Of a stretch of 32,000 nt of DNA, positions 1 to 32,000 are shown one piece after another. Under the pieces are notes generated by a model, which did no database searches, had not been told where the DNA came from, and worked only from the letters and a program-made list of their open reading frames with translations. This stretch comes from Ktedonobacterales bacterium (GTDB lineage: Bacteria > Chloroflexota > Ktedonobacteria > Ktedonobacterales > JADMIN01): NCBI GenBank assembly GCA_030167145.1, contig CP126532.1, forward strand, positions 3,690,001 to 3,722,000. Reading direction: 5' to 3'. The position numbers and the translations under genes were made by a program. Position 1 is the stretch's first letter, and every line of letters starts with the position of its first letter.

Positions 1-930
1 TTGCGAGAATCCCAATACCGCCAGGATCAGCAGAAAGATGCTCTGCGTCAGGAAGAAGCCAACGCCCATCAGCACCAGCCCCAGAATCCAGAACCAGCGC
101 GAGATCGCCCCCACCACGCGCCCGCCGTCGAACGGCGACACCGGAATCAGGTTCAGCAGGTTGATGAAGAAGCTGAAGTACGCCAGAATCAGCCAGATAC
201 GCAGATCCGTCTGCTCGAAGATGAGCCAGCAGGCCAGACCACCCAGCGCGCCCGCCACTGGCCCGGCAATGGCAATCTCCGCCTCGTCGCGCACGTTCCG
301 TGGCATCTTGCGCATCGCCACGTATGCCCCGATCAGCGGGATGAAGACCGGCAGGCTCGCGGGCAACCCCTTCGCGCGGATGACAATGAAATGTCCCATC
401 TCATGCACGAAGAGCAACGCGATGATGCCGACCGCCAGTTGCCAGCCGAACAGCAGCGCATAGGCGCCCAGGCTGACGATCACGCTCAGAAATGGCAGCA
501 GCACTTTTAGCGCCACCGCCGACGCCACCACCCATCCTGCGGCGCGCCCTCTAGCGCTTCCTGTGGTTCCGGCCGGCCTTTGTAGGTTCGTGGATGGGGC
601 AGTTGGCGCGGTCATCGCTGGCGCAGGGGCATAGACGGGCATCCCCCACGCGGGCGGCGGCATATAGCCCGGCGGCGCGATGCCTGCCGCCGACGCGGGC
701 GGGTATTGAGGGTACTGAGGGTACTGAGGGTATTGCTGTGGATAGGGCGTGGCGGCGTAGGGCGGTGTGTAGCCCGGTGGCGGCGCGTAGTATGGCGGCT
801 GGTTCGCAGGCGACGCGGGTGGCGCGGTCGCGGCATGCTCCGGCGGCGGGGCATAGGGGTCGGCTGGCTGACGACGCGATTCGCCCCGCCAGGGTGTGTC
901 CTCGAACGTATGCTCTGGGGGACGTTCCAT
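1..930 (-). CDS. Peptidase M50 (site-2 protease) family membrane protein, C-terminally truncated by the left window edge, with a Pro/Tyr/Gln-rich N-terminal extension
   Basis: Hand translation of the minus strand gives an open frame from ATG (complement of 928-930) to position 1 with no stop. It contains ...ALLFVHEMGHFIVIRAKGLP... (HExxH, nt 391-408) and ...FFINLLNLIPVSPFDGGRV... (the second M50 motif). The N-terminal ~130 aa is low complexity (PPGYTPPYAATPYPQQYPQYPQYPQYPP). The ORF track omits it because the stop lies outside the window. Confidence 0.85.
   Translation of the reverse strand, partial: MERPPEHTFEDTPWRGESRRQPADPYAPPPEHAATAPPASPANQPPYYAPPPGYTPPYAATPYPQQYPQYPQYPQYPPASAAGIAPPGYMPPPAWGMPVYAPAPAMTAPTAPSTNLQRPAGTTGSARGRAAGWVVASAVALKVLLPFLSVIVSLGAYALLFGWQLAVGIIALLFVHEMGHFIVIRAKGLPASLPVFIPLIGAYVAMRKMPRNVRDEAEIAIAGPVAGALGGLACWLIFEQTDLRIWLILAYFSFFINLLNLIPVSPFDGGRVVGAISRWFWILGLVLMGVGFFLTQSIFLLILAVLGFSQ
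702..737 (-). repeat. 9-bp in-frame tandem repeat (ggtaYtgag, about 3.5 copies) encoding a PQY repeat in the M50 N-terminal extension
   Basis: Read directly: ggtattgag ggtactgag ggtactgag ggtattgct. The minus-strand translation is QYPQYPQYPQY. Confidence 0.8.
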
Positions 931-1140
931 AACCGGCCCTCTTTCCCGCGTGCGGAGAAGCCTCTTCCCCGTTCAGATTCTAGCACGCCACCGCGTCGCC
1001 CATGCTCCCCACACCTTATCTATACGTTGGCGGGATTGAAATAGGGTGAGAACCTGTCCTCAACCTGCTTCGTGCCAGCCCAGGTGGATGATACGCGCGA
1101 CATGTCCATGTGCCGGAAATATATCCCGTACTCAACGCTG

Positions 1141-1650
1141 TTAGGTGTCGCTGCTGGAGTTCACCAAAGATGCGAGAAATGTGCCGTCGGTTTGCATTTG
1201 CCCCTTTACTTCGGCTTTCCAGCCGTTTTGCAAACCATTAAAGCTCTGCGAGCTGCCCTGGTATTGTGTTACTCCAGGGGTGGTGACGATCGTGAGATGA
1301 ACTCCCTGAAAATAGAGAGTAAACGTGCCCGCGCCGTAATTAATGTTGTTAATGCTTCCGTGTAGATCAACCGTTTGGCCAACAGGCGGGAGAGTTGCCG
1401 TCGGCCTCGGCGTCCTGGTCGCGGTGGGGGCGGATGTGGCTGTAGCTGGCGAGGTCGGCGTGGCGCTCGCGGACGGCGAAGTGGGCGAAGGCAACATGCC
1501 TGTGTTCGGATCCGTATTCGCGGTGTTTGGCGTGCCTGTGCTCGCGCCGGGTCGCATGGCGGTCGTAGCGGCCAGCGCGGCGCTTGTGCCGCCAACCAGC
1601 ACTGCGCCCAAAACGGCGATCCCTACCTTGCTTCTGAGTATGGTCATCAT
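1141..1650 (-). CDS. Secreted or membrane-anchored protein: N-terminal signal/anchor helix, Pro/Thr/Ser-rich linker, C-terminal beta-rich domain (DUF5666-like)
   Basis: I trimmed the ORF to the internal ATG-ATG at 1645-1650, which is preceded by GAGGGAGGGA about 13 nt upstream. The N-terminus MMTILRSKVGIAVLGAVLVGGTSAALA looks like a signal peptide. A PT-rich linker follows (TSPSASATPTSPATATSAPTATRTPRPTA). The C-terminus VDLHGSINNINYGAGTFTLYFQGVHLTIV...WKAEVKGQMQTDGTFLASLV resembles DUF5666. That family assignment is from memory. Confidence 0.6.
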   Translation of the reverse strand: MMTILRSKVGIAVLGAVLVGGTSAALAATTAMRPGASTGTPNTANTDPNTGMLPSPTSPSASATPTSPATATSAPTATRTPRPTATLPPVGQTVDLHGSINNINYGAGTFTLYFQGVHLTIVTTPGVTQYQGSSQSFNGLQNGWKAEVKGQMQTDGTFLASLVNSSSDT

Positions 1651-1838
1651 GCTTGGCACAATAGTCCCTCCCTCGTTGACCGCGTTTCGGCAGGCATGAT
1701 AGCATGCTCTCCAATCTGGGACAAGAAACGCGCCGCACAACAGGACCAATGCGCGCCAGGCGTTTGCCCAGTGGCCTCCACTTTCGCATCAATGTATTGG
1801 ACGTACGCTCGATCTGGCACGAAGAAGAGGAGCGAACG

Positions 1839-3281
1839 ATGCGGGACGATAATCCAACGCGTGGATTACCAATTGCTGCGCCAGCGAATATGCTTCCGGT
1901 TCAGGTGGTGCGGCGCGAGGTGGTTGCGCCGGATGTCGTGACGGTTTCGATTGTGCTGCCGGGAACATCGCAGGCCCCCGCTCCCTACCTGCCAGGACAG
2001 TTCGTCACGCTGGCACTGCCGACACCGCGCGAGACATTGTATCGCTCCTACTCGCTCTGCGGGCGCGGGAATGCCAGCGAGCCGTGGGAACTGACGATCA
2101 AAAAGGTGGAGATGGGCGCGGTCTCCACCTACTTCTACAAGTTGGTGCAAGAAGGCACCATGCTCTATGCCAGTCTGCCGCGTGGAACGTTCACGCTGCC
2201 CGCGAACCTGGGACCGGAGATGTCCGTGGTATTCGTCGCGGCTGGCAGCGGCATTACGCCGATCATGGGGATGCTGCGGGCGCTAGAGACTTATGCGCCC
2301 GACGAACGTCCGCTGGCGCTGTTGCATTATGCGTCCAGAACACCAGAGGATGTCATCTTCGCCGACGAACTCGATGCGATGGATCCTTACGAGAATTGGT
2401 TGCGTCAGGTACATTATCTCTCGTCGGAAGGTAGCCGCATGAGCGCCGAGGCGATTTTCTCGCGCACTGGCATGTTCGCCGCGAAAGCGCACTGGTATAT
2501 CTGCGGGCCAGATCAATTGAAGAGCGATATTCAGGTGCGCCTCAAGGCGCTGCGTGTGCCGCCGGAGCATATCCATAGCGAGGCGTTCGCCACCAGCTCA
2601 GGTCCGGCGTATAAGGTGGACTCGCGCGATACTGGCAGCCTGCGCGGCTCGATCTATGTGCTCGAAACCGGCCAAACGCTCGACGTGCAGCCGCAGGAGA
2701 CCATACTGGTCGCGCTCGAACGGCATGGCTATCGCCCGAACTTCAGTTGCCGCGCGGGCGCGTGTGGCGAGTGTAAGCTCAGAGTCACCGATGGTCAGGT
2801 GGATCCCGTGGGCGAGGCGCTCACCCCACAAGATCGCCGTGATGGATTCGTACTGAGTTGCCTTGCGCATCCGATTGGTGATGTTACCATTGCCTCTGGT
2901 GGCCGCCCGCCCGCTGGGGTCGCGCGGGTGGCTGCGGCAGCGGCCATAGCGGGAGTTGCGAGTGTACGCAGCGCGGGCGCGGTTGGCTTCACACGGCTCG
3001 CCGCGCTGGCAGCGGCGGGAGTGCTGCTGGTGGGTTCCTGGAATCTGACCAATCATAGGCCGCTGAGTTGGAGCCAGGCCGCCGCTGCGCAGGCTGGCCC
3101 CACCTCCACCACAGCCAGCGACACGCCCGCGCCCGCTAATAGCGCTACCCCTGGCCACAAGCCAATGCCCACCGCAACGCGGTCTGGTGGCGGGGGCGGC
3201 GGTACGGCTGCTACCTCAACACCAACGACGAAGCCCAAGCCGACACCCACCGCGACGAGCACCAAGTCACCGGCACATTAA
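1839..3281 (+). CDS. FNR-family FAD/NAD(P)H oxidoreductase fused to a plant-type 2Fe-2S ferredoxin domain, plus a C-terminal TM helix and Pro/Thr/Gly-rich tail
   Basis: Start ATG 1839 follows GAAGAGGAG. The FAD motif RSYSLCG and NAD(P) motif VAAGSGITPIMGML are present. The 2Fe-2S cysteines are in SCRAGACGECKLRV...FVLSC. The last ~129 aa (nt 2892-3281) contain the hydrophobic helix FTRLAALAAAGVLLVGSW followed by TSTTASDTPAPANSATP...GGGGGG...TPTTKPKPTPTATSTK. Confidence 0.9.
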   Translation: MRDDNPTRGLPIAAPANMLPVQVVRREVVAPDVVTVSIVLPGTSQAPAPYLPGQFVTLALPTPRETLYRSYSLCGRGNASEPWELTIKKVEMGAVSTYFYKLVQEGTMLYASLPRGTFTLPANLGPEMSVVFVAAGSGITPIMGMLRALETYAPDERPLALLHYASRTPEDVIFADELDAMDPYENWLRQVHYLSSEGSRMSAEAIFSRTGMFAAKAHWYICGPDQLKSDIQVRLKALRVPPEHIHSEAFATSSGPAYKVDSRDTGSLRGSIYVLETGQTLDVQPQETILVALERHGYRPNFSCRAGACGECKLRVTDGQVDPVGEALTPQDRRDGFVLSCLAHPIGDVTIASGGRPPAGVARVAAAAAIAGVASVRSAGAVGFTRLAALAAAGVLLVGSWNLTNHRPLSWSQAAAAQAGPTSTTASDTPAPANSATPGHKPMPTATRSGGGGGGTAATSTPTTKPKPTPTATSTKSPAH

Positions 3282-3284
3282 GCA

Positions 3285-4382
3285 ATGGAAGTTTCCCACG
3301 AACAAACCATGCTGATCGAGCAGTCGCGCACGATTATGGCGACCGCGACCGATGTCCATATCGCCGCGCCGCCGGAGCGAGAAGCAGAGGCGCACGACGC
3401 GATAGTGGCATGCTTCGCCTGGCTGGCGGAGGTGGAAGCATGCCTGACGCGCTTCAACCCTGAGAGTGAGCTATGCCGGTTGAATGCGCAGTCGGGCGCT
3501 TGGTACGCCGTTTCAGAACTGCTCTTCACGATGGTCGAGCAGAGCCTCATTGCCGCCAGGGCAAGCGAAGGACTGTTCGACCCAGGCTTGCTGCCGCTGC
3601 TGGAAGCGATGGGCTACGACCGCGACTTCGCCGCCATCGCGCACCAGGAGGCGCGCATCGAATGGCGTGTGGAGCGGCATGCTGGGACGACCGGCGGCTG
3701 GCGACGCATCCGGCTCGACCACGCCAACCGGCGGGTGCGCCTGCCGCGCGGCGTGCGCCTGGACTTCGGCGGCATCGCCAAAGGGTGGGCGGCGGATGTG
3801 GCCCTGGACCGTTTCTTCGCCACGTTCGAGAATGTCATCATCAGTATCGGCGGCGACATGCGGGTGCGCGGCGGACGAGGCGATGGCGGCCCCTGGCCCA
3901 TTGGCGTGGGCGATCCACGTCCCATCGCGGAGCAGAATGAAGTCGCCCAGGCCGTCGTGACACTGGGGTGCGGCGGCCTCGCCACCTCCGGCAGCGCTGA
4001 TCGCTGGTGGTACAACGCCGGTGAGCGACAGCACCATCTGATTGATCCGCGCACCAGCCGCCCCGCGCGCATCTGGATTGATGACGCCGACAGCAAGAAT
4101 GACCAGGCCAGCGCCGAACCGCTTATTGCCAGCGTTACCGCGCTCGCGCCGACGGCGGCGCACGCGGAGGTCGCGGCGAAAGTGGCGCTTCTGCGTGGCT
4201 ACCCCCAGGCGCTGCGGGCAGTCGAATCCGCCTGGGAGCCGGGCCGCGAGGATACTCCGCCATACGGCGATGCGGGCGTCGCGCTGCTACTGGTGCTGGG
4301 GACAGGTGAGGCGGTGGCTTCGTCGAATCTGCAAGCGTATCTCGATACTGTAGGAGGCGGCGGCGATATATGGCTATCCTGA
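3285..4382 (+). CDS. apbE: ApbE-family FAD:protein FMN transferase (flavin transferase), with no recognisable signal peptide or lipobox
   Basis: ApbE hallmarks are present: LTRFNPESELCRLN, RLDFGGIAKGWAAD, ISIGGDMRV, GGLATSGSADRWW and HHLIDPRT. It starts 3 nt after the upstream stop. The N-terminus MEVSHEQTMLIEQSRTIMATATDVHI is not hydrophobic. Confidence 0.9.
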   Translation: MEVSHEQTMLIEQSRTIMATATDVHIAAPPEREAEAHDAIVACFAWLAEVEACLTRFNPESELCRLNAQSGAWYAVSELLFTMVEQSLIAARASEGLFDPGLLPLLEAMGYDRDFAAIAHQEARIEWRVERHAGTTGGWRRIRLDHANRRVRLPRGVRLDFGGIAKGWAADVALDRFFATFENVIISIGGDMRVRGGRGDGGPWPIGVGDPRPIAEQNEVAQAVVTLGCGGLATSGSADRWWYNAGERQHHLIDPRTSRPARIWIDDADSKNDQASAEPLIASVTALAPTAAHAEVAAKVALLRGYPQALRAVESAWEPGREDTPPYGDAGVALLLVLGTGEAVASSNLQAYLDTVGGGGDIWLS

Positions 4383-4987
4383 TGGGACATAGTGTGAGTG
4401 CGACGCTGGTAGTCGCGGCGGCTCAGTCCAGCACGACGCTGTGGTATGTCACGCGGGCGACGGCATTGGCCGCTTACGTGACGCTATCGGCCTCGGTGAT
4501 ATTGGGGATGCTACGCACCATTGCGCGCCGCGCCTCCGAACGTGTTTCCTGGCGCGTGGATGAGCTGCATCAATTCATCGCGACGCTGGCGGGCGTGTTC
4601 GTGCTGGGGCATCTGCTGGCCCTGAAGTTCGATTCGTACCTGCCGTTTTCGCTCGCCAATCTGTTATTGCCCATCAATGAGCCGTATCGGCCAACGGCGG
4701 TGGTTGTGGGCGTGTTCGCGCTCTATACGCTGGTGCCGATACTGCTCACCTCCTGGCTGCGCCGTCGCATGCGCTATGGCGTGTGGCGCGCCGTCCACTA
4801 CATCAGTTTCGTCTGCTTCGTGCTCGTGACGATACACGGCTGGCTCGCGGGCAGCGATTCCGGGGAGCCGTGGATGCGCGCGATCTACGCGGGCGCGTCG
4901 GCGATGGTCGTGTTCCTGCTGCTCGCGCGGCTGTTCGTCGGCTCCCCGGCCCCAACTCCCCAATCGCAGTCCCAGTTGCTAGATTGA
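4370..4987 (+). CDS. Ferric-reductase-like transmembrane domain protein (FRD/NOX-type putative di-haem b membrane subunit)
   Basis: There are five to six predicted TM helices. Two His pairs sit in helices: LHQFIATLAGVFVLGH (spacing 14) and VHYISFVCFVLVTIHGW (spacing 13). AGGAGG lies at 4352-4357. The start overlaps the apbE stop by 13 nt, which suggests translational coupling. Confidence 0.8.
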   Translation: MAILMGHSVSATLVVAAAQSSTTLWYVTRATALAAYVTLSASVILGMLRTIARRASERVSWRVDELHQFIATLAGVFVLGHLLALKFDSYLPFSLANLLLPINEPYRPTAVVVGVFALYTLVPILLTSWLRRRMRYGVWRAVHYISFVCFVLVTIHGWLAGSDSGEPWMRAIYAGASAMVVFLLLARLFVGSPAPTPQSQSQLLD

Positions 4988-6199
4988 TTGCTGGCTCATG
5001 ATCTGGCGAATCGCCGCCACCAGCCGGTCAATCTCTTCTTCGGTGTTATAGAATCCGGTCGCCACGCGGTTTGCCACTGGGGAGGGCGTATCGCGGATAA
5101 TGATGTTCTCTGCAAGCAGCTTTTTCACCAGGTCCGCTGGCGGAATGCCCTCTACCGCGAAATGCACCAATCCGGCCATATGGTCGGCGGGCGTAAACAG
5201 CGTCACGCCGTCGAGCGTGGCCAGCGCGTCGTAGCAGTAACGGCCCAGCGTGGCAATGCGGCGATAGACCCACTCCCAGCCAAGCTCCTCGCCGATCCAG
5301 CGCAGACTGGTGGTGAGCGCATGGAGGCCCGCCGGATAGAGCGTGGCGGTTTCGTAGCGGCTGGCGTTGGCCGGTGGCACATAATGGCCCTCGAAGTCGC
5401 TCATCCCATGTTGCACGCCCCAGTAAGCGATGAACGTCTGCTGGATGTCGCCCCAGCGGCGGCGCGGCACGAAGAGCGCGCCGGTGCCATCTGGCCCGCA
5501 GAGCCACTTCTGCCCGGAGCAGGCATAGGCATCCACGCCTAGCGTATAAACATTGGACGGCGTCATCCCGCAGGACTGCGCCGCGTCGCAGATCAACAGC
5601 GCGCCCACGCTATGCGCCAGATCAGCCAGCTCGCGCATCGGCAGCGCCATACCCGTTGCCCACGAGACATGCGAGAGCACCACGGCCTTCGTGCGCGGGC
5701 TGAGCACGCGGTGCAGTTCTTCCACCGGGTCGCGGTCCTTCAGGCCGATCTCGGTCATGCGAATCTTCACGCCATAGCGCTGCCGCAGCAGATAGACTGG
5801 ATACAGCCCACCAGCATGCTCCGTCGTCGCCGTCACCACTTCATCGCCCGGATGCCAGTCGAGGCCCATCAGCGCGATATTCATGCCCTCGGTGGTGTTG
5901 TGCGTCAGGGCGATCTCAGCGGGGTCACAGCCAAGCACACCGGCCATCGCCACGCGCCCACTGGCGAGACAGCCCATCAGGCGTGGGAATGACTCCGGTG
6001 AGATACGCCCATCTTCTAATTCTCGCCGCGCATAGTCGCTCATCGCCTCGTGGCTGCGCCGGGGCAGCGGGCCGTTGGTGCCCGTATTGAAGTAGGCGTA
6101 CTTCTGGGTCGCGGGCATCTCCGCGCGAATCGCCGCAATCTTCCCCCGCTCATCACTGCTCGTCGCGGTCCCCACCTGCGTCTGTGCTTCTGGTTCCAT
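4979..6199 (-). CDS. Class V aminotransferase-fold PLP-dependent enzyme (SufS/NifS/IscS superfamily, but no C-terminal active-site Cys seen)
   Basis: The PLP-lysine context is YACSGQKWLCGPDGTGALF. Other matching motifs are THNTTEGMN and LLICDAAQS. The region where desulfurases carry the catalytic Cys reads IIIRDTPSPVANRVATGFYN, with no Cys. The start is ambiguous: ATG 6199 (chosen) or TTG 6235. Confidence 0.85.
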   Translation of the reverse strand: MEPEAQTQVGTATSSDERGKIAAIRAEMPATQKYAYFNTGTNGPLPRRSHEAMSDYARRELEDGRISPESFPRLMGCLASGRVAMAGVLGCDPAEIALTHNTTEGMNIALMGLDWHPGDEVVTATTEHAGGLYPVYLLRQRYGVKIRMTEIGLKDRDPVEELHRVLSPRTKAVVLSHVSWATGMALPMRELADLAHSVGALLICDAAQSCGMTPSNVYTLGVDAYACSGQKWLCGPDGTGALFVPRRRWGDIQQTFIAYWGVQHGMSDFEGHYVPPANASRYETATLYPAGLHALTTSLRWIGEELGWEWVYRRIATLGRYCYDALATLDGVTLFTPADHMAGLVHFAVEGIPPADLVKKLLAENIIIRDTPSPVANRVATGFYNTEEEIDRLVAAIRQIMSQQSI

Positions 6200-6391
6200 A
6201 GTTATCCCCGCTGAACGCGCTCTACCGCTCGACAACGATACCTCTGGCTTCAGTCTACCATAGCGCGCGCTTGAAATTGGCCTGGGAGCTTTTCGTTACC
6301 TCTCATTGTCATGTAGCGGCGACCCTCAGCGACCCTCGGCATGCATGCAGGGCTGCGCATGCACTCGCCAACGCCTCATGCCTCAGAGTAG

Positions 6392-7444
6392 CTACGATAC
6401 ACGAGGTGTTTGCGCAAGTCCGAGCGCCAGAGGACGTACATGCAGGAGCAGTTCTTGGAGAAACTGATCAGGGCGAGTGAACGCCGCCAGGTGGCCAGAG
6501 TTCTTGATGAGGACGAAGGTTTTTTGCGGGGCCTGGATGTCGTCAACGTAGGCTTTGGCCGCCGCCGCCGGAGTAAAGAGGTCGCTGTCACCTTGAAAGA
6601 CATAGAATGGCATGGCGAACGAATTGCCGTAGCGGCGGAGATCGAACGACATGAGTTCGTGGAACAAGGCGTCGAGCGAGAGTTTCATGCCGCGCACTAT
6701 GTCTCTAACATCACGAAGTGTATGATTGGGCGAACTCATCATCGCTGGAAAGATCACGTCGAGTGCGAAGTTGGGGATGCCCATCGTCGCGCTTGCTTTC
6801 AGCACCCATTGATGATAGTCGTTGAGGTTGTGCGGAGTCCAGGAGGGACGGTTGCGCCAGAGGTCTTCCACGGCCTTGACCCCTTTCGTATTTCCAGTCT
6901 CACGCAGGCGTGCGATTGTCAGTTGGTGCGAGAGGTCCAGAGTGTCTGGGCCGTTCTGGTCAGTCCCGACGAACACCGACAACATATCTGGCCTGCGCTG
7001 GGCCACCATCACTCCGATCAAGCTGCCCACCGAACTCCCCAGCAGGACGATCTGATCCTTGCCAAGGCGGCGGCGCAGATACTCGATGACCTCAATCGCA
7101 TCCTGCGCGAGGCGCTCAAAGCTCAGTCCGCTGACGCTTGCATCCCCGTTCTTGCGCAGCGTCTTGCCAGCCCCGCGTTGATCCCACTGCACTACGGTAT
7201 AATGGCGCTCCCACGGCTGCAGGGTGGGAATGAACACCGAGTAGGTCGAGGCTGGGCCACCGTGCAGCAGCAAGAGCACAGGGTTAGCCCGGTCTTCGCC
7301 GCGAATGCTGATCCACTGTTCGATGCCGCCAATGGGCGTGAAGCCCTGTTCTACGATCCCATTGGGCGAGGACATCACTAACTCTTTGGCTCGCTTGCGT
7401 TGGTTGATGGAATGGAACAGAATACTGAGTAGTGGGCTGCTCAT
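6392..7444 (-). CDS. Alpha/beta-fold hydrolase (proline-iminopeptidase / epoxide-hydrolase-like)
   Basis: The oxyanion region is LLLHGGPAS and the nucleophile elbow is LLGSSVGS (G-x-S-x-G). A C-terminal GHLAAF supplies the catalytic His context. I trimmed the start to ATG 7444, preceded by AGGAGGAAAGAG. Confidence 0.85.
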   Translation of the reverse strand: MSSPLLSILFHSINQRKRAKELVMSSPNGIVEQGFTPIGGIEQWISIRGEDRANPVLLLLHGGPASTYSVFIPTLQPWERHYTVVQWDQRGAGKTLRKNGDASVSGLSFERLAQDAIEVIEYLRRRLGKDQIVLLGSSVGSLIGVMVAQRRPDMLSVFVGTDQNGPDTLDLSHQLTIARLRETGNTKGVKAVEDLWRNRPSWTPHNLNDYHQWVLKASATMGIPNFALDVIFPAMMSSPNHTLRDVRDIVRGMKLSLDALFHELMSFDLRRYGNSFAMPFYVFQGDSDLFTPAAAAKAYVDDIQAPQKTFVLIKNSGHLAAFTRPDQFLQELLLHVRPLALGLAQTPRVS

Positions 7445-7489
7445 GGGTTCCTCTCTTTCCTCCTGGGGTGGTGAGGTATCCAACCTCGT

Positions 7490-7546
7490 ACTGCGTATAG
7501 TTTATTGTGTATACTATACGCTTCACTGCGTATAGTATACACAATA
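7490..7546. promoter_or_regulatory. Operator-like palindrome cluster in the divergent hydrolase/TetR intergenic region
   Basis: A perfect 19-bp inverted repeat, tattgtgtatactatacgc (7503-7521) and gcgtatagtatacacaata (7528-7546), is separated by a 6-bp spacer. A third half-site copy, actgcgtatagt, occurs at 7490-7501 and repeats 7525-7536. It forms a second palindrome: gcgtatag (7493-7500) with ctatacgc (7514-7521). Confidence 0.7.
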
Positions 7547-7582
7547 CTGTCTCTGTGTCAACCCCTTGGAGAGGTGAGCGTT

Positions 7583-8332
7583 ATGAATCAGTCCGATGAC
7601 GTCGAGTTACCTGTGAGTCTTGCGGCGGCGTGGGGGGTCTATGCTCGTCCCACCAAGGGACCAAAACCGGGGCTGAGCCTCGACCGCATCATCGAGGCCA
7701 CGATCAAGGTGGCACTGACGGATGGCCTGGGGGCGGTTTCGATGAATCGCGTCGCCGCCGACCTGGGGACTGCGCCGATGTCACTGTATCGCTATGTTGG
7801 CTCTAAGGACGAACTGCTCGCGCTTTCCATGGATGCAGCGCTCGGCGCGCCAGCTCCTCAGTCCGAGCCAGAGGAGGGATGGCGCGAGGGACTTTCACGC
7901 TTTGCGCGGGCAATCTTTGCCGCCTATCGCCGCCATCCATGGACGCTGCGTGTCCCCATCAGCGGACCGCCAATCACCCCGAATCAAATCGCCTGGCTCG
8001 AGCGCGGACTGAGCAGCTTGCGCGAGACCAAACTCACGGAGGCCGAGAAGATCTCAGTGATCACGCTCATCAGCGGCTTTGCGCGTAATGCGGCGACATT
8101 GGAGGCCACGATCAGCGCGGCCATTCTGGCGGCTGGCTCTACAGTGCAGGCGACAATGGTCAGTTATGGGCGACTGCTCAGGAAGCTCACCGACGCCGAG
8201 AGGTTTCCCGCGCTCCACGCGGCCATTGCGTCAGGGGCAATTGACACGCCGGATGCGCCGGATGACGAGTTTACCTTCGGTCTCGAACGCATTCTCGACG
8301 GTATCGCGGCATTGATGCGTACACGATGCTAG
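7583..8332 (+). CDS. TetR/AcrR-family transcriptional regulator
   Basis: The N-terminal HTH is LDRIIEATIKVALTDGLGAVSMNRVAADLGTAPMSLYRYVGSKDELL. Start ATG 7583 follows GGAGAGGTGAG. It is divergent from the hydrolase gene across the palindromic operator. Confidence 0.9.
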   Translation: MNQSDDVELPVSLAAAWGVYARPTKGPKPGLSLDRIIEATIKVALTDGLGAVSMNRVAADLGTAPMSLYRYVGSKDELLALSMDAALGAPAPQSEPEEGWREGLSRFARAIFAAYRRHPWTLRVPISGPPITPNQIAWLERGLSSLRETKLTEAEKISVITLISGFARNAATLEATISAAILAAGSTVQATMVSYGRLLRKLTDAERFPALHAAIASGAIDTPDAPDDEFTFGLERILDGIAALMRTRC

Positions 8333-8566
8333 GAATGGACAGGAAGCCTGGACGACACGCTGCCTACCTGTGCTTCAAAAGATGTCCGCGAAGCCCAGTT
8401 TGAGCGCTGAAATGCCATATTGCGCAGGGAGAGATCGGAAATGTGTCGACCGATTGATGTCAAGAAGGTATATAAAGTATGTGCGAATATGTGGACAGAT
8501 GAGCGGGAACCCAAAAACCCGTCCATGAATGCATGACATTCCTTAATCACCAGGAGATACTACACC

Positions 8567-9142
8567 ATGAGCGATACCCACGACCACGAAGACTACCTTG
8601 CCGAACTACGCAACTACCGCCGCCAGAAAGACGCGGCCTTCCGCGACGACCCAGGCTCGCCGATTCCCGCCGATGAGCGGCGCGGCGGCTTCACTGGGCT
8701 GCGTTACTTCGATCCTGACCCCGCCTACCTCGTGCAGGCGGAACTCATCCCCTTCGAGGAACCCGAAGTCGCCATCCTTGGCTCGACCAAAGGCGACCTG
8801 CGCGAGCAACTGCGCTTCGGCGAACTGCGCTTCACGCTCGCTGGCGAATCCTGCCGCCTCACCGCATTCAAGGACGCAGACGATCCCGATGCCGAGGAGA
8901 TCTTTGTGCCCTTCCGCGACGCCACCACTGGCAACGAGACCTACGGCGCGGGCCGCTACCTCGAAACCGAAGACCCCGCGCCCGACCACGGCCACGAGCC
9001 ACGAACCGTCACGCTCGACTTCAATCTGGCGTATTCGCCGTGGTGCGCGTACAACGTCGCCTATAGCTGCACGCTGCCCCCCGCTGAGAACAAGCTATCC
9101 GTCGCCGTCCGCGCGGGCGAGCAGACCTACAGTGACCATTGA
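8567..9142 (+). CDS. DUF1684 domain-containing protein
   Basis: AGGAG lies upstream of ATG 8567. The sequence includes FRDDPGSPIP...FTGLRYFDPDPAY and the C-terminal NLAYSPWCAYNVAYSCTLPPAENKLSVAVRAGE, which matches my recollection of the DUF1684 signature. Confidence 0.75.
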   Translation: MSDTHDHEDYLAELRNYRRQKDAAFRDDPGSPIPADERRGGFTGLRYFDPDPAYLVQAELIPFEEPEVAILGSTKGDLREQLRFGELRFTLAGESCRLTAFKDADDPDAEEIFVPFRDATTGNETYGAGRYLETEDPAPDHGHEPRTVTLDFNLAYSPWCAYNVAYSCTLPPAENKLSVAVRAGEQTYSDH

Positions 9143-9217
9143 TCGAGCGCTTATCCGATTGATTCCAAAACGGAAATGCGTGAACAGCGCACGATTGCCC
9201 TAAGGAGCAGCACTGCT

Positions 9218-10162
9218 ATGGAGACGATGCGAGCTGTCGGGATACGTAGCCGCACAAACCCGGACGAACAGGTATATGTGAGCCTGGCACGACCGCGGCC
9301 AGGAGATGGTGACGTGCTGGTGCATGTGCATGCCGCGGCACTCACCCCAACTGAGTTTTCGTGGCCGGGAACCTGGAAGACCCAGGCCGGCGCTGATCGT
9401 CCTTTTCCGGTCATCCCAGGCCACGAGTTCTCCGGTGTCGTCGCCGCGCTTGGCGCACACGTCAGTGACCTCGCCATAGGGGATGCCGTCTATGGATTCA
9501 ACGATTGGGATCAGCAAGGCGCGCAGGCTGAATATTGTCTTGCCCGGCCGCAGCAACTGGCGCCCCTACCCCAAACGCTCGATTTCGCTCAGGCAGCGGA
9601 GGCGCCGATCTCTGCCCTGACGGCATGGCAGGCGCTCTTCGATCACGCGCACCTTGAAGTTGGCCAAAACGTGCTGATTCATGGTGCAACAGGAGGCGTG
9701 GGCGCTTTTGCCGTGCAACTGGCTCGCTGGCGAGGCGCACACGTCATTGGCACAGCCTCAACCCCTAATGTGGGGTATGCTCATGATTTGGGCGCTAGCC
9801 AGGTAATAGACTACACCACCACGCGTTTCGATGAGGTAGTCCATGATATGGATGTTGTGCTGGATACCGTGGGCGGCGCGACGCTCACGCAGTCCTGGGA
9901 AGTGCTCAAGCCCGAAGGCGTCATCATCTCCATCGTTACACCAATCTCGCCGGAGCAGGCGGCGGCCCACAATAGGCGCGGCATCTTCTTCGTCGTAGAA
10001 CCCAAACGCGAGCAGCTTATAGAGATTGGCCGCCTGTTCGATGGTGGCGAATTGCGCCCACTGGTCGCGGCCATATACCCGCTGGATCAGGCGCGCGAAG
10101 CCTATGCACGGGCGCGAGCCGGACACCTGCGTGGCAAGGTAGTCTTGCAGATAGTTGGCTAA
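9218..10162 (+). CDS. NAD(P)H-dependent medium-chain dehydrogenase/reductase (quinone-oxidoreductase / zeta-crystallin-like)
   Basis: MDR motifs are present: PGHEFSGVV and the Rossmann motif IHGATGGVGAFAVQLARWRGAHVIGTAS. The C-terminus reads GHLRGKVVL. Start ATG 9218 follows TAAGGAG. Confidence 0.9.
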   Translation: METMRAVGIRSRTNPDEQVYVSLARPRPGDGDVLVHVHAAALTPTEFSWPGTWKTQAGADRPFPVIPGHEFSGVVAALGAHVSDLAIGDAVYGFNDWDQQGAQAEYCLARPQQLAPLPQTLDFAQAAEAPISALTAWQALFDHAHLEVGQNVLIHGATGGVGAFAVQLARWRGAHVIGTASTPNVGYAHDLGASQVIDYTTTRFDEVVHDMDVVLDTVGGATLTQSWEVLKPEGVIISIVTPISPEQAAAHNRRGIFFVVEPKREQLIEIGRLFDGGELRPLVAAIYPLDQAREAYARARAGHLRGKVVLQIVG

Positions 10163-10165
10163 TAT

Positions 10166-11779
10166 CTAGAATGTGCAGACCAGCGGCTTCGATGTGACGC
10201 GGCGTACCAGCGGGGCGAGCAGCCGCACGCCCTCGGCCAGCCGCTCTTCGTCGAGCGCGCCGAAGCCCAGCAGCAGCCCCGGCTGCGCCGCCGCGCGGTA
10301 ATGCGGGCTGAGCGGCGACAGCGCCAGCCCCACCGTGCGCGCCTCTTCCGTCAGCGCCATATCGTCCACGCCCGCTGGCAGCCGTGCCAGCAGATGAATC
10401 CCTGCCTCCGCCGGACCAATGCTCAGCATGTCGCCCAGTTCCGCGCGCAGCGCCGCCACCAGCGCATCGCGCCGCGCACGGTACAGCCGCCGCACCCGCG
10501 CCAGATGCCGGTCCAGTTCGCCCGCCTCGATAAAGCGCGCCACCGCCAGCGCATCGCGCCACGTGGGATGTCGGTCGCTCGCTGCCCGCGCCCGCGCCAC
10601 CGGCTCGATCAGCCAGCGCGGTAGCACCGCGTAGCCCAGCCGCATCGCCGGATAGAGCGCCTTCGAGAACGTGCCGAGATAGATCACCTCGTCACGGTCG
10701 TCCAGCCCGCGCAGCGCCTCCAGCGGCTGCCCTTCCAGCCGCAGGTCGCCATCGTAGTCGTCCTCCACCAGCACCACACCCGCGCGCCGCGCCCAATCCA
10801 GCAGGGCCACCCGCCGGTCCAGCGCCAACGTCACTCCCGTCGGATACTGGTGTGAGGGTGTTACCACGGCAATCTGCGGCGCGGTCGCTTTGCTGGTTGC
10901 CGCTGGATCGGGCAACATGTCTACCCGCAGGCCGCCGCCATCCACCGGCAGCGCCAGCAGCCGCGCGCCCTCTGCCAGAAACGCCGCATGAAAGCCGATA
11001 TAGCTGGGGTCTTCGACAATCAAGCTCTGCCCCGGCTCGACCAGCAGCCGCGCCAGCAACGCCAATATCTGTTGCACGCTGCCCGCCACCAATACCTGTT
11101 CCGGCTCGCACCGCACCGCCCGCGACCGCCGCAGCCACGCCGCGATGGCTGCACGTGTCTCCGCTGGCCCCAGCAGCGCATCCCACTTGCCCTCGCGCGC
11201 CGCGCTCTCCTGCGCTTCGGCGCGCCGTTCCGCGTGCCCATCGAGCGGATCCTGCCAGCCGACGACACGCCGCCAGCGCGCCCACGGAAACGCCTCTGCC
11301 GCGCCACTGTTCGGACGGAAGTCGTAGGGCGCGGGATCGGGATTGCCCGCGCCCAGCGTGGAAATCGTCGCGATGCGCCGCGCCCACGCCGTCAGGCGCA
11401 CCCGCTGTGGCGGCTGTGGCTCAGCCGGGGTATTCCTTGCTTCAACTTGCGGTGGTGTCTCCGTGCGCGTAGCATCACCAGCCTGCTCTTCGGCGGCAGC
11501 CACCTCCGCAAACACCGGCGCGACGAAGGTGCCCGCGCCGACACGCCCGTAGACGTAGCCCTCCGCGCGCAGCCACTCATACGCCGTGGAGACCGTCAGC
11601 CGCGCCACACCCAGTCGCCGGGCAAGGTCGCGCGTCGGCGGCAGCCGTTCCCCTGCGCGCAGCCGACCCGAAACGATGGCCGCGCGCATCTGCGCGTAGA
11701 TCTGGCGTGTCAATCCCTCCGGCGCTGATGCACTGGTATCCAGCGGCAGCAGCAAATCCACCGTCCGCGTATCGGTCAT
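10166..11779 (-). CDS. MocR/GabR/PdxR-type regulator: GntR winged-HTH fused to a fold-type-I aminotransferase-like PLP domain
   Basis: The N-terminal wHTH is TRQIYAQMRAAIVSGRLRAGERLPPTRDLARRLGVARLTVSTAYEWLRAEGYVYGRVGAGTFV. A long linker follows, then an aminotransferase domain with the PLP-lysine context LGTFSKALYPAMRLGYAV. I trimmed the start to ATG 11779. The 134-aa upstream extension in the ORF track is not protein-like. Confidence 0.9.
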   Translation of the reverse strand: MTDTRTVDLLLPLDTSASAPEGLTRQIYAQMRAAIVSGRLRAGERLPPTRDLARRLGVARLTVSTAYEWLRAEGYVYGRVGAGTFVAPVFAEVAAAEEQAGDATRTETPPQVEARNTPAEPQPPQRVRLTAWARRIATISTLGAGNPDPAPYDFRPNSGAAEAFPWARWRRVVGWQDPLDGHAERRAEAQESAAREGKWDALLGPAETRAAIAAWLRRSRAVRCEPEQVLVAGSVQQILALLARLLVEPGQSLIVEDPSYIGFHAAFLAEGARLLALPVDGGGLRVDMLPDPAATSKATAPQIAVVTPSHQYPTGVTLALDRRVALLDWARRAGVVLVEDDYDGDLRLEGQPLEALRGLDDRDEVIYLGTFSKALYPAMRLGYAVLPRWLIEPVARARAASDRHPTWRDALAVARFIEAGELDRHLARVRRLYRARRDALVAALRAELGDMLSIGPAEAGIHLLARLPAGVDDMALTEEARTVGLALSPLSPHYRAAAQPGLLLGFGALDEERLAEGVRLLAPLVRRVTSKPLVCTF

Positions 11780-11920
11780 TGGTCTAATCACCTTCAACAA
11801 AACCGGCTCTTGCGCCAGTCCATTTCCTCTCGTTACCATAGCACACGAGGGCTGCGCGCGACAAACGCAGGCGCGCGACGGCGTGCAATGATGCGGAAGA
11901 ACCGTGGAGGATGCAGAACG

Positions 11921-12553
11921 ATGGCAAGCACACAACCAGACGAAGACGATACCGCACCGACCAATGAAGAGGCGCAGGTTGGCGCGGGTCCGCGTGCGCG
12001 CATCCGCCGCCACCCGGAGCGCGCCGTACCCGAACGCACAGATGAGATTCTGCGCGCGGGCCGTGTGGCCCATGTTGGCTTCGCGGTGGAGGGCCAGCCG
12101 TTCGTCATCCCGCTGATGTATCTGTACGAAGATTGCATCATCTACTTGCACGGTGCGCCCGCCAGCCGCACTCTCCAGCAATTGCGCTCAGGCACACCCG
12201 TTTGCATCGAGGTGACGCTGATGGATGGCCTCGTCGCCTCGCGCGACGCCAAGAGCCACTCGATGAACTACCGCAGCGCCATCGTCTTTGGCACGGCGAC
12301 GCCCATCACCGGCCTAGAGGAAAAGCGTGCCATGTTCGAGCGATTGATCCAACGCAACTTCCCTGGCAGAACCGCTGGAATTGACTATCTTCCCGCGCGC
12401 GAGGGCGATCTGCGCGCCGTCGAGGTGGTAGCCGTGAAGATTGAGGACTACAACGCCAAGACGCGCTCCGGCCCACCGCTGGGTACGCACGACGCCGAAG
12501 AAGATGGCCCCGGCTCGCGCTTCGTAGTCCCGCTCCCTGGCATTGACGCCTAG
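11921..12553 (+). CDS. Pyridoxamine 5'-phosphate oxidase (PNPOx)-like FMN-binding split-barrel family protein
   Basis: The sequence RIRRHPERAVPERTDEILRAGRVAHVGFAVEGQPFVIPLMYLYEDCIIYLHGAPASR is typical of the COG3467-type PNPOx-like family. Start ATG 11921 follows GGAGG. It is divergent from the MocR regulator. Confidence 0.8.
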   Translation: MASTQPDEDDTAPTNEEAQVGAGPRARIRRHPERAVPERTDEILRAGRVAHVGFAVEGQPFVIPLMYLYEDCIIYLHGAPASRTLQQLRSGTPVCIEVTLMDGLVASRDAKSHSMNYRSAIVFGTATPITGLEEKRAMFERLIQRNFPGRTAGIDYLPAREGDLRAVEVVAVKIEDYNAKTRSGPPLGTHDAEEDGPGSRFVVPLPGIDA

Positions 12554-12678
12554 AGACCACTCCGAAACACCAGGCGATGGCAATATGCGGTTGACTCGCC
12601 CTCTGTCATCGAGACAGTGATGCGGGCAGGTCTCATATATCAGGAACTCAGAAGGTTTTTCATCGCTGGAGGCGAGAT

Positions 12679-13539
12679 ATGCCGACGAGTAGCGTACAGC
12701 TTGCCGTGACGTTCACCGAGTTCATAGCGGCCTTAACGGGTCATGCAGTCGAAGATCTGCCGGTCCCAGAGGAGTCCGGCTCCGAGTGGCGCGATGTCCT
12801 CGACTTATGGCTCGCGCAGCACGACTTTGGCCTCGTGCCTGTGGCGCAACCGTACACCTTTAACTGGGCCGGTCACTGGATTGGGATCGTTGATGCATCA
12901 GAGGTGGGCACAGGCGCAGTCGCCGTCCTCCTCTTTGGGACACCGTCCGCGGTAATTGCGAGTCCGACCGCGCCTGTGCTGATCGGCAAGGCGGTCGAAG
13001 AGCTGCGATTCCAGGAGAGCTTCGTGCTGGCGCCCTTCCAGCCGCTCAAGTCGGAGACCAGTCAAACACCACGCCGGTCAGGCGAGGTTGTGGGCATCTA
13101 TCTCGCTCAGGTGAAGACCTTGCCCATGCAGTCGGTGCAGGTGGCGACGGCGCTCGCGGGGCGCGGACTCTTGGGTGATCGCTACGCCGCCAAGGCGGGC
13201 ACCTTCAGCCCCCAGTCGGATAAACTTCGGGGCTACGACCTCACGCTTATCGAAAGCGAGGTGCTGGATCGCCTGACGCTGCCAGATGGCTCTCACCTTG
13301 CACCTGAGGAGACGCGCCGCAATGTCGTCACGCGAGGCATTGACCTGAATGCCCTCGTCGGGCGCGAGTTCCACATTGGATCGGTGCGCGCGTTCGGACA
13401 GCGCCTGTGCGAACCGTGCGTGCATCTTCAGCATCTCACCCGGCCGGGAGTGGTGGCGGGACTGGTCCACCAGGGTGGGCTGCAGGCCGACGTGCTGACC
13501 GATGGGGAGATTCGTGTTGGTGATGGCATCACGGCGTGA
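12679..13539 (+). CDS. MOSC domain-containing protein with an uncharacterised ~130-aa N-terminal domain
   Basis: The C-terminal half reads LLGDRYA...YDLTLIESEVLDRL...EETRRNVVTRGIDLNALVGREFHIGSVRAFGQRLCEPCVHL...GGLQADVLTDGEIRVGD. This is the MOSC beta-barrel with its conserved Cys. GGAGG lies 6 nt upstream of ATG 12679. Confidence 0.8.
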   Translation: MPTSSVQLAVTFTEFIAALTGHAVEDLPVPEESGSEWRDVLDLWLAQHDFGLVPVAQPYTFNWAGHWIGIVDASEVGTGAVAVLLFGTPSAVIASPTAPVLIGKAVEELRFQESFVLAPFQPLKSETSQTPRRSGEVVGIYLAQVKTLPMQSVQVATALAGRGLLGDRYAAKAGTFSPQSDKLRGYDLTLIESEVLDRLTLPDGSHLAPEETRRNVVTRGIDLNALVGREFHIGSVRAFGQRLCEPCVHLQHLTRPGVVAGLVHQGGLQADVLTDGEIRVGDGITA

Positions 13540-13581
13540 GTGCGGGCCTTCACTTCTTTTCGCCTACCAGATGAGGACCAT

Positions 13582-14022
13582 ATGATTGAGATCAGCAAGC
13601 TTGAGCCGTCCGATAGAGATGCCTGGGAAACGCTGTTCCGTGCTTACATCACCTTCTATCAGCGGGTTGAGCCGCATGAAATGTATGAGCGGGCATGGGA
13701 TGAATTTCAGGCGGACACGCATCTGCACGCTTTTGGGGCGCGACTCGATGGCAGGCTCGTAGGGATCACTCACTTCTTCATCCATCCCAGCACCTCAGGT
13801 CCCGATGTCTGCTATCTCCAGGATCTGTTCACTGCCTCAGATGTCCGCGGGCAAGGCATCGGTCGCGCATTGATTGCCGCCGTGGTGGATTGGGCCAGAG
13901 CGCGCCACTGTGCTCGCGTCTACTGGCTCACCCAGGCGTCCAACGACACAGCGCGGCGTCTCTACGACAAGGTTGCCGAAAATCGTGGCTTCATCCGCTA
14001 TCAGATAGAATTGCCGCGCTAG
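13582..14022 (+). CDS. GNAT-family N-acetyltransferase
   Basis: The acetyl-CoA motif A is LFTASDVRGQGIGRALIAAVVDWAR, and the C-terminus reads ARRLYDKVAENRGFIRY. The start is taken as ATG 13582 (MIEISKLEP...). An in-frame GTG at 13540 directly abuts the MOSC stop. Confidence 0.85.
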   Translation: MIEISKLEPSDRDAWETLFRAYITFYQRVEPHEMYERAWDEFQADTHLHAFGARLDGRLVGITHFFIHPSTSGPDVCYLQDLFTASDVRGQGIGRALIAAVVDWARARHCARVYWLTQASNDTARRLYDKVAENRGFIRYQIELPR

Positions 14023-14061
14023 GGGCAGACCCTTGGATACATGCCTGGGGAAGCGACTCGT

Positions 14062-15375
14062 CTACTCTGGCCGCTGTGCTGACGTCTGCTCCAGCTTTGC
14101 TAGCCAGAGCGAGACGTGCGCGGGTCGCATCGTCTCATGCACCGCCGCCACGAGATGTTCGCTCAATTCGGTCAGGTCCACCTCATGGCGCAGCGTCTCG
14201 CTGAACGCTTCCAGCGTCCGCACCGCATCGTATTTCGCGCGATAGAACCGGCGGTCAATCGTCTGCTGGATACGGCGGCGCAACGGCTGGAACAGCGCGG
14301 CGATCAGCAGTGTCGAGACGACGATGGCCAGCGTGGATGCGCCCTGGCCGATGAGGACGCGCGAGACTATCCGCTGCAAGCCGATTACGCTGCCCACGTA
14401 GACCAGCGCCAGTATCGCCGTCAGCGAGGAATAGACCAGCGCGCGATTGATAAGAATGTCTATGTTGTACAGCTTGTAGCGCAGGATGGCGATGCCGAAC
14501 GACAGCGGTATCAGTGTCGTCACCAACGGCCACAGCGCCGCCTGGAACACAATCGCGGATGAGTTGGGGTCATTGAAGATGGGGATGAAGGGCAGGATAA
14601 ACCAGCGCACAAGGTTGACCAGAATGACGATGCACAGCGCGAACACCACCCATTTCGTTTGCTGGCGCTGCGTGAAGGTGGACACCGCGCGATAGCGATA
14701 CACCTGCACAAAGAGCATGCTTACGTAGATCGTAAAATACCAGGCGTAGGAGATGATTTCTTCGGCGAGCGAACTGCTTACCATGATGGAAAGGAACATC
14801 GCTACCAGGGTCACGAGCGCCAGCCAGCGTGTCCAGCGCGGCACGAAACGCCCATCCGGAAAGGTCAGGACGGTGAGATAGAGGAGAAAAAAGAAGAAGC
14901 CGCTCATGATGTTCGCTATGAACTGCCATTGACCAGGAACGCTGCGAACGAGCGCATTCAGATTCTCAACGCCGAAGACCATCAGCAGCAGCGAGACCAG
15001 CAAGCCGATGCGGTCCCCAGACTTGCGCCAGAACACGAGGACGCCGACGGCACACGCGATGAGTGTGCCGAAGACGCTGATCCCCACCATCATCGCCGCG
15101 TAGTGCGATGTGGTGATCCCCGCGCCGAGCAGCGCATGCGCCTGTTGGGCGGTGAGCTGCCCCGCCTCTGGGCTACAGGTATCGCCAGCGCACGTCGTCC
15201 GCAATATCTGGGCATAGGTCGGCAACATTGCGACGTACAGCCCCAGGTAGAGCGTCACCAGCGTCACCCAGCCGAGACGCGCCAGCAACAGCACCTTGCC
15301 GCGCAGATGCGGCTCTGTCTCAAGCGTGGTCTGCGCGCCCACTGGCGTAGGCAGCGCCGTCTCATGAGCAGCCAT
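14062..15375 (-). CDS. Polytopic membrane protein (about 10 TM) with a conserved cytoplasmic C-terminal RRFYRxKYDA module and no kinase domain
   Basis: Hydrophobic helices run throughout. The C-terminus reads LFQPLRRRIQQTIDRRFYRAKYDAVRTLEAFSETLRHEVDLTELSEHLVAAVHETMRPAHVSLWL. I recall this module at the N-terminal side of some sensor kinases. No H-box or ATPase motifs are present here. Confidence 0.7.
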   Translation of the reverse strand: MAAHETALPTPVGAQTTLETEPHLRGKVLLLARLGWVTLVTLYLGLYVAMLPTYAQILRTTCAGDTCSPEAGQLTAQQAHALLGAGITTSHYAAMMVGISVFGTLIACAVGVLVFWRKSGDRIGLLVSLLLMVFGVENLNALVRSVPGQWQFIANIMSGFFFFLLYLTVLTFPDGRFVPRWTRWLALVTLVAMFLSIMVSSSLAEEIISYAWYFTIYVSMLFVQVYRYRAVSTFTQRQQTKWVVFALCIVILVNLVRWFILPFIPIFNDPNSSAIVFQAALWPLVTTLIPLSFGIAILRYKLYNIDILINRALVYSSLTAILALVYVGSVIGLQRIVSRVLIGQGASTLAIVVSTLLIAALFQPLRRRIQQTIDRRFYRAKYDAVRTLEAFSETLRHEVDLTELSEHLVAAVHETMRPAHVSLWLAKLEQTSAQRPE

Positions 15376-15602
15376 CCGCGTTGGTCCTTTCGCCCGCTAG
15401 CTCAGCCGTGCTTCCGGCTGCCGGGGCATTCGGCGCCTATCCGCGATCATTACTCGCATGTCTCATCTCTCTTCCAGTCTACCCTATGCAGCGTTACGAG
15501 GATGTTACGGCGAGCGTTACGGTTGCGCCAATCGCGCCCGCCCGCTTGTAGACCGCACTCGCCGCCCTGTGTTACGCTGAAAGATGTGCGCCCGATGTTG
15601 AT

Positions 15603-16619
15603 GTGGCGCGATTCCTGGCACATGTGGAGGGTGATGTGGCGGCTACCCCACGGATTGAGAGAGCGACACCCGACGATCTGGATACCCTGCTCAGCATACG
15701 CGCGTCGCTCGGCTGGACACGACATGCCAACCTGCTGCGCTCCATGCTGGCCTGGGACGGCGGGCGGGTATTCGTGGTCCGCGAGGGCGAAGTGTATCCC
15801 GATAGTACGACTCCACACCTGCCCGCCGCGACCACCGCCGCCATCGCCACGGGCAGCGTCGGCGTCATCGGCAATGTGGTGGTGCGCCCAGAGTTCCAGC
15901 GGCGCGGGCTGGCAAAATTGGTGATGCGCGCCGCCCTCGATTGGATGCGCGAGCGGGGCGTGCGCGCGGCCCTGCTCGACGCCACCAAGTCCGGTCATCC
16001 GCTCTATGCCAGCCTAGGCTTCCGCGATATCGCACGCTCCTGGTTCGCCGATACCTCAGTGAGCGCCGTCAGCCGCGACGCGCTGCGACGCCTGGCGCGG
16101 CCCATCGCCATCACGCAGGCGCGACCCGAAGATATAGGGCGTATCGCCGCGCTCGATGCCGAAGCCTTCGGTGGCGACCGCACGGCGCTACTTGCGCCGC
16201 TCGCGCGCATCCCCGGCGCGGCGCTCTATCTCGCCGCAACAGGCGCAACAGTTGAAGGCTATCTGCTCGTCCGCCCGCTTGAGACGCCAAAAGCTGGCAT
16301 CCGCGTCGGCCCGTGGATTGCCCGCGACACCGTCACCGCGGCGGCGCTGCTCTCCGCCGCGCTTGCCAGCGACGCGCCTTGGCGCGAATTTCTCGGCGTG
16401 GTAGGCAACGCCGACGCGGAATTGCTCATCTCGCCACCGGGCACGAACCCGGCCGCGCTGAATCTCCTGCTTGACGCGCGCATAGACCTGACCAAAGATG
16501 ACGTGATTATGCAGTGTGATCTGGCTCTGCCCACTGATGAGCCTGCGCCCGCCCCACCACCTCCGCCACCCGGTCGCCAGGAATGGATCTACGCATGGAC
16601 TGCCCCGATGGTCTTCTGA
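15603..16619 (+). CDS. Two-domain GNAT-family acetyltransferase (N-terminal GNAT plus a YitH-like C-terminal domain)
   Basis: Motif A is VVVRPEFQRRGLAKLVMRAALDWMRERG, followed by HPLYASLGF. The second half resembles a GNAT-associated C-terminal domain. The tail is proline-rich (PAPAPPPPPPG). The start (GTG 15603) is uncertain. Confidence 0.8.
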   Translation: MARFLAHVEGDVAATPRIERATPDDLDTLLSIRASLGWTRHANLLRSMLAWDGGRVFVVREGEVYPDSTTPHLPAATTAAIATGSVGVIGNVVVRPEFQRRGLAKLVMRAALDWMRERGVRAALLDATKSGHPLYASLGFRDIARSWFADTSVSAVSRDALRRLARPIAITQARPEDIGRIAALDAEAFGGDRTALLAPLARIPGAALYLAATGATVEGYLLVRPLETPKAGIRVGPWIARDTVTAAALLSAALASDAPWREFLGVVGNADAELLISPPGTNPAALNLLLDARIDLTKDDVIMQCDLALPTDEPAPAPPPPPPGRQEWIYAWTAPMVF

Positions 16620-16649
16620 CCCTCCGATATGACCGTCGAGGAATCGGCC

Positions 16650-16820
16650 CATAACGGCGGCTTCGATGCTCACAAGCGGGTAAAGGGACTCCAAGCACCA
16701 TTTGCTTGTGGATACGCCTGGCATCGCGCTGTGCTCCTATGTGACGCCCGCAAATATACATGATACGCAAGACGCCCGCAGGCTCTACCTCCAGTACCGC
16801 ACCATGCGACGGATGGTATA
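16650..16820 (+). pseudogene. Relic fragment of an IS5/IS4-type DDE transposase (frameshifted, about 55 codons)
   Basis: One frame reads NGGFDAHKRVKG. After a 1-nt frame change it continues SKHHLLVDTPGIALCSYVTPANIHDTQDARRL, then reaches a stop. This mirrors the conserved IS5-family block GYDxGKKVKGRKRHxLVDTxGLxLxxxVxxANxxDxxxA. I saw no intact transposase and no terminal inverted repeats. Confidence 0.55.
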
Positions 16821-16917
16821 GGACTTGCCAACACCTCTGAAGGAGCAAGAGAACCGACCCGAACTGCATGGAGATGCCCGTGCCAGCGACTGAGCAGATA
16901 CGCAACAAGGGGGTCGC

Positions 16918-17874
16918 ATGACAACACTGCCGACAGCCGTCATCGTGGTAAATGGGTTTGGACTCCTCTTCGTGATACTGAATACCTTCGCCCTCGGCCT
17001 CAAAATTCCATTCGGGCGGCTCCTGACACACTTCCTCGCGCATTGGCAGGTTGCCGTGTTGGTCTTGGTCACCAATTTCATCGTCATCCCTCTGCTGTTC
17101 ATCGGCTATGTGCTGACGATCGCCTCCTCCATCCCTGGCCAGATCAAAGTCGGGTACTGCGTCGCGGCCCTGGCTGGAGGGATGCCGTTCGCTCCCCTCC
17201 TCGCTAGGGTAGCCAGGGCGCATGTGGGTGTCGCCACGACACTCTTGGTGGCCTTGACCGTGGGAACCATCATTGTGCTCCCGCTCGGCCTGCCCCTGGC
17301 CGTCTCGGCGGTTGACGCCAATTTGAAGGTATCCGTCTGGGATGTTGCCTGGCCGCTACTCCTGTTCCTGCTGGTCCCGCTGGTGCTGGGCTGTCTCTTT
17401 CGCCTCAGGTGGCCCGATCTGGCGCCACACGTGAGACGATGGGTGGAACCGTTTGCCATTCTCTGTCTGCTCTTGAACTTGAATTTTACGTTATATGCCT
17501 TTTGGAATCTGTTCGTGCAGACCTGGGACACGGGAAGCTATATCGCCGCCGTCGCCGATCCATTTATCGGCCTCCTGTGTGGCTACCTTCTTGTCTCAAT
17601 CTTGCGCGTCAAAGACGTGCGTATCAGGCATTCGGCAGAGATCACCACGTCGATCCGCAATATCATGGCCATGCTGCTGGTGGTCATCTTTCCCTTTGGG
17701 GCCTACCCGCTCGTGACGGTGTCAATAACCGTTCTCAACACGTTTGGCCTCCTGGTCGTGCTGGTGTTCGCCCTTGAATGGCGGCATGCTCTTTCCCCTG
17801 CAAGCGCTCGCGCCAAAACCACATCGGAAACTCCACCTGATACCGCAGTGGGTCCCACATTGGCGATGGACTAA
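16918..17874 (+). CDS. Bile acid:Na+ symporter (BASS/SBF-like) family membrane transporter
   Basis: There are about 9-10 TM helices. The N-terminal FALGLKIPFGRLL...VLVTNFIVIPLL...KVGYCVAALAGGMPFAPLLA resembles the SBF/BASS family. AAGGGGG lies upstream of ATG 16918. GC content is visibly lower than in the neighbours (~55% over the first 130 nt by hand count). Confidence 0.6.
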   Translation: MTTLPTAVIVVNGFGLLFVILNTFALGLKIPFGRLLTHFLAHWQVAVLVLVTNFIVIPLLFIGYVLTIASSIPGQIKVGYCVAALAGGMPFAPLLARVARAHVGVATTLLVALTVGTIIVLPLGLPLAVSAVDANLKVSVWDVAWPLLLFLLVPLVLGCLFRLRWPDLAPHVRRWVEPFAILCLLLNLNFTLYAFWNLFVQTWDTGSYIAAVADPFIGLLCGYLLVSILRVKDVRIRHSAEITTSIRNIMAMLLVVIFPFGAYPLVTVSITVLNTFGLLVVLVFALEWRHALSPASARAKTTSETPPDTAVGPTLAMD

Positions 17875-18044
17875 GGTATGTGCCACCTCGCGCCTCTCCC
17901 ACATACGTTTTGACACTGGATACCCCATTCTCCTCATCATCCCTGGCATGAAGTTCGCAGGCGATACCACACCGCCCTATTCACGTGTGAGCAGGGGCGC
18001 ATGCCAGCCACAACCATGCGGACACCATATCCGGGGAGGCCGTC

Positions 18045-19310
18045 ATGATTACCGTCGCTTCATTTGCCAGCCTGGAGATCATCGCGGTCGTTGCCTTCGC
18101 CATTCCGCTGCTGATGGACGTATTGCACATTCGCATGCTGCCGCTGGTGGTGGTCGAGATCGTTGCTGGCATTGTCATCGGCCCCTATGGTCTGCACTGG
18201 GTCACGTCCGATGCCGCAGTTCAGATCTTCTCATCTATCGGCCTCGCATTCTTGCTGTTCCTGGCTGGCATAGAGGTAAACATCAGGAAGCTGCGAGGGC
18301 CAATACTCAAGTTGGCGGGCAGCGCATACCTGCTCACCATCGTTCTGTCGTTCCTGGCGGCCATCATGCTGGGCGCCCTACGCCTGGTGATTGACGCGCC
18401 GTTCATCGCCGTGATCCTCACCGCGAGCGCGCTGGGCGTGGTGTTGCCGCCGCTGAAGGCGACAGGGCTGACAACCTCGCGCTTCGGTCAGGTGGTCATC
18501 ATGGGGGCGTCACTGGGCGAATTCGGCGCGATTCTGCTGCTCTCCGCGCTATTTTCCAGCGTCAGCCTGAGCCAACCTTCGCGGCTGCTGCTGCTCGCCG
18601 GATTTGTTGTGGCGGCGGTGATCGTCTATACCATCGTCCTGCATGCCGACCAATCCAAAAGCATCACCGCGCTGCTGGTGCGCTTGCAAGATTCCACCGC
18701 GCAGGTGCGGATACGTGGGGCGTGGGTATTTCTGGCGGCGTTCGTCGTGCTGGCGCAGGCGCTGGGGCAGACGGCGATTCTCGGCGCGTTCATCGCGGGC
18801 ATGCTCATCCGCGTCCTCGACCCAGATGAGACCACCCGCCATCCAGAGTTTCGCCGCAATCTCGATGCCGTTGGCTATGGCGTCTTCATCCCAGTGTTCT
18901 TCATCGCCACGGGCGTAGAGTTCGATTTACCCGCGCTACTGACCAGCACGCGCGCGCTGACGCTGGTGCCGGTGATACTGCTCTTGCTGCTGGTGGCGCA
19001 CGGCCTGCCCGCGTTGCTCTACCGGCGCATACTGAGCCAGCGCCAGACTATCGCCGCCGGGCTATTCCAGGCCACCTCGCTCACCTTCATCCTTGCCGCC
19101 ACACAGATTGGTCTGGCTCAGGGATTCATCCGGCCTTCGACCAGCGCGGCGCTGATCGCGGCGGGCATGCTCTCGATCCTGATCTTCCCGCTGGTGGCGT
19201 TGACCATCGTCAACCGTGAGCGGAGCGCAACGCTTACCGCCGAAGGGATGCCCAACGAAGAAGCCTCAACTGGAGGACAACCACAAGCCCCCCATGCGGC
19301 TGCGACCTGA
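18045..19310 (+). CDS. Cation:proton antiporter (CPA2 / Na+/H+ exchanger family), membrane domain only with no KTN domain
   Basis: The N-terminus LEIIAVVAFAIPLLMDVLHIRMLPLVVVEIVAGIVIGPYGL, together with LLFLAGIEV and GEFG, is typical of the Na_H_Exchanger fold. GGGGAGG lies 5 nt upstream of ATG 18045. Confidence 0.85.
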   Translation: MITVASFASLEIIAVVAFAIPLLMDVLHIRMLPLVVVEIVAGIVIGPYGLHWVTSDAAVQIFSSIGLAFLLFLAGIEVNIRKLRGPILKLAGSAYLLTIVLSFLAAIMLGALRLVIDAPFIAVILTASALGVVLPPLKATGLTTSRFGQVVIMGASLGEFGAILLLSALFSSVSLSQPSRLLLLAGFVVAAVIVYTIVLHADQSKSITALLVRLQDSTAQVRIRGAWVFLAAFVVLAQALGQTAILGAFIAGMLIRVLDPDETTRHPEFRRNLDAVGYGVFIPVFFIATGVEFDLPALLTSTRALTLVPVILLLLLVAHGLPALLYRRILSQRQTIAAGLFQATSLTFILAATQIGLAQGFIRPSTSAALIAAGMLSILIFPLVALTIVNRERSATLTAEGMPNEEASTGGQPQAPHAAAT

Positions 19311-19333
19311 GCGCGCAGCGTGGGGGGCTTGTG
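19282..19333. terminator. Stem-loop between convergent genes (13-bp perfect stem), possibly a bidirectional terminator
   Basis: cacaagcccccca (19282-19294) pairs with tggggggcttgtg (19321-19333) across a 26-nt loop. The loop contains the antiporter TGA stop at 19308-19310. There is no clear U-tract on either side. Confidence 0.3.
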
Positions 19334-19371
19334 AAGTGAGCGAAATGAGCGAATAGGGTGATCGCCAGCGG

Positions 19372-20316
19372 CTATCCCGCCGTCGCTGGCGCGGTGACGA
19401 CGATATCATTGACGACGCCGCGCACCCCTGGAATCGCCTTGGCGATGTCTTCGGCCTGGTAGCGCGTCTTCGCATCCGGCGCTTCGCCGCGCAGAATCAC
19501 CAGCGCATGCTCAGTCAGCACGATGATCGAGTCCAGCCCTTTGGCCGCCAGCGCCTGCTCCACGAGCGGCTGCAACCCTTCGAGATACAGCAGATGATCG
19601 GCCACTTCGACGACGCCAGGCGCGGCCAGCAATGCTGCGGTCGCCTGCTCACCAGTGGTGAAGAACTCGGCCTTGCCGTGCATTGAGACCCGCCCCGACT
19701 CCACCTCCAGCGTGATGTCGCGCGGGGGATTCTCGCCATAGGTGAAGCGCCGCGAGCCGTAGACATCCTCATCGAGCGCGCGCTCGGCGTCACGCTCGAT
19801 GAGGATGTCGGGCAGGTATGCAGGCAATGCTGCGTATGCGCCCGGTGTAATGCGCAGGTCAAGCTGCGCCTCGGCGCGGTCCCCGTGCTCTACATATTCG
19901 CCGATCACCATCTCATCCAGTGGCGCCACCACCGGACGCCGCGGACCTAGCCCCGTGCCCGGCAGCGCGGCGACGACGATGTGCGTGGCGAATTCGACGC
20001 CCTTATTCTCCGCATTCACCACCCGCACGCCCAGCAGTTCCACCTCCGCGCGCCCGCGTTTGCCCTCGCTAAGCAACCCCAGCACAGTGCGGCGGGTCAT
20101 GACCATCGCTGGCTCGCTGGCGCCGTCGCGGCTAACTGGCTCATCGCCGCACTCCGCGCGCCAGCCTGCTTCGCCTGGATACAGGCGCACGGACAGACAT
20201 ACCCCATGCTTGGGGCCTTCGAGAGGCTTGACGGTGGGGGGCCAGTGCTCCACCTCTTCTTGACCGCGCGCTTTCCGCAGAAAGAGATAGCGCACGGAAC
20301 CGCTGATGACGGGCAT
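19372..20316 (-). CDS. Double BON-domain protein with an uncharacterised ~170-aa N-terminal region
   Basis: Two BON-like units are present. The first is DITLEVESGRVSMHGKAEFFTTGEQATAALLAAPGVVEVADHL. The second is IIVLTEHALVILRGEAPDAKTRYQAEDIAKAIPGVRGVVNDIVV. I trimmed the start to ATG 20316, with GGAG 6 nt upstream. No signal peptide is evident. Confidence 0.7.
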   Translation of the reverse strand: MPVISGSVRYLFLRKARGQEEVEHWPPTVKPLEGPKHGVCLSVRLYPGEAGWRAECGDEPVSRDGASEPAMVMTRRTVLGLLSEGKRGRAEVELLGVRVVNAENKGVEFATHIVVAALPGTGLGPRRPVVAPLDEMVIGEYVEHGDRAEAQLDLRITPGAYAALPAYLPDILIERDAERALDEDVYGSRRFTYGENPPRDITLEVESGRVSMHGKAEFFTTGEQATAALLAAPGVVEVADHLLYLEGLQPLVEQALAAKGLDSIIVLTEHALVILRGEAPDAKTRYQAEDIAKAIPGVRGVVNDIVVTAPATAG

Positions 20317-20418
20317 AAGCTGCTCCAACTTCTTCGGGGCCACACACGGCCCGTATTCTATCGTATTCTAGCGCAGCAGAGCGCAGAGACGCTACCAGAC
20401 ATTCGGCCTATACGATCG

Positions 20419-21168
20419 CTACGCGGGCCGCCTCGCGAGCAGTGAAATCCAGCTATGCAACCCCGGTCGCCCATCCGCTCTGACCGCCATCTCACGCACC
20501 TCCAGCCCGGCCTGCTCCAGCAGCGCTCGTGCCTCTTCCGGCGTATAGTATGCGAAGAAACGCGGCATTTCCACGTCATCGGCCAGCGGATACGGCGTCA
20601 TCTCTTCCGCAACTTCGCTCTCCTGCTGCTTCACGAAGACCACCAGCGGTCCACCGCGCCGTGTGACCCGCGCCAGTTCAGCAACGGCGCGCGGCGTCAT
20701 GCGCTTGGGCAGGTGCAGCAGCGAGGCCGAACACCACACGCCCCGGCAACTTGCGTCCGGCAGATCCAACCGCCGCAGATCCATCAGCGCATAGCGCACG
20801 GAGCCTTTTGGCAGCCGCCGCGCCGTGCGTTCGCCCGCTTCATCCAGCATGCCCTGTGAGAGATCTACGCCCAGCACCGGCAGCCCGTAGCCCGCCAGCG
20901 CTCGCACGTCGCGCCCCGTTCCACAGCCGGCATCCAGCACGGGCATGAACTGGAGATATTCTTCGAGCGTGATGTCATCGCCGGGGCGTCCGAGCTGCGG
21001 TATCGGTGCGTCGCGCTCTGCCTCGGCCAGCAGGTCAACGAACTGCTCCATCCGCTCGATCCAGTGCGGAGGCAACGTATCTCTGCGCTCGGCGTAGTCG
21101 CGGGCGGCGCGGTCATACGTGGCGATGGTCATCTCCACGGCCTGCGCGAATTGCCTTGGGTCGCTCAT
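20419..21168 (-). CDS. Class I SAM-dependent methyltransferase
   Basis: Motif I is VLDAGCGTGRDVRAL, post-I is VLGVDLS, and motif II/III is VWCSASLLHLP...GGPLVV. Start ATG 21168 follows GGAGG with 7-nt spacing. Confidence 0.85.
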   Translation of the reverse strand: MSDPRQFAQAVEMTIATYDRAARDYAERRDTLPPHWIERMEQFVDLLAEAERDAPIPQLGRPGDDITLEEYLQFMPVLDAGCGTGRDVRALAGYGLPVLGVDLSQGMLDEAGERTARRLPKGSVRYALMDLRRLDLPDASCRGVWCSASLLHLPKRMTPRAVAELARVTRRGGPLVVFVKQQESEVAEEMTPYPLADDVEMPRFFAYYTPEEARALLEQAGLEVREMAVRADGRPGLHSWISLLARRPA

Positions 21169-21309
21169 CCGTCCGCCTCCCGTGGGGTGGGTCGCCTCCC
21201 TGGTCCAGCGACCCACGTCTGGTGCTCGTCATTTCCACCACCATCACTCTACACGAGCCGTCCCCACCACGCAAGCGCATGTTCCTGGCTCTGTATGCCG
21301 CGCGCTGAA

Positions 21310-22836
21310 TTAACTCGCTCGCGTCTCGTTCAACTCAAGCCGATAGAAGTTGAGCGGCGCGAGCGGTGGCGGCGGCTTGACCAGTGGTTCCTCCCAATAG
21401 ATCGGCTTGATGAACCCATCGCCACGTCCGAGTTGCACCGCATGCTCCCACTCCTCTTGCACGTTCGGGGAAGTAGCAGCGTGCGCCGACCAGAAGAGTT
21501 GGAAAATATCACAGTCTTCGATCAGGCGCATCAGCGCGGGATGCCACGGCTCGCCCGGAATCAGCGTATCGCGGTCGCGCAGGATCGTCAGCCCAAGGCC
21601 CCGATACAGATTGCGCGCGGCAAGCACGACTGGTGCATCTTCGTGGCTGTAGGACATAAAGATGCGGGTGTGGGGAGCGGCCTGGGCGATACCCTCGTTG
21701 CCGCTTCCTATCAGTAGCGTCTCACCGTCCTCCAGGCAGAGCAATGGCACGATGATAGTCGCGATATTGATCAGATCCAGGAAGATCGCGACCTTCGCCT
21801 CAACGGCTCGTCCCGCGAACTCAGGCTGCACGCGGAAGCGAAAATCAGCGCGGTGCCAGTCTTCCAGCCAGATGAATGACTGTCGCTTGGGATTAAATGT
21901 GATGCCGTTTCCTTCCGCGACGATGGTGATGCTCGCGCCACGCGCGGTCGGCATCAGCGCATCAACTGGCTTGCGAAGTGCCAAGCCGCCAGATTTGGGC
22001 TGCTGGCGGACAGCGTCGAACTTGACTGCGGCAAGAGCAGTGGCGATATGCGTATAGACCAGGAGTGAGTTCCATGTTCCCGCGCCAACTTCTTTCGGGT
22101 AGACGGCGGTGAACTGCAACCGTACGAGGTGGCTGCTCTCGGATTGCGGCTGAGACTGCGGCACCGCATCGGTCGCACGTTCTTCAGTCTCTCCGGCGCC
22201 TGGCGCCTCCGCGTCGCGATGGATGACGCCACCACCACTACTACCCGCACGCGCTGGCAGGCGCTCTGGCTCGCCGGCCCAGCCTCCTCCGATAGACGAC
22301 GTTGCACCGCGCTCGATACCAGGGGTTACACCCCCGGTTACGGATCCCAGTTCGTGCGCGATACCACCGCCAATACCCCCGATGAGGGATCCCACACCGC
22401 GCTCAACGCCTCCTATAATGCCCTCGGTGGACCGTCCAATTCTGCCCGCGTCCTCTTGCGCCAATCTGCCCAGTATGCCGGCTTCACGTAGCGCCACCGC
22501 TCCGAGCTTCTCGATTTCGTCCACCGCCTCTCCGCTGAGCTTCTCGCTTGCCATGGTCGTATACTCGACTGCTTCGCTGAGGCCGCGCAGGCCGCTGCTC
22601 AGGCCCACCGGAATCGCGACGGTATAGCCTGCCACAATCGCGAGAAACACGGCGGCGATATGCGTCCAGCCCGACGATTCCACGTGCAAATAGAAGATGG
22701 CAACTGCTTCGGTCGCCGCCGCCGTGACGATACCCGTCAGAACGCCCGCGATAACCGCGCGGCGCAAACCACGCCTGAACCACACGAGCATTTCTTGTGT
22801 TGCCGCCAAGAACATCACCAATACCCGCTCACTCAT
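21310..22836 (-). CDS. Membrane-anchored TIR-domain protein (2 TM, Gly-rich repeats, beta-rich middle domain, C-terminal TIR)
   Basis: The C-terminus reads RIFMSYSHEDAPVVLAARNLYRGLGLTILRDRDTLIPGEPWHPALMRLIEDCDIFQLFWSAHAATSPNVQEEWEHAV. This fits the TIR_2-type pattern, including the conserved Glu position. The N-terminal helices are AVIAGVLTGIVTAAATEAVAIFYL and WTHIAAVFLAIVAGYTVAIPVGL. The Gly-rich duplication is GVERGVGSLIGGIGGG / GIERGATSSIGGGWAG. Start ATG 22836 follows GAGGGTGG with 8-nt spacing. Confidence 0.8.
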   Translation of the reverse strand: MSERVLVMFLAATQEMLVWFRRGLRRAVIAGVLTGIVTAAATEAVAIFYLHVESSGWTHIAAVFLAIVAGYTVAIPVGLSSGLRGLSEAVEYTTMASEKLSGEAVDEIEKLGAVALREAGILGRLAQEDAGRIGRSTEGIIGGVERGVGSLIGGIGGGIAHELGSVTGGVTPGIERGATSSIGGGWAGEPERLPARAGSSGGGVIHRDAEAPGAGETEERATDAVPQSQPQSESSHLVRLQFTAVYPKEVGAGTWNSLLVYTHIATALAAVKFDAVRQQPKSGGLALRKPVDALMPTARGASITIVAEGNGITFNPKRQSFIWLEDWHRADFRFRVQPEFAGRAVEAKVAIFLDLINIATIIVPLLCLEDGETLLIGSGNEGIAQAAPHTRIFMSYSHEDAPVVLAARNLYRGLGLTILRDRDTLIPGEPWHPALMRLIEDCDIFQLFWSAHAATSPNVQEEWEHAVQLGRGDGFIKPIYWEEPLVKPPPPLAPLNFYRLELNETRAS

Positions 22837-23136
22837 GCGCGCTACCACCCTCGTATATGATGACTTTCCGCGCTACTCGCTACCCACAACCCATAGCCCA
22901 CGCCGCCTATCGCGTGCTGGTCCGCGCAACCGTGGCACAAGCATAGAGCGATTCAGTATTGCAGTCAAGGCGCGCTACTCCATTACGCTGAATCGTGCTC
23001 AATCCTTCAACCTGCCCTTGTGGAAAGGGCTAGGTGTGAGCGTACCATAGCCGGAGCGGCGGGCGATGTGGCCCCAATGTTGCTCACCAGCGGACATGTT
23101 CGCGCACAGCCCCGATGCGAGAGAATGGAGATCAGC

Positions 23137-23853
23137 ATGACCATTCCGCACTGGCTGACGATGGCCATCGAAACCTATGGCTATTGGGCCATCCTCTGCG
23201 CGGTGATGATCGAAAGTACCGGCGTGCCGTTCCCCGGCGAAACCGCCCTGCTGGCGGGCGCGATCTACGCCGGGGCCACCGACCGCATCAGTATCGCGGG
23301 CGTCATCGCAGCGGCGGCGGTAGGCGCGATCATCGGCGACAACTTCGGCTATGCCATTGGGCGCTATGGTGGCTACCCGCTGATCCGCAAGATCATCAGC
23401 ATTCTGCACATAGATAGCCGTACCCTGACGTATGCGCAACGCTTCTTCGACCTGCACGGCGACAAAACCGTCTTCATCGGACGATTCTTCGCGCTGCTGC
23501 GCACCTGGGCCGCGCTGCTCGCCGGGGTGAATCAAATGCGCTGGCGCAGATTCCTCTTCTGGAATGCCCTTGGCGGTATCATCTGGGCGTTCGTGTTTGG
23601 ACTGCTCGGCTATTTCCTTGGCAACAATATCAACCTGCTCGACGACGTGTTGCGCATCTTCGGCATTGGCGGCATCATTGGCTTCATCGCCTTTGCCATC
23701 ATCGTCATCATCCTCTGGTTGCGCTATCGCCGCCGCGATGAAGAGCGCAAGCTGGCCGCAATCGCGGAATCCCCTGATACTACCATTGCCCCCACCACTG
23801 AGGACCGCAACGCTGAGGACCGCCAGCCAGAGCCAGGGAAATCCGACGACTAG
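23137..23853 (+). CDS. DedA-family (SNARE-associated / VTT domain) membrane protein
   Basis: The sequence YGYWAILCAVMIESTGVPFPGETALLAGAIYAG...GAIIGDNFGYAIGRYGG...FIGRFFALLRTWAALLAG is the canonical DedA signature. Start ATG 23137 has GGAG 6 nt upstream. An alternative ATG lies at 23125. Confidence 0.85.
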   Translation: MTIPHWLTMAIETYGYWAILCAVMIESTGVPFPGETALLAGAIYAGATDRISIAGVIAAAAVGAIIGDNFGYAIGRYGGYPLIRKIISILHIDSRTLTYAQRFFDLHGDKTVFIGRFFALLRTWAALLAGVNQMRWRRFLFWNALGGIIWAFVFGLLGYFLGNNINLLDDVLRIFGIGGIIGFIAFAIIVIILWLRYRRRDEERKLAAIAESPDTTIAPTTEDRNAEDRQPEPGKSDD

Positions 23854-24047
23854 CCCTCGCGCACAGATGCGCCACACAGACCACACCAGCAGGACGCAAT
23901 GCGTGCCCCTGGCCAGTTCGTCCGCCTCCCCACCCATATCGCGCGACTGTAGGCATAGCTCTTGCCAAAAACTCACGCGCCACTTCTATGCGGTGGCCGC
24001 GCTCAGCTTGCCGCAAGACTGGCATGACTCAGCGGGAGGGTAGCGCT

Positions 24048-25646
24048 ATGGCAGCGGGTTACGCAGCGTCCCCAGGTGAAGGGTTGCCTAGAGAACAGGC
24101 AGCGCCGCAGACCGCGCGTGGCCTGCAACATCGTAAAGCGCTTGTGGCGTGCTGCTTGATTGGACTGGCTCAGGCCACCGGGCCAACGATCTCGACGCTG
24201 CTGCCGCCGACGACTCCCTCTGTCTTCAGCCTCGCCCAAACCGAGCGCCAGGTGCTCACCAACATCGGCGTGCTGCTCTTCGTGCTCTTCGTGCTCGGCG
24301 GCGGCGCGCTGGGCGACCTCTTCGGGCGCAAACGTGTTTTTATGATCGGCGCGATTGGCTTCGTCATCGTCAATGCGGTCTCCGCGTTCTCCCTGAACAT
24401 CCCGATGTTCGTGACGCTGCGCCTGCTGGCTGGTGTCTTCGGCGCACTGATCGCTGCGCTAGCCCTCGCCGTGATCCGCACGACATTCCATCCGCACGAG
24501 TTGCCGATTGCGCTCGGCGTCTACACAGGCCTCTTTGGCGTGGGACAGATGGTGAACCCGCTGCTCACCCAGCTTGTCCGGGGGATATTTGACGTGCGCG
24601 TGACCTTCGTACTGCCCGTCGTCCTTGGCCTAGCAGGCATCTATGTCGCTCGTGGGCATGTCCATGAAAGTATCGCTTCTGGCGGTCGCGGGCGAAACGA
24701 TGCCATCAGCACGGTAGCCTGGGCAGCGGTGTTGCTGGCGCTCGTCTTTGGTATCACTGACATCGGCAACGGCGCCTACGACGCCTACGTTTCGTACTCT
24801 ATCTACGTCGCGCTGGGCGTCGGCGTCGTCGGTCTCCTTACACTGACGTGGCTGGCGATCACCACGCACGGCCAGGCGTTGGGCGGCGCGCTGCCCAACA
24901 AACGTGCGCTCACCATCGCGGTCGTCGCTGGCGTCATTATTGCGCTTGTCTTCTCCGGCATCCTAATCCAATTCGTCAACTTCTTCCTCACGATCCAGCA
25001 TCGCAGGCCGCTGCTGATGGTGCTCTCGATTGCGCCCGTTGCTCCTGGGCTGCTGCTCGGCGGCCTGCTCGTCTCGCGCTTCGCCAACCGGGTTGGCGCG
25101 CGCACCCTCATCAGCGGTGGTCTGGTTATCATGGGGTTATCTTCAGCGGCGCTGTCATTTATCACGCCTGACATCTCCTATGTGTGGCTATGGTTGCCGA
25201 TTTTCTTTCTTGGCCTCGGCTTCAACCTCGCCAACACGAGCGTGATTGATACGCTCCTCGGCCTCGTCTCGCGCGATCTGGCGGGCGCGGCGGCGGGCAT
25301 CACCGAATCAGTCGGGCGGATTGGTGGTGCGCTTGGTCCCGCCGTCACTGGTGCGTTGCTGCTGCGCCTGGCCGCCTCGCCAGCCCGTCAGCGCCTTGAG
25401 AATGCCGGACTCACCAGCGAACAGATTAAGAGTGCAGTAAAGGCGCTCAACGAAGTTCTGCAAAATACCGAGATCACCGTCCCGCAAGCTTCGCAAGCTA
25501 TTCTCGACAGATTGGTAGCAGGCTACCGCGAATACTATGCTACCGGCCTTGGGCAGGCGCTGCTTATCGGCGCCGCGATCTGCCTGATCTGCGCGGCGCT
25601 GGTGCGCTTCGGCATGCCCAAGCATACCTCCGCGCCAGAAAAATGA
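24048..25646 (+). CDS. MFS transporter (DHA2-like, probably 14 TM drug/H+ antiporter type)
   Basis: The MFS motif A-like sequence is GGALGDLFGRKRVFMIGAIGF. There are many TM helices. A soluble insertion lies before the last helix (ENAGLTSEQIKSAVKALNEVL...). GGGAGGG lies 7 nt upstream of ATG 24048. Confidence 0.85.
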   Translation: MAAGYAASPGEGLPREQAAPQTARGLQHRKALVACCLIGLAQATGPTISTLLPPTTPSVFSLAQTERQVLTNIGVLLFVLFVLGGGALGDLFGRKRVFMIGAIGFVIVNAVSAFSLNIPMFVTLRLLAGVFGALIAALALAVIRTTFHPHELPIALGVYTGLFGVGQMVNPLLTQLVRGIFDVRVTFVLPVVLGLAGIYVARGHVHESIASGGRGRNDAISTVAWAAVLLALVFGITDIGNGAYDAYVSYSIYVALGVGVVGLLTLTWLAITTHGQALGGALPNKRALTIAVVAGVIIALVFSGILIQFVNFFLTIQHRRPLLMVLSIAPVAPGLLLGGLLVSRFANRVGARTLISGGLVIMGLSSAALSFITPDISYVWLWLPIFFLGLGFNLANTSVIDTLLGLVSRDLAGAAAGITESVGRIGGALGPAVTGALLLRLAASPARQRLENAGLTSEQIKSAVKALNEVLQNTEITVPQASQAILDRLVAGYREYYATGLGQALLIGAAICLICAALVRFGMPKHTSAPEK

Positions 25647-25739
25647 GATTCTTGCCCGCCACAAAAAATTCGCGTAACGTTTTCCCCTCTTCGCGCGATT
25701 CGTGTATGCTGATACACACGTAGCGGAGTGGGGGATGCG

Positions 25740-26960
25740 ATGACGACGGCGACGATCACAACGACGGCTGACCTGGTGACGGCGCTCGCTGGCGAGCGCA
25801 CGCGGCTGGTGCGCCTCTGCGCCATCCTCACGCGCGACCCGCATGCCGCCGAAGACCTCGCGCAAGAAACGCTGATTGAGGCGTGGCGTTCGCTGGCGAG
25901 GCTGCGCGACCCCAGCGGACTCGCGCCGTGGCTTAATGTCATCGCCCGCAACGTCTGCCTGCGCTGGCAGCGCAGCCGCAGCCGCGACGCGGCGCACCAC
26001 GTCATGCCATCTGGCGAGCGCGAAACCCCGTCCGCACCCGCCCTGGCAGATGTGGTAGCGGATGACGCCGACATCGAGATCAACCTGGAGCGCGCCGAGC
26101 TAGCAGACCTGCTGGATCGCGCGCTGGGGCTGCTGCCAGCAGAGACACGCCATCTGCTGGTGGCAAGCTACGTGCAAGAGTTGCCCGCCGCTGAGATCGC
26201 GGCTCGGCTGGGAATGAGCGAGGGCGCGGTGCGCGTGCGGCTGCATCGCGGGAAACTGGCGCTGCGTCACGCGCTCACCACCGACCTGCGCCCTGAAGCC
26301 GCGACCTTCGGCATCGTCGCCGCCGCTGATGCTGATGCGCTAGATGCGATGGACGAGCCGCGTTGGCAGCAGACGCGCATCTGGTGCCCGTTCTGCGGCG
26401 CACACTATCTGATGTGTCGCATAGACCGCGAGAAAGGCGAGTTCTCCTACCGCTGTGCGGGCGAATGTATGCGCAATGGCGGGATCATTGGCCGGGCGCG
26501 GAACCCCGTCCTCCTCGCCGGGCTGACCAGCGCGAAATCTATCCTAACCCGCCAGTTGCTCACGCTCGACACCCACTATCGCCACCTGATGACGGTGGGC
26601 ACGAGCACATGCTCCGGCTGCGGCCAGCGCCTGCCCATGCGCCGCTGGACGCCTGAAAGCGCCGCCTCGGACCTCATCCCACCACCTTCGCCGCTCTATC
26701 TGCATGGCATCTACCATGGCTGCCTGCGTTGCGAATGGGGTGATTCCGCGACCCCCTGGCATCTCGCGCTGGATACCGCCCCCGCGCAGCGCTTCTGGCG
26801 GCGTCACCCCCGCATGCGCGCGCTCACCACGCGCTTGCTCGAATTCGACGGGCGGCCCGCGCTGCATACCGGCTTCCAGAGCACTGACGGAGCCGCACGG
26901 CTCGATCTCATCTCCGCCCGCGACACACACGAAGTGCTCTACGCCTCCGACGCGGGCTGA
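25740..26960 (+). CDS. ECF-type sigma-70 family RNA polymerase sigma factor with a ~225-aa Cys-rich C-terminal extension
   Basis: Region 2 is DPHAAEDLAQETLIEAWRSLARLRDPSGLAPWLNVIARNVCLRWQR. Region 4 is LLPAETRHLLVASYVQELPAAEIAARLGMSEGAVRVRLHRGKLALR. The extension (nt ~26280-26960) carries WCPFCGAHYLMC...YRCAGEC, CSGCG and GCLRCEW. Confidence 0.85.
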   Translation: MTTATITTTADLVTALAGERTRLVRLCAILTRDPHAAEDLAQETLIEAWRSLARLRDPSGLAPWLNVIARNVCLRWQRSRSRDAAHHVMPSGERETPSAPALADVVADDADIEINLERAELADLLDRALGLLPAETRHLLVASYVQELPAAEIAARLGMSEGAVRVRLHRGKLALRHALTTDLRPEAATFGIVAAADADALDAMDEPRWQQTRIWCPFCGAHYLMCRIDREKGEFSYRCAGECMRNGGIIGRARNPVLLAGLTSAKSILTRQLLTLDTHYRHLMTVGTSTCSGCGQRLPMRRWTPESAASDLIPPPSPLYLHGIYHGCLRCEWGDSATPWHLALDTAPAQRFWRRHPRMRALTTRLLEFDGRPALHTGFQSTDGAARLDLISARDTHEVLYASDAG

Positions 26961-27030
26961 CGCCGACCGCGCTGTTTCCCTCGCATTCATCTCCGCATGA
27001 CACGCTCTCCCGCGCCCCTTAAACAGGAGA

Positions 27031-28326
27031 ATGCCCATGATTGCCACATTGCGCCAGCGCAACTTCGCGCTCCTCTGGTTCGGCGGATTGATCTCTATCA
27101 CCGGCGACTGGGTGCTGATGGTTGGCCTGCCAATCTACGTCTTCCTGCTCACGCATTCGGTGCTCGCCACCAGCCTCATGTATCTGGCGGGCCGCGCGCC
27201 AAGCGTGTTGCTCGCCTCGCTAGCGGGCGTCTTCGTGGACCGCTGGGACCGCAAGCGCACGATGGTCATAACGAATGTTTTGCTGGCGTTGGCGCTGCTG
27301 CCGGTGCTACTGGCGCGCACGCCCGACCACGTGTGGATCATCTACATCGCCGCCTTTGTGGAATCCTGCATCGAGCAGTTCTTCACCCCCGCCGAGAGCG
27401 CGCTGCTGCCCAATCTCGTCGGCGAGGAGCATCTCGTCTCCGCCAATTCGCTCAACGCGCTCAGCAACAATCTCGCCCGGCTGGTTGGTCCCGCAGTTGG
27501 GGGTGTCATCGCCGGAGTATTCGGACTCAGCGGCATCGTGCTGGTGGATGCCGCCTCATTTCTGCTCGCTGCCCTGCTGATCGCGCTCATCGCCGCGCCA
27601 CATCGCGTGTCCACAGCTACCAGCGCGTCGCTTGCTCGCGCGGAGGCTGGCGCGCTGGCGCGGGTCGGGCGCGAATGGCTCGACGGCATGCGCGCCATCT
27701 TCTCCTCGCGCACGCTGACAGTGGTGCTGGTGGCGATCTCGATCACCGCCCTGGGCGAGGGCGTGATGGGCGTGCTGTTTCCGGTCTTCGTCAATCGTGT
27801 GCTGCATGGCGGCGCGCTGCAAATCGGCCAACTCATGAGCGCGCAGGCGGTCGGCGGGCTAATCGGCGGGCTACTGGTGGGCTTCGCGGGGCAGCGGGTG
27901 ATGTCGCGCTGGGTGATTGGCTTCTGCGGCATGGCGTTCGGCCTGCTCGACCTCGCCATCTTCAATTCGCCCGCGTTCTATCCGGTATTCTGGCTCTCGG
28001 TCGGCCTCTTCATCGCGGTCGGCATCCCCGGCATCGGCATGTTCACTGGTGTGCAGTCGCTCGCCCAGGCCGCCGCGCCCGACGCTTACCGGGGCCGCGT
28101 CTTCGGCGCGGTCGGCATGACGATGGGGCTGCTCGGCCTGCTTGGCAGCATCATCGCGGGCACCATCACCGACCACCTCGGCGTCGTCACCGTGCTCAAC
28201 ATCCAGGGCGCGGGCTACGTCGTTGCTGGCCTCCTCCTACTGCTCCTGCTGCCCAAACGCCAGCCATCTCCTGCCACATCCGAAACCACAGCCACCGCCG
28301 AAGCGCCCGTCGCGGCAGAGGTATAG
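27031..28326 (+). CDS. MFS transporter (MFS_3 / EntS-like 'transmembrane secretion effector' type)
   Basis: The N-terminus RQRNFALLWFGGLISITGDWVLMVGLPIYV and FVDRWDRKRTMV are typical of this MFS subgroup. There are about 12 TM helices. The overlapping Arg-rich 530-aa ORF in another frame was rejected. Confidence 0.85.
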   Translation: MPMIATLRQRNFALLWFGGLISITGDWVLMVGLPIYVFLLTHSVLATSLMYLAGRAPSVLLASLAGVFVDRWDRKRTMVITNVLLALALLPVLLARTPDHVWIIYIAAFVESCIEQFFTPAESALLPNLVGEEHLVSANSLNALSNNLARLVGPAVGGVIAGVFGLSGIVLVDAASFLLAALLIALIAAPHRVSTATSASLARAEAGALARVGREWLDGMRAIFSSRTLTVVLVAISITALGEGVMGVLFPVFVNRVLHGGALQIGQLMSAQAVGGLIGGLLVGFAGQRVMSRWVIGFCGMAFGLLDLAIFNSPAFYPVFWLSVGLFIAVGIPGIGMFTGVQSLAQAAAPDAYRGRVFGAVGMTMGLLGLLGSIIAGTITDHLGVVTVLNIQGAGYVVAGLLLLLLLPKRQPSPATSETTATAEAPVAAEV

Positions 28327-28633
28327 CGTCCGCGTTACGGCTCCTGGCGCGTGAATATACTCTTCGGGCGATCCGCGTATGCCAGGAGCCGCATCTCTGC
28401 CCACGACATCGCTTGTTCCAGGCTACCAGCCGCGCTCGCCAGCGCAGCGACATCAGACACGCGCCTGATATTTTCGTCCGCTTTCGCCCCACTTTCATGC
28501 CATCCTGCGCGCTCCTTCGTCTTATCAAGATGAGAGACGGTGGGACTTCTTGTCCGCTTTCGACGCGGCTGGTACAATGGGCCGCATAGATGAGCGCGGC
28601 TGCGCGCGGGCACGTTGGGTAGGCGAGGAAGGG

Positions 28634-30583
28634 ATGGGCCATATGCAGTCGGGACACACATCCGGGCGGCCAGCGGATACGGGGCAGCACAATGCGACTG
28701 GCGGGCAGCCCGCGCGGACGACCCCTGGCATGGCCGCTGGCGCGCTGCCCGCGCCGACCACACCGGATTCATCTACCGCGATGAACCCGCTGCTGAGCCT
28801 TCCCGCCACGCCGGGGCGGCGTTCGCTGCCCACCGCCGCGCCGCGCATCGCCAGCGCCGCCGCATCGCACCCCGATGACGGCGACACGCCTGCCCCCCGC
28901 AAACCCACGCTCACGGCGCAGGTCCGCGCGGTCCGCGCGCCCGATGTCGCGCGCCAGGCGCTCAGCGAATTGAAGTTGCTTGGCCAGGAGCTAGCCGTCC
29001 TCCCCGAACAACTTGAGGTCAACGGCCTCGCCCCCAGTCATCAGCGCAGCTTCATCGAAGCCTCGCGCGCCTACCTCAACCTCGCCGGGCAGGCCTGGGA
29101 ATCCATCGCCGAAGAACGCCTTGAACAGAGCGGCGCGGACTCCGACCACCGCCAGCGCGCCATCACCGTCGCGCGGCGTGTCTCCCAGCTTCAGCAAGAA
29201 TGTCAGAAGGCCAGCGGCAACCCCGTCTTCCGACTGCCGCGCAAGATTCCCCGCCACTGGCATCAGCGCGCGCACCTCATCACCTCCGGCGTGCAAGCCT
29301 GGCAAGAGCGCCTATCCGCCACACCGAATCCGCTGGTGATGGGCCGCGCGCTCTTCGGGCTGCGCGGCGCGGTGGGGCTAGCCTCGGCCAGTGGCCTCGC
29401 GCTCACCCTGCTCACCCTGCTCACCAACGCCATGCTGTTCCTGCTTGCCGCGCTCGGAATCGGCGCCGCGCTCGCGCAGGCAGCATACATGAGTCTCATG
29501 CCACCCACAGCCAAACCACCTTACATTCCCCCCCTCACCCTCGCGGGCCTCGATCCCGGCAGTGCTATCCGTTTGCTATCTACAAGGGGTCTGTCCTTTC
29601 TCTCGCCGGTAACGGTGCTCATCGCCGCTGCTATCGCATGGCCGCTGGTGTTCTTCTTCGCCCGCAAGCCATTGGGATTGCTGCTGGGCGCGGCGGTCTA
29701 CGCGCCCACGCGCACCACGCGCAACACCATCCGCCCCGCCTCCGCCGCCGTTGCGGGCGCGCTGCGCGCCTGGTGGCTCTTCATCAGCATCCTTGGCCTT
29801 GTGGCGATTATCGTCGCGCTCGTCCTCAGCGGCATCTTCCTCAATGAGCAGGGTCTCACTCAGCCCGATACGCTGGGTAGTTGGTTGGGACTTGGAGGAA
29901 CCCTACTGGGCAACGGCTCATTCCTGGCCGCCGCCGCTGGCGTCGCCGCTCTGCTGCTGCTCGCTGCTCCCGTGCTGCTCATCACCCTCGCGCGTGCCGT
30001 CGTGGAGCTTGGCGGTGGCCCCGGCTGGGCGCCCTCTGCCCGCCGCTATGCGCTCGCGCCCGCGCTCGCCACGCTCGCCCCGGTGATTGTCGCGCTGCTC
30101 GTCGCCATCTGGTTCGCGGCAACCAACTCCGGCTGGCAGAACACCACCTTTTTCAGCCTATCTCTGGGTTCGTTCTCCATCGCCGCAACGTTGCGCGGGT
30201 TGGCGTTGTTATTGGGTATACTCCTGCCCTACCTGCTGCTGATCGAGCTACCCTACCGCATTGGCATTCGCCGCTGGCGGCGCGCCTGGCTGCGCGACCT
30301 GACCGACCGTCGCGCCGATGTCGAATCGCACGTGCGCCGCCTCTCCGCCGCCGACCCCGACAGCGGCGCGCAAGACACCAGCGACGAGAACCTGCGCGCT
30401 ATGCAGTACGACATGGTGCTGCTCCAGTTCTATCAGAGCAAGACTCACGACATTCAGCGCACCCCCAGGGGACCTTACTCGCCCCGGCGCACGGTTGTCG
30501 CGCTGATCCTTGTCGTCGCCCTCGCGCTGCTGCTCGATCAAGGGCTGCCGCTGTTGGCGCAGGCGCTCGCCACAACGCGCTAA
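28634..30583 (+). CDS. Large uncharacterised polytopic membrane protein (~250-aa cytoplasmic N-terminal region, ~10-11 TM helices, charged C-terminal segment plus a terminal helix)
   Basis: Third-position GC stays high through the disordered N-terminus, which supports coding. I recognised no family motif. There is no H-box, N/G1/G2 ATPase box, or GGDEF/EAL/HD motif. The start is uncertain: ATG 28634 or 28643 after GAGGAAGGG, while the ORF opens at 28550. Confidence 0.7.
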   Translation: MGHMQSGHTSGRPADTGQHNATGGQPARTTPGMAAGALPAPTTPDSSTAMNPLLSLPATPGRRSLPTAAPRIASAAASHPDDGDTPAPRKPTLTAQVRAVRAPDVARQALSELKLLGQELAVLPEQLEVNGLAPSHQRSFIEASRAYLNLAGQAWESIAEERLEQSGADSDHRQRAITVARRVSQLQQECQKASGNPVFRLPRKIPRHWHQRAHLITSGVQAWQERLSATPNPLVMGRALFGLRGAVGLASASGLALTLLTLLTNAMLFLLAALGIGAALAQAAYMSLMPPTAKPPYIPPLTLAGLDPGSAIRLLSTRGLSFLSPVTVLIAAAIAWPLVFFFARKPLGLLLGAAVYAPTRTTRNTIRPASAAVAGALRAWWLFISILGLVAIIVALVLSGIFLNEQGLTQPDTLGSWLGLGGTLLGNGSFLAAAAGVAALLLLAAPVLLITLARAVVELGGGPGWAPSARRYALAPALATLAPVIVALLVAIWFAATNSGWQNTTFFSLSLGSFSIAATLRGLALLLGILLPYLLLIELPYRIGIRRWRRAWLRDLTDRRADVESHVRRLSAADPDSGAQDTSDENLRAMQYDMVLLQFYQSKTHDIQRTPRGPYSPRRTVVALILVVALALLLDQGLPLLAQALATTR

Positions 30584-30681
30584 CCCTCAGCAATTCTGCT
30601 TGCATCTTTCGCCCCGCCCCCATTTTCTGCTATGCTGGCGGTGTCGTTCGTTGTCGCGTTCGCAGTCTCGCGGAGCCAGCC

Positions 30682-31410
30682 ATGACAACGCCATCCACCG
30701 GTAGCACCCCAGCGGATGCTACCGCGATTCGCATCCTCATCTGCGAAGACCAAACCCTCATGCGTGAGGGGTTGCGCACCGTGCTGGACCTCGAACCCGG
30801 CTTCGTCATCGTCGGCGAAGCCGCCGACGGCGCGGAGGGCGTGCGGCTCGCCGAGCAGTTGCGCCCCGACATCATCCTGATGGACATCCAGATGCCCCGG
30901 CAGAACGGCGTCCAGGCCACCGCCGCCATCACCGCGCGCGGCCTACCGTCCCGCGTCATCATCCTCACCACCTTTGACTACGAAGATTACGTTTTCGACG
31001 CCATCAAGGCCGGAGCCGTCAGCTATCTGCTCAAAGACACCCCCGCCGCTGAACTTGCCGCCACCATTCGCCGTGTCTATGCCGGCGAATCCTTCATTCA
31101 GCCCAGCGTTGCCACCAAACTGCTGATGGAGTTCGGTCGCCGAGGACCCGTCGCCAGCGAATCGGACCCCCGAACTGGCGACCGCGACACGGCTGGCGCA
31201 TCCAACCAGCCCGACACCGAAGGCCTCAGCCAGCGCGAGGTAGACGTGCTGCGTTTGCTCGCCCAGGGCGCCAGCAACCGCGATATCGCCGATCAACTCG
31301 TGCTCGCCGAGGGTACCGTCAAGAATCATGTCTCCAACATTCTGATGAAGCTGCATGCCGCCAATCGCACCCAGGCCGCTAATCTCGCCCGTGAGCGCGG
31401 CCTCATTTAG
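30682..31410 (+). CDS. NarL/FixJ (LuxR-type HTH) family two-component response regulator
   Basis: The REC domain is IRILICEDQTLMREGL...PDIILMDIQMPRQNG...VIILTTF...AIKAGAVSYLLKD, with the acidic pocket, phospho-Asp, Thr and Lys all present. The LuxR HTH is LSQREVDVLRLLAQGASNRDIADQLVLAEGTVKNHVSNILMKLHAANRTQAA. Start ATG 30682 has GGAG 6 nt upstream. Confidence 0.9.
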   Translation: MTTPSTGSTPADATAIRILICEDQTLMREGLRTVLDLEPGFVIVGEAADGAEGVRLAEQLRPDIILMDIQMPRQNGVQATAAITARGLPSRVIILTTFDYEDYVFDAIKAGAVSYLLKDTPAAELAATIRRVYAGESFIQPSVATKLLMEFGRRGPVASESDPRTGDRDTAGASNQPDTEGLSQREVDVLRLLAQGASNRDIADQLVLAEGTVKNHVSNILMKLHAANRTQAANLARERGLI

Positions 31411-31543
31411 TTCATGCACACCATCCCGTGCGCACGTGGTGCGCAGGTGAGCAGAAGGGGTGGAAGGCTCCAGATATAGCCGTCCGTTTGGCACAAAAGA
31501 TGCGCACGGGTGATACAGGCAGAAATGGGAGGTGTGACGGGAA

Positions 31544-32000
31544 GTGAAAAGCCGGTTCCCTTCGAGCGCGCTGGGCCGCCTCGCGCTGCTCAGTCTCTTC
31601 GCCACCGTGCCACGCGTTGCCTACGCCGTTGAAGTCTCCGGCTTGGAGCACGCCGCCCGCACGCCGCGCACCTATATCGCCATCCAGCACAAGCGTGACT
31701 TCGACCCCGTCGCGCCGCTGCCCGCCGTGCTCCGCCGCTGGGGTTGGCGTGGCATGGCGGGCGAGGTCCACTTTGCCATGCGCTCCGACGCCTTCGCGGC
31801 GGGCTTCCTCTCGCGCATCGTTCTGCACCCGCGCTGGTTTTCCCTTGCCTTGCGCCCACTCTCCGTCGGACCATTGCTACGCCGCCTCGGTGTCCACCCC
31901 CTCGCCGACCTGCATCAGCGTCCCGCCGAAGCCTGGCTGCGCGATGCCCAGCGTGTCGAAGGCAACGTGCCCGCCGGCGACATCCTCACCTCCGCCTTCC
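31544..32000 (+). CDS. PlsC-type lysophospholipid (1-acyl-sn-glycerol-3-phosphate) acyltransferase family protein, truncated by the right window edge
   Basis: Hand translation from GTG 31544 (GGGAGG 11 nt upstream) is open to the window end. It reads MKSRFPSSALGRLALLSLFATVPRVAYAVEVSGLEHAARTPRTYIAIQHKRDFDPVAPL... and contains the H-x4-D acyltransferase motif (HKRDFD). It is absent from the ORF track because no stop lies in the window. Confidence 0.75.
   Translation, partial: MKSRFPSSALGRLALLSLFATVPRVAYAVEVSGLEHAARTPRTYIAIQHKRDFDPVAPLPAVLRRWGWRGMAGEVHFAMRSDAFAAGFLSRIVLHPRWFSLALRPLSVGPLLRRLGVHPLADLHQRPAEAWLRDAQRVEGNVPAGDILTSAF

What the first reader, a model, noticed from the sequence alone, without database searches (positions are those of the whole stretch)
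21310..22836. Single-polypeptide membrane anchor, Gly-rich repeats, unknown beta-rich domain and C-terminal TIR: candidate atypical NADase defence or signalling protein
Seen in sequence:
- The last ~90 aa (nt ~21394-21669) fit a TIR_2-type domain: IFMSYSHED...G...RDRDTLIPGEPW...IEDCDIFQLFWS...SPNVQEEWEHA. A Glu sits at the position that is catalytic for NAD+ cleavage in bacterial and plant TIRs.
- The N-terminus (nt ~22594-22761) has two strongly hydrophobic helices.
- Next comes an imperfectly duplicated Gly-rich block (nt ~22228-22431), GVERGVGSLIGGIGGG / GIERGATSSIGGGWAG, which resembles glycine-zipper membrane-active segments.
- A ~150-aa beta-rich domain follows (LVRLQFTAVYPKEVGAGTWNSLLVYTH...FRFRVQPEF...). 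I cannot assign it.

Established knowledge: characterised TIR immune systems (Thoeris ThsB/ThsA, CBASS or Pycsar TIR effectors, TIR-STING, SPARTA TIR-APAZ/pAgo) pair TIR with a separate sensor or effector. I found none of those partners in the window: no SIR2/SLOG/Macro ThsA, no CD-NTase, no Argonaute, no STING.

Inference: membrane anchor and TIR are fused in one chain, so this could be a self-contained abortive-infection or envelope-stress NADase. TIR domains are also common in non-immune contexts in Chloroflexota and cyanobacteria, so this is a hypothesis only.
Basis: partly seen in the sequence, partly recalled or inferred. Interest (0 to 1): 0.7.

Follow-up and report, generated by a model that had tools for sequence, protein, structure and literature searches.

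The report
Membrane-tethered TIR protein with conserved β-sandwich partner
This gene encodes a membrane-anchored protein that probably cleaves NAD+ through its TIR domain, and it belongs to a large, unstudied bacterial family in which the TIR is always preceded by the same unnamed β-sandwich domain; nothing around it suggests a classical anti-phage defence island.

Summary
The ORF (21310-22836, minus strand, 508 aa) has a two-helix membrane hairpin, a Gly-rich repeated tail, a β-rich domain and a C-terminal TIR_2 domain (E = 1.1e-13). Glu462 sits at the catalytic position.

New findings:
- **Obligate module:** the β-rich domain is an Ig-like β-sandwich with no Pfam, NCBIfam or PDB sequence match. 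It pairs with this TIR type in 158 of 166 proteins, 13-37 residues upstream. The family has about 3,000 clusters at 50% identity across many phyla.
- **Variable partners:** the module is fused to Ser/Thr kinases, FHA, TPR, HEAT, WD40, DUF4062 and other domains.
- **Membrane tethering:** 59% of members carry unrelated membrane anchors.
- **N-terminus:** the query's N-terminus is a fused copy of a small stand-alone membrane protein. The "Gly-rich duplication" is the end of eight degenerate 11-residue repeats.
- **No partner, no island:** no partner gene is conserved in 80 genomic loci. Neighbours are housekeeping genes, with no specific defence-model hits. The family is absent from phages and nearly absent from plasmids.

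The best reading is a stand-alone, clustering-activated, membrane-proximal TIR NADase whose biological role is unresolved. An anti-phage role is neither supported nor excluded.

The parts
21310..22836 (-). Complete CDS, 508 aa plus stop; identical to a hypothetical protein of a Ktedonobacterales MAG
   Evidence: start supported
22940..22968 (-). Sigma-70-like promoter match (TTGACT-17-TATGCT) about 100 nt upstream of the start; a consensus match only
   Evidence: 1 found against 0.7 expected, so weak
22845..22852 (-). Shine-Dalgarno-like GAGGGTGG, 8 nt before the ATG
   Evidence: read directly
22759..22836 (-). Residues 1-26: N-terminal segment with five Arg (R4, R21, R22, R25, R26); predicted cytoplasmic by the positive-inside rule
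   Evidence: topology is inferred
22690..22758 (-). Residues 27-49: TM helix 1, with an invariant T42-E43 pair inside the helix
   Evidence: hydropathy; invariants
22597..22668 (-). Residues 57-80: TM helix 2, entered by invariant G56-x-T58-H59 and carrying G70-Y71; only about 7 residues (50-56) separate it from TM1
22282..22545 (-). Residues 98-185: eight in-phase degenerate 11-residue repeats. They run from EKLSGEAVDEI / EKLGAVALREA to GGVERGVGSLI / GGIGGGIAHEL / ERGATSSIGGG.
   Evidence: (lag 11 z = 5.9; lag 30 z = 4.7); no DNA repeat
22123..22281 (-). Residues 186-238: low-complexity Pro/Glu/Ala/Gln linker, poorly conserved
   Evidence: omega 0.63 against the ortholog
21733..22122 (-). Residues 239-368: Ig-like beta-sandwich with one inserted helix, unnamed in Pfam and NCBIfam. 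Family-conserved residues are F242, P247, W255, H263, F314-N315-P316, W323, E325, H328, R329, F332 and R333
   Evidence: (pLDDT 91.4)
21664..21732 (-). Residues 369-391: flexible linker between the beta-sandwich and the TIR (pLDDT below 50); family range is 13-37 residues
21334..21663 (-). Residues 392-501: TIR_2 domain with family-invariant motifs F-x-SYS-x-x-D, FQLFWS, S456, E462-W463 and F-x-[RK]-P-x-YW
21451..21453 (-). Codon of Glu462, at the catalytic-Glu position of TIR NADases
   Evidence: Glu in 235/237
21463..21465 (-). Codon of Asn458, at the Trp position of the canonical WxxxE motif. In the family this position is Tyr or Phe in about 70% of members and Asn in about 10%
   Evidence: aligned to the Trp of 9m0n and Cat1
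22423..22836 (-). Codons 1-138: a segment that is hyper-divergent against the closest ortholog (dS 0.54-0.96). The rest of the gene has dS 0.10-0.27 and the flanking genes 0.19-0.25. This points to a mosaic or recombined 5' end

Best explanation
The gene encodes a cytoplasm-facing, membrane-tethered TIR enzyme assembled from two evolutionary units.

Unit 1 (residues 1 to about 190) is a lineage-restricted small membrane protein. It has an Arg-rich N-terminus and a two-helix hairpin with a conserved Glu in TM1 and a conserved His at the mouth of TM2. A tail of 11-residue repeats follows. This unit also exists as stand-alone 160-183 aa proteins.

Unit 2 (residues 239-508) is a widespread, obligate output module: an Ig-like beta-sandwich, a short flexible linker and a TIR domain.

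Proposed mechanism:
1. The anchor holds the module at the inner face of the membrane.
2. A change sensed at or through the anchor, or simple two-dimensional crowding, drives the modules to self-associate. The beta-sandwich would act as the assembly or regulatory domain.
3. Association completes the composite TIR active site around Glu462, and NAD+ is cleaved, either depleting it or producing ADPR-type nucleotides.

The protein acts alone, with no dedicated partner gene. Its setting is a chromosomal stress, signalling or conflict response rather than a mobile defence island.

Shown here: the architecture, the obligate pairing of the module, the conservation of Glu462, the convergent membrane tethering in the family and the absence of conserved neighbours. 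Inferred: topology (positive-inside rule), NADase chemistry, oligomerisation-dependent activation, the trigger and the biological role.
For: - TIR_2 scores above the Pfam cut-off and the TIR fold is confirmed. The best structural matches are NADase TIRs: SPARTA, SARM1 and AbTir.
- E462 aligns with the catalytic Glu and is Glu in 235 of 237 members. The TIR evolves under strong purifying selection (omega 0.09).
- The beta-sandwich model is confident. A beta-domain profile finds 2,967 cluster representatives at E <= 1e-3. In 158 of 166 proteins the TIR follows 13-37 residues later. Seven of the eight exceptions end right after the beta-domain, so they look truncated, and the eighth is a weak repeat-protein match.
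- Partner domains vary widely: Pkinase in 13 of 72, FHA in 8 of 72, plus TPR, HEAT, WD40, pentapeptide, SLATT, DUF4062, REC and trypsin. The 144 N-terminal extensions include 45 singleton clusters.
- 98 of 165 members have TM segments outside the module. Most are bare tethers: the median post-TM tail is 9 residues, and N-terminal anchors have 0-8 residues before them. The anchors are not homologous to one another.
- The N-terminal unit occurs as stand-alone proteins P0167-P0173 and shows 11-residue periodicity.
- No neighbour family is conserved beyond 8 of 80 loci.
Against: - No biochemical data exist for any family member.
- Asn458 replaces the aromatic residue of the WxxxE motif that most family members (Tyr/Phe) and canonical TIR NADases (Trp) carry. 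This particular protein could be weakly active or inactive.
- The beta-sandwich matches only generic Ig-like folds (best E = 1.3e-3, TM about 0.5). Its role as an assembly or regulatory domain is conjecture.
- The relative orientation of the two domains is not determined (pTM 0.51).
- No oligomer model could be computed.
- Topology rests on hydropathy and the positive-inside rule only.
Confidence: 0.55

Rival explanations
1. Self-contained abortive-infection anti-phage NADase. Phage infection or envelope damage activates the membrane-bound TIR, which depletes NAD+ and kills or arrests the cell.
For: - The catalytic Glu is conserved.
- The gene is a single-gene system with no partner.
- Single-protein TIR anti-phage systems, one of them with a TM segment, have been validated in E. 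coli (PMC11350192).
- Some family members carry defence-associated domains such as DUF4062 and SLATT.
- One homologue lies near CHAT and S41 peptidases and ParA/RepB genes.
- The 5' sensor-like segment is hyper-divergent.
- Paralogues occur in tandem.
Against: - There are no specific PADLOC hits in the window or among 118 immediate neighbours of family members. The only hits are generic kinase, AAA, HEAT-repeat and hydrolase similarities, each in at most 2 of 118 neighbours.
- Neighbours are mostly housekeeping genes.
- The query matches PADLOC TIR models only weakly (E = 2.9e-4 and 0.018).
- The family is absent from 50,697 phage records and has one weak full-length hit in 72,556 plasmids. 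Those collections under-sample these phyla.
- One subgroup is stably syntenic with the cytochrome oxidase operon.
- The module is very conserved across phyla.
Confidence: 0.2
2. Non-catalytic TIR scaffold. The module is a protein-protein adaptor that assembles membrane-proximal signalling complexes with Ser/Thr kinases and FHA proteins, as animal TLR/MyD88 TIRs do.
For: - The module is frequently fused to Ser/Thr kinases and FHA domains.
- FHA genes lie near the stand-alone copies of the N-terminal unit.
- Asn458 replaces the NAD-site aromatic residue.
- MyD88, MAL and TLR TIRs are among the structural matches.
- Genomic contexts are housekeeping.
Against: - Glu462 is conserved in 99% of members, and the surrounding S-x-x-V-x-x-E-W motif is near-invariant. 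That is hard to explain without catalysis.
- The top structural matches are catalytic TIRs.
- The query itself has no kinase or FHA domain.
Confidence: 0.15
3. Housekeeping regulator of NAD(H) or respiration at the membrane. A tethered TIR locally tunes NAD+ or generates a nucleotide signal linked to respiratory-chain or membrane energetic state. The buried Glu43 and His59 of the hairpin would act as a proton or ion sensor.
For: - The HEAT-beta-TIR subgroup sits divergently next to the cytochrome c oxidase operon in 8 loci plus L004.
- Membrane tethering is widespread in the family.
- T42-E43 and T58-H59 in the hairpin are invariant.
- The window neighbours are ion and solute transporters and a DedA protein.
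Against: - The COX synteny is confined to one Chloroflexota subgroup with a different N-terminus.
- There is no other recurrent link to respiration genes.
- The sensor idea is pure inference from four sequences.
Confidence: 0.1

Closest known systems
Bacterial TIR_2 (PF13676) NADases such as AbTir, and the TIR of short-pAgo SPARTA TIR-APAZ (closest solved structures)
   Same: The same fold: rmsd about 2.1 A over about 120 columns to SPARTA TIR, with AbTir and SARM1 also matched. A Glu sits at the catalytic position. By analogy, activation would be by self-association (own knowledge of TIR enzymology).
   Different: There is no APAZ domain and no Argonaute partner. The accessory domain is an N-terminal Ig-like beta-sandwich not seen in those proteins. 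The Trp of WxxxE is Asn here. The protein is membrane-anchored.
Single-protein TIR anti-phage systems of E. coli (Nat Commun 2024, PMC11350192)
   Same: These are stand-alone TIR proteins. Some carry an added TM, TPR or AAA domain, and they need the TIR active-site residues for defence.
   Different: Those systems were picked from E. coli and validated against phages. This family was not detected in phage records and is almost absent from plasmid records. It sits in housekeeping neighbourhoods and has the extra beta-sandwich. Sequence relatedness to those systems was not tested.
Sensor-TIR effectors that form filaments: TIR-SAVED and TIR-STING (CBASS), Pycsar TIR, CARF-TIR Cat1
   Same: All share the layout of one accessory domain directly fused to a TIR. 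Cat1 is a weak sequence match (E = 1.8e-3) that aligns the catalytic Glu. PADLOC SAVED_TIR gives a weak hit, covering the TIR part only.
   Different: The accessory domain here is not SAVED, STING, CARF or a cNMP-binding fold. No cyclase or CRISPR genes lie nearby.
Thoeris ThsB
   Same: A TIR-type protein; the ThsB model gives a weak hit (E = 0.018), and PF08937 matches 3 of 72 family members.
   Different: No ThsA (SIR2 or Macro/SLOG) is found in the window or among family neighbours. The architecture is different.
Animal Toll-like and IL-1 receptors, and SARM1
   Same: All are membrane-associated proteins with a cytoplasmic TIR. In many family members a kinase is joined to the TIR, recalling TIR-plus-IRAK signalling (own knowledge). 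SARM1 is a multidomain regulated TIR NADase and is among the structural matches.
   Different: Most family anchors are bare tethers with no extracellular sensor. No homology beyond the TIR fold was shown.
TIR-bearing conflict systems of multicellular bacteria (Kaur et al., eLife 2020, PMC7159879)
   Same: Both show the same phyla and the same combinatorial fusion of TIR with kinase, FHA, vWA, WD40 and TPR domains, with TIR viewed as a generator of nucleotide signals.
   Different: Those systems are multi-gene (vWA-MoxR, iSTAND or GTPase-centred). No such partners are conserved here. The beta-sandwich-TIR module was not found described in the passages read.

Membership tests
TIR domain superfamily (Pfam TIR_2, PF13676) | Profile match above the curated gathering score | tested here: met
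   E = 1.1e-13, 52.2 bits against 28, residues 392-501
TIR domain superfamily (Pfam TIR_2, PF13676) | Flavodoxin-like TIR fold | tested here: met
   AF2 model. Foldseek PDB matches are SPARTA TIR, SARM1, AbTir and MyD88, with E down to 1.1e-5 and rmsd about 2 A
Catalytic (NADase) TIR domains | Glutamate at the catalytic position of helix alpha-C | tested here: met
   E462 aligns with the Glu of 9m0n and Cat1. It is Glu in 235 of 237 members. Residue-level structural superposition was not possible
Catalytic (NADase) TIR domains | Aromatic residue (Trp of WxxxE) four positions before the Glu | tested here: not met
   Asn458 in the query. The family has Tyr 96, Phe 74, Asn 25, His 15 and Trp 5
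Catalytic (NADase) TIR domains | NAD+ cleavage activity | not testable with these tools
   Needs an enzyme assay
Thoeris (ThsB + ThsA) | ThsB-type TIR protein next to a ThsA (SIR2 or Macro/SLOG) gene | tested here: not met
   ThsB model only at E = 0.018. No ThsA-like gene in the window or among 118 family neighbours
CBASS / Pycsar / type III CRISPR TIR effectors | Nucleotide-sensing domain (SAVED, STING, CARF, cNMP-binding) fused to the TIR, with a cyclase or Cas10 encoded nearby | tested here: not met
   The PADLOC SAVED_TIR hit covers model positions 10-94 of 404 only, which is the TIR part. The accessory domain is an Ig-like sandwich. No cyclase lies nearby
SPARTA (TIR-APAZ + short pAgo) | APAZ domain C-terminal to the TIR and an adjacent Argonaute gene | tested here: not met
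   The TIR is C-terminal, followed only by about 7 residues. No Argonaute in the window
Beta-sandwich-TIR module family (defined here) | Beta-domain profile match followed within 13-37 residues by a TIR carrying FQLFWS...S...EW...F-x-[RK]-P-x-YW | tested here: met
   The query seeded the profile; independent members were recovered at E down to 1e-81. The linker is 23 residues. The motifs are present, with K477 in place of the usual Arg
SLATT 2TM effector domains | Match to the SLATT profiles | tested here: not met
   No SLATT hit at E <= 1 for the query. Only one of 72 family members has SLATT_1
Glycine-zipper membrane segments | Hydrophobic GxxxG-type segment matching a Gly-zipper profile | tested here: not met
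   No Pfam hit at E <= 1. The region carries Glu, Arg and His, lies below the hydropathy threshold and is in phase with charged 11-mer repeats
Defence-island gene (operational definition) | Neighbourhood enriched in known defence or mobile-element genes | tested here: not met
   See (window; 118 neighbours in 80 loci; plasmids and phages). No formal enrichment statistic against a background was computed

The most novel reading that the evidence does not exclude
The beta-sandwich-TIR module may define a large, unrecognised class of bacterial membrane-proximal TIR devices. Membrane tethering was acquired many times independently, through tail anchors, signal anchors and hairpins, because the module needs two-dimensional clustering to fire. 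The frequent fusion to Ser/Thr kinases and FHA domains would make it a prokaryotic counterpart of TIR-plus-kinase signalosomes. The conserved His/Glu/Arg/Trp face of the beta-sandwich would be the ligand-binding or assembly switch. The query would be a minimal version whose input is a swappable small membrane-sensor cassette.
Probability: 0.18. Interest if true: 0.72.

Novelty: new variant of a known kind. Interest (0 to 1): 0.45.

Why it matters
TIR domains are central to immunity in bacteria, plants and animals, and most characterised bacterial examples depend on a known sensor domain or a partner gene.

This work shows a family of roughly 3,000 sequence clusters, spread over at least nine phyla, in which the TIR is locked to one unnamed Ig-like domain. 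More than half of its members are tethered to the membrane by unrelated anchors. No member has been studied, and the genes sit outside recognisable defence islands.

If the module is an active NADase, it would add a membrane-proximal, partner-free mode of TIR regulation. It would also show that neighbourhood-based defence predictors miss a sizeable group of TIR proteins. If it is a signalling scaffold, it would tie bacterial Ser/Thr-kinase and FHA networks to TIR domains.

For this single gene the finding is modest. It is a hypothetical protein in a MAG with a plausible but untested activity.

Tried and rejected
- **Profile libraries on the beta-domain.** Pfam gave no consistent hit across 20 beta-domain sequences. 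NCBIfam on the whole protein gave nothing meaningful. A profile search of PDB sequences matched only TIRs.
- **Gly-rich block as a DNA tandem repeat.** None was found.
- **N-terminal hairpin as SLATT or glycine zipper.** No support. Other two-TM family members have unrelated anchors.
- **Conserved partner gene.** ORFs from 80 loci were clustered. The largest neighbour clusters were cytochrome oxidase subunits in one syntenic subgroup, plus scattered WD40/STAND proteins.
- **mad2 hit of the downstream methyltransferase.** The PADLOC hit covers only the generic SAM-methyltransferase core, so I did not treat it as a defence signal.
- **Gene downstream of the stand-alone N-terminal-unit copies as a split beta-TIR module.** Rejected: hmmsearch score -2.2 and hhalign probability 0.2%. 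My guess that its second half is transglutaminase-like found no PDB sequence support.
- **Literature searches for this module or architecture.** Nothing specific was found. The held library is incomplete, so earlier descriptions cannot be excluded.
Full report
**1.

The minus-strand ORF 21310..22848 is present. The ATG at 22836 is the likely start, giving 508 aa. A GAGGGTGG motif lies 8 nt upstream. The three full-length homologues begin M[SN]ER. An identical 508-aa hypothetical protein exists in a Ktedonobacterales MAG on a 5.07-Mb contig.

- Pfam TIR_2 matches residues 392-501 at E = 1.1e-13, 52 bits against a cut-off of 28.
- Two hydropathy peaks mark helices at about 27-49 and 57-80.
- The β-rich region folds in AlphaFold2 as a confident β-sandwich with one inserted helix. 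pLDDT is 91.4 and pTM 0.86 when modelled alone, and pLDDT is 82 with the TIR attached.
- No Thoeris, CBASS, Pycsar or Argonaute partner is in the window.

**2. The TIR domain**

The two-domain model matches solved TIRs. SPARTA TIR-APAZ is best (E = 1.1e-5, rmsd 2.1 Å), followed by SARM1, AbTir, MyD88 and TIR-STING.

A profile of the module against PDB sequences hits only TIRs. It aligns E462 with the Glu of SEWVKKE (9m0n) and of SDWCWDE (Cat1).

Across 254 aligned family sequences, E462 is Glu in 235 of the 237 that have a residue there. Also near-invariant are F393, S395-Y396-S397, D400, G415, G428, W431, FQLFWS (445-450), S456, W463, A466 and F-x-R-P-x-YW (475-481).

One caveat applies. The position four residues before the Glu is the Trp of the canonical WxxxE motif. 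In the family it is Tyr (96) or Phe (74), but it is Asn in the query and 24 others.

**3. The β-rich domain is the key**

A homology search showed that only P0001-P0003 share the whole protein. Twenty further proteins match just the C-terminal 52-56%. Their other domains are completely different: kinase+FHA, TPR, pentapeptide, HEAT, VWA and WD40.

The shared unit starts sharply at residue about 239 and aligns cleanly. The β-domain has:

- no Pfam match in any of 20 members;
- no NCBIfam match;
- no PDB sequence match;
- only generic Ig-like structural neighbours, such as CARDB, PapD/ASH, macroglobulin and transglutaminase C-terminal domains, with best E = 1.3e-3 and TM about 0.5 (viral library likewise).

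An exhaustive profile search with the β-domain alone found 2,967 50%-identity cluster representatives at E ≤ 1e-3, and 839 at E ≤ 1e-30. Of 166 β-domain proteins in hand, 158 have the TIR 13-37 residues downstream. Seven of the eight exceptions end right after the β-domain, so they look truncated, and the eighth (P0025) is a weak match to a 3,519-aa repeat protein. The pair is therefore an obligate module.

Conserved β-domain residues include a polar and aromatic set: W255, H263, N315, W323, E325, H328, R329 and R333. That pattern suggests a functional surface, though this is inference.

**4. What accompanies the module**

- *Pfam scans (72 representatives plus 10 more):* TIR_2 in 67 of 72, Pkinase in 13, FHA in 8. 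Single cases include TPR, HEAT, WD40, pentapeptide, ImpA_N and SLATT_1. There are also DUF4062 (a TIR-like domain recently tied to defence), a receiver domain and a post-TM trypsin domain.
- *N-terminal extensions:* the 144 extensions form one kinase cluster of 45 (35 of them confirmed kinase-like by an iterative search), clusters of 11, 10 and 5, many smaller ones, and 45 singletons.
- *Membrane segments:* 98 of 165 members have predicted TM segments outside the module. 53 have one C-terminal TM, 22 one N-terminal TM and 10 two N-terminal TMs.
- *Nature of the anchors:* the C-terminal ones are mostly tail anchors, with a median of 9 residues after the TM and fewer than 30 in 39 of 53. The N-terminal ones mostly have 0-8 residues before the TM. 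In the examples read directly, the positive charges follow the TM. The anchors are not homologous to one another.

Membrane tethering of a cytoplasmic module therefore looks convergent.

**5. The query's own N-terminus**

A first search of residues 1-233 found only P0167, a 169-aa protein. A profile of four sequences then found seven stand-alone proteins of 160-183 aa, one named as Ktedonobacterales.

They share the whole unit:

- an amphipathic, Arg-rich start;
- TM1 with an invariant T-E pair;
- a short loop;
- TM2 entered by G-x-T-H and carrying G-Y;
- a tail with strong 11-residue periodicity, z = 2.4-8.4 in ten sequences and 5.9 in the query.

The repeat consensus is E-[KHR]-[LGV]-G-[GR]-[EG]-A-[VLI]-[HGR]-[GED]-[VA]. 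In the query, eight in-phase units span residues 98-185. No DNA repeat underlies this.

Eleven-residue repeats are typical of right-handed coiled coils and of amphipathic helices that lie on membranes, such as apolipoproteins, α-synuclein and perilipins (own knowledge). Whether these Gly-rich units behave that way is unknown.

The query is thus a fusion of a small membrane protein to the β-TIR module. By the positive-inside rule (five Arg before TM1, about a 7-residue loop), both termini and the TIR face the cytoplasm. This is inference.

**6. Genomic context**

*Window.* The window encodes oxidoreductases, ApbE, aminotransferases, TetR and GntR regulators, an SBF-like transporter, a Na+/H+ exchanger, a BON protein, a SAM methyltransferase, DedA, an MFS transporter, an ECF-type sigma factor and a response regulator. 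The only PADLOC hit is a generic methyltransferase-core match. GC content is unremarkable.

*Closest ortholog.* The arrangement DedA / TIR gene / methyltransferase is kept in the contig of the 80%-identical ortholog.

*Family.* In 80 loci from named genomes, the family spans Chloroflexota, Acidobacteriota, Planctomycetota, Actinomycetota, Gemmatimonadota, Proteobacteria, Verrucomicrobia, Bacteroidota and a cyanobacterium.

- No neighbour family occurs in more than 8 loci. The top clusters are cytochrome c oxidase subunits in one syntenic HEAT-β-TIR subgroup.
- The 118 immediate neighbours are heterogeneous and largely housekeeping.
- At E ≤ 1e-10 they hit only generic kinase, AAA, HEAT-repeat and hydrolase PADLOC models, each in at most 2 of 118 neighbours.
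- tblastn found no homologue in 50,697 phage records. It found one weak full-length hit (22.8% identity) in 72,556 plasmids. Those collections under-represent these phyla.

**7. Evolutionary rates**

I compared the window gene with its ortholog region by region.

| Region | ω (dN/dS) | dS |
|---|---|---|
| TIR (residues 392-508) | 0.09 | 0.13 |
| β-sandwich (residues 239-368) | 0.16 | 0.16 |
| Codons 1-138 | about 0.3 | 0.54-0.96 |
| Rest of the gene (codons 139-508) | – | 0.10-0.27 |
| Flanking DedA and methyltransferase | – | 0.19-0.25 |

The 5′ 415 nt is therefore a hyper-divergent, probably recombined segment. This fits the family-wide picture of a constant output module joined to interchangeable input or anchor parts.

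**8. Interpretation**

The constant, strongly constrained β-sandwich-TIR unit with a near-invariant catalytic Glu is best read as an enzymatic output module. The variable parts supply localisation and input.

All characterised TIR NADases need self-association to form the active site (own knowledge; filament and tetramer structures are among the matches). A membrane tether would favour association by confining the module to two dimensions. The β-sandwich is the obvious candidate for an assembly or regulatory element.

I give this reading 0.55. The alternatives are:

- a classical abortive-infection defence role, 0.2;
- a non-catalytic adaptor in kinase/FHA signalling, 0.15;
- a respiration- or NAD-linked housekeeping regulator, 0.1.

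The first alternative keeps the same chemistry and differs mainly in biological role.

**9. Comparison and novelty**

The protein is a bona fide TIR_2 member. It fails the membership tests for Thoeris, CBASS/Pycsar/Cat1-type effectors and SPARTA. It lacks one feature of canonical catalytic TIRs, the WxxxE aromatic residue.

It resembles the single-protein TIR systems of E. coli in being stand-alone. It resembles the TIR-bearing conflict proteins of multicellular bacteria in phyletic range and domain combinatorics. I found no description of the β-sandwich-TIR module in the literature available here.

I rate it a new variant of a known kind, of moderate interest. The family-level pattern is worth a follow-up. 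The single gene is a plausible but untested TIR enzyme.

Noticed in passing
L030, L033, L036, L041, L043, L044, L045, L051 (module gene at about 5400-6800) and L004 7999-9426: A HEAT-repeat + beta-sandwich + TIR subgroup sits divergently next to the cytochrome c oxidase operon (COX2, COX1, COX3 and further subunits). The position is conserved across Anaerolineae, Chloroflexia and Aggregatilineales MAGs and one bin labelled Pleurocapsa. That is an unusually stable, housekeeping-type location for a TIR gene.
   Followed up: partly
window 22423-22836 compared with L085 576-990: The first 138 codons of the gene have dS 0.54-0.96 against the closest ortholog. The rest of the gene has dS 0.10-0.27 and both flanking genes 0.19-0.25. 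This suggests the membrane-anchor cassette was exchanged by recombination.
   Followed up: partly
P0167-P0173; L086 393-902; L088 6001-6552: The N-terminal unit exists as stand-alone 160-183 aa proteins with His-rich C-termini (for example ...LVHHGHD). In the three contigs seen (two with DNA), a TM protein of unknown function follows: L086 1140-1394, and L088 6586-7425 plus 7434-7922, which looks frameshifted. In the two long contigs, FHA-domain proteins lie 2-3 genes downstream.
   Followed up: partly
P0064, P0105 and nine other representatives (cluster): This subgroup has DUF4062 (itself a TIR-like domain linked to the Evangelion anti-phage family), then the beta-sandwich, TIR and a C-terminal tail anchor. 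That puts two TIR-type domains in one chain.
   Followed up: partly
P0024 (1378 aa); L031 and L079: P0024 carries two complete beta-sandwich-TIR modules flanking a Ser/Thr kinase. Two loci carry two module genes side by side, and two MAGs (DATKZY, DATARR) have two loci each. The family forms paralogues.
   Followed up: no
L011 817-4380, L012 3-3422, L032 7338-11519: Very large WD40-repeat proteins (about 1,100-1,400 aa) lie immediately next to the module gene in these loci. The cluster representative (L015, about 1,070 aa, from a locus where no module ORF was called) has a helical N-terminal region, a TM segment and many WD40-like repeats. The L032 ORF also matched my TIR profile.
   Followed up: no
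L003 3031-4765: Next to the FHA-bearing homologue P0005 lie a NADAR-domain gene (ADP-ribose/NAD-related) and a zinc-ribbon protein. This is a single case and was not seen elsewhere.
   Followed up: no
window 25728-30583: A sigma-70 family (ECF-like) protein carries about 230 extra C-terminal residues. It is followed by two large ORFs (26997-28589, 530 aa; 28550-30583, 677 aa) with no Pfam or PADLOC match. Next comes a LuxR-type response regulator with an unassigned N-terminal extension of about 280 residues (29881-31410).
   Followed up: no
window 19372-20343 (-): This 323-aa protein has a C-terminal BON domain and an unassigned N-terminal region of about 260 residues. It lies two genes downstream of the TIR gene on the same strand.
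   Followed up: no
NC_019761.1 33546-34229 (hit H1): The only plasmid-borne full-length relative of the module (22.8% identity, 84% coverage) is on a 50-kb plasmid of the cultured cyanobacterium Allocoleopsis franciscana PCC 7113. Together with Paractinoplanes aksuensis (L068), it is a possible experimental entry point.
   Followed up: no
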